From NCBI GenBank assembly GCA_051294905.1, contig CM119376.1, forward strand, positions 16,492,001-16,556,000: DNA of 64,000 bases, read 5' to 3'. A model generated the notes under the pieces. It saw nothing but the letters and a program-made list of their open reading frames with translations, did not search any database and was not told where the DNA came from. The DNA comes from Botryllus schlosseri. Taxonomy: Eukaryota. This document shows positions 1 through 64,000 of this stretch, in pieces; positions within the stretch are counted from its first letter, which is position 1, and each line of letters starts with the position of its first letter. Both the position numbers and the translations under genes were made by a program.

Positions 1-249
1 GAGATACCCTCGACTCGAAGCATAGATCGAGTGTTGCTATTCCAGCAGGCGTTATTCTCGAAAAGGTTTATGGGTAGTGAGTCCTGAAACTCAATTAGAA
101 TTGATCACACATTGATTTTGTTTGTGCGTGTGTTTCGTTACATTAAAGCAATTTTAAGTCATTGTGGGCGTATTGTTTTCTTTCAGATCTTATCATATAC
201 CCCACAGCCATATAAAATTTTCAATATGTATCATATTTGATGGAACTCA

Positions 250-482
250 CCTTCAACAGCGGTCTTTTCACGCTTTAGGTCCAGTAATTCAGTAGGTTCC
301 TCCAAAGGCCTCTTTCTTGAATCAACTAAATAGCTCCCGTTAGGAATTTGTACTACCGCCATCATCATGCAAGCATGATTTCTGAACGTCCGATTTGTCG
401 GAGATATAAGAATATGAGGATACGACTTCGCATTAACAGAATAAACCTTTTTCGCTGACTTTGCTTCTCTTTTTCTCGTCAC
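250..482 (-). CDS. Possible exon(s) of an unidentified gene near the window start
   Basis: A good donor (GTGAGT at 250-245) follows an open, protein-like stretch VDSRKRPLEEPTELLDLKREKTAVE. Further donor/acceptor-like sites lie near 715 and 1017. No family was recognised. Confidence 0.3.
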
Positions 483-1233
483 CTGATACTTCACAAAGGC
501 TATACCATGTCGCCCTCTGACGGTCATTCTAAAATGTCAGAATTGTTCGATTAAAATAACAAGGCTACAGAACTGTTCAGTGTTCAATTCATCCCGCCAC
601 TATTTTTATCACCAACATTTTCGTTTGAGAGCACGTATGACATTATGCTGAAATCAGTGGTTCTTAATCGAGGTTCCCTCAGCCAGTGTCGGGAATGGTC
701 AGGAGGAATACTCACACTCGTGATGGCAGGCCGTCTTGGCGTCTTGGTCATCATTGGCTGCAGGCAATTAGGCATGATCAGTAGTCGAATTGTAAGTGAC
801 TTATGCGATGTGGTACGTGACGTGAAGCAGCGCCGTATGCAGGTGAAACTGGGGTTCAATCAAAATCCGAAACCCCACTCTTGTGAAATGCCGATTATAT
901 CTTCAATATTTATCAGATCATTGCAATTACGCAACTGGTAGCACGCAGTTGCGTTACGAATAAACAGCAATACGATGCCCCTTTGCAAGATGAAGCCTCG
1001 CATCTCTGAAAGGGAACTGCAAAATCCACGCTGGTAAATATTCAGAGGTGGTCGCAGTAGTAAAGAAGTATTTATACTTTTTCGAAGTACTCAAGTAGTT
1101 TTCCAAGTAAATCTGATTTTCCACTACTTCTACTTCTCCTTCGCAATATATTGTGATCTACTCAATTTAGGTCCGACGTATTTGATAGAGCGATGATCTT
1201 TCCCGTCGACCATATGCGCGTATGCCGTATATA

Positions 1234-1651
1234 TAGGGTTGCATTTAAAACAAACGTTGTTTTAAAACACTTTGTTCAAAACATGTTTTAAACAGTGTTT
1301 TTAACGAAGGCCTTTTAATTTTGTTTTAAGTTGTAAAATTATGTCATAATTGTGTAAATACTTTCCAAAAACATGTTGTATGAGCCTACGGACAATTACC
1401 ACCCGATATAGCCGACGTATATCGATATGGGATGGCTGGAACCCTCAAAATAGTCGGTTCAACATTAATAGTACAGATATTTCGTCAAAGGATCTATATT
1501 TACCTTATATTTTCAATTGTCAATGTCAAATCACTATGACGTCACAATTGAATATTCGTGAAGTCATGCCTTAAAAAAAATATGTGTTAAACTAGGTCGT
1601 TGTTTTAAACATGTTTGTTTTAAATTGATTTCTGTTTTCAATGCAACCCTA
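1234..1651. mobile_element. hAT-type MITE, copy 1
   Basis: TIR TAGGGTTGCATT(T/G)AAAAC; perfect 8-bp TSD CGTATATA at 1226-1233 and 1652-1659. Confidence 0.9.
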
Positions 1652-1661
1652 CGTATATAGT

Positions 1662-2123
1662 TAGGGTTGCATTGAAAACAAACGGTGTTTTAAAACACTT
1701 TGTTCAAGACATGTTTTAAACAGTGTTTGAAAAAAAAGCCTTTTCAAAAAAAAATTGTGTTTTTTCAAGTTGTAAAATTATGCAAATATTTGTGTAAATA
1801 CTTTACAAAAAACATGGTGTATGAGCCTACGGACAATTACCACCCGATTTAGCAGACGTATATCGATATGGGATGGTTGAAATCCTCAAAATAGTCGGTT
1901 CAACAGCAATAGTAGGCTAGGCTACATATATTTCGTCAAAGGAGATATTTTTACCCTGGAAATTCAATTGTCAATGTCAATCCACTATGACGTCACAATT
2001 GAATATTCGTGACGTCGTTGCTTTAAAAAAACCATAAAGAAACAATAAAAAACATGTTTTAAATTAGGGCCTTGTTTTAAACATGTTTGTTTTAAATTGA
2101 TTTTTGTTTTAAATGCAAGCCTA
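1662..2123. mobile_element. hAT-type MITE, copy 2 of the same family
   Basis: Same TIRs and internal sequence; perfect 8-bp TSD TATATAGT at 1654-1661 and 2124-2131. Confidence 0.9.
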
Positions 2124-2229
2124 TATATAGTTGAACGACGAGGACGCGCGTGTATTGTAGGCTTACTTATATATATGATTCCGACGGACAGAGATCGATT
2201 GAGATTTCGGGGTCATAGCGACCGCAATG

Positions 2230-3220
2230 GAGCTGCTACATCAACTTGGCAATTTCTAGTTTACCCATATCTCTTATGTTTAGAACACCGAGTCTTTTGA
2301 GCAGTGACTTTCTTGGACGCGCATTGGGGCCCTGGCTATGATACAAAGAACCTGTTGTTGAACGTTTTGCAATGGCTGGAGTGCACTAACACGAGGCTGC
2401 CACATTGGAACTTCGATTGAAATATGGATTTAAAGACTATCTATCCTATGGACCCAACGCGGCATGTAGTCTCTAAGGTTGTAGCAGAGACCACGTCAAC
2501 GTGACAATTTTGTTTGGCGACTGGATGTGACTTTTTTAAGACATGTTCGAGTCCAGTTTGTTTGTTTTGTTAACACAATTGGCGCTTATCAACAGTTGGG
2601 TCATTTGCGCCCGCACAGTACTATCATAAGTTCGTGTCTTTTGAGGTCTTTCAACATTCTTGCGTACTTTTTTTGGTCTCCGATACCGGCTTTCTTGATT
2701 TCGACTCTCTTCCCCTGGTTTGTTGAAGGCGCCGTCTTTACAGCGGTATCGGCGATGAGGAGCCCAGATATACCTCGGACACATAGAAACATGGCAGAGC
2801 CGAGACGCGAACCAGCAACCATTGTCCACTGGTGTCGTGGCGGTGTCGATTAGCACACTGTGCCACTCGCTTCCCCTTCGAGTCCAGTTAAACCCCGAGG
2901 TATTTCGTATTTCCGCGTTGGAAATCGGTTGACCAGTAATGTAAACAGTTATAGTTGTTTTCGGAATTTACGGCCAATAATTGGGAATTGGCAGCGTTGA
3001 CACAAACGTTATTATGGGCCGTCCACTGATATGCACTTTGGGTATTTAATCACTGGTCAGCGGTCACTTTGCTGTAGGCGTAGCCGTAGAGGATGTGTAA
3101 GAGGGGAGGTGATTCGTCATCACTCATCATCGAACAACGTGGTAGCCTCTGCTATGAGGAGCTTTCATAAATGTTGACAAAGCGAAGAGGACCGGCCCAA
3201 GCACTGAGCTTTGGTTAAGG
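2230..3220 (-). mobile_element. Old degenerate L2/CR1-type reverse transcriptase fragment, interrupted by a SINE
   Basis: 2300-2558 and 2877-3200 align by eye with 23820-24420 (e.g. acatgttcgagtccagt, tgggccgtccact, gaccggcccaagcactgagc). Confidence 0.75.
2559..2876 (-). mobile_element. tRNA-derived SINE with a 13-bp TSD
   Basis: TSD ttcgagtccagtt at 2546-2558 and 2877-2889. On the minus strand: A-box-like TGGCACAGTGTG, B-box-like GGTTCGCGTC, core ggtatatctgggctcctc and an A-rich tail aacaaaacaaacaa. Confidence 0.8.
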
Positions 3221-3899
3221 CCTACGTTATTGTTGCCATACGTCCGGAATTTCCGGGACGTGTCCGAAATTTCACTGTAAAAACTGCGCCCCGGAGGAAT
3301 TCTGAAATATGCCTGAATGTCTGGAATTTAGAAGGCTTGAAGTAGGCCCAAATCAAGATAAACAATATTATTTTTGAACAGATTTATGATATTTTAAATA
3401 ATTTCTTCGCGCTGCGCGTGATTTCTTGCAACGTCTATTGACTTTAGTCAAAGACAGTTGTCCTAAACCTCGGGGTGCGTCTGCCGTTATTTTGGAGATC
3501 GCGAAGATGCTAGACCAGGGGTTCTCAGCCCTTTCTTGGCCGTGGCCCATTTTCCGCTTTGAAAATGTGCTGTGGCCCACCTCTTATCTTGGAGTTATAA
3601 TCCTGTTCAATGCGTGGTAATCGACGGCGACGATGTGCCTATTTCTCTAAAACAGTGGTTCCCAACCTTCTTGTCTTCATTTCCCACTTCAGATATATTC
3701 CGAGCCTTCATTCGTCACCAGGAACGTAACAGCACTTTGTTAGCCCCGACAAAAAAAAACGTTGGTATTGGGTCCCCAGAAACCCCGCAGCCCCGCCGAG
3801 CCTGTACGCTTTTTCCCTGCAACTTATCAGCTACCTTACGTCTTCTAGTGTGTAGCCTTATTTTGACTAAACGTGCGAAGCGCGAAAAATTTATATAAT

Positions 3900-4588
3900 T
3901 CGTGTTTGAATCGCCCAATATGATCGGGAATTGCATATATTTTGCTATCAATTTTTTATCCCCTCCCTGCGCACGTAATCAGATTTACCGGTAGAACTGA
4001 GTGAGGTGTGTTGGAAAAGGTAGGAACCCTAAATATGAATTGAACATCTTGGGGCGGACCCGTTGGTATATTGACTTCGTTACATTATGCTATTTCGTGA
4101 CCTGCTATATCTGCTATGTCAAAAGATATGGAAATCGCTAAAACTACAAGGCACGCACAATTTCAAATTGGTACTGCTTTAATGGCAAATTAATTTTCCC
4201 TGCGAGATGGCATTTGTCCTGTGGGGTTCAGATCGCCAGGACAGAAACATTTGGGGCCAGCCATTTAGCCAATGAAACATATATGTATATTGTATCGAAG
4301 TTTTGGGTCACCACAAGGGCATTCCTTCTCGGCCAAGGTCTTCCCGCTGCTGATCGTTCTGGCACACTTCTCGGAGTTGCATGTTATGGCCTATAACTTC
4401 ATATGCCTTGGCGCGTCCTGGCGCAGTAATGGCCGACGTCTCCATTTCTATAGATTCTACGTATTTTCGTGGGGAAGGGTACCCAATAATCAAGATATTC
4501 GGCAATATTAAATCGCGCCACCCGCGCGAATTTTTTTTTTAATTGGGCATAAATTTGGGGGGTTCGGGGTGCGGCAGTTACGGTCCTG
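3900..4588 (-). mobile_element. Partial copy of the 21284-22583 non-autonomous hAT family
   Basis: The reverse complement starts caggaccgtaactgccgcacccc and aligns with 21284-22070; the other boundary is approximate. Confidence 0.75.
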
Positions 4589-4696
4589 TTCCCCACTACC
4601 CAACACTTTTGTCATCACAGAGCAGCTATTTGCTGGTTTGACTACACAAGACACACAACCACACCAGTACGCAAGACAATCGCCTATAACTGCAAC

Positions 4697-5097
4697 AAAG
4701 ATCATCGCTCTATCAAATATGCCGGACCTGATGTGTGGAACAGTATCCCGCCGGCCATTCGACAGTCGACGAGCATGTCCACATTCAAGTCGAAATACAA
4801 GCAATTACTACTAAATAAATACAGTCCATCCTCAAGATTACCGGACCACGACTGACCTATCGATCTCGCTTCCCATGACATGCCGCCCTATTTCTTGTAG
4901 CTTTCTTTTTCTATACTATCTTCTTTACTTTCATTCAGTGTGCATGCCTCCTCTTTACATCGCCTAGGCCAAGGTGGGTGTCAGATTCCATACACTACTC
5001 CTTGTCGCTTCGACATCTTCCTGTCTTTTCATTGTATCGCATTTTTGTGGTGTATTGAAATGATAAAATTGCTAATAAACCAATGATGATGATGATG
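4697..5097 (+). mobile_element. 5'-truncated 3' end of the same LINE family as 23232-26113
   Basis: Near-identical to the reverse complement of 23232-23635, including the ORF end (SSRLPDHD*), the 3' UTR and the (TGA)n tail. Confidence 0.92.
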
Positions 5098-5590
5098 ACT
5101 TCACCTCGGAGATAAAAGCGCACAAGTACAGCACACGCGCGTCAACGAAGAACAACTACCATATGATCAGGACAGAATACAAAAAAACGCATTGCTCTAT
5201 CAAGTAGCCTATGCCGGACCCCAATTGTGGAACAGCATCTCGCCGGCTATACGACAGTCGTCGAGCATGTCCGCATTCCAGTCGAAATACAAGCAATTTC
5301 TTCTAAATCAATACTAGCCAGTCTTCAGGATTACCGGACCACGACCGAACATCGACCTCGCCCTTCGCCACATGCCACCTCATTTTGTCGCTTGCGTCTT
5401 ATATTCTCTGCATTACTTTTCATTCAGTGTGCATGCCTCTTCTTTACTTCGCCTAGGCTAAGGTGGGTGTCTGATCTTAAAGGCTACTCCAAGTTGTTTC
5501 GACACCTTCCTATCTTTTCATTGTATCGCAGTCTTGTGATGTTTTGAAATGATGAAAATATTCATATACTGATTGACTGATTGATTGATG
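5098..5590 (+). mobile_element. 3' fragment of a related LINE subfamily with a (TGAT/TGAC)n tail
   Basis: Homologous to the LINE C-terminus (FTSE.KAHKY..) and 3' UTR, but clearly diverged from 4697-5097. Confidence 0.85.
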
Positions 5591-6110
5591 TCATTCGCTC
5601 AAAAATATATTCATGTTATCGAATTATATGTAGGCTACATAAAGCTTGTGATCCGACTCTGATCAGACGTAGTGGCACAAGCTATAGTTACAGCTGATAT
5701 GAACATTGTACAATATTGCACACCCGGTCAAAATGCTCTGAAGCATTAAATTGCCTGTTTATTGTGCTAGCTTTAGCTAGTCATTGGTATTTTTAATGCG
5801 GATCTCTGGTACACCCCAGTACACCCCATTTGAGTCGTACACCCTTTTGCAATTTCGGTACACCCCAGGGTGTACGATATACACCCGGTTGAAGAGCCCT
5901 GTTCTAGAATACCATGAGTTATCACAAGAAACTCGCACTCAAGAATGCGGGCCTCAAAGCGACTTTAAACTTAAGATTTGAGTTACGTTATTGAATACCA
6001 TTCATTCTTGTTTGAGGCACAAGCAGTGCTTGAGCACCGATTGGGATTCTTGAATTCAGGCCGTGGAAATCACCACTTCTACTTACTTCAACTTCTACTT
6101 ATGTAACAAC

Positions 6111-6219
6111 CATAGGTGGTCAAAGTAGACAAAAAAGCTTCTCAAGTAGAACTAGAAGTAGAGGAAAACTACTTGAGTACTTCCAAAAAGTAGAAGTACT
6201 TCGTTACTGAACACCTCTG
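6111..6219. mobile_element. Short hAT-type MITE (CAGAGGTGGTC family)
   Basis: TIRs cataggtggtc / aacacctctg; TSD gtaacaac / ctaacaac (7 of 8 match). Fragments of the family lie at about 1043, 20644, 28540-28675 and 49300-49450. Confidence 0.75.
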
Positions 6220-6229
6220 CTAACAACTA

Positions 6230-6704
6230 TAGGGCTGGGCAAAATCGAGTACCTGAGTGATTCGATTCTGAATCACATATTACGCTTAGAGTCCAGTCAA
6301 GTATCACTCATTATGACGTCACACCGGAATATACTATGTCAAAGTTCAAATATGTACATTTTATGCCACCACCACTGAGAATATAATGCCTGTTTTCCGT
6401 CACATTAAAGTTACTTTAGTATTTTTTCGACCATACCGATTTCATTGCACTTCTTGACCATGTTGTGGGATGATCATGACTTCGGAAATGTGTAACGTAC
6501 GGAGCTTTGTACTATGTCTCGCATGGTGTGACAAGGCCAATCAAGGTTTCAAGGATCAGTGGAAAACAGTATCGAAACTATAATTCTCGTTAGTAAATTA
6601 ACTTTGAGTTACGAGGAGCGTATCATTTCAGTACTCGAAAAAATCGTCTTTAACTACTCGACTCGAATCATTAAAATTAATACTCGATTCAAATTCGATA
6701 CCTA
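6230..6704. mobile_element. hAT-type MITE (TAGGGCTGGGC family)
   Basis: The left end tagggctgggcaaaatcgagtacc matches the inverted end at 47900-48028; the right TIR is degenerate. Confidence 0.6.
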
Positions 6705-7014
6705 GTAACAACGCTAACTGCTTTGAACGCCTCTAAATGTCAAAGTCAGGAATGCCGAAATTCTCTGCGAGTACTTCGATCTTGCTCCCGATCAGGAGAA
6801 TCGCAAAACATCTCCTTAGTTTTGTACTTTTGGGCCACGGTAGCGATCAGTTCGTTTATAGTTCAGTGGGAAATACCATAGAAAAATTACTGAAGCGTGG
6901 CGATTTGACGTTTGCAACGCATGAGTGCATTTTGAATCAAAACACATCCGAAAATAACTGACATAGCCAGCCTTCGCCCTTCGATCGTGATTTTTATTAG
7001 ACTTGGTGCATAAA

Positions 7015-8895
7015 ATGGGACGCAATCCTCGAAAGTCAGAGTATCAAAGGTCGTACCTGGTTCCAACCGAAAAATACTCTAAATCTATTCACGAGGAGTT
7101 GTACACCTACAGATGTGAGCGACGCCAGAAAGAAGCAGCTCACTTCGAAATACAATGGGACTCGCAAGATACTGGTAGTTCCGACCGTTCGGGACGAACA
7201 ACGCCGATTCAGAGTCTGTATGTACTATTTAGTGATTAGCATTCAAACCTTAACATTGAATATTCAAACTCCTTTAAGTCCACAGATTACCGGTATAGTA
7301 AATGATCAATCGTGCGACACTACTGGTGCCATTGATGCGACAAAAGACGTTCACTATGAGGAGCAGGAGGTGATTAAGCTGGCGTCTGAGGTTCCTGCAG
7401 AAGGTAGCTATACACAGATGTTATATCAGAATAAATATCACACTCTTTGCTCCTATTTGCTTCTCTCGCTGAAAATTATGGAAATCACGACCACATTTTA
7501 AGTCGGTCAGTCAGGTTTATTAATATTTTCATCGTTTCAAAACATCACAAGACTGCGATACAATGAAAAGATAGGAGGGTGTCGAAACAACTTGGAGTAG
7601 CCATTAAGATCAGACACCCACCTTAGCCTAGGCGAAGTAAATAAGAGGCATGCACACTGAATGAAAAGTAATGCAGAGAATATAAGACGCAAGCGACAAA
7701 ATGGGGTGGTATGTGCCGGAGGGCGAGGTCCTAGTTCGGTCGTGGTCCGGTAATCCTGAAGACTGGCTAGTATTGATTTAGAAGAAATTGCTTGTATTTC
7801 GACTTGAATGCGGACATGCTCGACGACTGTCGGATAGCCGGCGAGATGCTGTTCCACAATTGGGGTCCGGCATACTTGATTGATAGAGCAATGCGTTTTC
7901 TTGTATTCAGTCCTGATCATATGGTAGTTGTTCTTAGTTGAAGCGCGTGTGCTGTACTTGTGCGCTTTTGTCTCCGAGGTGAAGTAGTCCTAACATTGAT
8001 TGACCTTTGTAGTAGACATAACATTGATTGACCGTTGAAATTTCCTTCACTATTTGCCAGAGGAAAATGGGATGAGGACTTGAAGTTGATATAAAACTTT
8101 CGTCCTCACCATACTGTGGCTCTTGAAATGTATGCTCTGTCAATAGTAGAAACAGGTCCACAACCGGTAGCAACCAGTCACGGCAGGAAGAGTCAAAAAC
8201 AAAAGCCTACAACGACGGAGCCATCAGTTGAAAAACCTCCGTTTGTCACCTACGGCTGGGCAGACAAGGAACTGGACACCAGCCGCAAATTCACACACAA
8301 CGTTAATGCTAACAAGGAATACGTGAGAATCCTGCATAATACCCAAGGGAAATTCTCGTACTACATCCTATATTCCAGGTTTACCCGTCGGCGCTGAAAA
8401 GAAAGAAGGTGCTAAAGCAAAGGAGAAAAAAACACGACGAAGTACAAGCGAAAAGTCGTGCATCAATCGCCGCTGCTTTGCAATGTAGACAAAAGGTACA
8501 ACGGCCGCCCAAATCATATCCTTACAACTGAGTACCCAAGAAAATTTTTTTTTGACTGGCCGAATTGGTATTTGAATAAGCATTACTTAATTAATTGTGA
8601 GTAAATTAATCGTAATAACCCGGACGTGTTGCACAGTAACAGAGTTACACTTTTTTGAATATATTCATTCAACCGTTGGGAAGATGAAAATCATAGTCTT
8701 GTGATTGAAGAAATTTGCCATGATACTTCTGAGTATCTTTCAATTACTGCTTATACCACACAGGCTACGTTAAGCGACGTATGGATGACTGAGTATCAGA
8801 GGTGCTACTCCCGCAATGGTGCCAGCAGGCCTGTGTCGGCAGTGTCGAGTCGCGAAGAAGCAAAGCGCAAAACCAAGCGGCCTGTGACTAGATGA
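7015..8895 (+). CDS. CCSAP: Centriole, cilia and spindle-associated protein homolog, 5 coding exons
   Basis: Exons 7015-7217, 7279-7403, 8147(or 8150)-8322, 8379-8495 and 8764-8895 have GT-AG boundaries and consistent phases. The peptides KSEYQRSYLVP..EELYTYRCERRQKEAAHFEIQWD, KPPFVTYGWADKELDTSRKFTHNV and WMTEYQRCYS match the N-terminal, central and C-terminal CCSAP blocks as I recall them. Confidence 0.85.
7500..7985 (-). mobile_element. Second copy of the LINE-subfamily 3' fragment, in CCSAP intron 2
   Basis: Reverse complement closely matches 5098-5590; the track ORFs 5227..5547 and 7537..7920 are near-identical. Confidence 0.85.
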
Positions 8896-9709
8896 TATGT
8901 ACAACACACAATTATACGCTCCTAGCAATCCCGATGCAATCCGTAACACAAGGAGACACTTCGGCATATATATTTTTATTTTTTTTTGGTTTTTTTTTAC
9001 CGGTTTTAAAGATTTTGCAACCTTTATAGAAAAACGTGATAAGTTTTAGCAACAATAAAAGAATATCAGCTCGGCCGGTGGGTGATCGTGAAAAGACTGG
9101 GGAACATTTCATGTGGTTGGGAACTGCTTTACAAACGACCTCAGAAGCACTGCGTAAATAACAGAATCCAACATTAGCGTCAAGCAGCATACCAGAGGGA
9201 CATACTCGCGGTACAGATATATGCAAATGCTCACACAGTTCAGTCAAAGAATGCCCTACGACTGTTACTAAATCAGGACATACACGGGCACTGCTGCGAG
9301 CAAAAGAGTGTCGAATAAAAAAAGGAGATTGAAAAAGGCTTCCAATCTCGGCAACAAGAGTGAGAATACACACACAGAAATGACATCATTTTTTTTCATT
9401 TTTCTCATGTTAAGTTATAAAAAAGAACAGTAAAAAGGTTTAAGGACTTCCAAGATTGACCAATCACCCACCCCAGATTGTGGCAAAAAACAAATCGTTC
9501 ATTCTTCCGCGTCCAGATGCTATACCATCCTGAAGTCACAGCCCAGGAGCATACTCACCGTCAGGAACACGTATACTCATCTCTTACGCGGGTAACATCT
9601 CGTCAAGCAATATCTGTGAAAGATGACTAGTACGTTTCACCATAAAGGCGATTCAAGAACAGTATAATGTACTTACTTCGCACCCAACGCGACTTGCGGC
9701 CACAGCATC

Positions 9710-17598
<7,889 letters not shown>

Positions 17599-20152
17599 CT
17601 TACACAATTAATGTGATCCTGCAAACATGGCATGTACAAAGAGGTGATTATGCAGATAGAGACATCAACAAATCAGGCTAACTTATTTAGGTATCAAGTT
17701 CAAAGCAATGCATTTCAAGTTCATAAAAATATCACCCACAGTAGAATGTGAAGGCTGCAGATATTATATCGCCACCTGAAACCTCACTATAGCTTTACAA
17801 TCTGAAGTTCTGCGATCCTGATGGCAATGTAAATAATAAACAGTACGGTAGTATAGCCTAACGTGCAATTGTACATAATGACTTACAGATCAATCTAAAT
17901 TGGGATCTATCATCACACATTCGTTAGGCTATACGGTGGTACAGTTAACAGTATTTTCAAAACAGACAGTGAGAAGTTATTAGTTATTACCATCATGGAA
18001 AAATCCCAGATAGCATGATTTTCAACATGGTATCAAGTTTATAACACAAATCAAGCAATTGAGTTGCAGAAGTGCCTAGAGCTAGATATTCTGCTAGGAA
18101 CTACGAATTCGAATTCGCTAATCAGAATTGAATGATTCGAATCCAACTGTGACAGACAATTTTTTCGGTTACCAAAATGATAGACCCCTTTCTACTAAGA
18201 CGTATTTTATCAATATGAATCATCGTTTCTATACCTTCTTCAAACTGTCGAAGCCTTGCAATCAAGATTGATCATTCAAAACTCGTAGCACTAACGGTAG
18301 TCAATTGGTCACGCATGTTTTTAAGAATATATTTACGTGAAACAGAGATCAGTCTCAACATACTCATAAAATATTATGAAATAAGGGGGGAGACATCGAA
18401 TAGTATTGCTGCGGTGCAACTGGCATCATTTTTGGGGGTCGCCTGACAGTTGCATATTTGAACTTTCCATTTCCTTCATACTGTAATGACGCCATAATGA
18501 GTGGTGGGCTACAGCTATACGCCATGACTTTACTTGAGGACTAATACTAGATGCATAATTGATTCACTCAAGTATTTCATTTTGCTCCAGAGCCCTAGTC
18601 CTACAATAATGGAATAACAGCATTAAAATATTGTCAGTGTAAAGGTTTGTATTTAATCATAATCACTATCATACTAGACCAAAATTAGAGTTAAAAATGG
18701 GCGGAACTTCCAAAATTAGAGTGTGATTATGAATTGAATTTGCCAAATGTAAGTTCAAAGAATCGTAATTTGTCCCTGCAATAGCCCTAATCTACTTCAT
18801 AAATGATGCAATGCAATTAAGTTATCACAAACTAAGTTTGTTTATCAAAATCAATGACCAACCATAGCCAAAATGGTCGAGTATAAAATACAAATTTCTT
18901 TTTTCAGATGCTCTGATGCATGTACGAAGATCAGTAGATAATAAAAGAGCAGTCGCAAATTAGGGCCCAGGGCCATCTCAGGAATCAGCAAAAACATTGA
19001 TAAACAATCATAATACAGTCAATGCGGCCAAAGGTTGGAGGATGTCAATAGTATTCATCTCAAATTCATTCATCATTATATGACAGAAAGCAGTTGAAAT
19101 CATCTGCATTGAGTTTCTAGAGTAAATAACAGGGAGCATACAACTCATAGCCGCACCTACAAGGTGTGAAAAAACGAGGCTTGTAATTTCTAATTTGATG
19201 ACAGATATATACAGTATACACCCTGCACCCTATATGGAATCTCTGTCCATTTTTTGAAATAAATCCTGCGTGATGAGAGCTTTTCTTAATAGAATAATTA
19301 AGGAATTAAACAGAAAATCCTGCGTGACGTTGCCACCAATTCCACTCCGGCCCTGCACCAACGGGTCTAATTCTTAAACTCGACAATGCATCCCACGATT
19401 AGGACTTCACAGCGAGCAGCGATTCAAATGGTTTGCATTGATATGATGGCTGTCTTACTGTCTATTAACTAGTTAGACAATCATGCAAATACAATAATTC
19501 GTTTAATCGGCTCAATTCAATATTTTGATGTATATTATATGTTATGTCCAGTATTAAGCAATCCTTTCTGTTTCTTGGTAGCCTATACTATACTTTTGGG
19601 ATTTCATATACCAATGTCAGAAGAAGTTTCAAAGTGTTGAAATATTCATTTTCAAAATAATATCTAAAATGAAGTAGGCCAGGTGGGCAAGTACTTTGAG
19701 TGATAACTGCGCTGTCGGGCGTATCGGCTATGGCACCGTACTTTGATAAATGTAATATGTTCTGCGGTCTACAAGGCACGTGCGTGAATTCAACTCAGTA
19801 ATTCCGATACGCCTTCAGCATCGTGATAGCAAAACATAGTCGCTCCTGTCAACGAATAATTGACAATACTGGTCTCACTGTATCACGCTACGTTCCTTGG
19901 CGATTGCTGGGGGCGAATCATCAACCTCCATCGTGATTCGTGAGTTCTTTCTGATTTGATGCGATCTCAGGTTTGCTGAAGAATTCAACGGTATCACCGG
20001 CGCAAAATATCCGGTAGGAAGAACCATAAATTACACAAACCATGAGGATGTTCTCTCAAAATTTGCAAACAAATATGTCATGTTGGAGATCAGTTGGTCA
20101 TTGTTAAAATTATTACTAGTGTCAGTGTCTAGTTTCTAGTGACAGTCTACAT

Positions 20153-20491
20153 CAGGGGTCTCAAACACGCGGCCCGCGGGCCGCATGTGGACCTCCAGAG
20201 TTCAGAACATTATGTGCGGCTCGCGCACTGAGCTATATAAACGTCCCGCGGCCCGCGTCGAAAGCAAGCACAACAACAATTTTATTCAAATATTTGAAAA
20301 ATGTGGTTGCTTTCGTGCCGGCCGTGAATTGCTACATAGTAAATCACATTATCACGACGAAATGTGGACTGTGGAATGTCATTCTGCAAGGTTCCGTTAA
20401 ATAAAGCCTACTTGCTGGGGTCCGCGAGCCGCGCGACCTCATAAAAAACTAGGAAATTCACCCGCGATCAAATTTAAGTTTGAGGTCCCTG
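20153..20491. mobile_element. hAT (Charlie-like) MITE
   Basis: TIR caggggtctcaaac / gtttgaggtccctg; subterminal gcggcccgcgggccgc; flanks gtctacat / gtctacca. Confidence 0.85.
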
Positions 20492-21283
20492 GTCTACCAT
20501 CATAGATGGTGTAAATTGAACATATATAGGAACAGTACAGTAGCCTATGCATCATGTAGGCTATACGTTAATTTTTTTATTCTTATATTCTCCAAAAGTA
20601 AGTTTTCAATATCAAATGATAATGGAATTAATTGTCCTGCACACAGAGGTGGTCACTAACGAAGTACTTCTACTTTTTTGAAGTACTCAAGTAGTTTCCG
20701 CTGCTTGGGTACTTACTCAAGTAGATTTAATCTCCCGCTACTTCTACTTCGTAATAATTTGTGATCTACCTAATTTAATTACTTTTCGCTATTTTAAGTT
20801 TGTCAAGTAGAAGTAGTTTAATCCTCCGATCAGGAAGATAGCCTGAGGAATTTCGGGGCTGTTTTCACGGAGTATCACCATTTAATTTTCAGAAAAGTTG
20901 AGTAAAGTCCATAATTTTCGTCGCTCACGCGCAGTGGATATGGAGTGACCAGTAGGCCTATGATTTCACGAAAGAATCCGTGAATATAATTGAGATAGGG
21001 GGTTGCGTGGTTCCGTTCACACCGCATTGTCGCCCATATGAAATAGTTCATAACAGTATATGGCCCATCATAACGTTTGAAACTGATGTTTCGCAATCTA
21101 GAATTTACTTACTGTCGTAATCTAGCAGTCCTAATCCGGAAAAGTGAATTCTGACTTTTTTTAGCTTTAACCTGTTATAGTTTCAGGAGGTTACGATAAG
21201 TGCCCACTGTGACAGATATAGCCCGTCCGTTCGTCTGGGATAGTATACGGCAAGTCCGTTGCCTACGGATATCAGCTTACAGT

Positions 21284-22583
21284 CAGCACCGTAACTGCCG
21301 CACCCCAAACCCTCCAATTGGTGGGGCCCGAGCTCGAAGGGGGCCCAAACTTATTTCGTGACTTAGCATAAATCATATGGTATTTTTTGAAAATGTATGC
21401 AATTTTTTCAAAATTTTTTCGCGTTGCGCGCGAATTTCAAGTAGCCATTTATCTTTATTGTTGGGTACTGCATGGGCCCTTACCGCGCCACGACCCACCA
21501 AGACATAGAATCAAGTTTTAGACCATATAACATGCGACTCCAAGAAATGTGCCAGAACGATCGGGAACGAGAAAACCTTGGCCGAAAAGGTCTATGCTCT
21601 TATGCTGACCGAAGACTTCGTTAAATATACAAAATACATTAAGGTTTAATTGTCCATAGGCGCCTAAATGACTGGCGCCGAATGTTCCTGTCTTTGCAAT
21701 CTGAACCTCACAAGACAAATGCCATCCCGCTGGGAAAAATTTTATGCCAGTGAAGAAATACCAATTTGAAATCGTGTGCGTCTCTTAGTTTAGAAGCCTA
21801 CGTTTGGGCGATTCTACATTTTTTGATATAGCAGACTGGAAGTCACAAAATAACATTATGCATAACGATCGAAGTCATATCGACGGGTCGGCCCGCCCGA
21901 AGATGTTTAATTATTATTTACGAGCCCTCCCGTTTTCAAAACACTTCACTCAGCTCTACCGGTAAATCTAATTACGTGAGTAGAGAGGACAATAAATTGA
22001 TAGCATAATATATATGCAATCGCCGATCTGATTGACCGATTTTATATAAATTATCGAAAATTTTCGCGCCTGGCGCTGGCTCACAATACAGTACAGATGA
22101 TTTCGTGACAAACGCGAACAACGTGATGGAGGGGTCGTTTCATCACCCTATGGGAGCACAAGACCCACGTTTTTTTGGGCCTGATGAGGTGCTGTATCGT
22201 TCCTGCCAACGGGTATTACGCCCGAAGATGTTTAATTATTATTGAGTGGTCCTACCTTTTCAAACACACCTCACTCAGCTTCACCGGCAAATCTGATTAC
22301 GTGAGCAGAGAGTAGATAAAAATTGATAACAATATATATGCAATTCCCGATCATCCATTATACTGACCGATTCAGTCATGAATTCTAGAAATTTCTCGCG
22401 CTCCGCGCGCTTAGGCGACAAAAGCTGATTCACTAAACAAACTCCCAACGAATATGATAAATAGCGGGAAACAGGCTATCGCCGGAGGTGGGTCTGGGGG
22501 GCGAAGCGAAGCCCCCCAGAAGTTCGGTCTATAACCCTATGGGGCGCCCAAGACCAAAGTTTGGGGGTGCTGTTACGGCCCTG
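21284..22583. mobile_element. 1.3-kb non-autonomous hAT element
   Basis: TIR cagcaccgtaac / gttacggccctg; perfect TSD CTTACAGT at 21276-21283 and 22584-22591; internal duplication of about 21895-22050 at about 22220-22380. Confidence 0.88.
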
Positions 22584-23231
22584 CTTACAGTTTATACTTA
22601 ACTGGCACTTCCGCAGTAGCTGACACGTACGTCCTGTGTTCCGTGTAGTTCTTGACTGGCAGTTCAATAGAGATGACAACAATTGCCTTATCCAGATATA
22701 TTGTAGGCCTACAGTAATTCGGATAGTGCAGTGTACATGAGTCTCGTAGATCTGAGTCAATTATACGATATGCGCTAGGTCATATACCAGCGATAAGCCA
22801 CGTGATATAGAATTATACCATAACAGATAGGAGAGAGATGGAGCCAGAGCTTCTACATTACCCCCTTCAAAGAGGCGTGATTAGCGACAATACGAAGTGA
22901 CAGTAACATGGAGTGAATGGTGGTGATACGATTTTGAAATGCAATTTTGCAACAGAACACTGTAGTGGAGTCGTATGGAAACGCGGTAAGGTCGAAATAT
23001 AAAATCGATAAGTTTTGGAAAAAAGGAATGATCTGGTTTGGAAAAGGCAAAGTTTTTTTGTATTATTATAAGAAACAAAGGACAATAAAGTAAAGGGCGA
23101 GTAGCGTCATTGATAACCACCGCGCCATGCGTGCATAAAGTTAATGTGTACGGCGTGGCATACTTGAAAAACGGTTTTAAGGAGTCATCGGAAATCCCGT
23201 ATCTGCGAGTCTGGGACGATTTGGGGTTACA

Positions 23232-26113
23232 ATCATCATCATCATTGGTTTATTAGCAATTTTATCAGTTCAATACATCACAAAAAATGCGATACAATGA
23301 AAAGACAGGAAGATGTCGAAGTGACAAGGAGTAGTCTATGGAATCTGACACCCACCTTGGTCTAGGCGATGTAAAGAGGAGGCATGCACACTGAATGAAA
23401 GTAAAGAAGATAGTATAGAAAAAGAATGCGACAAGAAATAGGGCGGCATGTCATGGGAAGCGAGATCGATAGGTCAGTCGTGGTCCGGTAATCTTGAGGA
23501 TGGACTGTATTTATTTAGTAGTAATTGCTTGTATTTCGACTTGAATGTGGACATGCTCGTCGACTGTCGGATGGCCGGCGGGATACTGTTCCACACATCA
23601 GGTCCGGCATATTTGATGGAGCGATGATCTTTTCGGTCGATCATATGATATTTGGACGACGTGGACGCGCGTGTGTTGTACTTGTGCGCTTTTGATTCAG
23701 AGGTAAAGAAGTCATTGAAATATTCGGGGCAACGACCGCAGTGAAACTGATACATAAACTTGGCGATTTCTAGTTTCCGCATATCTTCTATGTTTAGGAC
23801 GCCAAATCTCTTCAGCAGCGACTTATTGGATGGGCAGCCAGGCCCCTTTGGAGCCCTAGCTATGATTCGGAGTACTTTATGCTGTAGTTTCTGCATTGGC
23901 TTGAGTGCAGTTTTACTGGCAGCCCCCCAACAGAGGATGCCATAATGTAACTTCGATTGGATTAAGGATTTAAAGAGTATCAGAAGAACCCATGCTGGCA
24001 TGAAGCGCCCAAGGCTGTAGAACAGGCCGCACTTCGGTGATAATTTAGTTTCTAGGGACTGAATATGACTCTTCCAGGACATGTTCGAGTCCAGTAAAAC
24101 TCCGAGATATTTGGCATTATCTGTGTTGGAAACGGGCTGACCAGCGATATTAACGGTTAGGTTATTTTTTGAATTTACTGTCAGCAATTGCGATTTCGAG
24201 GCGTTTATGCAAGGGTTATTCTGGGCCGTCCACTCATGGACTTTGGGCATTTGGTCACCAGTCAGGGCATCCAGCTCTGCCGTCGAAGATGCGGAAGAGA
24301 GGAGGTGAGTATCATCAGCGAACAGTGTGGTGTTCAATGAGGAGGTTTCAAAAATGTCGTTGACATATAAGGTGAAAAGGACCGGTCCAAGTACTGAGCC
24401 CTGGGGCACACCACAGGTCACCGGGTGAGAAGAGGACAAGGTGTCTGAGATCGCAACCATTTGTTGGCGTCCAGTGAGGTAACTTTTCATGAGCTCAAGT
24501 TGTGGGCCCCGAAGTCCGTAACGCGCCAATTTCGAGATGAGAATTTTATGATCTACGCAGTCAAACGCTTTTTTTAGGTCGAGAAAAATGCTACATCCCA
24601 CATTTCGCTTCTCTGAGATATCATAGTACTGTTCGGCCACTGTTAGGAGGGCATGAGCGGTTTGGTGTTTGTTTCGGAAGCCAAATTGTTGAGGAGAAAT
24701 GACAGACATTTTTGCGAGGAATGAGGACAGGCGGGAGAGGAGCAACTTTTCGAATACAATCCCGAAGCATGGGAGAACGGATATCGGACGGTAGTTGGTG
24801 ACATTAGTTCTATCCCCAGCTTTGTGTACAGGGACTACTCTGGCTTTTTTTAGATAGCTTGGGTAGACTCCATTTTCTATCATGAAGTTGAAAAAATGGG
24901 CCATATATTGACCGATATGCAGGCTTATCATTTTTAAAAACCATGATGGGATTTGGTCATAGCCGTCGGCCTTGTGCGATTTCAGTTTGTGGATGGCTAC
25001 TTCTACTTCGTATTTGGTCGTAGGTTCAAGCACAATTGACCGGGATATCGATCTCACCTCTGACCTGGCCGACACAGGTTTTGTAATAGAAGAAGCAATA
25101 TTTGGGCCTACGTTACAAAAATATTCATTGAAGTGATTCGCGATGGCCGCGGGGTCTGAAAGTTTGTTTCCGGTATCCGAATTCACAATTTCCGAAACAG
25201 ACTTATGGCCTTGTTTTCGATGTAGGAGAGAGTTAAGTCCTGACCATGTTTTTCGAGTGTCCTTTATGTGTCTGTTGAAAAATCTCTCATTGTACTTTGC
25301 TTTTGCCTTGGAAATGAGATGCACGGTGCGATTCCTGAAACGTCGAAATCTTTCTCGTTCATGTTCTGGGCAGTTCTTGGTGTCTATTCGGTTATGCCAC
25401 CGGTTACGTTTACGGATAAGTTGAATCAGCTTTGTGGTCATCCACGGATTTCGCTTCAATTTTCTTTGACTTCTCGAAAGGCGCTGTAGAGGTGCAAATT
25501 GTTCCAGCAGTGATTTGATAGCAGACATAAACTCTACAAATTTTTCGTCAAAGTTGTTTACGGAGATGTGGGGGATGGCTGATGTTTTAAATTGATTGAA
25601 TGCGGCATCATCGAGCGCTTCTTCGTCCACTAACTCTCGTCGTCTGCAGAGGTGATATGTTTCGGGGGGTGTCCTTTGTTGTTCTTGTGATAGAAAACCA
25701 ATATGGCTGTGGTCACTGATTTTTGCCGAAATGACAAATGGAATGATTTCCATGTCGCGCGAGTTGGTATATATGTGGTCGATCAAAGTCCTTGACTTTT
25801 CGGTTATGCGTGTAGGCTCGGTGATCATTTGGTAGAGACCGGCGGATTTGACGGCGTTGGAGTATGCGTTGCCTTTGTGTTTTAGAAGGTTTATGTTAAT
25901 ATCTCCCGCAATGAAACACATCTTTTTGTCGCTGTTGACTTTGTCCAGTGAGCGCTCCAACGCTTTTGCGAATTGGTTCATGTTTTTCGTGGGATGACGG
26001 TATAATACGGCCACAAGAAAAGATTTGTGAATTCCAATTGGGTGATCAACTTCCAGCCATAGCTCTTCGCAATCTTTGACGTTCAGATCGTAGTCCGTGC
26101 AAAGCCGAATCAC
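23232..26113 (-). mobile_element. L2/CR1-group LINE, 5'-truncated within the endonuclease domain, with short (TGA)n tail
   Basis: 879-aa uninterrupted ORF followed by a roughly 240-nt 3' UTR and a tgatgatgatt tail at 23232-23245. The N-terminal APE motifs are absent and no TSD was found. Confidence 0.93.
23474..26113 (-). CDS. LINE ORF2 (partial APE endonuclease plus reverse transcriptase)
   Basis: Motifs LYRHP, AGDININLL, TLIDHIYTN and SDH (endonuclease); NYRPISVLP, QFGFR, FLDLKKAFDCVDH, GVPQGSVLGP, LFADD and KYLGV (reverse transcriptase). Confidence 0.93.
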   Translation of the reverse strand: MIRLCTDYDLNVKDCEELWLEVDHPIGIHKSFLVAVLYRHPTKNMNQFAKALERSLDKVNSDKKMCFIAGDININLLKHKGNAYSNAVKSAGLYQMITEPTRITEKSRTLIDHIYTNSRDMEIIPFVISAKISDHSHIGFLSQEQQRTPPETYHLCRRRELVDEEALDDAAFNQFKTSAIPHISVNNFDEKFVEFMSAIKSLLEQFAPLQRLSRSQRKLKRNPWMTTKLIQLIRKRNRWHNRIDTKNCPEHERERFRRFRNRTVHLISKAKAKYNERFFNRHIKDTRKTWSGLNSLLHRKQGHKSVSEIVNSDTGNKLSDPAAIANHFNEYFCNVGPNIASSITKPVSARSEVRSISRSIVLEPTTKYEVEVAIHKLKSHKADGYDQIPSWFLKMISLHIGQYMAHFFNFMIENGVYPSYLKKARVVPVHKAGDRTNVTNYRPISVLPCFGIVFEKLLLSRLSSFLAKMSVISPQQFGFRNKHQTAHALLTVAEQYYDISEKRNVGCSIFLDLKKAFDCVDHKILISKLARYGLRGPQLELMKSYLTGRQQMVAISDTLSSSHPVTCGVPQGSVLGPVLFTLYVNDIFETSSLNTTLFADDTHLLSSASSTAELDALTGDQMPKVHEWTAQNNPCINASKSQLLTVNSKNNLTVNIAGQPVSNTDNAKYLGVLLDSNMSWKSHIQSLETKLSPKCGLFYSLGRFMPAWVLLILFKSLIQSKLHYGILCWGAASKTALKPMQKLQHKVLRIIARAPKGPGCPSNKSLLKRFGVLNIEDMRKLEIAKFMYQFHCGRCPEYFNDFFTSESKAHKYNTRASTSSKYHMIDRKDHRSIKYAGPDVWNSIPPAIRQSTSMSTFKSKYKQLLLNKYSPSSRLPDHD

Positions 26114-27339
26114 TCAACTCGTTAGTCGACAATTAGGGGGGGAATTATTTTCGGAGTGATGTAAGGGGACTGAGACATGATGAAGTCATATTATGCGAAT
26201 AGAGTTGTGAGAATTCGTTACCAGTAAAATCTGCGGCTTGAGAAATCGGCGCGATCAAAGCCGTGTTTGGTTCTAGTCATCACTAAGAAGGCCGAAACCA
26301 AATCCGATTAATAACGGGTTGCCGACAAGGGCGGTAGTTATGGTCGCCAAGCAAAATAACATGCATGCATAAAAAGGGGAATAATAAAACACATTAAAAT
26401 TGGTCCTCTGAGGGATAAATCAATGTCCAAGAATCCGGCATCCATTAGGGCGAGTGACGAACACATGTGCCGCTATAAATGGCCCGAACGGGAAAGTCAG
26501 TTCGTCATGTCATGCGAAAGTAAGTTACAAAGCCGTGTGGGAAAAACCGCCAAATTGCCGAAATATTAACAGAAGTCTGCTCATTTCATGTATTGATAAC
26601 CCCGCCAATGTAATGGACATATGTAATCGCGATATGGCATTAAAGACCAAGCGGGTTTGTAGATTTTCGATGCGCGAGACGCGAGCGCGAAGCGGAAATG
26701 GTGCGGTAAGATTCCGGCTGAAACAGCATCCTTAGAACCGCACGATGTAATCGTGAATGCGATTCATTCAGCCAGGTCGCTCTTGATATAAGCGATTCAG
26801 CGCGTCTTTTGGGCATCGCGGTCAGGTAGCGAGTAATGTCTTTCGTGAGCATTTGGTGTTCGGCAATCTGGTGCGGTCACGGCGGCGTGAATACGATTTC
26901 TGGAAGATAAGTCGGCAGCAATATCAAGGAAACCAATACATGCTCGCGCCGTAAACACGAGTAGTAATAAGAACATATAATAACAACAAAAGCATGCAAA
27001 CAATAATAAGGCAACAATCAAGCCACGTGTGGCAGGCAGCGAAACAGATGATGGATGGCTCCTTCCTTTAGGTAGGAAACTAGTACATCTATCTTCCGCA
27101 ATCAATTCAAGTGGTGGTGGTGACGTCATCTATGTGACGTAGGCAACCACTCGTAAAAATAATGAAAAAAGGGTAGAAATCAAACTGGACAGCTAAGTAC
27201 ATCGAAACACGTGTATTGTGGTAGCAAGTCAAATCTAGTGTCGATATAAAATCAACGGGATTTGCAATATTGACGTGGTTTAATCAAGAATTTGGTCCAC
27301 TAACGGATCGAAAGAAAGGGATAACAATAGCAATCAAAC

Positions 27340-27710
27340 ATCACTGCACGCAAGTGTAAAAACGTGCCAAGCAGACGGAACGGGACGATTCCCGTCGGAG
27401 GTTTATCTGGGCTCCTCTTCCCCTGCCGCTGCCTTTCTTACGGCGACAAAAAGCCCAGAAAAAGACCCGACGAAGAAAGCATTCACAAGAAATGGAAAGA
27501 ACTAGTAGAAAGGGCCGCGGCTTCAAAACAAGATCGAAAAGAACTGTGACATCGGGTACTCTAGGCCGAGGTGGATGTTAGAGTAAAGGATCGCTACTGA
27601 TGCGTGTCGTTCGACATCCTCCTATCTGTTCATGATATCGCATTGTGTCTTATCGCATTGTGTATTGTGTGTGACTTGTTCAGATGAAAAATATAACCCA
27701 ACGATGTGAT
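27340..27710 (+). mobile_element. tRNA-derived SINE with the shared core and a LINE-derived 3' tail
   Basis: B-box-like gggacgattccc and core ggtttatctgggctcctc at 27400. The 3' part ctaggccgaggtggatgttaga..ttcgacatcctcctatc..tatcgcatt matches the LINE 3' UTR. Confidence 0.7.
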
Positions 27711-27929
27711 GTTAGTATACCACCTTTGGAACTTTCTCGACTAAAGACATGACATACATTTTCCGATTTTTGAAGTAGTATTTATATTTCACTTTCAATT
27801 CCCAGTATCATATTTTAAGTTCTAATTATTAGTTTCTGTTATTTTGTCTTGAGAACATACTTGTTGAAGTATAGAAATAAGTGTAGTATGCGAGTATGCC
27901 TTTAATTTCCGGAAATAAAGCTGATAACC

Positions 27930-28130
27930 GAGCGAGATAGTGTAATGGTTATGTGTCCGGCTTCTCGATCGTGGGTCAGATCCCCGGCCCGGTCATATCA
28001 AAGACTCGAAAATTGGTATCCGCAGCTATCCTGCTAGTCGCTCAGCAATCACGGATAGCATAGAGGGAAAAAACGGGGGCGCAGACTAAATGACCTCATG
28101 GCCGTATCGCAACTCCGTCGTCAAAGCATC
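27930..28130 (+). mobile_element. tRNA-derived SINE of a different family
   Basis: A box atagtgtaatgg and B box gggtcagatccc, followed by ggtcatatcaaagactcgaaaattggtatc..ctgctagtcgctcagca, a central-domain type I recall from aquatic-animal SINEs (family not confirmed). Confidence 0.6.
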
Positions 28131-28844
28131 TCGATGGTGCAGGCGAAAAAGAATATCATATCTCTCCCTCTCTTCACAATATGGAATTTTTACGGTCCAC
28201 CGTATTTTTTATTAACGTTCACTAATCGCGCAAAGTGTTTACACCGTATCCAATACAACTTCTCCGTATTGCTCTTCGACTAAACTATAGGGGCCTTATA
28301 ATATGGGGTAGGGCGCCATACCATGATATTTTCCAAAACGGGCTGCTCGAGTAAACAGAGGATTAGTATCGCATTTCCATATTAATACTATCATTTTCAT
28401 CCCATGATGTGGACGAATGCTTATGCTGTCAAAAATTGGATACCTCTGGTATGCATCAATAGGAATCAAGCTCGGCACTTTTCGCATCTAGCTCAATTTG
28501 CAGCTTTTGACAATCCATGCGAACGAACTAGGATCGTTTTCAAAATTACTTACTTACTGGAGTAGATTTAAAGTCAGTCAATTCTACTTCTATATCAAGT
28601 AGTTTTAGGTTGCTTATGGAAGAAGTACTTCTACTCGTACTTGAGTAACTTTCTTGACTACTTTGACCACCTCTGCCTGCACATCGCAAAATTATAATCC
28701 CACATGGCACTAATCAGTATCCGAAACTTTGACAAAATTTGAGTTCACAATTTGTTTCCACGCATATACAACTCTTCGAATTCCAGTCCTCAAAAACATA
28801 TTCCAGTACAATGTCGTTCAAGCAACACCTTGCGTCCAGGTCCA

Positions 28845-29025
28845 GGTGCGGGGATCGTAGTGGTGACGATATGCGCCTGCTACCAGGGCCGCCCGGGCTC
28901 GATTCCGCGTCGGAAGATATTATGTGCTCCTTTAAAACCGCGTCGCTGTTCTTACAGCGACACTGGAAGCACAGAGAAGACGACGAAAGAGCGCACTCAC
29001 AAGAAAATTTTCGAGTAGAATAAAT
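28845..29025 (+). mobile_element. tRNA(Gly/Asp)-like-headed SINE sharing the same core
   Basis: Head gatcgtagtggtgacgatatgcgcctgctaccagggccgcccgggctcgattccgcgtcgga, followed by tgtgctcct..cttacagcgac..cactcacaagaaa as in 27400-27490. Confidence 0.7.
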
Positions 29026-29304
29026 CTGCTGACCGGATAATATTCCACTTTTTATCTATTTCCAAAATATTTTTGGGCTCTAGACAGCTTATAGGCCTAA
29101 TTCCACAATGCATCTCCCTGATTTGGTGCTTAGTACCCAACGGGGTCCACAGACCGCTGGTCGAGAACCCGTGTTTTGGCCTCTTTCGCGGGCGCATAGC
29201 ACTCGCTTATACATGGCTTCTACCAGCAAATTCTTTATATGCTCGTTTTTGTCTATTTTCCTAGACAAGTTATCACAGAAACAACCTTTAGGTCGTAGCA
29301 TTAT

Positions 29305-31371
29305 TTATATGGGATCAGCGTATTTATTGATGCCGGTATTCAAGAAATCGTACATCTTTGGAAACGCTTTAAGTGCATTTTCTGAAGTAATCTTCATAAC
29401 ATCTTCGCAAGACATTCCCTTGATCTGAGCAATCCACTCGCAGGATATTCTGATATTGGCAGGAACATTTCTGACCTAAAAAGATGGTCAAGTTGAGTAC
29501 CTCTAAAAGTATTCCTTGCGATGCACCCATCCACACCTGTGACTCTCAGCCCCTGGATTACTACATGCTGTCAAATACTAGGCTAACTTTGAAAATGCAG
29601 TCAAATATTCAAAAATGTCATATCCAAGCGACAAAGATCCGAACTAGACAAAGGTGTTGTGAAACTGAAATGATTGGGTGCAAGCAATACAAGGAGGATT
29701 AAGGCAAGATAGAATCTAGTGCAATTTAATTCAATTAATGTAAAATGCTTAATTTTGATGTAATGTTCAGGGATCGCAACTACAGATCATGAAAATTCAA
29801 TTGCATTTTTCGACATTGTGATCCTATCTCTGTGAAGCAAGTATGTCTGCGAAGGCAGCAACCAAAAAAATGAATTAGAATAGACACAGACGAGATACGT
29901 GGAGTGTCAACAACTAGATTGAATATAATCAACACTCCTGGTGATCTGCAGTATAGTTACTACAAGTGCACCAGTCTGTGGGTGTAAAATAGTTGGGAAG
30001 TACTGGTCTACTGATCAGACAGCGTACTAAAATCTTCGGGTCACCAGAACATCAACCCATAACATGGTGATACCTGTTTTTCCGGACCCAGGGCAGGAGA
30101 ATCAGTTTCCAACAGAATTCGATCCATTGGCAGAGCTTTGACAAGGTTTTGCTTCTGAGACAAACAATAATATAATTAGTAACTAGTTAAGTACAGTAAA
30201 ATAATACAGCATTCCTATTTGATAGCATAAAGTCGAACATCGAACATCTACAATGACCTCGGGTCTCGAGTGCAAATGTGTAAGTGATGACAAAATTATG
30301 AGTGGAAACTTGATTCCTTCCACAGTAGATTATTTATCTATATGTAGTGATATTCCTGCGAATAGAGTGCTTTCATCGCATAATTTCAACAATTGGATAT
30401 TCAGATTCCTCATATCCGCTTAAACAAGCAACATATTTGCCAAGGAATTTTCAACTCATTGTGTGTTATTAGCGCATAGAGTATTACAAAATTTTCAGCA
30501 CACCTGTTCGCTTCTTGATATACAAGGAGGAATGGAAAAATAATATCCAGCTCTAGCTCCTTGCATAGCGGAATTCGCATTCCCACAGTAGGCATGAAGA
30601 ACGGCCTTTTGTATGCCATTTTCTATCATTTCACGAATCGCTGGTCTTCCAGCCGAGCGCGAGTGTACATTTCTTAAAGAAAATATATGTTGATTTAACT
30701 CTAACAGTAGCTACCAGAGCTTTTACTCACAAAGGTAAGTCATGTTTTTTTGCCATCTCCATCTAAAAAGTGAGATATATTTATAATTCTAACACATATT
30801 GTATTGATGTTAGTAAAGCAATGGAAACTCGAAGAGCTTTTGAAGATCGCCAGTGAACCTCATAATGCAATACAGCTATATGAAAGATGTCAAACAGAAA
30901 CACTCAAGTCATACTTGCTCTTTGAAAACAATTCTTTGGAGGTTCTTGCTTCCTTCTTCTTTGGTATAAAATGGCGTAAAGTCAAGTCCAACTTCTCCAA
31001 CCCCCACTATCTCATTAATATGTGATTCAATGAATGGTACTGCGTCTAAGAGGTCAGATGGAATAGCACTGCGTTCACCCGAATCTTCAGACTTCTGAAT
31101 CAAAACAATAAGGAACCAAAATTTGCATTTTAGTAATGAAATTGGTAGCAGTTCATGAACAAACCTGAACTGGGTGGATTCCTAGACAAGGAAATAAGAA
31201 ACCTCGATATCGATTGCAAATGCCAAGCACCTTTTCAAACTGGTTGTAAAATTCGGGAACTACAATAATACCTCTGACATTGGCGTCCCGTGCCTGAGTT
31301 ATGATCTCTGTAAGATCCTGATCAAACTGAGAGTCCGCTAAATGACAATGACAGTCAATATAGCCCTCCAT
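29305..31371 (-). CDS. TATDN3: TatD-family nuclease, TATDN3 ortholog, 6 exons
   Basis: Exons 31371-31165, 31094-30915, 30762-30731, 30672-30504, 30154-30074 and 29475-29305 with consistent phases. Motifs [37 protein letters not shown] and [17 protein letters not shown]. Confidence 0.95.
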
Positions 31372-31527
31372 TTACCAATATCTAAATCGAATCACTATGC
31401 CCAGCGCAGTTATACAGCTTAGCTACTACCAGGCTTACACCACGAAACAAATCGCCACTCATCTTGTTGTTTTGAAGTGGGGTAAGTGATGCAGATCCAG
31501 TCGATCACGTGTCAGAATATGGAATTT

Positions 31528-31980
31528 TATAAATTTTATTCCGCTCTTGGCCCTGGAACTCCCACAATCAGCCTCGAATTTTTCATTGTTATGGAGATTG
31601 GCATTGGGACGCAACAATGCCGAACAATGCTGTCTGGCTCTTCTTCTCTTGAGCTATTCTCTCGTTTCGCCAGACAGCATTGTTGCGTCCGAATTCCAAT
31701 CTCCATAACAATGAAAAATTCGAGGCTGATTGTGGGAGTTCCAGGGCCACGAGCGGAATAAAATTTATATTTTCGTAATCAGTGCAGAGTCAGCTTTCGA
31801 TTGATACCTGTTATAACAAATTTAATGCTTGGCAAGCAGGTCAAAAATGACAGTCAAATTGCCTGTAGCCAAATGAAAATGTGACGTGATACAATTTCAC
31901 TGAGGCGTGAGATTTGCTTGTGTCGACACCATATAGGACACTATGATTATACCATAGCCTTTATAAAGGCTATGATTATA
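31528..31980. mobile_element. Palindromic long-TIR element, left arm truncated, just upstream of TATDN3
   Basis: 31530-31636 is inverted relative to 31670-31770. 31740-31945 matches the reverse complement of 41705-41970. It ends in the mini-palindrome ccatagcctttataaaggctatg. Confidence 0.7.
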
Positions 31981-32302
31981 CCCTATCAATAATGTAGCAT
32001 TAATAGCCATGTTATGGTATAATAGTGTTCTAAATGGTGAGGACACTGGACACAGCAGCATCGAACGGCTCACTGCGTTTGGATCACGTCATTATAGAAA
32101 GTGACTTTCTATAACGTCATACTATGCATTTGGGTTACCACTTACCATTACCACAATAATGTCCTCGTTTTTGGAATTTGTCCATTTTTTGTATGACAAG
32201 GATTGGCATGAAAAATGCGACTCCGACGCTGCTAACGTCAGAGTTCCGTAAAAAAATCTGGTGAATCGGGAGTCGATTCAAAGTATCGACCTCTATTTAG
32301 AG

Positions 32303-33447
32303 CAGGGGTTCTCAAAGGGTGGGCCATGGCCCACTGGTGGGCCACAGAGTATTTTGAGGTGGGCCACAGAGCCATTTAGAAAATTTCAGAATTATTGTAA
32401 GTTTATTTATATTTCTTATGTTATTCGCTAAAAATACATTCGTATTATCTAATTATACGTAGGCTACATAAAGCTTTTCATCCGACTCTGATTAGACGTA
32501 TAGTGGCACGCATAAAGTCAGCTTGTACAAATCGAAAACGTTCGGGAAAAACAGTGGCTTTTTCTATTAATTGGCTATGACAACCTACGGCTAACAGCAA
32601 CTAAAATAATTTCTAGCGTATAATAACTAGAAGAGAATGTTGAAGTAACCGAGTATTCCGGCAGGGTCATATGTCGTATGCCGTTGAAAGGGGTATGCAA
32701 TGAACTCGCAATGAAGTGCAATTGATGTACAGATTTACCGTACTTCGGCAGGCCGTATTATTGCAAGCTAAACATGGCCATGATTGCAAATTATGAGCAA
32801 CTTCTGGCGGAGGTATACTGCACCACTGCAACAACAAATCTTAATGGATTGAGGATTTATCGGCGCGCATTAATCTTTGAAGTCGATTTAAAATGTCCGG
32901 CCTGGAAATCATTGTACATACTGAAATAGTCACGGGGATTGATTGTATCATTGCATTGAATATTCTGACATCGCAACTTCAGTTGTTCTGGTACAAGACA
33001 TACAAAGTACATCATGCATATTGAAAAATCTTTCTCCAATTCACCAATGAATTGTTCGAACCCGGCCCAGAATGATTATAATATTCCCCACAATAGTATC
33101 ACTAAAGGAGTTCTAGCTTATGATCTACCAGGGTCGTAACTGCCGCACCCATATCCCTAATTGGGGGAGCTCGAAGGGGCCCAAGATTATTTCGTTGGTC
33201 GTTTGTTGAATGATATTTATGCAACTTGAATTTTTTTTTCGCGCTTAGCGCGATTTCATGTCCCGGGAGATCGAGATTGAAATATCATCAGTTAGAGAAA
33301 ATTGCGCATATTTTAGAGAAATAGGCATATCAGCGCTGTTCATGACCACGCATTAAACAGGATTATGACTCCAAGACATCAGGTGGGCCACAGCACATTT
33401 TTAAAACGGAAAATGGGCCACGGCCAAGAAATGGCTAAGAACCCCTG
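32303..33447. mobile_element. 1.15-kb non-autonomous hAT element
   Basis: TIR caggggttct / agaacccctg; perfect TSD ATTTAGAG at 32295-32302 and 33448-33455; fragments of the family at 3516-3620 and 5630-5710. Confidence 0.9.
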
Positions 33448-35309
33448 ATTTAGAGTCATCCTGAGTAGGCGTACTATTGGTTGAAAATTTTGCAACATCA
33501 CCAGTTTTCCTCTCCGGTGCTTGAAAAGTGTTCTCTATTTAAGATCTCAAAATATGGCAACCCTACATTTGGCCAAAGGCAATATTTGACCGGTTTGCCG
33601 AGCGCTAAATTTGAGAACACGGTTATTAATCGAAATATGACGCTGTACTGATGATTACCAAAATATAAATTTCGTTCTGCTCATAGCCCTGTAATCCCCC
33701 AAAATCAGCCTCGCATTTTGCTTTGCGACTGAGTTTGGCATGGTGACGCAGATATTTCGTCTAGAATTACTATATGCCGCAACCTTTATAGGAGCAAGGA
33801 TTGCTCAGCTGCTCAATCGGCGGCGCGGCAATGAGCAATGCGCTTATGGTCCGATCGCGTCGCAGAGAAACGTGGTGCTGTTAATACTTTATGCAGGTGC
33901 TCTACACTACATGCTATCAGCGACAGCGGTGAGGCTAATGGGGGCTGACCGTTCAGAGAGTTTACAAATATATAAGCCCAAAATGGAGGCTGATTTAATT
34001 AGCATCATCATTCTTAGGCTAACATATTAGCACTCTTCAAACGCAATTCAAGATATAGATATGGACGGAACATGTCTGTAGACGTAAGGAAATGTATCTG
34101 CTCTGCGCTAACCCCAGGATTCATGCTACACCATTGCGCTGTGATTGTCAGGTTGTTAGCTATCAGTGAGGCAAATCCATATGTGCCTCACCTGGTCATT
34201 ACACGTCACCATTCCTGATTTCACATTCCTTGGAGATTGGGTCCCTGACGTATAAATGTTTAGATTTTCGGAATAAGTGCGACAATAGCATTTGACTAAT
34301 CCCAGTTATTAGTTACAAATTTTGAGCTGTTTGTGACGAGTTGCAGTTGCAGGCAGTGCCTCACCTGACCGTACGTCACTGCATGCTAAAGATAGTTAGA
34401 TGCTTTATTCATCCACTCCATCCCCAACACCAAAACACGTGTACATTGTACAAACTGTACATCCCATATCAACAAGATAACGTTCATCACGTTAACTCAG
34501 CAAAGCAGGAAGCTATCAAGCAGACCTGGGCATAGCGCGGTCCGCGAAAGGTTGCTTGGAATTCAAAACATAAAACTTTTATGTAGATATTCACTGGGCA
34601 GCATTTACTAACAATGTAATTTTAGTACTAAAATTAAAATACCCTGGATAGTAGATAATATAGCTAAAATGTTTCACTCGGCCCGCCATCGTTTTTCAAC
34701 TTCTCATTTGACCCGCGGAGGAAAATAATTGCCAACCCCTGCTATTGTGCCTTCTCTACCTTCCCATACAAACATAATACCAGATTCTGGAATTCCTACG
34801 TAGTTTCACATCAATACATTTACCTGAACACATACATTCATGCATAAGTTGTAACATTGAAGAATAGCAAGAAAAATGAAAATCATACATAAGTTGTTCT
34901 AAAACGTCAACATAGTCAGAAAAACTCTGGGTAGTGATTATCCTACAAAGAAGCACAATAAAAAAGAATCGCGGAACAGTAAATGCAGTTATTTGCAGGG
35001 AAGACATCTTATAATATGTTTGAGTTTCATGTATATTTCATCAACTTGATTGCAGGTTAACATTGCAGATACTGACAAGCAATATCTTGTATAATGTTCA
35101 TCACGAAGGTCCTGCAACAAATGATACTCTCAGTTAATATTCACGTGTTAACATTGTGCTTTCCTACAGCTAATAGCGTTCTTATACGATCACAGAGCCG
35201 AGTCATATTGCAAGCGAGTGATAATAGGAAGCTTGGCAGATAAGAAATGGCGAAAATCCAACCAGCTGTCTAATTGTCTGAAAACATTGTTGAACTAATG
35301 GACAGAAGC

Positions 35310-38300
35310 TCATTGGCAAAGACGCCAACATCCAGACGAAAACGGGTCATGAAAATGCTCCCCATATGATACTGAATAGTTGAATAAAACGTGCCTTGTT
35401 CAACTACAAGATGACATCCTCTAGAAGTGCCAATTAAAACGACAGGCAGGGCACTTCATCACAGTTCAGTTAACAGTTGAAGTTATTTCAAAAATTCCTA
35501 ACGCTGAAATGCTCTTGCAATACAATTGAGTGATAAAATAAATGATTACCATTCGGACTCTTGTCTCTTAATTTCTCCAACTCCTCAAGTTCGACAGACG
35601 AAACAGTTTCAGACTCTTCGCCAATATCGCCTTCAGGAACTACATACACTGCTTCGATCGAGAGTTGCTCGCCCTATTCAACATCCACTAATCAATATTC
35701 GTAGAAACGAGTTAATGCAGACTTTATACATTTGAGAAATAACGGCTTCGAATCATCAAATAGTAGTGGCAGCTCCTAATCTACAAAACGGATATCCCCC
35801 CATGACAAACTAGACCATACCTCTTTACACAGGATTTCGACGGCTTCTTTATGTACAACTTCGCGCAGCGATACTCCGTTCACGGATAGCAGAGCATCAC
35901 CCACATACAATTCTCCGGATCTTTCGACTACTCCACCAGGGTGGACTTCGGATATCAAAATTGGAACACCATGGTCTCTCCCTCCCTGAGTAAAAATGAT
36001 AGTATCATCAAACATCTTTTTAACTGACTCACCAGTCCACAGTCCAGTAATTAACTCACGGTGATGGATATACCCAGTCCTTCTTGCAAATCCTTTTTCA
36101 GTACGATTTTCCTAATCTCGCCAACACCTTGATTGCTGGAGGAATATATGTCCTGAAAGTTTGAGTTGATATTGCAGCATATACTATAGTACCGAGTCGA
36201 TAATGCGATTTTGGTAAGGAATATAAAATGAATTAACAATATGTTTGCGTAAAGATAAAGAAACTGTATAGTGTAGTCAGTAGTAGTAAGGCACTGCATC
36301 CGTATAGTATGTATATATATTTATGGGTATATATGATGGCCACTGTTCAAAGAATCATATACATCGTATAGCATCGGTTCACATGTTCTATTAGACTTGT
36401 GGTAATACCTGTCTGGGTGGTGCCGGTAATGATTCTTTCCCGCGACAAGCTTTTATGACAGTCTTTTGGCGATGAAGGTGGATCTCTGCTTCCAGTTGAC
36501 TCCACATCTTTTGAAAATTACTCGTTTGTACGTTTCTGCCAAGAAGCTGAATTTGCTGGATTCTGCAAGAACGGAAATCTAGTAATGGAGTGACGCTACT
36601 TGTACAAAATGAGGGCATTGTCGCCTAGGCTCAACATCCTCACGAACAACGGCTATTGAATTCAAATTTATCCCAGGAAAATATCTTTCTCTGGGACCAA
36701 TCGGTCATCAACTATGCAGGGAACACAGGTGGACTACTTGGCTTAGAGAGAAGCTATCTATATTTAAATTATGCATATGCCACAACAGATATATCGTCAT
36801 GATAGTAAGCAGAGCGAAGAGCAGGGAACACCTAAAGTTTTATAAGTTAATGCAAAATTAATATTCTATTATATTATTTATGCAACTGCTGCATTTTGAG
36901 AGTCTGTGATTTCAAGGTCCTAGTTTTCCTGATATACTATGTGGAGCGATCCGCTGAGCAGAAGTTACGATACCGGGTATGCCAGATGTAGCACTGGATA
37001 ACTACAGCGATCAAATAAATCTATTTTTATGGCACAGGGATTAGATATACACAATTATTATTAATTTCCCTTGCATGTATTTTTCCATGTAATTGACATA
37101 TCTTTTAGAGATTTTACAGTAGTTTCAGTAGTAATCGTAATCCATTACATTGATGCATTAATCTTCATGTGCATAGGTAGGATTCCGTAGGAATATATGA
37201 ATACAAAACCATTACAAATAGGGATCGGTGCTAGTCTAAAACTTGTAAGCTCAAGGAAATTCATGTCAATTATGATCATCGTCATCGTAATGACCATCAT
37301 TAAGCTAGTTATAAATTTCAGGTAACATTGCCGGTGTAGACTACTGTCTGTATCGGGTCATGTTTGCGGTGTATCAAATGTATCATTACAGGCCTACTTG
37401 GTCTAGGAGTGTGCGAAAATATGTAGAAACATAAAATATGTATATTAGACAGAGGTGATTAAAGTAGTCATCCAAGTAGAAGAAACAATGTAAATTTCCA
37501 CTCAAGTAAGTAAAGTAGCAGTGATTTCCAAATAAGTAAAAAAGTGAAGTATTCTAGTTAGCCTATTTTGCCTAAAAAGTGAACACTATGAAGTAGTAGT
37601 CTAAAACCAGACATGGGGTAATCGTGATTAGTAATTGTAATCGCAATCGATTACATTTGAAAAAATTCCGAAGTAATCGTAATCGGCTGCTTCCCATATC
37701 TAATCGATTTATCTGTGGAAGAACGACTACTTTTTATTTGTACAAGGACTATGACATGAACTGAACATTCGTGAACAAGGAAGAGATATCATACCAGATT
37801 CGCCACTACTCATTATATTGTCAGAAGCAGCCTATTAGCTTTGCTCGTCATTAAATAAGAAGTATCCACAGTAAATAGATATTCGTTGTACGTGCATTAG
37901 TGTGATTGTAAGAACACCCGCCGTGCCGTATATCAGGTTATCAACACGTCTCCGCTCTGCCTAGTTTAAAATAATAACTTATGTGCTGATGTTTGGTTAT
38001 GCTTAGTTAACGAGGTTTGACCGTTGCTGCTTGGCGAGCAGTAGGCGTATGTAGTGCTTACATACACCGGAAAAAGATTTGAAATTTTGTACTTGCCAAA
38101 TAATACATAAAGGTTTCCACAACGAAGCAGGTAAAATCAACAGCTGGTGATATATATATCATAACCAAGCCGTTTCTCGTAATGGCAGCTTGCAGTACAA
38201 TATCTGTATCAAGTTGAAGGCAGAATTTTATGTTCGCTTTATCTTATTCTCATATGACTCTACTTGAAACGGGCGCAAATCGTTCACAATTCTTTACTCA

Positions 38301-41013
38301 ACATTGGGACTTGCCGCCATGGCAAGTATATCATGTTAGCGTGGGTTGTTGCTAGAATCAGGACCAAAACAGCAATTCGTTCCCCAGTCCAAATGTTGGT
38401 CTTTGGCGCCCATAGGGTGGTATTTTAAAGCTGAAGACTGAATTTCGTCAATAGTATTAGAAGTACTTCGTTATTGATCCCATCTGATAATACATAACAC
38501 AGTATAAAATGATAATTTAATCAGAGATTATACGCATCAGGGTTGGCAGATTGACTCTTTTAGGGGTCAAATTTTAAAATTTCGCTCTCTTTAGAGACAG
38601 TTGGCCCACAAATAATTCGCTTGGCTCCTCGGCTGTTTGTTTTCAATATTTGGCTCTTTTTGGAAGCAGTCGGCTTGGACTATTCAAGCTATTTAAATAA
38701 ACGTCTTTTGGGAATTACGCTGAGAATGTTTATGCCAGTGCATATCATTCGAGTGGAAACACTGTAGAAGATGTAAAATGGGAACTGTACCTGTTGAATG
38801 TAAAACTGTGTTGGAATTGAAAATAGAGATTGGGGACTGGAGGCTTGGAAGCAGAAAAAGACCCGAAGAGTATCCTCATAGTCTTAATAATGTTTGGTAA
38901 AAATTTCAAAGAAAAAAAACCTTCAACATAACTGGACATTAATTTGAGTAGCCTATATAACTTGAATAATTTTGAAATGTAAAGAAACTATTTCTTAATT
39001 GTTGATTAAAATTGAAAAAATTTACTCAGTGAAATTTTCATAACTCTCATATTATAACACGAAAGTTCATTCAGTTGCAAAAGGCTCGAAATAATAACGG
39101 GTATTGCAGTTGGATTCGGTGTCCTAAAATACTATCAACAGTTGTAGTGGATTCTGAGTTCCACAACAGTAACAGCAATATTAATCTGGAATTATTGGTG
39201 ATTGAAAAAAGGTCTATGGGCTATGCTGCAACGTTATCAACAATTTGGCTCTTTTTGGCCGTTTTTTGGACACTTTTTTTTCTCAAAAGATGTTTGACAG
39301 CCCTGTACACATACCTTCCAGCCAACTCTTTATCCAAATATTTCGCAGCAAGCCTCGCACCAAATAATTCTTTTTCGGATAAAGATAGAGAACTTCTCAG
39401 CCTCTCATTGTCGGATTGCATTTGGCGAATTTGCGCTTCTACAAGGGCTTGCTTTTTAACATCTTTGCGATAAGTTTTCAATTCTTCCTCCTGAACAGAC
39501 AGAAAAAGTTGGAGGATCGAAGTTAGAAAATGTAGTTACGTGTTCTAGAAGCGCAGATGGAATGGACTTGACACTGATGGATTCGGGAGTAATCTAGGAC
39601 TGGTATGTTTTGGAATTATCAAGACAGATGACTCACCACATTAGCACGAATCTTCGTCGCATCATCAGAGTCGGATGCCACTGTACTGTGAAGCTGAAGT
39701 TGAAGTGAATGAACTTGTCGCAAAAGCGATTTGGTTTCCGCCCTCAAGGTATCACTCTCAGCCTGGCAGTCGATGAGATCCGCACGGTAGTTGATGAGCT
39801 CAGCCTGTGAAATGATATGCACAGGATTTCCATATAAAAATCGTCGATATTGAATTCGATGCTGATATCGTCGGTAGGGAAGCCTACTTGAATACGTGTT
39901 CTGACTAATTGTATCATTCAACTAATATATTTTCTTAAGTTTTGATTGAATGATTGCTTGCTTGACAGTTTATGACGATGGTTGTAGATATTCAGTGCGT
40001 GGATCGCCTGTGACGGTTGAAGGAAGAGAGAGGTTGACTTTTCGGTTGTGTACTGTTGTGCTATTGTGGCAATTACTCTTTCAATCTTAGTAATATAGCC
40101 TACTTTGCATATCTTCTAGACCCTAGTTCAGGTATAGGCAAACTACGGCCAATAACACCGTTTTGTGTGGCCCCTGAAAGAAGAATTGTGTTGAAAATAT
40201 TGATAGAATGCGTACTCAAAATCGAATTACTGCAGGGACTCAATCAAACTTTTTCTTATTATATTTCACCACAATAATTAAATGTTATATTCTTACCATA
40301 GTATATTTTTATTTCATTGATGCCATGATAGCCCGACCTCAAGGCCAACGCATTCAAAAGATTTCAACTGGTAAACATTGCAAATAGTCAAAATGGGGAT
40401 GACTTTCAGACCACAAGTGTAATTTAACATTGTCCACTCCAGTTTACTACTTTTAGTGCAGGCTTGGAAAGACCGATTCTCACGTGTTAGGTACATTCGT
40501 TCTGTGAATGTGCAGAAGTATTTATATATATAAATCACAATTTTATACAGTGCGGCCCGCAAATGGATTAAGATGTTGAATGCAGCCTGCAAGCTAATCA
40601 TTTTGCTCACCTACATCTGCGCTATAGTTGGACACATGGACAGTTTTGAAGTTCACCGAGGCTTCCGAATTTTGTTCAATATGGAAGGAGCTCATTATCC
40701 ATTCATTGCCATTTAATATTTTCAAGTCAAACTAGCAAGCACTATATATTAAATTTGAGCACTTCTGACCAAGGGAAAATGAACTTGTTCTCACCTCTAG
40801 CTTGGCATTTTTCTGCACAACATTCTGTGACTTGTGGCAGATTTGAGCGAAACAGGAGCTCAAAGAATTCATTTTTTCTTTAGCAACCGCAAGAACATCA
40901 TCCAGGTCGTCAAGATCCGGGTCTGACAGTAGCGTATCGAGATCGACGAAGGATCGATCGAACTGCTTTTCCAGTGTGTCAATCCCCGAAAGAAGAATAG
41001 AAACTGAGCTCAT
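35310..41013 (-). CDS. GOPC: Golgi-associated PDZ and coiled-coil protein (PIST/CAL)
   Basis: Exons 41013-40795, 39804-39637, 39490-39315, 36562-36409, 36152-36060, 35985-35821, 35673-35550 and a tentative last exon 35371-35310. Motifs [61 protein letters not shown] and the PDZ loop [21 protein letters not shown]. Confidence 0.93.
37450..38486. mobile_element. Older CAGAGGTGGTC-family element with nested insertions, GOPC intron 3
   Basis: Ends cagaggtgatt / gatcccatctg; flanks atattaga / ataataca (6 of 8 match). Confidence 0.5.
38538..39305. mobile_element. hAT-type MITE, GOPC intron 3
   Basis: Ends cagggttggca / tgacagccctg; repeated tttggctctttttgg subterminal motifs; the TSD is only partly recognisable (tacgcat / tacacat). 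Confidence 0.55.
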
Positions 41014-41209
41014 GGTTACAAGTGCTTAAGACCTTATGAGAACCAGATTGTGGAGCTACTAGGTTATCAACAACACAGCTCAAGGAACCCTGCAAAAGCG
41101 CGATAGGGCGATAGGGTTAGCGACGTTAGCGTCCGCGCACATCAAAGTTACTGAACTCAAAAGAGAAGCAATGAAGTAAGCGAGTCGTTGACGATGAGCG
41201 GATGAGTGT

Positions 41210-41635
41210 CAGAGATGAGCGGATTTGAAATTTCTATGTCCTAATCCAATCCAAATCCGAACCTTCAAATCCATATCCAAATCCTAATCCATAACTTTTT
41301 CATATTCAAGTCCATGTCCAATCCTAATCCGATTTCAACTAGAAATTCAGAAAAAAAACTAATTTATGCAATGGAGGGATTCGAAAATTTTCTTTCACAA
41401 CCAACGATTCACTTGATTCAAGATAAATTAGTAACCATAAGTACATTAATAACTGATCTGAATTAAGTTTGTCGCATTCGCCACACGACATTTCAATCTC
41501 CCAGAAAATAGGTAAATCCAATCCAAATCCTAATCCGTTCTGAATAAAATGTCTAATCCAAATCCAATCCAAATCCGACAAAATTTCACAAATCCTGTTT
41601 TTTCAAAACCTAATCCTAATCCATGCTCATCTCTG
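41210..41635. mobile_element. hAT-type MITE with (T/A)AATCC-rich interior
   Basis: TIR cagagatgagc / gctcatctctg; perfect TSD ATGAGTGT at 41202-41209 and 41636-41643. Confidence 0.9.
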
Positions 41636-41689
41636 ATGAGTGTGATGGAGGAACTGTAACCAGCGATGCATGAATGAACGATAGTGGAA

Positions 41690-42480
41690 GCATAGTGTCG
41701 ACCATAGTGTCCTATATGGTGTCGACCATAGTGTCCTATATGGTGTCGACACAGGCAAATCTCACGCCTCAGTGAAATTGTATCACGGCACAATTTCCAT
41801 TTGGCTACAGGCAATTTGACGGTCATTTTTGACCGGCTGGCCGAGCATTAAATTTGGTAAAACGGGTATCAATCTAAAGCTGACTCTGCACTGATTACGA
41901 AAATATAAATTTTATTCCGCTCGTGGCCCTGGAACTCCCATAATCAGCCTCGAATTTTTCATTGTTATGTAGGCTTATCATATTTTGGAAATCTAAAAAG
42001 AGGACACTTTTTCAGAAATTTCAGACTTGCAAAACCGGAGAAGAATTCTCAAAAACCGGTGAATTTTCCCACTATGTGATCGGTTGACTAAAAAAAAGGT
42101 CATCTACTCCGCTCAGAGCCCAAAATACTGTTTTTCTCCCTACGTTGCCGGGTGGATGACTAAAAATAAAAAATAAAAAATAAAGGTCATCTTTTCGCTC
42201 AGAGCTAAATTCACCGTTTTTCACTCCGAAATACCCGCCGGTGCTTCACTTCTGTGCTAATTTGCGGCATATCACTCGCAATTTGCTCTGAATCTGACCT
42301 AAATTTTCAAATCCCAATGCAGCCGGTCAAAAATGGCCGTCAAATTGCCTGTAGTCTAATGGAAATTGCGACGTGATACAATTTCACTGAGCCGTGAGAT
42401 TTGCGTATGTCGACACCATACAGGACACTATGGTATAACCATAGCCTTTATAGCCCTTATAAAAGCTATGGTATAACAAA
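41690..42480. mobile_element. Same long-TIR family, interrupted by a hAT MITE fragment
   Basis: 41700-41850 is inverted relative to 42320-42445 (ccatagtgtcctatatggtgtcgac / gtcgacaccatacaggacactatgg). Confidence 0.7.
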
Positions 42481-42682
42481 CAGCCATCAACGGCTAGTCC
42501 CAGTTCTGATTTCTGAAGAATCGAACATCTCTCGAACGCCACCTGCTGGGTGAACAATCAAAATACTACTACAGGATAGGACAACAATGGCTGCTCAGTT
42601 CGCATTCGCATTCCATTGACCTCCGATTCCGCAGTCAAAGTGCAAACGTCAGTGATATGATCGAATGTATGTATGTAGTGAT

Positions 42683-42686
<4 letters not shown>

Positions 42687-42715
<29 letters not shown>
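42687..42715. repeat. (TG)14 microsatellite
   Basis: Direct reading of the sequence, upstream of GPR137. Confidence 0.95.
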
Positions 42716-43182
42716 CTATCTTATCTCTATCCTTACTGAAGTCACTGAACTTCGTTGCAGCATCGGCAGAGCCGTTGGCTAGACTACAGTGCATTATGTG
42801 CTTGTCTTCTTCCTACGCGTAAATTAAGTTAGTGAATATCCAGTTGGTACCTTACTGTGTTTTGTTTATGATTGTAATTTAGTAAATTACATGCAAAATA
42901 TTACTATGAGGCAACTGGTGCCGGTAGAACCGTACGACATTCCCTAAGAAAAGCTGTAATGACGCTAAAACTGGAAAGTTTCATAGCAATGATAGCTAGC
43001 ATAGTGTAAAACTATAGAGGATGTATAGTAAAACGATGCTTTGGGACTTCAGCAGTCAGAAGTGTATACAATATATGCCAAAGCATTGTACCATAGTGTA
43101 TATTTCTTACTGCCATTTTTTTTATAGATATGGGTACCTAAGATGTTCCTCTGGAACTTTGTATACTATAGGCTCGAAAGTG

Positions 43183-46100
43183 ATGGTGTACCTCGTGTTC
43201 AACTACACTTGTAGAAACGGAAGCGGCTCCAATGGATCAAGCGGCTCTCTTACTCCATCTGTGTCATCTGCAGTCAAGATCGGACTTACCGCAACATACA
43301 TTACGTTGTATTTCATTCTATTCGTTGTCGTATACACGCAGTTGTGGCTGATACTGTATTATCGGTACAAGAGAATCAGCTTCCAGACAGTGTTCTTATT
43401 TCTCTGTGCAACATGGAGCGGCCTTCGAACCACACTTTTTTCATTTTACATCCGTGATACCAGCAGAGCCAATACGTTACCGATTTTATGGGACTGGCTT
43501 TTATATTGTTTTCCCGTTTGCTTGCAGTTCTTCACGCTGTGCCTTCTTAATTTGTACTTTTCTCAGGTATGTAAATTTAATACCGATGTTAATGAAGCTC
43601 GAATTATTATCTATTACTTCATTTTGCAGGTGATGTTCAAAGCTAAGCCCAGGTATGCAGCCAATCCAAGGAAATTCAAGTAAGTATGAAACACTACACA
43701 AGTGGTAATTTGTGCTCTCAGAAGCACTAAAATATGTTCATGTCTATTGCTGATTGTTTTGTTATTTTGCGAATGATTTTTTATTATTTTTATACTGGTA
43801 TTTTTTAATATCTCCTCAATTCTCCAGTCCAATTCGGCTAGGGTTACCATACGTCCTCTTTTAAGAGGATTTGTCCTCTTTTTTGACTTTTTTGAAAGTG
43901 TCCTTTGAGATTTTGTCCTCTTTTATGAAAATTTAGGTCAGATTTAGAGCAAATTGCGAGTGATATGCCGTAAATTAGCACAGCAGTGACGCTCTGGCGG
44001 GTATTTCGGAGTGAGAAACGGTGATTTTAGCTCTGAGCGGAAAGATGACCTTTTTTTTTTAGTCAACCGATCACAAAGTGGGAAAAATTCACCGGTTTTG
44101 AGAATTCTTCTCCGGTTTTGCAAGTCGCAAATTTCTGAAAAAGTGTCCTCTTTTAAGATTTCCAAAATGTGGCAAGCCTAAACTCGGCGTGATCATGACT
44201 AATTTGGTTTCAAAATCATAAGTGTCAGTCGAAGATCGCTTGATTTTCTGTTTCTTAGTTTCAAAACTGAATACGTTCAACATTCAATCATCCAGAAGAC
44301 CAGACATAATATATACTCTAGTCATGCTTAGATCAATACTTCACATTCCAGTATCCTTTTACCCAGCTAGTGGAATTGGTGGCAATGTCACGGACAACTT
44401 TTTGTTTAATTACTTATTATTCTATGCAAAAAAACCACGGATATCTAGTTCTAGATATCCTTGAAGAAACCCTTCTGTCACGCCCAACTTATTGGTAAAA
44501 ACAACCATGGTTTCTAGTCTGGCTTTTTACCGGCTTACATCCGTATCCACGTTTGTTGGCTATAGGGCGGGCATTCCCCATGGAGGTGCGAAGCACCAAG
44601 TCAGGGGATACAGGATGCATTGTGGAATTAGGCCTACGCGCTATCTAGAGCCCAAAATTATTCTGGGCAGATTTATTCTTAGTAATGCACGCTATTCCGT
44701 CTCAATGATTTTATTGAAGGCTTAAGGGGTAGCCTATGTGCGCTAACAATGTTAAGAAACACTGCTATAGGGATGACTTGACGACTTTTGTTTGCTGCCT
44801 TTTATTCCATTTCTTAGACAGAGTGTTGGTAATATCAAGTAGATCCAACAAGTTTAGAATGGGTACTTCATTATTGATTGCATCAGGAAGCTGGAAATAT
44901 CATCTATACAGATGATAGTCAACAACTCCCAACATATGGAACCTTCCTAGGATTTCTAACTACAGTATGAAGTCGTTAAATCATTAGGCACCTATTTGAG
45001 TGGATACAGTTCAGTATTTAATATTCGGCATATATATTGCAGAAATCCTTTGCGGCTATTCTGCTTCACTTTGAGTGCAATATTTCTTGCAATGAATTTG
45101 GCATGTGCCATTGTTGTGTACAATAGCACATCGGTGAGTAATTGCGGCACCATGGTGCACGATCAGTAACATCATCCATTGTCACGGTTTCAGATTGTTG
45201 ATCCCGATATTGATATGATAAAAAAGGTGGTCACCGCCCGTGTAGTGGTGAATGACACGCTTTTTATCATCGGTGGAGCTTGGCTGACATATTGCATCGT
45301 GCGAATATCCAAGACTACTTCTGCCAACATATTATTAGAAGCAAAAGGAACTACTGTGTGTCAAGCATCGACTGTGGGAGTGGTGATACTTCTACTTTAC
45401 ACGTCACGAGCCATATACAATCTTCTGGCGATCAGCCCACTACAGTGCAAAAACCAATTGTCGACTTTTAATTTTGACTGGTATAACGTTTCCGATCAGG
45501 TACGGTTGAAAATGAATAACAAAATTAAATATATAATATGTGAAAACTTATTTTGTTTCCAGGCAGATTTTATTGATGTTAATGACTTGACGTTTGTTTT
45601 GTTTGGTATTGTCTTGTTTGTGTGGGAACTTCTACCGACGACAGTTGTGATTATCTTCTTTCGTGTACGGAGACCTGTGCAAAGCATGGTTCGTATTTCA
45701 ACAATTTCCCGAGTAGGCCTATTATATTGATTTTACTCCGTCAGTTTATCATTCTACTTGTTTGGTAATAGGATACACAGCAGAATCTGAGCAATTGGGT
45801 ATCGCTTATCCTTTCGGGTTAGGACATTTGATCAAAAGAGTGAACCCTGAATCTTTACATCGGGCTTGCTACCATAGCAGACATGAATCACTTCTAGTGT
45901 CAGTTTCCTTACTTTTTCAATCGTTCGTTTCATTGCGTGATTCAACTATCATCGTAACATATTTCAGGTGATTGACGATGCACTAAATGCACACAGCTGC
46001 AGTTCCAGGGTGTATTTCTTTGACAATCCACATCGCTATGACAGCGACGATGACTGCAGCGGCAGCTTTTCGAACCGAGAGGAAACGTGAGTGCTGTTCG

Positions 46101-48505
46101 AAAATACTATTCAATCATTGCTCATGTTTCGGTGAAGTAGCCCGTTATATCTGCATTCCACGCCCCCGCGTTAATGCAATTCAGACGTTTAGAATGAGCG
46201 GTTGCCGTAGGAAACTCACTTACAACACAAGATATGCATGGAAGCATCACGTGATTTAGGATGAGTCATTTTGTAAGGCAAAAGTATTGGTTGCCTTCTT
46301 GTAATATCATTCGTGTCATACCACTCAGCAAAAGTTTGACAATTGGTGTAAACGTTGAGATCTTGTTGTTTATTGATACTGGAATTGAACTCTACGACTG
46401 AAGTCCTTGCTTGTTATGTCGCGCCAACTGCGTTTGCTGCTACACCAATTAGATCATCTTCTGTACATATTGCTATGAGTTATTGCCTCTTGATATAACA
46501 TTGATTGGCTTAGTCACTTACAAAAATTCTTGCTATAACTATAATTCCTCTACTGTCACTACTTGCCTACTTTATTTAGGTTTATGCTATGCCATGACTC
46601 TTGCACAAACGGTTCCAGTTTCGCATACAAAGATATGCATCGTCTGATTTGCTGCATATTTTGAGCAGAATCCCCACACGACTAGTTGTGCCATGCATTA
46701 CAGTTAGAAATTGCAACAATTTCTATTCCTTTTCGCATTTTTTTGCACATCACTGTGACGCATATTATGCTTTAATAGTTGTTGAGACTCGGTACCTGCT
46801 AATGTGATGTACGGTATTGTCAGTTGCTGTTCCAAACGCTCTTTCAGATGCCTTTTAAACTGATCTAGTTTTTTTTTTTCACTTACGTAGTAGTTTTTGT
46901 TTGTCTTAGAAAACCTGATTTATATCATTCTACACTTACTCATCAGGTGCAAAGCCATGAATTTGCGTGGTTAACGTCTCTATTCGATAGATAAGCCGCC
47001 ACAGTGTTCAATAGCATTCTGCCTAATATCCTAACGGTAATTTCACAGCCTATAATACGTTTTTTTGCTCTGACCACGGCATAGAGGGCAGGGTTGTAAC
47101 CAAGTCACAAGGTTCCGAGTCACAAGTCAATCTCACTTTTATAGTTTTGACTCGAGTCAGGTCGAGTCATTTTCAATTCACCACCGAGTCAAGTCCAAGT
47201 CAATTAGTAAAGGGTTAAGTCCGAGTCATAGTAATCGGTTTTCTCGCAGCCGAATTTTTGGCACACCCTTCGGAGTTCCCTATACTTCATTAGGGGTTGG
47301 TACGTCGTGACGCGGTAATGGCTGACGCCGAAATGCCTAATTGCCTATTTCTATAAATCATGCGTACATCTCGGAGATGGGCACCTAATAAGCAAGACAT
47401 TTAGTGACACTAAATCGCGCCAAGCGCGAGAAGAAATCGAAAAATGTTGTAAAGGTTTCAGAAAAATACGATATGATTTAGGTTCATATGCAAAATAATT
47501 TTGGGCACTTTTCAAGCTCGACCCCTCTCCTATTACGCGGTTTTGGGTGCCCCAGATACGGTCCTGCACAAAATGAATGAATCGAAAACGAATGATCGCG
47601 CAAACTGCACTGTTTAGCGATGAGTCAGATCGTATCTGTTCTGCACTTGTCGCTCGTCAAATAACACGTCTTGGAACTTCAAGTTAAATCGAACATGTTT
47701 CAAGCCCTAATGTTACTTCACGAACTTCTGAATTATTTTAGAATTTGATGTTTTATTTATTCTATCAATGGACAAGCCTGCAACATTACATCTTGAAATT
47801 GAAGTATAAAATTGTAATATACCTTGCGAACCGGCAGGAATGTCGTCGCGGACCGCCACCGGTCCGCTGACCGGCGGTTGAGAACCACTGGTCCAGGCTA
47901 CATATTTGAACTTTGACGTATTGCATTCTGTTATTACGTCATAATGGGTGATACTCGATTACTCGACTCGAAGCATATTACGTGATTCAGAATCGAATCA
48001 CACAGGTACTCGATTTTGCCCAGCCCTAATTTCAACCCTGATATATGAGAAGCCATATATTTGCAAAAGACTCTGGAGTCAAATTTGCAATGACTCGAAC
48101 TCGAAGTGACTTGGGTAAGGAGTTACCCACTGAGGACATTGCAATCAAATAATTTTTTCTATTCAATTCATATTTGTGCTTTGCAAGTCCTTGCACAAAT
48201 CCGCATTCTCTGAAAAATTCTGTACTTTTGTGTGGTATTTATTTTGCCATTGAACACGTGGTCAAACGCGTTGAATTTTGGTGGCAATGGTCATTACTCG
48301 TTATCCATGCATGATTCTTATACACAGGTTCCGTACCCTTTCTTCTCATGGTGGAAGTGTACTAGGAGAAGGACATGAAAATTCCATTAACATGTCTTCC
48401 AACGCTCCCAGACACGGCGTGGCTTCATATCCTTCAGGCTTACCCAACTTTGTGAGAGAAAATCAACCCTTGCTTAGTCATCACAATCAAATTTCTTACT
48501 CATGA
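43183..48505 (+). CDS. GPR137: GPR137/TM7SF1-family lysosomal 7-TM protein, 7 exons
   Basis: Exons 43183-43566, 43630-43679, 45043-45133, 45194-45499, 45563-45688, 45968-46086 and 48328-48505 with consistent phases. Motifs QLWLILYYRYKRISFQTVFLFLC, WLLYCFPVCLQFFTL, DWYNVSDQ, LFVWELLPT and YFFDNPHRYDSDDD. Confidence 0.93.
43839..44180. mobile_element. hAT-type MITE (TAGGGTT family), GPR137 intron 2
   Basis: TIR tagggttaccat / tgtggcaagccta; TSD aattcggc / aactcggc (7 of 8 match); an inverted partial copy lies at about 41970-42315. Confidence 0.85.
47089..48132. mobile_element. Patchwork of nested MITE fragments in GPR137 intron 6
   Basis: A gagtc-rich element has ends at 47089 and about 48132. 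Internal ends of the caggaccgt (about 47566), cagtggttctcaacc (about 47890) and tagggctgggc (about 48028) families lie between them. Confidence 0.55.
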
Positions 48506-48715
48506 GCATTTTACCGAGTGCTTCTACTAATAAGCTGCTCATTACTGTGTGATATTGTTACGTTCTGTAGTATGTTTTTACCAGTTGTGTGGAAGATCGC
48601 ATCGGTTATCCATTCGTACCAGATGTTTTTTATCGTTCCTTGATTTATCATTACCTCTCCTGACTGATCAATAAAATGTAAGACCAAAGCGTATCAAAAA
48701 TTACCGTGTATTTTG

Positions 48716-50362
48716 TCATCTGATTTGTAGATGATCTCTTGCCCATAGCATGTTGCATATTGTATTCATTATGTGTGCAATATCCTTGAGTTGTTCGATT
48801 GCCTAAATATACTTGCGATGTAAATGTTTTACTTCAAAACCAGCTTGATACTAATTTACCGGTTTGTCACTTGGTACATTCTTTGTGCGTAGCACAGGTA
48901 TATTCCAACACTGAGACAAATCACGAACTTCGGCCTCTGAAATGTCACTCATTGTGTACTGGTCAGCTCTTCAAATGCATGATGGTGTCCTCCATTACAA
49001 ATGTGTACTTTGTATATTCAAATTCCTATCTTACCGGGTTCCGATGAATACTTGAGCTGGATGTGGGCTTTCACTGCTGTCGGTGGACATCCTACTTAAA
49101 AGCTGCGGCAGGTCTTCAAAACTGGTCCGGTCCGTGAAGGAAAATGTGTACAGGAAACAGTCGGCACTCGCTTGACAAGCCTTTCAGGAAAACTCAAAAT
49201 CAGATATATCAGCCATATATAAGATTAAAGATACATACGTCTTTGTAATCTCCAGCTACTCTATCCTATCTGGGACCAGATGCGTTCGCAGTAGCTAATG
49301 TTCGTATGCAAAGTAGAAGCAGAAGTAATACGTAAATTCCATTTAATTATAAGTAGCAATTTCAAGGACATAGGAACTACTCAAAGTGGAAAAAGAATAT
49401 GAAGCTCTGAAAAGGCAAGTAAGTAGATTCATGAAGTAGCTTACATCTGTTTGATGGATTGCATACATTTAGCCGTTGTCCTGAGGCCGGAGGCGTCATA
49501 TTTTGAAAATACAGGCTGCAGTTACATGGCTACGCATCCGTCGCTACAAATATGTTCCGTTGCTGTGCTAGGACTATTATGTCAAGTTTTTAAGGCAATT
49601 TCGCTCAATAGTGATTCGTATTCCTATCCAAAAACTACTTTAAAAAAGTGTGGAGTTCATAAAAGTGAGTTTTGCCAAAAAAAATCAGTGGAAGTATTTC
49701 AAAACAAGGCAAAACCTACTAGACTACTCAGAAAAAGTAGGCGTAGGCTACTTTGTTGCTGACCACATCTTTTTGTGACTACAAATTTTCAAAGCCAGGA
49801 CCAATGTTGAATTGCATCGAAGGATTTAACTGTATATGCAGAGACTCAGAAGTCTAGGCACTCACCGGCAATATATGGTCAAACTTCTTCATCGCATTGT
49901 CACCTACATCCCAGAAATTCAATCTGAAGTAAATGACTTTCCCACCGTCCCGTATAAGTGCCGGCCAATACACAGTCGTCGTTTCAATACCTGTGACGGG
50001 ATCTGGTCAAACCAGTAGTATGGTAGGGTACCAAATTAACGTTTTACCTGATGTTTCGGAAAATGAGTCAGGGATGTTGGCGCCACATAGCTTGGCTATC
50101 GTGGCAGTTTTTCCGACGCCACTTTTGCCGCAGACGAATATTTTGTAATCGGCGGTTGTCACCTCCCTACTTGGCGGTAAAGACGGCCGTTCAAGTAGGC
50201 CAAAATGTCTTCGTTTTCCTCTGGAAATATGGTATTGCACGATGTATGTAACTTCAGCGGTCAGTACATAACGAACATGTGTATGACATACTTGTGGATT
50301 AGTGTCTTCAGATATTCTGCTGAATGTTCGCTACGAAACCAACTCATATCTATTGCCGTCAT
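48716..50362 (-). CDS. CPLANE2: Ciliogenesis and planar polarity effector 2 (RSG1), atypical small GTPase, 6 exons
   Basis: Exons 50362-50292, 50220-50048, 49990-49866, 49180-49035, 48968-48860 and 48802-48716. Motifs FGLLERPSLPP, YKIFVCGKSGVGKT, FWDVGDNAMKKFDHILPAC, FSFTDRTSFEDLP and DIAHIMN..LW. Confidence 0.92.
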
Positions 50363-52105
50363 CGTGGTAGCTGAATCTGGGATACTTACTATACGTTATG
50401 TACAACTGATTGGTGGTGCAAAACCGGAATATAACTTTCATAAGTTTTACGTTATGTTTATGTTGTAAAATGTGATTCAGCGAAAATCGGTGATCCGATG
50501 CATCATTATTTTAGGTGTCATTACATTATGTGGTTTAGAAATTATATTGGGTTACTGAAAAATCGCCCCGACTACTCGATATGCTTCGTTCGATGGACAT
50601 ATTTGCCGTAATCAAACAGCTGTGTGGTGGTAAAAATGCAGTTGTTTCATTGAAGCAGCAACATAATAAAGATGGATGTGTTCGTACAACAAAACAACAT
50701 GATTAAGTTCCTTTCGAAACGTGTCTGTGACAATGACCATTACTGTCATTGTCCTTCAACGAACATTGGTAAATATTCAATTTCGTCGCGTGGCATGCAG
50801 TTCGACTTCGAGGTGATGCGAACAAAGGATCTGCTAGCCTATAATAGGCCACGGAAAACTGCAATACATTTCGCCAAAATGCTCGTTGATGGACATTGTC
50901 AAATTGGACATGCACTGTTGCGCATTATCAAAAGAGGCATTTTCCATCTAAATCCTAATTTAATGTTTCAGTCCCCTTTTGTTATTGTTGATGGGTGTGC
51001 GCGCTCCTCTTTAATAAATTACTACTTTACCAGAAAAACCAGTATTTTCACTACCACGCATTTTTTTGCAAGAGTTTCGCATTAAAAATAATAATGTGGA
51101 ATAATTTGGCAACGAACCAACACAAATTATAAACCACAGAAAGTAATGACACCCGAAATTTAAATAGCATCGATCAGCTGACAGCGATTAGTTGGATTAG
51201 TAGTCTGGTACCACCATGGAAAATTCCATGCTGATACTCATTCATTCATATTTGCGCAGCTGTAAATAAAACGAAGACACGGAGATGGGACTCTATCGTC
51301 CTTATCACTTGCTCTATGCGACCACAACTACGGAAATGTTTTTCTCACTGCTCATTATTTGTCACTGTTGTAATTACGCGAAGGAATGAATCATTGATAG
51401 CGTCGGTAGGCGTGGCGTAGAGATACTGTTTTAGCAAGTATACCAATGAAAACTTGAACGAAGATGACTGACGGACTCATCGCTGGAGTATATACAATAC
51501 CCAGTATAACATTAGACCTATGTGAGGTGATTATCTGCGACTGTTACCCGTCAGTGTGTGATAATGTAGTTTTACTTAGCATTGGAATCAATGTCCTATG
51601 CTCACACAATTCCTTATCTTTTTTATATATTTTATGAAATTACTTCAACTTGGAGAATCATTGGGGTCAAGTGTAGAATACGGCCACCTCGAGAAAGTGA
51701 TCCCCATGACCATCACCGATCAGTGTTGCACCTGAAACTTCAGTGCTGCACCTGAAACTGTCGGAATTCAGAGTGCTTCACGTAGTTACCGACTATGCTC
51801 CCCACTAGACCCTATAAATCCTGTCAAGGTTCCATATTATATCTTATCATATTATTATATCTTGAATTCACAGATACACATGCCGGTGACGAGCAAGATT
51901 ACATTTTACATCGCTCGCTCGCATACCAGATGAACGGCTTGTACAAGAAATCGAAAGAAAGGGGAAAGGAAGCGACTTACTCCAATCTCTTCACCACATT
52001 ATGTATTGTGTATCGCATTTTTATCGAAAATATAAAAAATAAAACGCATGACGCCTATGCCCGCGCAGTTGCCCAGAAAAGACCCGACGTAAGAAAGTAC
52101 TCATG

Positions 52106-54530
52106 TACACTTATGTGAAGACACTCGCATAGTCGCGTATCATACCAAGTGTACTTTCCAGCCACAATAGTTATGTACAGACACTCGCATAGTCGGGTAT
52201 GATACCAAGTGTACTTTTCAGCCACAATAGTTATGTACAGACACTCGCATAGTCGCGTATCATACCAAGTGTACTTTTCAGCCACAATAGTTATGTACAG
52301 ACACTCGCATAGTCGGGTATGATACCAAGTGTACTTTTCAGCCACAATAGTTATGTACAGACACTCGCATAGTCGGGTATGATACCAAGTGTACTTTTCA
52401 GCCACAATAGTTATGTACAGACACTCGCATAGTCGCGTATCATACCAAGTGTACTTTTCAGCCACAATACTTATGTGAAGACACTCGCGTAGTCGCGTAT
52501 CATACCAAGTGTACTTTTCAGCCACAATACTTATGTGAAGACACTCGCATAGTCGCGTATCATACCAAGTGTACTTTCCAGCCACAATAGTTATGTACAG
52601 ACACTCGCATAGTCGGGTATGATACCAAGTGTACTTTTCAGCCACAATAGTTATGTACAGACACTCGCATAGTCGGGTATGATACCAAGTGTACTTTTCA
52701 GCCACAATAGTTATGTACAGACACTCGCATAGTCGCGTATCATACCAAGTGTACTTTTCAGCCACAATACTTATGTGAAGACACTCGCGTAGTCGCGTAT
52801 CATACCAAGTGTACTTTGCGGCCAAGGCTACTCATGTAGGTACTCTCCAATAATAGGGCATGATACCAAGTGTACTTTTCAGCCACAATACTTATGTGAA
52901 GACACTCGCATAGTCGCGTATCATACCAAGTGTACTTTGCGGCCAAGGCTACTCATGTAGGTACTCTCCAATAATAGGGCATGATACCAAGTGTACTTTT
53001 CAGCCACAATACTTATGTGAAGACACTCGCATAGTCGCGTATCATACCAAGTGTACTTTCCAGCCACAATAGTTATGTACAGACACTCGCATAGTCGGGT
53101 ATGATACCAAGTGTACTTTTCAGCCACAATAGTTATGTACAGACACTCGCATAGTCGCGTATCATACCAAGTGTACTTTTCAGCCACAATACTTATGTGA
53201 AGACACTCGCGTAGTCGCGTATCATACCAAGTGTACTTTTCAGCCACAATACTTATGTGAAGACACTCGCATAGTCGCGTATCATACCAAGTGTACTTTC
53301 CAGCCACAATAGTTATGTACAGACACTCGCATAGTCGGGTATGATACCAAGTGTACTTTTCAGCCACAATACTTATGTGAAGACACTCGCGTAGTCGCGT
53401 ATCATACCAAGTGTACTTTTCAGCCACAATACTTATGTGAAGACACTCGCATAGTCGCGTATCATACCAAGTGTACTTTCCAGCCACAATAGTTATGTAC
53501 AGACACTCGCATAGTCGGGTATGATACCAAGTGTACTTTTCAGCCACAATAGTTATGTACAGACACTCGCATAGTCGGGTATGATACCAAGTGTACTTTT
53601 CAGCCACAATAGTTATGTACAGACACTCGCATAGTCGCGTATCATACCAAGTGTACTTTTCAGCCACAATACTTATGTGAAGACACTCGCATAGTCGCGT
53701 ATCATACCAAGTGTACTTTCCAGCCACAATAGTTATGTACAGACACTCGCATAGTCGGGTATGATACCAAGTGTACTTTTCAGCCACAATAGTTATGTAC
53801 AGACACTCGCATAGTCGCGTATCATACCAAGTGTACTTTTCAGCCACAATACTTATGTGAAGACACTCGCGTAGTCGCGTATCATACCAAGTGTACTTTT
53901 CAGCCACAATACTTATGTGAAGACACTCGCATAGTCGCGTATCATACCAAGTGTACTTTCCAGCCACAATAGTTATGTACAGACACTCGCATAGTCGGGT
54001 ATGATACCAAGTGTACTTTTCAGCCACAATACTTATGTGAAGACACTCGCGTAGTCGCGTATCATACCAAGTGTACTTTTCAGCCACAATACTTATGTGA
54101 AGACACTCGCATAGTCGCGTATCATACCAAGTGTACTTTCCAGCCACAATAGTTATGTACAGACACTCGCATAGTCGGGTATGATACCAAGTGTACTTTT
54201 CAGCCACAATAGTTATGTACAGACACTCGCATAGTCGGGTATGATACCAAGTGTACTTTTCAGCCACAATAGTTATGTACAGACACTCGCATAGTCGCGT
54301 ATCATACCAAGTGTACTTTTCAGCCACAATACTTATGTGAAGACACTCGCATAGTCGCGTATCATACCAAGTGTAGTTTCCAGCCACAATAGTTATGTAC
54401 AGACACTCGCATAGTCGGGTATGATACCAAGTGTACTTTGCGGCCAAGATACTCATGTAGGTACTCTCGCATAATAGGGCATGATACCAAGTGTACTTTG
54501 CGGCCAAGATACTCATGTAGGTACTTTCCA
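52106..54530 (-). repeat. 60-bp tandem satellite array, left arm of the Merlin element (about 40 units)
   Basis: Unit gccacaatagttatgtacagacactcgcatagtcgggtatgataccaagtgtacttttca with a few recurrent variants. 61-bp variant units occur near 52820-52880 and 52940-53000, and type-II units near 54430-54530. Confidence 0.97.
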
Positions 54531-54648
54531 CAGCCCTGTACTCATCAAATCTTGTTTCCAGCCACAATACTCAGGTGTATCATGTTTATTTGTGAAAGAA
54601 CGAAACAAAGAAAATTGAACGAAATTGCAGGAATGGTGCATTCTCATA

Positions 54649-55815
54649 TTAAAATTGATACTCTGGATGAGTCGCAATCGCATGAATGATATCGGGGAAG
54701 TAATGTGCCCTATCTCTAGTTCTTCGCCACATCCACTCATCAATATAGGAGGGCACAAAACTTCTTACCGAACCATTCATGCGATTGAATTTTCTTTTGC
54801 AATCTCGCCATTGACTTTCAATATTATTGGTATGCACGCCGTCGGGTGCCACGTATAAATCCTTATGACACACCGATTTGTGCGTATAATTCAGGCCCAT
54901 TCCTGTTAACGAAATATAAATACTTTCATGAAAGTGATCGTTATCGTTGAAATATATATTTTTACCGTTTATGCCACGATATGCAGCCCATTGATCGGAC
55001 CAAATTTCAGTCCCTGGAGCAATGTATTGCCGAATAATCGGCAAAAGTGTACCGGCGTCGCGACGATCGACGAATCGCATGAAGCATTGACTGCATAAAA
55101 CATTTATTATTCTTTAAGTTTTGCTAACCTTGGGTGGTATTTTCTGTATACAAACTTCGTTGCAAGATCCACGCCTCCAAATATCCACTGTTGTGGGACG
55201 GGCCTTGCCTGGGCGTTTGCCCCACGGCCGCGCTTGGCTATGACAGACTCGTCAATAGCCACAACGTGTCCTAGACCACCAACGACGCCGGAGCCTCTCA
55301 GTAGCTCACTCGAGCAGACCTTGAAAATATCACAGAGTAATCATAGTGCCATGCTATACAATTAAACTTGGAAATTACCTCCCTGAAAAATTGACACCAG
55401 TCAATGCAGGTCCGATTACTGATCTTTAATTCGTGTATGATCGAGACCTGCAAATGGTCCTGTGACCAAAAGTAGAGGAGGTACAGTAGTTGCAATACCG
55501 TCAGATTGCTTTTGTAAAAGAAAGAACCAAGACGTATGCTCCAAAAATTCTTGCATTTCTGTGAATGAAAAATGTCACAAAATATTAGTTTCTGGCTCCA
55601 ACAAAAAAAAATGTATGACTTCCTACCGGACAACGCCAGGCGGTCTGATCTTTGACGTTCCTGAATTTTTCAGCGCATGGCACGCTGCATTGTGGGCAAT
55701 TCTGTTGCCTTGCAAGTAGTCCATGCTGCCTGAAAAACTGAATGGCTGCAGTGTTGCTTGACAGCGCGCCCATTCCAATGAGCTCTGGTATGCCTACACC
55801 AACTAAACTCGCCAT
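54649..55815 (-). CDS. Merlin/ISXO2-like DDE transposase, 5 exons, 303 aa, apparently intact
   Basis: Exons 55815-55627, 55558-55379, 55319-55156, 55090-54966 and 54902-54649 (912 nt); introns 68, 59, 65 and 63 bp, all GT-AG. N-terminal Zn-ribbon CPQC..WRCPKC, then VAIDES (D), WIFGG, IWSDQWAAY (D), HTNNIESQW (E) and YIDEWMWRR. Confidence 0.9.
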
Positions 55816-56275
55816 GCTTAGGCTACTGATAAATGTGGGCTATGAAATGAAATGATATATTATTTAGCGATGATTTGTTTTACAACTTTTATTACAACAT
55901 AAAATTATTCATAGATAGAAATCAGCCTAATTCTAAAGGCCACTATAGTTTCTACTGCGCCTAATTTTTAATTATATTCCTGCAAGTTTGCAAGTTTCTC
56001 TTTCCTGTTCATTCATTCGTTACTTGCATTCACATCTTCACCGCCTTTTGTTGACCAAACGCTGCTGAAGTTATTGCTCGACTTACACATGGAAGAGTCG
56101 TGTTCATCAGGCCCGGAAACTCTTCCACCGTGATCAATTATTAAGTTCATTGTTAATCACAATGTTTTTTCCGGTTTATGAGCATGTACCATTGTTGAAG
56201 ATGATACCTTCATGTGACCAATGTGGGTTGACGTACATAAGGACGCATTCTGACTGTACAATGCCTCTCGACATG

Positions 56276-56530
56276 CCTACATGTACCTACATGAGTATCT
56301 TGGCCGCAAAGTACACTTGGTATCATGCCCTATTTTGCGAGAGTACCTACATGAGTATCTTGGCCGCAAAGTACACTTGGTATCATGCCCTATTATTGGA
56401 GAGTACCTACATGATTATCTTGGCCGCAAAGTACACTTGGTATCATACCTATCATTGGAGAGTACCTACATGAGTAGCCTTGGCCGCAAAGTACACTTGG
56501 TATCATGGCCAATTATGCGAAAGTACCTAC
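56276..56530 (+). repeat. Short internal array of the related type-II 60-bp unit (about 4 units)
   Basis: Repeats of gagtacctacatgagtatcttggccgcaaagtacacttggtatcatgccctatt.., sharing aaagtacacttggtatcat with the main satellite. Confidence 0.9.
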
Positions 56531-57346
56531 ATGAGTATCGATGCCATTTCTTTTACATTGCTGGACAAGCTGGGATAAAGACCAATTTCAAGAACGTGCT
56601 CTTTGTCAAAGTCATCCAGCGATATGCTCTTTGTATGAAATATGTCAATGAATTCAACTGCATCGCACTTCACAAAGGCCCATTTGAAATTTTCCGGCAA
56701 TGGTATTGGCGTCCACATTAAACGGAGTACTGAATAGTCAGAATTCATTTTGTAGAGAAGGAATGTTGGAAAAGCGGGTGAATATTCACTTATTCAGTAG
56801 TTAAATTTCGTATCACAGTTAGAAATGTAGTGTTGGTACTAGGTTTTCTCTCCTCCAGTATAGGAAAGTGAGCATAATTTTCTTTGTAGGCTACTGTTGA
56901 CATTTCAAGAGTCACAGATTCGTTTAGAATGCGCCTAAACATCTCATCTATCCCCCTGAAGTTGCAAATTCAATTTGTTCAGATGCGACGTTAAATGTAC
57001 CAGGAAAGCAAGAAGAGATACCCATTTTCGATTACAAGATTATGAGTCGGCGATATTAGAGGAAAGTTGCTACTTCATTTCTCAGTTCATAGACTCGTGT
57101 AAGCATAGCTGCTTGACTTAATGCGTGAACATGACAGATATAGGCCTACAGGACATCGCCATATTGATTCTCTGCTTAGTAATATCTGGCGTAACTGATT
57201 CAGTTAATGAGACAAAAATCATATTAACAGTTTTCCCCATTGCAAGGAAGGACACCCTTATTGTCACACCCCATTAGAGTGGTAAACTATTTAAAAAAGT
57301 ATGGAACACCTTCGGTTGCGAGATACACTCGATTGATAAGCACTGA

Positions 57347-57440
57347 TCCAGTCGATGAATGGATGTGGCGTCGGACCAGAGAAAGAGATCATTACTTTTC
57401 GGACATTGTTCAGGAAATCGCCAGGCAACACCCAGTGTAA
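57347..57440 (+). pseudogene. C-terminal remnant of a second, diverged Merlin transposase
   Basis: DEWMWRRTRERDHYFSDIVQEIARQHPV* aligns with DEWMWRRTRDRAHYFPDIIHAIATHPEYQF* of the intact gene. The downstream cctgcaatttcgt segment also matches that gene's 3' flank. Confidence 0.85.
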
Positions 57441-57649
57441 AATGAGCCCTTTAATTTATTGAGATTTGACTGCTCAGAATTATCTAGTTATCGAAGTGTG
57501 CCTGCAATTTCGTAATTCCGTTTTTTTCTACATTTCGTTTCGTTTTTGTTTTGTTGATAAACGTGCTGCCATTGGCTATAGTTCGAGTCTATCTACATTT
57601 GACCGGACGTTGGAGTAGGAGTCAGGGTCAGGGCCATTTCTATAATATG

Positions 57650-59534
57650 CGAGTGTCTATACATAAGTATCGTGGCTGGAAAGTACACTTGGTATCATAC
57701 CCGACTATGCGAGTGTCTGTACATAACTATTGTGGCTGGAAAGTACACTTGGTATGATACGCGACTATGCGAGTGTCTGTACATAACTATTGTGGCTGAA
57801 AAGTACACTTGGTATGATACGCGACTACGCGAGTGTCTGTACATAACTATTGTGGCTGAAAAGTACACTTGGTATGATACGCGACTATGCGAGTGTCTTC
57901 ACATAAGTATTGTGGCTGAAAAGTACACTTGGTATGATACGCGACTACGCGAGTGTCTTCACATAAGTATTGTGGCTGAAAAGTACACTTGGTATCATAC
58001 CCGACTATGCGAGTGTCTGTACATAACTATTGTGGCTGAAAAGTACACTTGGTATCATACCCGACTATGCGAGTGTCTGTACATAACTATTGTGGCTGAA
58101 AAGTACACTTGGTATCATACCCGACTATGCGAGTGTCTGTACATAACTATTGTGGCTGGAAAGTACACTTGGTATGATACGCGACTATGCGAGTGTCTTC
58201 ACATAAGTATTGTGGCTGAAAAGTACACTTGGTATCATGCCCTATTATTGGAGAGTACCTACATGAGTAGCCTTGGCCGCAAAGTACACTTGGTATGATA
58301 CGCGACTATGCGAGTGTCTTCACATAAGTATTGTGGCTGAAAAGTACACTTGGTATGATACGCGACTACGCGAGTGTCTTCACATAAGTATTGTGGCTGA
58401 AAAGTACACTTGGTATGATACGCGACTATGCGAGTGTCTGTACATAACTATTGTGGCTGAAAAGTACACTTGGTATCATACCCGACTATGCGAGTGTCTG
58501 TACATAACTATTGTGGCTGAAAAGTACACTTGGTATCATACCCGACTATGCGAGTGTCTGTACATAACTATTGTGGCTGGAAAGTACACTTGGTATGATA
58601 CGCGACTATGCGAGTGTCTTCACATAAGTATTGTGGCTGAAAAGTACACTTGGTATGATACGCGACTACGCGAGTGTCTTCACATAAGTATTGTGGCTGA
58701 AAAGTACACTTGGTATGATACGCGACTATGCGAGTGTCTGTACATAACTATTGTGGCTGAAAAGTACACTTGGTATCATGCCCTATTATTGGAGAGTACC
58801 TACATGAGTAGCCTTGGCCGCAAAGTACACTTGGTATGATACGCGACTACGCGAGTGTCTTCACATAAGTATTGTGGCTGAAAAGTACACTTGGTATGAT
58901 ACGCGACTATGCGAGTGTCTGTACATAACTATTGTGGCTGAAAAGTACACTTGGTATCATACCCGACTATGCGAGTGTCTGTACATAACTATTGTGGCTG
59001 AAAAGTACACTTGGTATCATACCCGACTATGCGAGTGTCTGTACATAACTATTGTGGCTGGAAAGTACACTTGGTATGATACGCGACTATGCGAGTGTCT
59101 TCACATAAGTATTGTGGCTGAAAAGTACACTTGGTATCATGCCCTATTATTGGAGAGTACCTACATGAGTAGCCTTGGCCGCAAAGTACACTTGGTATGA
59201 TACGCGACTATGCGAGTGTCTTCACATAAGTATTGTGGCTGAAAAGTACACTTGGTATGATACGCGACTATGCGAGTGTCTGTACATAACTATTGTGGCT
59301 GAAAAGTACACTTGGTATCATACCCGACTATGCGAGTGTCTGTACATAACTATTGTGGCTGAAAAGTACACTTGGTATGATACGCGACTATGCGAGTGTC
59401 TGTACATAACTATTGTGGCTGAAAAGTACACTTGGTATCATACCCGACTATGCGAGTGTCTGTACATAACTATTGTGGCTGGAAAGTACACTTGGTATGA
59501 TACGCGACTATGCGAGTGTCTTCACATAAGTGTA
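57650..59534 (+). repeat. 60-bp tandem satellite array, right arm (about 31 units), inverted relative to the left array
   Basis: Reverse complement of the same unit. 61-bp variant units occur near 58230, 58770 and 59130. Confidence 0.97.
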
Positions 59535-60136
59535 CATGAGTACTTTCTTACGTCGGGTCTTTTCTGGGCAACTGCGCGGGCATAGGCGTCATGCGTTTTA
59601 TTTTTTATATTTTCGATAAAAATGCGATACACAATACATAATGTGGTGAAGAGATTGGAGTAAGTCGCTTCCTTTCCCCTTTCTTTCGATTTCTTGTACA
59701 AGCCGTTCATCTGGTATGCGAGCGAGCGATGTAAAATGTAATCTTGCTCGTCACCGGCATGTGTATCTGTGAATTCAAGATATAATAATATGATAAGATA
59801 TAATATGGAACCTTGACAGGATTTATAGGGTCTAGTGGGGAGCATAGTCGGTAACTACGTGAAGCACTCTGAATTCCGACAGTTTCAGGTGCAGCACTGA
59901 AGTTTCAGGTGCAACACTGATCGGTGATGGTCATGGGGATCACTTTCTCGAGGTGGCCGTATTCTACACTTGACCCAATCATTGCTGCTCACCTGTTATA
60001 TTAGGCAAAACGTACCGAGATTCCAGTAGCGCTTATCGATATAGTCTTCTAAAATTGTCTCTTTTTAGCCCAGGCTTACAAAGAAATACTTAATGCTTGA
60101 TTAGACTGAAACTATGCATATGAAACGGAACTTATC

Positions 60137-61972
60137 ATGAGCAGATTCCGGCAGTCCTCGATTGCGGATAATGTTATCAACGAGAATTCGAATGTAGGTT
60201 TGTCTGAAAGGCCGCTAATACGTTCAAATTCCAGCTTCTATAGAAGTCGTACATTGGAGCATTTGTCGGAAGAAAAGAAAGCAAAGCGGGTTCACTTTTA
60301 CCGTAACGGTGATCGATTTCACCAAGGTGCCACTTATGCTATATCTGGAACAAGGTTTCGTACATTCGATGCACTTTTAACGGACTTGACGAGGACACTA
60401 TCAGACACAGCCAATCTTCCGTTTGGTGTTCGGTCTATATTTGCTATCAAAGATTGGCGGAAGGTTGATTGCCTTCGCGATATTGAACATGGAGAAAGCT
60501 ACGTTTGCTCATCTGGAGAGGGTTGCAAAAAAATGGATTATCTTCAAAACACCACCCCAAACTGGTCTAAAAATAGACAAGGTGGGTTGAAATCACAGTC
60601 ATTAACAAGGCTTACAAACACAAGACTTTCTTTTAGCGACAAGAATTATCGCTTGATGAGCGAGAGAAAGTCTTTCAAGGCTAACCGAGATTTTATTCGT
60701 CCCAAGTTAATTACTGTTATCAGAAATGGTGTTAAACCTCGCAAGGCAATTAGGATACTTTTAAACAAGAAAACAGCCCACAGTCTCGAACAAGTTGCCA
60801 GCGAAATCACAACAGCCATAAAACTAGACACTGGAGCGGTACGGAAAATATACACACTTGCCGGTAAGGAGGTGAAAGAGCTCCGTGACTTTTTCGGTCC
60901 TGAGGAAGTTTTCATCGCTTGCGGATACGAAAAGTTAACGTATGAAGATTTCGAGATCGACAGTTCTGAGAAAAGTTTATGCAAATCTTATGAGACCCCA
61001 AGGGCGCGTCGACGAAGTTTGAAAATCCGCCCCGAAAGTGATCGAGAAACCGGCAGGCTGGTTCTGTCCAACAAAGCGCAGTCCACCATGTCTTTGAACA
61101 CTGTCGAACCGCTTATCGCCGAACGAAATTATCCCCCAAAGTTACTTGAAGAGTTCAATGTGCTTTCGAATATTGGTGACGGACATTATGCTTCGGTAAA
61201 AGAATGCATGAACCGAGCCACTGGGAAGCGTTACGCTTTGAAAGTGGTGCTTGCAGAAGATTCGAGCGATTGCAGATTTGACAACGAGACTACTATCCTC
61301 AAACAAATGCGTCATCCCAATATTGTAAGACTAGTGAGGGATTTTATCTCAGACCGGGGGACTTATGTTGTGATGGAATTAGCAAATGGCGGCGATCTGT
61401 TTGATGTAATTTCAAGAGGAACCAAATTCTCTGAAGACGACGCTTGTGGCATGCTGCACAACATTGCCAGTGCCTTGCTGTACCTCCACAACCGTAACGT
61501 TGTTCATCGTGACGTCAAACCGGAGAATCTTTTAGTGTATCTCTACAAGGATGGTACCAAGGCCCTTAAACTAGGTGACTTTGGGTTAGCCACAGTGCTG
61601 GCCGACAAACCACTCTACACAATATGTGGCACACCTACGTATGTTGCTCCGGAAATTATTCTACAAAAGGGCTACGGCCTTGAAGTAGATATATGGGCGG
61701 CGGGTGTAATCACTTATATATTACTGTCTGGTTCACCTCCTTTCAGCTCATCAACTGATAATCAGGAAGAGCTGTTTGATATTATCATTTGTGGGAGGCT
61801 GGAATTTCCATCGCCGTCATGTGATTGTATTTCACAGTCTGCACGCAGTTTGATCCAGGGAATGTTGCAGCACAGTAGGACTTCCAGGTTGACTGCTTCG
61901 GAAGTTCTAAATCATAATTGGCTATCGGAAGGAAATGTCTTTAATTCAGTTCGGGAGAGTATTGAAATTTGA
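60137..61972 (+). CDS. DCLK: Doublecortin-like Ser/Thr kinase (two DCX domains plus kinase), single coding exon, 611 aa
   Basis: Uninterrupted ORF. DCX1 contains FYRNGDRFHQG..RFRTFDALL..NLPFGVR and DCX2 contains RPKLITVIRNGVKPRKAIRILLNKKTAHS. Kinase motifs are GDGHYA, ALK, HRDVKPEN, DFG and CGTPTYVAPE. Confidence 0.95.
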   Translation: MSRFRQSSIADNVINENSNVGLSERPLIRSNSSFYRSRTLEHLSEEKKAKRVHFYRNGDRFHQGATYAISGTRFRTFDALLTDLTRTLSDTANLPFGVRSIFAIKDWRKVDCLRDIEHGESYVCSSGEGCKKMDYLQNTTPNWSKNRQGGLKSQSLTRLTNTRLSFSDKNYRLMSERKSFKANRDFIRPKLITVIRNGVKPRKAIRILLNKKTAHSLEQVASEITTAIKLDTGAVRKIYTLAGKEVKELRDFFGPEEVFIACGYEKLTYEDFEIDSSEKSLCKSYETPRARRRSLKIRPESDRETGRLVLSNKAQSTMSLNTVEPLIAERNYPPKLLEEFNVLSNIGDGHYASVKECMNRATGKRYALKVVLAEDSSDCRFDNETTILKQMRHPNIVRLVRDFISDRGTYVVMELANGGDLFDVISRGTKFSEDDACGMLHNIASALLYLHNRNVVHRDVKPENLLVYLYKDGTKALKLGDFGLATVLADKPLYTICGTPTYVAPEIILQKGYGLEVDIWAAGVITYILLSGSPPFSSSTDNQEELFDIIICGRLEFPSPSCDCISQSARSLIQGMLQHSRTSRLTASEVLNHNWLSEGNVFNSVRESIEI

Positions 61973-62470
61973 TGAATGTGCATCTCATCCATGGCTCATG
62001 GAGCTCTGCGATACATTGCTAGCTTCGTGCTCTATGTCACTGCATGTTTACCTAAGCTACGCTGTTTTTCCAATCATACATAATCGCCATGGGTTGATTC
62101 ATGACACAACACTGTTCCTTTCACAATATTGTTATTCAAAGGTGAGGCGTCAAAATGAAACAGATATTGCGATAGATGAGTGCTGGCCATAATCATACGA
62201 TGTAACATTTGAATGATCAAACATTTATGCCCTTTTGCTTATTGGTCAATTTTATTGGACTGTACCATGTGGTTGCCAGTGTATGCATATTTTCTTTTAT
62301 TTGTCAGATTCTTTGCAGAAGCATAGTACCGCATTTTTTCACCCACAATGCAATGAAGCATCGGATTATTATTTACGGATACATGTGAGAACTGAAAACA
62401 GTATTACTGTTTTGTCATAAAAATATTCTTCATGTTTGTCTTAATTGGAATTTCGATCATACATGTGCAG

Positions 62471-63088
62471 TAGGGCGGTTCAAAAATAACCTTTTTTCCT
62501 TAATCTTGCGGGCTACGTGATTAAATCGTTAGGTTGCCTTAAAAAACGACGCATACCAAATTTGAATTCATTCCAACCAATATTCGCGGTTTACGTAGAG
62601 TTTGAAAATTTTGAATTTGCCCAGAAACGCAAAAAAAAAATTTTTCAAATTTTTCTGCCAACCCCATGAAATTGTTCGGCTGTCTTCAAAGACTATGCAA
62701 AACAAATTTTACTCAATTCCAAGCCGTAGAAGCGGAGTTATTCCAGTTTTTCGATGAAAATTATTGGATTATACACAGATCAAGGATAATCCCAGAATTA
62801 TTAAGGAAAAACTGATATAACTCCACTTCTACGGCTTGGAATTGAGTCAAATTTGTTTTGCATAGTTTTTGAAGACAGCCCAACATTTTCATGGGGTTGG
62901 CAGAAAAATGTGAAAAAAAAAAATTTTTGCGTTTCTGGGCAAATTCAAAATTTTCAAACTCTACGTAAACCGCGAATATTGGTTGGAATGAATTCAAATT
63001 TGGTGTGCGTCGTTTTTTAAGGCAACCTAACGATTTAATCACGTAGCCCGCAAGATTAAGGAAAAAAGGTTATTTTTGAACCGCCCTA
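62471..63088. mobile_element. Foldback-like MITE with about 280-bp TIRs
   Basis: Near-perfect inverted arms starting TAGGGCGGTTCAAAAATAACC around a spacer of about 50 bp; perfect TSD ATGTGCAG at 62463-62470 and 63089-63096. Confidence 0.93.
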
Positions 63089-64000
63089 ATGTGCAGTTGA
63101 GAGTATGGGAATTCTCAAATGATTAATACACTAACTTGGGTCATGAACCACTTTTTCACAACCTGGCTTATGCAATGGGGGGCCATGAAGATGAATGCAT
63201 GCATGCTTTGTGGACTCGTGTATTGCACTGTAACAGTATTATTTATGAATACATGTTGTCTCTTTTGTTCAGGTTTGGTCAATTTGGGATTCAAGTGTTA
63301 ACCTACGTATATTTAGAGGAAGAAGTTTTGTCGCACCTGCCATCAAGGTGGCATAGGAGCACTCTCACTTCAAAGTTATTCTTCAATGGGTTGCCTCTAC
63401 TTCAAATAGTATTCACTGACAGATGTTAACTGATCCATGCATTGACAGTTGAAACCTCTCCCATTCATTTCTAGCCTGGAAGAAACGCTGACGAAGTTAA
63501 ACCTAGATTCCTCATCTACCTTCAAGATTATTTTCCTACCTCTATAACAGAACTGTCGTACGACAAACAATAAAACAACTTACAGCCTACTTATAATTAG
63601 CAGGGTTGTGAAACAGCTGCTTGCATTGCAACCAACTTTGCTTCACGAAATTTATTCAGGAACAGACAAAATTGCACTAGAGTTGTTAATAATCCCTCTT
63701 GAAAGAATTAATTGAGTGACAGCTGTTATTAACAGCATCCTAGAATGCTCAACATTCAATCACCATATTCCCAGCAGCTTTTACGTTGACTTGGTGACTG
63801 CTCGAAGTACTCTTCAAGATAAATTGATGTTCACATTGCATCGCCTGTGGCTGCTGTAATAACACATACCGAAAATCGACAAATTCACACCATGAGTCAC
63901 CATACAGTCGTAAGTTTCTATTTTCAGTAGTAACGCTTTTCTGTCTATTACCAAATACTTCGACCGTCCGTATCAAAATAGAAAGGCTGTATTTGTCCAT

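What the first reader, a model, noticed from the sequence alone, without database searches (positions are those of the whole stretch)
51656..59984. 8.3-kb Merlin transposon whose inverted arms are extended by kilobase satellite arrays
Seen: a perfect TSD (AATCATTG), GG termini, about 440 bp of indel-free mirrored unique TIR, then 2.4 kb (left) and 1.9 kb (right) of the same 60-bp satellite in opposite orientations, and an intact transposase in the core. Established: Merlin elements have 8-9 bp TSDs, GG ends and TIRs usually at most a few hundred bp, and some contain tandem repeats. Inference: the element moved recently as one unit with effective arms of 2.3-2.9 kb, so it would act as a mobile satellite-DNA disperser. 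I do not know this architecture at this scale, but I could not search for it.
Basis: partly seen in the sequence, partly recalled or inferred. Interest (0 to 1): 0.9.

Follow-up and report, generated by a model that had tools for sequence, protein, structure and literature searches.

The report
Foldback-like Merlin transposon with repeat-filled arms
This is a real, recently inserted jumping gene of the Merlin family whose two inverted ends each carry about 2 kb of a 60-bp tandem repeat. It is a well-preserved example, but similar layouts are already known in zebrafish Merlin elements and in fly foldback transposons.

Summary
Observation confirmed. Element 51664-59976 (8313 bp) has a perfect 8-bp target duplication (AATCATTG). 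It has GG-initiated ends, 447-nt unique inverted repeats with 0 mismatches, and mirrored 60-bp arrays of 40 and 31 monomers. The transposase gene is intact once 4 GT-AG introns are removed: 303 aa, IS1595/Merlin domain, D146/D210/E248.

Contigs and RNA reads from other samples join the two flanks without the element. Other copies end exactly at 51664 with different flanks. So the element is mobile and this insertion is polymorphic.

New points:
- The monomer's invariant core repeats a motif at the very tip of the element (14 of 16 positions; 2 of 5000 shuffles reach this).
- The right arm is broken by 1.1 kb of foreign high-copy DNA plus a diverged mirrored copy of the transposase 3' end.
- The element sits 160 bp upstream of a doublecortin-kinase ORF, in transcribed DNA.

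The novelty claim is overstated. Repbase zebrafish Merlins have symmetric ~0.6-1 kb arrays near both ends, and Lopes et al. 2021 already proposed Merlin as a proto-satellite spreader. Galileo, Tetris and FB show the same design.

Contig depth suggests only a few hundred monomers genome-wide. An unchecked first-reader note of this scan (s1-243951) reports another copy on other DNA of this genome, with 3 versus about 21 monomers.

The parts
51656..51663 (.). left target-site duplication AATCATTG
   Evidence: identical to 59977-59984
51664..52110 (+). left unique terminal inverted repeat (447 nt), starts GGGTCAAG; tip motif CAAGTGTA-N5-CGGCCA at 51668-51686
   Evidence: 0 mismatches to the right TIR; other copies' flanks end exactly at 51664; tip motif
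51720..51759 (+). 2 x 20-bp subterminal direct repeat inside the TIR (mirrored at 59881-59920)
52111..54527 (+). left 60-bp tandem array, 40 monomers; the last 2-3 (54418-54527) are the diverged inner variant
54528..54648 (-). 3' untranslated region of the transposase gene, with AATAAA at 54585-54590
54649..55815 (-). Merlin/IS1595 transposase gene. Five exons: 55815-55627, 55558-55379, 55319-55156, 55090-54966, 54902-54649. Product 303 aa
   Evidence: Pfam PF12762, E 1.7e-14; tblastn to full-length homologues; three introns seen in a spliced contig of run X5; intact 912-nt CDS with GT-AG introns; DDE triad
55816..56282 (-). upstream region of the transposase gene (presumed promoter)
   Evidence: position only; depth about 6x the flank, like the gene
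56283..56539 (-). 4.3 inner-variant monomers of the right arm, mirroring 54418-54525 at 97%
56540..57642 (.). non-mirrored 1.1-kb block interrupting the right arm. 56600-57199 is a very high-copy repeat. 57351-57440 (+) is a diverged mirrored remnant of a Merlin transposase C-terminus with its stop codon
   Evidence: depth 67,000-86,000 against 23 for the flank; remnant; no Pfam, Rfam or Atlas identification
57643..59529 (-). right 60-bp tandem array, 31 monomers
59530..59976 (-). right unique terminal inverted repeat (447 nt)
59977..59984 (.). right target-site duplication AATCATTG

Best explanation
This is a structurally autonomous cut-and-paste DNA transposon of the Merlin (IS1595-like DDE) superfamily, with foldback-like arms.

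Each arm has a 447-nt unique terminal inverted repeat followed by a tandem array of a 60-bp unit. The invariant core of that unit copies a bipartite motif found at positions 5-23 of the element tip. The monomers are therefore most likely multiplied subterminal transposase-binding sites. They lack the terminal GG, so they would be bound but not cut (inferred).

The transposase (303 aa, 5 exons) would recognise the tips, excise the whole 8.3 kb and insert it with an 8-bp duplication. This copy inserted recently into the transcribed 5' region of a doublecortin-kinase gene and is absent from other individuals.

The arrays change by unequal exchange or slippage much faster than bases mutate. This explains arms that are base-perfect but differ in monomer number and order.

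The right arm has additionally picked up foreign repeat DNA. It also keeps an old mirrored copy of the transposase 3' end, as seen in Galileo elements.
For: Shown:
- Perfect TSD and zero differences in 2 x 447 nt of TIR.
- Pfam DDE_Tnp_IS1595, E 1.7e-14.
- Intact spliced CDS with canonical introns, three of them seen in a spliced contig.
- D146/D210/E248 lie in columns conserved in at least 90% of 16 aligned sequences (this model plus 15 full-length homologues).
- Empty site: 2 contigs of X5 and 6 RNA reads of X23 run from 51661 straight into the right flank. They match the expected empty site at 25/30 and 24/30 positions, against 6/30 and 5/30 for the filled site.
- X5's flank variants are absent from X1. 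X5's flank is therefore an allele, not a paralogue.
- Unrelated flanks abut 51664 (51663 in X23) in X5, X6 and X23.
- Only 5 exact monomer variants make up 61 of the 71 monomers. Blocks of the same order are shared between the arms.
- Tip motif: 14 of 16 invariant monomer positions match the tip; 2 of 5000 shuffles reach this.
Against: - No other full copy could be read, so it is not shown that other copies carry comparable arrays.
- Array lengths rest on the assembly alone; no long reads were laid.
- No RNA reads of X23 fall on the transposase gene. RNA runs hold only 5-7% of its words, so current expression is weak or rare.
- The spliced contig of X5 is from a copy about 5% different.
- The empty-site alleles read AATCAT+CA and AATCAT+CT rather than TG at the last two TSD positions.
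- Binding of the monomers by the transposase is untested.
Confidence: 0.8

Rival explanations
1. The element inserted with short arrays, and most of the 40 and 31 monomers were added afterwards at this locus by slippage, unequal sister exchange or hairpin-templated repair. On this reading it did not move with 2-3 kb arms.
For: The arms differ in monomer number and order beyond the first 12 monomers. An unchecked scan note reports another copy with 3 versus about 21 monomers. Summed depth at a monomer position is about 400x the flank, against 10-170x for TIR positions. The average arm therefore seems to hold fewer monomers than here (rough).
Against: There are no substitutions in 894 nt of TIR and the TSD is perfect, which leaves little time. 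The inner, diverged monomers are present in both arms, so an array already existed in both arms before this insertion. The depth figures are sums over contigs, not copy numbers.
Confidence: 0.2
2. The element is a recombinant or composite of two related Merlin elements. The left arm plus transposase comes from one element. The right end (transposase 3' remnant, 3' UTR, array, TIR) comes from another, joined head to head through nested insertion or template switching during gap repair.
For: A Merlin C-terminal remnant with its own stop lies on the opposite strand at 57351-57440. It faces the right array just as the real gene end faces the left array. It is only about 77% identical in DNA to the gene's own end. 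1.1 kb of unrelated high-copy DNA lies beside it. A scan note (s1-254019) reads it the same way.
Against: The outer 712 nt of both arms are identical, which is not expected of two different families unless they were homogenised. Galileo shows that a piece of the ORF end can be recruited into the opposite TIR within one lineage (PMC4168063). This rival does not conflict with the main reading of a mobile unit.
Confidence: 0.3
3. Assembly artefact: the mirrored arrays or their lengths were produced by mis-assembly of repeats or by a palindromic chimeric read.
For: Arrays of near-identical 60-bp units are hard to assemble. No long reads could be laid. Short-read contigs cover only parts of the array.
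Against: There are no Ns. The two arms are not a perfect palindrome. A unique 1.75-kb core with an intact gene lies between them. The TSD is exact, the empty site is seen in other samples, and the TIR ends are confirmed by other copies. At most the monomer counts could be wrong.
Confidence: 0.04
4. The 60-bp repeat is an independent genome-wide satellite that was captured by, or inserted into, a Merlin element secondarily.
For: None was found. It cannot be fully excluded without a whole-genome search.
Against: The monomer core copies the element's own tip motif. The arrays sit symmetrically in both arms directly after the unique TIR. The inner monomers are more diverged, as in an array that grew in place. 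Summed depth is only about 400x the single-copy flank, and 71 monomers lie in this element alone.
Confidence: 0.03

Closest known systems
Repbase zebrafish Merlin families Merlin-2_DR, Merlin-N5_DR and Merlin-1_DR (as tabulated in Lopes et al. 2021, PMC8101967, S1 Table)
   Same: Same superfamily. They have symmetric tandem arrays near both ends: Merlin-2_DR has 79 bp x 12.5 at 847-1832 and x 9.7 at 12117-12880; Merlin-N5_DR has 113 bp x 5.2 in each arm with TIRs of 1000 bp. Merlin-2_DR has a conserved domain and DDE motif.
   Different: The arrays here are about 2-2.5 times longer (2.4 and 1.9 kb) and have far more copies (40 and 31). The monomer is 60 bp and unrelated in sequence as far as can be told. 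The Repbase sequences themselves could not be compared, and the inverted orientation of their arrays is inferred from the symmetric coordinates.
Galileo (P superfamily, Drosophila), a foldback-like transposon
   Same: Long TIRs are extended by expansion of internal direct tandem repeats, by insertions of other TEs, and by recruitment of internal sequence. [quoted passage not shown] All three features are seen here.
   Different: Galileo has a different transposase superfamily (P, not IS1595/Merlin). From general knowledge, it also has a different TSD length and different termini.
Tetris (Drosophila virilis) foldback transposon
   Same: Its TIRs contain internal tandem repeats (about 220 bp) that vary in number. 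It is discussed as a source of satellite DNA (PMC4079207).
   Different: Tetris is non-autonomous and its repeats also form kb-size arrays outside the element. Here the element encodes its own transposase, and no evidence of large independent arrays was found.
Drosophila FB (foldback) elements and IR/DR-type Tc1 elements such as Sleeping Beauty (from general knowledge, not tested here)
   Same: Their arms are built from repeated units related to the terminal sequence (FB). They carry extra internal copies of the transposase-binding site inside each inverted repeat (IR/DR).
   Different: They belong to other superfamilies. IR/DR elements have two sites per arm, not 30-40.

Membership tests
Merlin superfamily (eukaryotic IS1595/IS1016-like DNA transposons) | transposase with the DDE_Tnp_IS1595 domain | tested here: met
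   PF12762, E 1.7e-14, 54.5 bits against a cut-off of 27, on ORF 54649-55080. 2763 homologues at E<=0.001; the full-length ones are about 300 aa.
Merlin superfamily (eukaryotic IS1595/IS1016-like DNA transposons) | conserved D, D, E catalytic residues, with about 50-70 aa between the first two blocks | tested here: met
   D146 (AIDES), D210 (WSDQW) and E248 (NNIES). Spacings are 63 and 37. All lie in columns conserved in at least 90% of the 16 aligned sequences. The spacing range is from PMC8101967.
Merlin superfamily (eukaryotic IS1595/IS1016-like DNA transposons) | 8- or 9-bp target-site duplication | tested here: met
   Exact 8-bp AATCATTG on both sides. The empty site in other samples holds a single 8-mer.
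Merlin superfamily (eukaryotic IS1595/IS1016-like DNA transposons) | terminal inverted repeats that start with GG | tested here: met
   GGGTCAAG at both ends. The rule is stated in PMC8101967.
Foldback-like transposons (structural class: FB, Galileo, Tetris) | very long inverted arms containing internal tandem repeats that vary between arms and copies | tested here: met
   Arms of 2864 and 2334 bp, with 40 and 31 monomers. Variation between copies is known only from an unchecked scan note.
Foldback-like transposons (structural class: FB, Galileo, Tetris) | transposase of the FB (Mutator-like) or P superfamily | tested here: not met
   The transposase is IS1595/Merlin type. The resemblance is one of architecture, not descent.
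Satellite DNA | long arrays at many loci independent of a mobile element | tested here: inconclusive
   There are no arrays outside the element in the window. Summed contig depth at a monomer position is about 400x the flank. A whole-genome search was not possible.

The most novel reading that the evidence does not exclude
The 60-bp monomers are amplified transposase-binding sites copied from the element's own tip (CAAGTGTA-N5-CGGCCA, without the terminal GG). This Merlin would then carry 30-40 extra binding sites per arm, an extreme form of the IR/DR design. The number of sites would tune its own transposition, either by helping synapsis or by titrating the transposase. That would create a selectable link between array length and mobility. 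The element would also be a tractable natural series for asking how satellite-like arrays arise from protein-binding sites.
Probability: 0.2. Interest if true: 0.55.

Novelty: new member of a known kind. Interest (0 to 1): 0.33.

Why it matters
This is a clean, apparently recently active example of a transposon that encodes its own enzyme and also carries kilobase repeat arrays in its arms. Most foldback-type elements known are non-autonomous or decayed.

Three properties make it a usable test case:
- The gene is intact.
- The insertion is polymorphic.
- The monomer copies the tip motif.

It could be used to ask whether subterminal arrays are functional binding sites, and how transposon repeats seed satellites.

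It does not change what is known about Merlin. Arrays in Merlin arms, and their proposed role as proto-satellites, are already on record.

Tried and rejected
- Exact-product look-up of the 143-aa last ORF found no contig.
- A profile search of 5.8 billion proteins, using the exon pieces aligned to homologue P0002, found no close relative of this transposase. Hits were ranked against P0002, to which the spliced model is 45% identical. Other copies could therefore not be fetched.
- Two metagenome scans, one with the TIR tip and one with the monomer, found nothing.
- The search of earlier findings by sequence was blank.
- Rfam found nothing in 51000-60600.
- The 1.1-kb block gave no Pfam hit and only weak Atlas leads. 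My recollection that its frameshifted ORF pieces resemble a hAT-type transposase C-terminus is untested.
- A first test of tip-to-monomer similarity by simple match count was weak (15/24; 63 of 2000 shuffles). Only the test on the invariant positions was convincing.
- The long ORFs through the arrays (548, 256, 208 and 188 aa) are repeat artefacts, not genes.
- A synonymous versus non-synonymous count against the X5 contig (about 6 against 7 changes) is too small to show selection.
- Literature searches for 'Merlin' with 'foldback' or 'satDNA' found no description of a foldback-type Merlin beyond PMC8101967.
Full report
**Observation.**
- AATCATTG stands at 51656-51663 and again at 59977-59984.
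- Between these lies an 8313-bp element that begins GGGTCAAG and ends with its reverse complement.
- The unique part of the terminal inverted repeat is 447 nt, with no mismatch and no indel.
- Read in register, the two arms are identical for the first 712 nt.
- Tandem Repeats Finder gives a 60-bp array of 39.9 copies at 52111-54506 and one of 31.4 copies in the opposite orientation at 57646-59529.
- Neither the 25-nt tip, nor the monomer, nor any other part of the element occurs elsewhere in the 64-kb window.

**Transposase.**
- The last ORF of the minus-strand gene (54649-55080) matches Pfam DDE_Tnp_IS1595 at E 1.7e-14.
- A search of 1.84 billion representative proteins found 2763 relatives at E<=0.001. 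The full-length ones are about 300 aa.
- tblastn with seven of these covers residues about 10-302 of a 308-aa homologue in five collinear pieces on the minus strand.
- A 470-nt contig of run X5 is about 5% different from this copy. It skips 54902-54964, 55091-55155 and 55319-55378.
- With a fourth GT-AG intron (55626-55559) the CDS is 912 nt and open throughout, giving 303 aa.
- In an alignment with 15 full-length homologues (32-49% identity), D146, D210 and E248 fall in columns conserved in at least 90% of the sequences. The spacings are 63 and 37 residues.
- An AATAAA lies about 60 nt after the stop codon.
- The gene is therefore intact but intron-bearing. The four defining Merlin features are all met: IS1595 domain, DDE triad, 8-9-bp TSD and GG termini (feature definitions from PMC8101967).

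**Arrays.**
- Every monomer carries the word TACCAAGTGTA at a spacing of 60 or 61 nt. There are 40 such words in the left arm and 31 in the right.
- Five exact variants account for 61 of the 71 monomers. A sixth, a 61-bp inner-type variant, accounts for 5.
- Written as letters from the tip inward, the left arm reads BCDDCEABDCEFAFABCEABEABDCABCEABEABDCAGHI.
- The right arm reads BCDCAFABDCEFCEABDCEAFABDDEAJCBK.
- Positions 1-3 and 7-12 agree, and further blocks are shared with gaps.
- The arms thus differ by rearrangement of identical units, not by base changes. This is what fast unequal exchange or slippage on a very young sequence would give.
- The innermost monomers of the left arm (54418-54527) are a diverged variant. 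The same variant forms a separate 4.3-copy array at 56283-56539, in mirrored orientation and 97% identical.

**Tip motif.**
- Across all 15 monomer variants, 16 positions within a 19-nt stretch never vary.
- That pattern matches the TIR at 14 of 16 positions at nt 5-23 of the tip (CAAGTGTA, five bases, CGGCCA).
- Only 2 of 5000 shuffles of the 447-nt TIR reach 14.
- The inner-type monomers carry the bipartite motif exactly. It occurs 13 times in the element and nowhere else in the window.
- In the monomers the motif is preceded by ATAC, not by the terminal GGGT.
- I infer that the monomers are multiplied copies of the transposase-binding part of the tip, without the cleavage end. This has not been shown. 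A scan note on the same stretch (s1-254005) suggested it, and the test above supports the sequence part of that claim.

**Right arm.**
- Between the inner-variant monomers and the main right array lies a 1.1-kb block (56540-57642) that has no counterpart in the left arm.
- Its part at 56600-57199 has a summed contig depth of 67,000-86,000 in run X1, against 23 for the single-copy flank. It therefore belongs to a very abundant repeat.
- Frameshifted ORF pieces on its minus strand gave no Pfam or Atlas identification.
- At 57351-57440 (+) there is a 29-residue Merlin C-terminus with its stop codon. It faces the right array as the real gene end faces the left array.
- Its DNA is about 77% identical to the real gene end over 44 nt (score 43, against at most 30 in shuffles).
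- The two 3' UTRs share the word CCTGCAATTTCGT.
- This is either an old recruitment of the gene end into the inverted repeat or a mark of recombination with a second Merlin element (scan note s1-254019).
- I cannot decide between the two. Neither affects the outer structure.

**Mobility (single read-laying run, on 51200-57199).**
- Empty site in X5: two contigs of X5 run from the left flank up to 51661 and continue with sequence that matches the right flank.
- Empty site in X23: six raw RNA reads of X23 do the same.
- These sequences agree with the expected empty site at 25/30 and 24/30 positions. They agree with the filled site at only 6/30 and 5/30.
- X5's left-flank contig differs from the window at six positions. 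X1 shows none of these variants (0 of 23.3 depth). X5's flank is therefore an allele in another individual, not a paralogue.
- The empty alleles read AATCAT followed by CA or CT, where the duplication has TG. The 30 nt beyond also differ at several positions. I read this as polymorphism, but an excision footprint is not excluded.
- Other copies: contigs and reads with unrelated flanks begin exactly at 51664 (X5, X6), at 51663 (X23) or at 51661 (the same flank in X5 and X6). This fixes the element's end and shows other insertions.
- Depth (summed contig depth, not a copy number): single TIR positions are about 10-170 times the flank. The transposase and its upstream region are 6-15 times. A monomer position is about 400 times.
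- This suggests tens of ends, a handful of coding copies and a few hundred monomers, of which 71 are here.
- That speaks against a large independent satellite. It also hints that this copy's arrays are longer than average.

**Expression.** No reads of X23 (about 6% of the run was read) fall on the transposase gene. RNA-type runs hold only 5-7% of its words. Apart from the spliced X5 contig from a sibling copy, there is no sign of strong expression.

**Context.** The element ends 160 bp upstream of a 611-aa ORF with two doublecortin domains and a protein kinase domain (60137-61972). RNA reads bridging the empty site show that the target lies in transcribed DNA. That is consistent with a young, possibly harmful, insertion.

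**Comparison with what is known.**
- Lopes et al. 2021 (PMC8101967) report internal tandem repeats in several Merlin families. [quoted passage not shown]
- Their S1 Table of Repbase elements lists Merlin-2_DR with 79-bp arrays of 12.5 and 9.7 copies at symmetric positions (847-1832 and 12117-12880).
- The same table lists Merlin-N5_DR with 113 bp x 5.2 in each arm and TIRs of 1000 bp, and Merlin-1_DR with TIRs of 1000 bp containing 44-bp repeats.
- Outside Merlin, Galileo, Tetris and, from general knowledge, Drosophila FB elements have the same design.
- The present element is thus a larger and very well preserved member of a known kind.
- I found no paper that calls a Merlin element foldback-like. 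The tip-motif origin of the monomers is not, to my knowledge, reported for Merlin.

**Limits.**
- I could not read any other full copy of the family.
- I could not lay long reads.
- I could not compare with the Repbase sequences themselves.
- An unchecked first-reader note (s1-243951) reports another Merlin copy on another piece of this genome, with 3 versus about 21 copies of a 60-bp unit.
- Several other notes report foldback-type elements with satellite arms in this genome. None of these was tested here.

Noticed in passing
window 60137-61972 (+): An uninterrupted 611-aa ORF with two doublecortin domains and a protein kinase domain (doublecortin-like kinase type). It starts 160 bp downstream of the element. 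RNA reads and contigs from other samples cross the empty site, so the insertion lies in this gene's transcribed 5' region.
   Followed up: partly
window 51630: Six RNA reads of run X23 join a non-genomic sequence ending ...ACTATTCTGTATTTGAGTATTT to position 51630. There is no AG acceptor in the window at that point. It could be an upstream exon, a spliced leader or a polymorphism.
   Followed up: no
window 56600-57199: A very high-copy repeat, with summed contig depth about 3000 times the single-copy flank. It carries frameshifted ORF pieces on the minus strand and gave no Pfam, Rfam or Atlas identification. Contigs show many variants and a variable 77-80-nt segment at 56873-56951.
   Followed up: partly
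window 23474-26113 (-): An 879-aa ORF with endonuclease and reverse transcriptase domains (LINE-type retrotransposon).
   Followed up: no
window 52111-54417 and 57700-59529: The two main monomer variants differ by GTATCATAC versus GTATGATAC, which are reverse complements of each other, together with a linked C/G change four bases upstream.
   Followed up: no
window 51600-52199: RNA reads of X23 cover the unique TIR on both strands. Nearly all fit only partly, so they probably come from read-through of other copies. Most copies in X1 carry T rather than A at 52032, so this copy belongs to a minority variant there.
   Followed up: no

What the first reader, a model, noticed from the sequence alone, without database searches (positions are those of the whole stretch)
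51668..54530. Satellite monomer repeats the motif at the TIR tip, possibly amplified transposase-binding sites
Seen: the TIR tip at 51668-51687 reads CAAGTGTA-gaata-CGGCCAC. Main monomers read CAAGTGTA-ctttt-CAGCCAC and type-II monomers CAAGTGTA-ctttg-CGGCCAA, with the same spacing and the same orientation on each arm. This core is invariant among monomer variants. Inference: the arrays derive from the element end and offer about 70 candidate transposase-binding sites, which could promote end synapsis across a long element or titrate the enzyme.
Basis: partly seen in the sequence, partly recalled or inferred. Interest (0 to 1): 0.8.

Follow-up and report, generated by a model that had tools for sequence, protein, structure and literature searches.

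The report
Merlin transposon arms repeat tip motif
An intact 8.3-kb Merlin jumping gene in a marine animal carries 75 tandem 60-bp units in its inverted arms, each holding a look-alike of the 20 bases just inside the element's tip, which are probably extra docking sites for its own transposase; this is known in other transposon superfamilies but I found no description of it in Merlin.

Summary
The element is 51664-59976, starts GGG and has an 8-bp target duplication AATCATTG, so the motif is TIR positions 5-24, not the very tip. CAAGTGTA-N5-CRGCCA occurs exactly 77 times in the window: both tips, 71 arm monomers and 4 monomers of an internal mini-array. All copies have one orientation relative to their arm.

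Tip and monomer agree at 15 of 20 positions. Unbiased tests give p about 0.005-0.03, so the match is real but modest.

Three results favour the binding-site reading. A matrix built only from TIR tips of related Merlin families finds the monomer core in the same register. Two distant Merlin families (L069, L051) carry subterminal direct repeats of their own tip positions 6-25, again without the terminal bases. The monomers lack the terminal GGGT, which suggests binding without cleavage.

Origin from the element end, and a role in synapsis or titration, remain untested. The closest TIR relatives have no such repeats.

Galileo, Foldback and Tetris are precedents, so this is a new variant of a known kind. 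The scan had noted this family elsewhere in the genome (s1-243951). I put about 0.55 on transposase binding.

The parts
51656..51663 (.). Left copy of the 8-bp target-site duplication AATCATTG
   Evidence: Identical to 59977-59984. Contigs of the same species join 51663 directly to the right flank.
51664..52110 (+). Left TIR, unique part (447 nt). It starts GGGTCAAGTGTAGAATACGGCCAC, and the tip-module motif lies at 51668-51687.
   Evidence: 100% identical to the reverse complement of 59530-59976. The inverted repeat runs 801 nt at 99%. No variant at 5% or more in 51664-51702 among copies in public contigs.
51720..51759 (+). 20-bp subterminal direct repeat, 2 copies (TCAGTGCTGCACCTGAAACT), mirrored at 59881-59920
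   Evidence: Tandem Repeats Finder.
52111..54530 (+). Left array of 40 monomers of 60/61 bp. Variant order is ABBBBCCABBCZCZCABCCACCABBCABCCACCABBCAzz. Each monomer carries CAAGTGTA-N5-CRGCCA.
54649..55815 (-). Merlin transposase gene with 5 exons (55815-55627, 55558-55379, 55319-55156, 55090-54966, 54902-54649). It encodes 303 aa with an intact DDE triad.
   Evidence: GT-AG introns and an open frame. Pfam DDE_Tnp_IS1595, E = 1.7e-14. Aligns end to end with relatives, 46% identity to a Ciona intestinalis protein.
56283..56539 (-). Internal mini-array of 4 type II monomers in right-arm orientation, about 470 nt upstream of the transposase start codon
57351..57434 (+). Relic of a second transposase C-terminus (28 aa, 68% identical to the intact gene). 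It faces the right array as the intact gene's 3' end faces the left array.
   Evidence: tblastn E = 2e-9; ORF 57240-57440.
57646..59529 (-). Right array of 31 monomers (order ABBBCZCABBCZBCCABBCCZCABBCCBBAD read from the tip), with a higher-order period of 421 bp
59530..59976 (-). Right TIR, unique part, with the tip motif at 59953-59972
59977..59984 (.). Right copy of the target-site duplication AATCATTG

Best explanation
The element is a recently inserted, probably autonomous Merlin (IS1595-like DDE) cut-and-paste transposon.

**Recognition module (inferred).** Positions about 5-24 of its terminal inverted repeat form a two-block recognition module, CAAGTGTA and CGGCCA, with centres about 12 bp apart. 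I infer that the N-terminal DNA-binding region of the transposase reads it. The first four bases, GGGT, belong to the cleavage site.

**Monomers (inferred).** Each 60-bp monomer carries a diverged copy of this module without GGGT. It would therefore bind transposase but not be cut. The arrays most likely grew by unequal exchange or slippage from one or a few subterminal direct repeats of the module. Such repeats are seen in other Merlin families.

**Consequence (inferred).** 35-40 sites sit beside each tip. They would concentrate transposase on the arms and, if the enzyme multimerises, could zip the two inverted arms together. The same sites would also soak up enzyme.

**Shown versus inferred.** Shown: element anatomy, motif counts, the similarity statistics, and repeats in the same register in other families. 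Inferred: binding, the origin of the arrays, and any effect on transposition.
For: 1. Exact motif in both tips and in all 75 monomers, one orientation per arm, and nowhere else in the window.
2. The tip/monomer match beats genomic and shuffled controls: p = 0.005-0.014 and about 0.03.
3. TIR tips of related families share GGrTCAA.T and ACGG..C blocks with this tip. A matrix built from those relatives alone picks CAAGTGTACTTTGCGGCCAA as the best site of the type II monomer. Its score equals that of the element's own tip, p = 0.005-0.012 for tip positions 4-24 or 5-24 and about 0.03 when the terminal GGR is included.
4. Families L069 and L051 have 1-2 subterminal direct repeats per arm of their own tip positions 6-25 (17-19/20 identical, none of 300 shuffles reached the observed match, p < 0.004). 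The two flanking blocks are constant and the central 2 nt vary across 9 copies.
5. The monomers lack the terminal GG that all Merlins conserve (PMC8101967).
6. The tip and the monomer core show no variants at 5% or more among copies in public contigs, while other TIR and monomer positions vary.
7. The transposase gene is intact. The model of the Ciona relative has a zinc-ribbon-like sheet plus a helical module ahead of the RNase H-like core.
8. Precedent: the Galileo THAP domain binds sites inside the tandem repeats of its long TIRs (PMC3688188).
Against: - The similarity is only 15/20 and p is 0.005-0.03, for a match noticed after the fact.
- Two mismatched positions (A15, A17) are conserved among relatives' tips. 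Agreement does not correlate significantly with conservation (my count from the tips: mean 3.1 against 2.25 of 5 relatives).
- The invariant part of the monomer extends beyond the tip-like part (ATAC, CTTT), so invariance may be concerted evolution rather than selection on a site.
- The five families with the most similar tips have no tip-like subterminal direct repeats.
- One of these families shows a 61-bp subterminal duplication in one copy (L086), and that unit lacks the tip motif.
- I found no published DNA-binding data for a eukaryotic Merlin transposase.
- Long arrays usually lower transposition efficiency.
Confidence: 0.55

Rival explanations
1. Shared descent without function. The unit once arose from a tip-proximal or subterminal segment and expanded neutrally by slippage and unequal exchange within long inverted arms. 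The motif persists only because the array is young and homogenised. Transposase binding, if any, has no consequence.
For: - Higher-order variant patterns and different monomer orders in the two arms show ongoing array turnover.
- The invariant block is wider than the tip-like part.
- The outer 801 nt of the arms are 99-100% identical, which points to a recent origin or homogenisation.
- Tandem repeats occur in many Merlin families without any proposed role (PMC8101967).
Against: - No similarity between tip region and monomer beyond the 20 nt.
- The retained positions form a site that a matrix from foreign tips recognises.
- Types I and II differ at roughly half of the positions outside the core yet keep it.
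Confidence: 0.2
2. Chance resemblance. The 60-bp repeat is an unrelated minisatellite that settled in the arms. Its 15/20 match to the tip is a coincidence noticed after the fact.
For: - p is only 0.005-0.03 per test.
- Among about 100 tip-versus-subterminal comparisons in other families, several reach p about 0.01-0.03 without obvious meaning.
- The closest TIR relatives lack such repeats.
Against: - The match lies in the register, orientation and conserved core that the binding-site model predicts.
- A matrix built without this element's tip finds the same site.
- L069 and L051 show that Merlins do repeat this register.
Confidence: 0.2
3. The core is a site for a host factor or a regulatory element, such as a promoter or enhancer, or a small-RNA or heterochromatin source, rather than for the transposase.
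For: - A mini-array lies about 470 nt upstream of the transposase start.
- Runs labelled RNA hold the TIR and array words.
- The core holds near-palindromes (GGTATGATACC, AAGTGTACTT) typical of dimeric factors.
Against: - It does not explain the match to the tip or to foreign Merlin tips.
- No strand-specific or small-RNA data were examined.
Confidence: 0.05

Closest known systems
Galileo (P superfamily, Drosophila buzzatii) long TIRs with THAP-binding sites in tandem repeats (Marzo et al. 2013, PMC3688188)
   Same: Both are autonomous cut-and-paste elements with kilobase TIRs that contain tandem repeats. A transposase-binding sequence near the end recurs inside the repeats. The proposed role is specificity and higher-order synapsis that offsets element length.
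   Different: Galileo has a different superfamily and DNA-binding domain (THAP). It has only 4 repeats of about 140 bp, of which 2 carry a site. Its primary site is about 70 bp from the end, and binding was shown by EMSA. Here there are 31-40 units of 60 bp per arm, all with the motif. The motif starts at position 5 of the tip, and nothing has been tested biochemically.
Foldback elements and Tetris (Drosophila; PMC4079207)
   Same: The inverted arms are built largely of tandem repeats. The Tetris TIR-220 unit shares a 37-bp stretch (about 80%) with the flanking TIR domain, and the repeats can seed satellites.
   Different: Tetris is non-autonomous with an unknown transposase. Here the element encodes an intact Merlin transposase, and the shared stretch is the tip-proximal 20 nt.
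IR-DR ends of Sleeping Beauty, Tc3 and Bari-type Tc1/mariner elements (as summarised in PMC3688188)
   Same: An outer site at the tip is combined with inner direct repeats of the binding site that lack the cleavage bases. L069 and L051 show this layout in Merlin.
   Different: IR-DR ends have a fixed two sites per end within about 230 bp. Here the inner site sits in a unit amplified to dozens of copies 480 nt from the tip.
Subterminal repeats of hAT elements (Herves, PMC3143072; Hermes and Ac from my own knowledge)
   Same: Short motifs related to the TIR recur subterminally and are bound by the transposase.
   Different: In hAT elements the motifs are 5-9 bp and scattered in both orientations. 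Here the module is 20 bp, strictly tandem and in one orientation.
Merlin families with internal tandem repeats (Lopes et al. 2021, PMC8101967)
   Same: Same superfamily. Tandem repeats of 12-163 bp are reported inside elements and suggested to be proto-satellites.
   Different: In the passages I retrieved that paper draws no link between repeat units and the TIR tip, and its text never uses 'binding site'. The repeats described are few in copy number.

Membership tests
Merlin superfamily (eukaryotic IS1595/IS1016-like DNA transposons) | Transposase with a DDE_Tnp_IS1595 domain | tested here: met
   Pfam PF12762, E = 1.7e-14, 54.5 bits against a cut-off of 27. There are 2763 homologues in the representative library, and the best full-length one is a Ciona protein at 46% identity.
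Merlin superfamily (eukaryotic IS1595/IS1016-like DNA transposons) | 8- or 9-bp target-site duplication | tested here: met
   AATCATTG on both sides. The empty-site form is seen in contigs.
Merlin superfamily (eukaryotic IS1595/IS1016-like DNA transposons) | TIRs beginning 5'-GG | tested here: met
   GGGTCAAG... at 51664 and its complement at 59976. This is the same start as relatives L001, L002, L005 and L083.
Merlin superfamily (eukaryotic IS1595/IS1016-like DNA transposons) | Intact DDE catalytic triad | tested here: met
   In the 303-aa model the aspartate of AIDES, the aspartate of WSDQW and the glutamate of NNIESQW align with the conserved columns of relatives.
Foldback-like long-TIR elements (FB, Galileo, Tetris) | TIRs of 0.5 kb or more made largely of internal tandem repeats | tested here: met
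   The arms are 2.87 kb and 2.33 kb, of which 2.42 kb and 1.88 kb are 60-bp arrays.
Foldback-like long-TIR elements (FB, Galileo, Tetris) | Secondary transposase-binding sites within the repeats (shown for Galileo) | not testable with these tools
   Only sequence similarity to the tip module is available. EMSA or footprinting is needed.
IR-DR type ends | An inner direct repeat of the tip binding site lacking the terminal cleavage bases | tested here: met
   The monomer core equals tip positions 5-24 at 15/20, and ATAC replaces GGGT.
IR-DR type ends | A fixed, small number of sites (two per end) at conserved distances | tested here: not met
   There are 40 and 31 sites per arm plus 4 internal ones, and the numbers differ between arms.

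The most novel reading that the evidence does not exclude
This Merlin family has turned its own transposase-recognition module into a self-carried satellite that sets its transposition rate. The arrays act as an antenna and zipper that pairs the two ends of a long element, and at high copy number as a sponge that titrates transposase. The mini-array upstream of the gene would give feedback on transcription. If so, array length would be a heritable, rapidly evolving control of element activity. It would also give the first defined DNA recognition site for a eukaryotic Merlin transposase.
Probability: 0.2. Interest if true: 0.7.

Novelty: new variant of a known kind. Interest (0 to 1): 0.45.

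Why it matters
- I found no published DNA-binding data for a eukaryotic Merlin transposase. This element points to a concrete 20-bp, two-block candidate site (TIR positions 5-24). The candidate is supported by tips of related families and by subterminal repeats in two other Merlin families, and simple binding assays can test it.
- It extends the pattern of long inverted arms full of binding-site repeats from the P and Foldback-like elements to a superfamily related to bacterial IS1595.
- It is a clean case of a transposon carrying kilobase arrays that could seed satellite DNA.
- The element looks intact, so it could serve for transposition assays with arrays of different lengths.

Tried and rejected
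1. **Close relatives for a true tip-to-monomer covariation test.** The representative search and the word-based search gave nothing above about 55% identity. Sequencing-run look-ups found the TIR only in the same species; the matches in other organisms disappeared when the flank was left out.
2. **Ciona relative P0002.** It has no gene position on record.
3. **First metagenome scan.** A 5-sequence alignment worked.
4. **Arrays carrying their own tip motif in other Merlins.** The elements with recognisable ends among the about 85 loci fetched are mostly compact (1.2-2 kb) and without arrays. The L083 family has 20-22-bp subterminal repeats, and one copy has a 61-bp duplication; neither resembles its tip.
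5. **Claim that tip/monomer mismatches fall only on positions that vary among families.** I dropped it. Positions 13 and 14 vary, but 15 and 17 are conserved. Mean conservation is 3.1 for matched positions and 2.25 for mismatched ones, which is not significant.
6. **Exact-pattern probability (about 1e-7).** Rejected as post hoc, because the pattern was defined from the match. The shuffle-based p values are the honest figures.
7. **The 548-aa ORF across the left array.** It is an artefact of a stop-free 60-bp period.
8. **Fold search of the relative's model.** It returned only retroviral integrase cores and said nothing about DNA recognition.
9. **A second tip-like site in type I monomers.** CAATAGTTATGTACAGACAC lies 19 nt downstream and is 12 of 19 identical to site 1. 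This is suggestive of an older 19-20-nt period but too weak to claim.
Full report
**Anatomy.**

The region is one Merlin DNA transposon at 51664-59976 (8313 bp).
- It starts GGGTCAAGTGTAGAATACGGCCAC and ends with the complement.
- It is flanked by an 8-bp duplication, AATCATTG.
- The outer 801 nt of the arms are 99% complementary, and the 447-nt non-repetitive part is identical in both arms.

Contigs of public runs of the same marine animal (coded organism A) read from 51661-51663 directly into CTGCTCACC..., which is the sequence after the right duplication. The flank is therefore itself a repeat family with empty paralogues, and this confirms the limits of the element.

Inside the element:
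- Left array of 40 monomers, 52111-54530.
- A five-exon transposase gene on the minus strand, 55815-54649. It has GT-AG introns, encodes 303 aa and has an intact DDE triad. It matches Pfam DDE_Tnp_IS1595 and is 46% identical to a Ciona intestinalis protein.
- A mini-array of 4 type II monomers, 56283-56539.
- A 28-aa relic of a second transposase C-terminus, 57351-57434.
- Right array of 31 monomers, 57646-59529.

**The observation.**

Because the tip is at 51664, the motif occupies TIR positions 5-24.

- CAAGTGTA-N5-CRGCCA has 77 exact matches: two tips and 75 monomers. Each points the same way relative to its arm.
- Elsewhere in the 64-kb window there are only two sites, each with two mismatches, against 0.55 expected.
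- Of the monomers, 64 are type I (CAAGTGTA-CTTT[T/C]-CAGCCAC, once GTTTC) and 11 are type II (CAAGTGTA-CTTTG-CGGCCAA).
- The invariant block is wider than reported, ATACCAAGTGTAC-TTT. The rest of the unit differs at roughly half of its positions between the two types.
- The arrays have higher-order patterns (a 421-bp period; variant strings such as ABBCC). The two arms share only about the first six units (the 801-nt inverted repeat), so the arrays turn over by unequal exchange.

**Is the match more than chance?**

Tip and monomer agree at 15 of 20 positions.
- I compared the best ungapped match of the 40-nt tip against a circular monomer on both strands with 4000 genomic 40-mers and 4000 shuffled tips. 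This gave p = 0.014 for type I and 0.005 for type II.
- Against the real subterminal 570 nt, same strand only, p is about 0.03.
- The tiny probability of an exact pattern match is not valid, because the pattern was defined from the match.

The resemblance is significant but modest, and it was noticed after the fact.

**Comparative evidence.**

No close relative exists in the protein collections. The best are 46-55% identical. The TIR is found only in organism A.

I fetched about 85 loci of more distant Merlins. I defined ends by inverted repeats starting GG and by target duplications.

*Shared tip blocks.* Several families have tips like this one:
- L083: GGATCAATTGCATTAGACGGACCC
- L005: GGATCAACTATACTATACGATCAC
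- L001: GGATCAACTGACATATATGCAC
- L002: GGGTCACTTTTGCTTTACGGGTCC
- L052: GGACCATTCGAAAAGAACGGACC

They share GGrTCAA.T and ACGG..C.

*Matrix test.* A weight matrix built from these relatives alone, without this element's tip, picks CAAGTGTACTTTGCGGCCAA as the best site in the type II monomer.
- The score is about that of the element's own tip (9.5-10.95 against 10.0-10.9 bits).
- p is 0.005-0.012 for tip positions 4-24 or 5-24. When positions 1-3 are included it is about 0.03, because the monomer lacks GGR.
- Type I scores lower at this site (p about 0.02-0.05). It has a second tip-like site 19 nt downstream.

*Repeats in the same register elsewhere.* Two related families from JGI metagenomes, L069 (9-bp duplication CTATAAACG) and L051, carry direct subterminal repeats of their own tip positions 6-25.
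- They have one or two repeats per arm, 40-91 nt from the end.
- The repeats are 17-19/20 identical to the tip module and lack the terminal GGTGA.
- Across nine copies the outer blocks CGGTGCyGT and TGTCGACAC are nearly constant (one copy reads CAGTGC, and the right tip of L069 ends GTCGACCG) and the two central bases vary.

This is the register and the two-block pattern seen here. A Merlin tip module that recurs inside the arm without its cleavage bases is therefore not peculiar to this element.

*Against generality.*
- The five families with the most similar tips have no such direct repeats.
- One copy of the L083 family (L086) has a 61-bp subterminal duplication without the tip motif.
- My attempt to show that tip/monomer mismatches fall only on family-variable positions failed. 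Positions 15 and 17 are conserved yet mismatched.

**Variation among copies.**

I laid contigs of four runs of organism A on 51560-52330.
- No alternative letter reached 5% in 51664-51702, or in the core of the second monomer (52206-52225).
- Other TIR positions (51703, 51746, 51771, 51808, 51925 and others) and monomer positions (52170, 52177, 52194, 52230) do vary.
- Summed contig depth over the array is roughly tenfold that of the unique TIR. The tool warns that this depth is not a copy number.

This fits either constraint or recent spread. Contigs drop rare variants, so the evidence is weak.

One diverged contig reads CTAGTGTA in its first monomer, but its tip was not visible.

I could not test that.

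**Mechanism.**

Most likely (about 0.55), positions 5-24 are the sequence-specific binding module of the transposase, and GGGT belongs to the cleavage site. The monomers would then be non-cleavable copies of the module.

The model of the Ciona relative has mean pLDDT 87.8. It shows short helices, a three-stranded zinc-ribbon-like sheet (residues 48-77, with conserved cysteines C42, C45 and C67) and a four-helix module (83-139) ahead of the RNase H-like core. Two sub-modules could read two blocks about 12 bp apart. This is inference only.

The arrays probably grew from one or a few subterminal repeats of the kind seen in L069 and L051.

Whether they help or limit transposition cannot be decided from sequence. 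They could help through an antenna effect or by bridging the inverted arms, as proposed for Galileo. They could limit it through titration or the cost of length.

The rivals are:
- Neutral expansion of a unit that merely descends from such a site (0.2).
- Coincidence (0.2).
- A host-factor or regulatory site (0.05).

**Comparison with known systems.**

The element passes every Merlin membership test: domain, 8-bp duplication, GG ends and DDE triad.

Functionally the closest precedent is Galileo. [quoted passage not shown] Foldback and Tetris elements have arms made of repeats, and the Tetris unit shares 37 bp with the adjacent TIR domain (PMC4079207). IR-DR ends of Tc1/mariner elements hold inner binding sites.

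Tandem repeats inside Merlins have been reported (PMC8101967). The passages I retrieved from that paper draw no link to the tip, and its text never uses 'binding site'. My literature searches found no DNA-binding study of a eukaryotic Merlin transposase.

This is therefore a new variant of a known kind, not a new principle.

**Verdict.**

| Item | Assessment |
|---|---|
| Observation | Confirmed, with the tip moved to 51664 |
| Interpretation | Partly supported |
| Interest | 0.45 |

The value lies in a concrete, testable recognition site for a superfamily with no published DNA-binding data that I could find, and in an apparently intact element suited to test what binding-site arrays do.

Noticed in passing
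window 57351-57434 (+), with 57440-57645: A 28-aa relic of a second Merlin transposase C-terminus, 68% identical to the intact gene. The stretch after it looks by eye like a diverged copy of the intact gene's 3' UTR. It faces the right array just as the intact gene's 3' end faces the left array. The right arm may be an old inverted copy of a left-arm-type structure whose outer 801 nt were later homogenised.
   Followed up: partly
window 51720-51759 and 59881-59920: A 20-bp unit (TCAGTGCTGCACCTGAAACT) is present twice in tandem at TIR positions 57-96 of both arms. It is unrelated to the tip motif and may be a second kind of subterminal site.
   Followed up: no
window 51612-51663 and 59985-60015: The insertion site lies in another repeat family. 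Contig depth rises 20-50-fold in the last 50 nt before the element, and many contigs carry the uninterrupted target with small differences.
   Followed up: partly
L069:358-1867 and L051:68-1459 (JGI metagenome contigs Ga0058701_10072389, Ga0058702_10052671): Two related Merlin families have 1-2 subterminal direct repeats per arm of tip positions 6-25. The flanking blocks are conserved and the central dinucleotide varies, an IR-DR-like layout I did not find described for Merlin.
   Followed up: yes
L005:7158-7400, L006:7049-7200, L052:426-560, L073:1192-1230: Several unrelated Merlin families carry repeated TGACGTCA (CRE-like) palindromes just inside their TIR tips. This window's element has none.
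   Followed up: no
window 52921-54567 (-): A 548-aa ORF runs through the left array. It is a by-product of a stop-free repeat whose period (60) is a multiple of three, not a gene.
   Followed up: yes
window 52146-54530, type I monomers: Each type I unit has a second, weaker tip-like site (CAATAGTTATGTACAGACAC) 19 nt after the first, 12 of 19 identical to it. This hints at an older period of about 19-20 nt inside the 60-bp unit.
   Followed up: partly
window 51664-52330 (runs X20, X23, X24, X28): Runs labelled RNA of the same species hold about half of the sampled words of the TIR and first monomers, so the arms may be transcribed.
   Followed up: no

What the first reader, a model, noticed from the sequence alone, without database searches (positions are those of the whole stretch)
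54430..57700. Core looks like a head-to-head fusion of two different Merlin elements (composite-transposon-like)
Seen: the intact transposase runs on the minus strand toward the left arm. A diverged C-terminal remnant (57347-57440) and its 3' flank run on the plus strand toward the right arm. A short type-II array (56276-56530) lies upstream of the intact gene and stops without a TIR. Inference: both outer termini are the same '3-prime' end, the original 5' end was lost, and two related elements in inverted orientation now transpose together. The outer TIRs would have been homogenised although the inner transposase sequences are well diverged.
Basis: partly seen in the sequence, partly recalled or inferred. 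Interest (0 to 1): 0.75.

Follow-up and report, generated by a model that had tools for sequence, protein, structure and literature searches.

The report
Chimeric Merlin transposon with captured filler
One jumping gene of the Merlin type carries its own working enzyme gene, the tail end of a second, long-diverged Merlin enzyme gene facing the other way, and a stray 0.8-kb piece of unrelated DNA between them. This is the patchwork that faulty repair of broken transposons is known to produce, so it is instructive but not a new kind of element.

Summary
The Merlin element (51664-59976, 8-bp TSD AATCATTG) has an apparently intact five-exon transposase gene on the minus strand. To its right, on the plus strand, lie the last 28 codons plus stop of a second Merlin transposase and a weakly homologous 3' flank.

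The two C-termini differ at essentially every synonymous site but at only 16% of non-synonymous sites. They therefore come from two long-separated functional lineages, not from decay of an inverted duplicate.

The core has three parts, not two. The 814 bp at 56540-57353 is foreign DNA, 90% identical to two metagenome contigs without Merlin features. The type-II array is the stub of a right arm that mirrors the inner end of the left arm (99%). The outer arms are identical over 480 nt.

I read it as a chimera made by break repair with template switching in the satellite arms (Pack-TIR-like). Fusion of two whole elements followed by TIR homogenisation is less likely but not excluded.

The scan noted another Merlin with 60-bp-unit arms elsewhere in this genome (s1-243951).

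The parts
51656..51663 (.). Left target-site duplication AATCATTG
   Evidence: Read directly from the sequence. Identical to 59977-59984.
51664..52143 (+). Left arm, outer part: tip GGGTCAAGTGTAGAATACGGCC..., about 447 nt of unique sequence, and the start of the array
   Evidence: 0 mismatches in 480 nt against the reverse complement of 59497-59976. The tip motif occurs only at the two ends.
52144..54425 (+). Left-arm 60-bp array: 38 units of types A-G, including two F (type-II-like) units
   Evidence: TRF period 60, 39.9 copies. Unit typing gives the order BCDDCEABDCEFAFAB....
54426..54530 (+). Two type-II (GATAC-variant) units H and I at the inner end of the left arm
   Evidence: 54430-54524 is 98.9% identical over 95 nt to the reverse complement of 56283-56377. 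Unit sequences.
54531..54648 (-). 3' flank of the intact gene, holding a decayed type-I-like unit at about 54545-54590
   Evidence: Read from the sequence. Weak collinear similarity to 57441-57645, including a shared CCTGCAATTTCGT.
54649..55815 (-). Intact Merlin transposase gene A. Exons 55815-55627, 55558-55379, 55319-55129, 55090-54966 and 54902-54649 (312 codons).
   Evidence: Pfam PF12762, E 1.7e-14. Collinear tblastn of full-length relatives. Frame, stop and GT..AG check. The 63-nt intron equals a 21-aa gap against P0051. Splice sites are inferred; there is no RNA evidence.
55816..56282 (-). 5' upstream region of gene A
   Evidence: No similarity to any other part of the element.
56283..56539 (-). 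Stub of a right arm: 4.3 type-II units (O, N, M, L and a 38-nt partial unit), cut in mid-unit at 56539
   Evidence: TRF. Motif orientation is the same as the right arm. Unit typing. Mirror of 54426-54530.
56540..57353 (.). Filler X: captured foreign DNA
   Evidence: Window 56537-57243 and 57244-57353 are 90.4% and 91.8% identical to ENA contig L001. 56537-57242 is 90.6% identical to L002. Homology stops at the array break with a 3-nt overlap ATC and at the first remnant codon. No similarity to the rest of the element and no Merlin profile hit.
57354..57440 (+). Remnant of transposase B: last 28 codons plus stop (DEWMWRRTRERDHYFSDIVQEIARQHPV*)
57441..57645 (+). 3' flank of remnant B
   Evidence: Collinear weak homology to the 3' flank of gene A.
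57646..57705 (-). Edge unit K of the right array, with private substitutions, truncated at 48 nt against the B flank
   Evidence: Unit typing.
57706..59496 (-). Right-arm 60-bp array: 30 units of the same exact variants A-F (plus J) as the left arm
   Evidence: TRF. Order BCDCAFABDCEFCEAB..., collinear with the left arm for 12 units.
59497..59976 (-). Right arm, outer part and tip
   Evidence: Perfect mirror of 51664-52143.
59977..59984 (.). Right target-site duplication AATCATTG
   Evidence: Read directly from the sequence.

Best explanation
The core is a three-part chimera inside one mobile Merlin element.

- Part 1 (54426-56539) is the transposase cassette of lineage A. It is flanked on both sides by inverted type-II satellite units, that is, by the inner ends of a symmetric pair of long satellite-bearing arms.
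- Part 2 (56540-57353) is an 814-bp piece of unrelated DNA copied from elsewhere in the genome.
- Part 3 (57354 to about 57705) is a relic of a second Merlin lineage B that was functional for a long time: its last 28 codons, its 3' flank and one edge unit of its array.

Most likely history (inferred, not shown):
- A double-strand break, or an excision gap, arose in the right-arm satellite array of a symmetric element A.
- The broken end was extended on an ectopic template that already carried filler X joined to the B relic, probably a deleted non-autonomous B-lineage copy.
- Entry into that template was by microhomology (ATC at 56537-56539). Return to A's own right arm was by homology in the shared 60-bp array.

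This places the patch inside A's right arm. It leaves both outer arms as A's own, which explains their identity without any homogenisation step. The element then transposed as one unit using the outer tips and the A transposase, giving the single 8-bp TSD. The inner relics have no role in movement.
For: Shown:
- One TSD and identical tips.
- Gene A appears intact.
- Inverted type-II units lie on both sides of gene A at 98.9% identity, and the stub has right-arm polarity.
- The stub is cut in mid-unit and joined to DNA with independent homologues. Those homologues carry no Merlin or satellite features, and two of them agree with each other for 356 bp past the junction.
- There is a 3-nt overlap at that junction.
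- The remnant is a true Merlin C-terminus, closest to gene A, with pS about 1 and pN 0.16.
- The neutral distance on the remnant branch is bounded at about 0.3 substitutions per site.
- The arms have 0 of 480 mismatches, use the same six exact unit variants, and are collinear for 12 units.
- There is a sharp step from edge unit K (private changes) to consensus units.

From the literature:
- Gap-filling with template switching at microhomology (median 2 bp) is the documented origin of Pack-TIR elements in animals.
- Repetitive foldback TIRs are hot spots for such switching (PMC8277862).
- Co-resident divergent Merlin families and internal tandem repeats are known (PMC8101967).
Against: - Only one copy was seen. 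No progenitor (a symmetric A without the patch, or a B-lineage copy carrying the X-remnant junction) could be retrieved.
- The direction of the exchange cannot be told from this copy. It could be a B patch placed into A, or an A cassette placed into a B-derived shell.
- A 9-mer, GCCATTTCT, stands near both edges of the 1106-bp segment and is not explained by this model.
- The assembly across kilobase inverted satellite arrays could not be checked with reads.
Confidence: 0.5

Rival explanations
1. Two whole Merlin elements of different lineages joined head to head. A lost the outer part of its 5' arm and B lost everything but its 3' end. B's 3' arm became the new right end, and the outer arms were later made identical by gene conversion between arms.
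For: - Two lineages lie in head-to-head order.
- The B flank meets the array at nearly the same unit phase as in A, as expected of a native B arm.
- Edge unit K is diverged, as edge units of homogenised arrays often are.
- The arms share exact unit variants but differ in unit order beyond unit 12. This shows the arrays do exchange and rearrange.
Against: - It requires conversion of about 2.3 kb, including 447 nt of non-repetitive sequence, to 100% identity. The two lineages' synonymous sites are saturated and their 3' flanks are barely alignable.
- It does not account for the 814-bp foreign filler between the two parts.
- The B part holds no other transposase sequence.
Confidence: 0.15
2. The reverse transplant. 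The shell (both outer arms, X, remnant, B flank) is a non-autonomous, internally deleted B-lineage element. The A cassette with its type-II flanks (54426-56539) was copied into it by the same kind of template switching, re-arming a dead element with a transposase from a sister lineage.
For: - It needs the same number of junctions: one in-phase array junction (units G to H at about 54425) and one illegitimate junction (56539/56540).
- GATAC-variant type-II units occur only next to the A cassette, on both sides.
- On the right side the order remnant, flank, K, array, tip would be wholly native.
Against: - A's own 3' flank holds a decayed type-I-like unit, so A natively had type-I units too.
- If the arms belonged to old lineage B, their perfect identity to each other would need a separate explanation.
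- No copy of such a shell was seen.
Confidence: 0.15
3. A single-lineage relic. An old inverted duplication of the element's 3' end once reached into the last codons of the gene, forming a very long TIR. The inner part has since decayed while the outer part was kept alike.
For: There is mirror symmetry of C-terminus, flank and array on both sides.
Against: - A dead duplicate would change at non-synonymous sites as fast as at synonymous ones. Observed values are pN 0.16 against pS about 1, and P < 2e-4 for a neutral distance of 0.5 or more.
- The remnant keeps the conserved Merlin ending and stop position better than the live gene does. It scores higher against 37 of 48 outgroup C-termini and against 40 versus 15.
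- The foreign filler abuts the remnant.
Confidence: 0.05
4. An independent insertion. The 1.1-kb segment is a separate small transposon, or a retrocopy, that landed in the right arm and made its own target duplication (GCCATTTCT at 56543 and 57633).
For: A 9-nt exact direct repeat stands within a few bases of both edges of the segment. The chance of such a placement is roughly 5e-4 by my own estimate. Nine base pairs is a Merlin-compatible TSD length.
Against: - The ends of the segment are not inverted repeats, and there is no GG tip and no poly-A.
- The left 9-mer and the 6 nt before it belong natively to filler X. They are present, with one mismatch, in contig L001 at the same place.
- The array phase overlaps by 26 nt at only 78% identity across the segment, which is not a fresh duplication.
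Confidence: 0.03
5. Assembly artefact. The kilobase inverted satellite arrays caused a false join of two loci.
For: Long inverted tandem arrays are hard to assemble. Array lengths and unit order may be wrong.
Against: - The two informative junctions (stub-X and X-remnant) lie in unique sequence, not in the repeat.
- Matching 8-bp TSDs tie the two tips to one insertion.
Confidence: 0.04

Closest known systems
Merlin superfamily of eukaryotic DNA transposons (IS1016/IS1595-related; Feschotte 2004 as summarised in PMC8101967)
   Same: - DDE_Tnp_IS1595 transposase, 8-bp TSD and tips starting GG.
- Several divergent families co-resident in one genome.
- Internal tandem repeats have been reported in Merlins.
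   Different: - Reported TIRs are 24-462 bp. Here the inverted arms are 2.3-2.9 kb and mostly made of a 60-bp satellite.
- The interior is a chimera of two lineages plus foreign DNA.
Pack-TIR elements and gap-filling capture in animals (PMC8277862), and abortive gap repair giving deleted or filler-bearing Ac/Ds and P derivatives (my own knowledge of Rubin and Levy 1997 and related work)
   Same: - Foreign DNA sits between the TIRs of a cut-and-paste element.
- Junctions are illegitimate with 0-3 nt of microhomology.
- Repetitive TIRs are the likely site of breakage and switching.
   Different: - The element is still autonomous.
- The patch also carries a relic of a sister transposase lineage.
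- The parental locus of the filler in this genome was not identified.
Foldback and Galileo-type elements of Drosophila (long TIRs built of tandem repeats)
   Same: - Kilobase inverted arms made of tandem units, with unit number and order differing between the two arms of one copy.
- A tendency to structural rearrangement.
   Different: A different transposase superfamily (Merlin rather than MULE- or P-related). Relatedness was not tested; the resemblance is architectural only.
Bacterial composite transposons (two IS copies bracketing cargo) and maize 'double Ds'
   Same: Pieces of two related elements in inverted orientation moving with the outermost ends.
   Different: - The second element is a relic of about 350 bp without ends of its own or a gene.
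- There are no inner tips.
- Nothing suggests that each half could move alone.

Membership tests
Merlin superfamily | Transposase with a DDE_Tnp_IS1595 (PF12762) catalytic domain | tested here: met
   Pfam E 1.7e-14, 54.5 bits against a cutoff of 27, on the last ORF. There were 2763 library hits, all Merlin/IS1595-like, the best at 53-55% identity.
Merlin superfamily | DDE triad in conserved blocks | tested here: met
   IDES, SDQW and NNIES lie at residues 145, 218 and 254 of the five-exon model. They align with full-length relatives. The identification of the catalytic residues themselves is by alignment only.
Merlin superfamily | 8- or 9-bp target-site duplication | tested here: met
   AATCATTG at 51656-51663 and at 59977-59984.
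Merlin superfamily | TIRs with terminal 5'-GG | tested here: met
   Both tips read GGGTCAAGTGTAG.... The outer 480 nt are identical.
Merlin superfamily | N-terminal zinc-finger region | tested here: inconclusive
   CPQC ... WRCP-KC is seen across exons 1 and 2 by eye. Exon 1 aligns to the N-termini of P0058 and P0068. Pfam gave no hit on the separate exon ORFs. The joined protein was not searched.
Composite transposon (two mobile elements bracketing a core) | Two elements, each with its own pair of ends | tested here: not met
   The tip sequence occurs only at the two outer ends. The second lineage is represented by 28 codons, a flank and one array unit only.
Composite transposon (two mobile elements bracketing a core) | The flanking elements are copies or relatives in direct or inverted orientation and supply the transposase | tested here: not met
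   Only gene A is intact. Remnant B cannot encode a transposase.
Pack-TIR / gap-filling capture | Non-transposon DNA lying between the TIRs, with a homologue outside the element | tested here: met
   Filler X is 90-92% identical to contigs L001 and L002, which lack Merlin and satellite features. It is unrelated to the rest of the element.
Pack-TIR / gap-filling capture | Microhomology or a blunt join at the breakpoints | tested here: met
   There is a 3-nt overlap, ATC, at 56537-56539 between the array unit and X. At the X-remnant junction the donor B sequence is unknown, so the overlap there cannot be measured.
Pack-TIR / gap-filling capture | Parental copy of the captured DNA in the same genome | not testable with these tools
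   The genome outside this window could not be searched. X does not recur in the window.
Foldback-like architecture | Long inverted arms composed of tandem repeats | tested here: met
   40 and 31 units of 60 bp in inverted orientation. This is a likeness of form, not of descent.

The most novel reading that the evidence does not exclude
The right arm really is the 3' arm of an anciently diverged second Merlin lineage, rewritten to perfect identity with the left arm by conversion between the inverted satellite arms. That would make this copy a caught-in-the-act case of concerted evolution of transposon ends. It would show how a cut-and-paste element that lost one end can recruit and re-tailor the end of a relative, with the arrays of tip-like 60-bp units supplying the homology.
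Probability: 0.15. Interest if true: 0.5.

Novelty: new member of a known kind. Interest (0 to 1): 0.3.

Why it matters
It gives a clean, datable example of modular rebuilding of a eukaryotic cut-and-paste transposon. Within 3.3 kb there are a live gene, a relic of a sister lineage that was functional until fairly recently, and captured foreign DNA, all moving on one pair of ends.

It supports the view that satellite-filled TIRs are break-prone sites where template switching shuffles transposon parts and picks up host DNA. If family copies are compared, the order of events and the question of TIR homogenisation become directly testable. For annotation, it warns that the interior of this family is not one consensus.

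Tried and rejected
Closed or exhausted routes:
- Exact-product look-ups of four window ORFs found nothing.
- The word search with the last transposase ORF gave at best 46% identity.
- The full library search gave at best 53-55% identity and nothing at E <= 1e-30. No close relative of lineage A or B is public.
- The word search with the 107-aa ORF of the arm found nothing.
- A metagenome scan for the tip found nothing. The scan for the monomer core gave four chance matches with no further similarity.
- The search of earlier findings by sequence was blank.

Ideas tested and dropped:
- More of transposase B hidden in 56540-57350: no (profile search; DNA comparison).
- A 'WRCPVG' match on the minus strand at 57144-57170 as a second zinc finger: E 0.28, with no CxxC upstream.
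- An 'FRQWYWR' stretch in X as a third Merlin C-terminus: E 6, no Pfam hit.
- Nested insertion of the A cassette with its own TSD: the flanking 8-mers differ (read).
- Naming filler X by Pfam or NCBIfam: no hit.

No search or fold was done with joined exons. The exons were searched apart. The join was made only in a local script, to count length, frame and stops.

Full report
**Element and its limits.**
- The finding sits inside one Merlin-type element, 51664-59976 (8313 bp).
- Both tips read GGGTCAAGTGTAGAATACGGCC, and the 8-mer AATCATTG flanks each end (51656-51663 and 59977-59984).
- The outer 480 nt of the two arms are identical, with 0 mismatches.
- Each arm then runs into a 60-bp tandem array, 40 units on the left and 31 on the right.
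- Both arrays are built from the same six exact unit variants. They are collinear for the first 12 units (BCD-xxx-ABDCEF) and arranged differently further in.
- Every unit carries a tip-like motif, CAAGTGTA-N7-GCC, pointing inward like the tip itself. It has 78 matches in the window, 77 of them in the element, against 0.12 expected.
- Nothing else in the 64-kb window resembles the element.

**Checking the observation: the intact gene.**
- The minus-strand gene is real and apparently intact.
- Pfam DDE_Tnp_IS1595 scores E 1.7e-14 on the last ORF.
- Full-length Merlin proteins from the library align in collinear pieces to four blocks.
- A 21-aa gap against P0051 coincides with a 63-nt GT..AG stretch, which I take for a fourth, in-frame intron.
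- The five-exon model is 55815-55627, 55558-55379, 55319-55129, 55090-54966 and 54902-54649. It gives 939 nt, 312 codons, one stop and four GT..AG introns of 68, 59, 38 and 63 nt.
- The splice sites are inferred.

**Checking the observation: the remnant and the array.**
- The plus-strand remnant is also real. It shows 68% identity over 28 residues to the intact C-terminus, E 1.8e-8.
- It is the only hit of a 33-sequence Merlin profile in 56540-57445, at profile positions 269-296, E 6e-6.
- Its 3' flank is collinearly and weakly similar to the intact gene's 3' flank. The score is z about 3.8, 2 of 500 shuffles reach it, and nothing appears in reverse.
- The type-II array is at 56283-56539 and stops in mid-unit.

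- Its innermost units are 98.9% identical over 95 nt to the inverted inner end of the left arm, 54430-54524.
- Its motif orientation is that of the right arm.
- Gene A, with 118 bp of 3' flank and 467 bp of upstream sequence, is therefore bracketed by inverted type-II units. It sat in a symmetric long-armed element.
- The array is the stub of that element's right arm, not a 5' structure of another kind.

- The 73-aa minus-strand ORF at 56527-56748 found one protein at 82% identity. Its two metagenome contigs were fetched.
- Window 56537-57243 and 57244-57353 match contig L001 at 90.4% and 91.8%. Window 56537-57242 matches L002 at 90.6%.
- The homology begins three bases inside the last array unit (ATC) and ends exactly before GAT GAA TGG, the first remnant codons.
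- The contigs have no Merlin coding similarity and no satellite motif.
- They agree with each other for 356 bp beyond the left edge of the shared stretch. The window holds a piece cut out of a longer sequence.
- In L001 an unbroken 130-aa ORF covers what are two broken ORFs in the window. It matches no Pfam or NCBIfam family.
- This 814-bp filler X shows no similarity to any other part of the element.

**Two lineages.**
- Over the 28 aligned codons, the remnant and the intact gene differ by 16.0 synonymous changes on 16.2 synonymous sites. They differ by 11.0 non-synonymous changes on 67.8 sites (pS about 1, pN 0.16, Fisher p 2e-10).
- If the remnant had been dead since the split, its branch alone would give pN of 0.37 to 0.55 for neutral distances of 0.5 to 1. 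The observed 11 of 68 then has P of 2e-4 to 3e-11. The data allow at most about 0.3 substitutions per site of neutral drift.
- The remnant's peptide scores higher than the live gene's against 37 of 48 outgroup C-termini, and against 40 versus 15 in the larger set.
- It keeps the common ending ...IARQ(H/Y)PV-stop. The live gene has the other natural ending, ...IATHP(E/N)Y.
- Yet the nearest known relative of the remnant is the gene next door. The best library match has 58% identity with gaps.
- So two sister lineages, both under selection for most of their separation, contribute to this core. The single-lineage 'decayed inner TIR' idea is rejected.

**How the pieces came together (inference).**
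- Young parts: both outer arms, the two type-II blocks, and gene A with its flanks.
- Old or foreign parts: X, the remnant, the B flank and the edge unit K, which carries private substitutions.
- Two junctions are illegitimate: stub to X with a 3-nt overlap, and X to remnant. One junction lies in phase inside the array, from K to the next unit.
- The simplest single event is repair of a break in A's right-arm satellite. The broken end primed on an ectopic template carrying X joined to the B relic, and returned through the shared array.
- This is the gap-filling and template-switching route described for animal Pack-TIRs. In that study microhomology had a median of 2 bp, and repetitive foldback TIRs were singled out as switching sites (PMC8277862).
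- Under this reading both outer arms are A's own, and their identity needs no extra step.
- The reverse (A cassette copied into a B-derived shell) needs the same number of junctions and cannot be told apart here.
It requires conversion of 2.3 kb, including 447 nt of non-repeat sequence, between lineages whose neutral sites are saturated. It also leaves the filler unexplained.
- An independent insertion with its own TSD is unlikely. The segment has no inverted ends, and the left copy of the 9-mer GCCATTTCT is native to X. That 9-mer near both edges remains unexplained.

**Comparison with known systems.**
- The element meets the Merlin criteria tested: domain, DDE blocks, 8-bp TSD and GG tips.
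- The literature summary gives TIRs of 24-462 bp, notes several divergent Merlin families in one genome, and reports internal tandem repeats (PMC8101967). The kilobase satellite arms are outside the reported TIR range, but that is the subject of a neighbouring finding.
- It is not a composite transposon in the bacterial sense. There are no inner tips and no second gene.
- In form it resembles foldback-type elements, and in origin Pack-TIR or abortive-gap-repair derivatives.

**Limits.**
- One copy only.
- Exact-product look-ups, the word searches, the full library search and both metagenome DNA scans gave no family member.
This suggests that simpler members exist and that the decisive comparison is feasible on the full assembly.

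**Verdict.**
- Observation: confirmed.
- Interpretation: partly supported. Two lineages lie head to head and move as one unit. However, the core is a three-part patchwork best explained by template-switch repair.
- This is a new member of a known kind, of moderate interest.

Noticed in passing
window 60137-61972 (+): An uninterrupted 611-aa ORF with two doublecortin domains and a protein kinase domain (DCLK-like; Pfam Pkinase 3.6e-70, DCX 8.4e-35). It starts only about 160 bp from the right end of the transposon, so the element sits in the gene's immediate upstream region.
   Followed up: partly
window 56543-56551 and 57633-57641: The exact 9-mer GCCATTTCT stands 3 nt inside the left edge and 4 nt inside the right edge of the 1106-bp foreign segment. 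The left copy is native to filler X. It is not a TSD, and its meaning, if any, is unknown.
   Followed up: partly
window 54903-54965 (-): A 63-nt AT-rich GT..AG stretch inside the last transposase ORF. It keeps the frame open and equals a 21-aa insertion relative to other Merlins. It is probably a short in-frame intron. The other inferred introns are also very short (38-68 nt).
   Followed up: partly
window 5703-5817; L001 1661-1778: About 115 bp at 76% identity between the window and the metagenome contig that also carries the filler homologue. It looks like the end of another repeat family (...GGTACACCCC) shared by the two source organisms.
   Followed up: no
window 51795-52118 (+) and 59522-59845 (-): A 107-aa ATG-started ORF lies in the non-repeat part of each arm. 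It has no homologue by word search and is not on record as a called gene. It is probably not coding.
   Followed up: partly
window 51720-51759 and 59881-59920: A 20-bp unit (TCAGTGCTGCACCTGAAACT) is tandemly doubled in the subterminal unique part of both arms.
   Followed up: no
L001 931-1320 (+): In the metagenome relative, the filler region holds an unbroken 130-aa ORF with no family match. The window copy is split by a stop or frame change, as expected of a captured, decaying fragment.
   Followed up: partly
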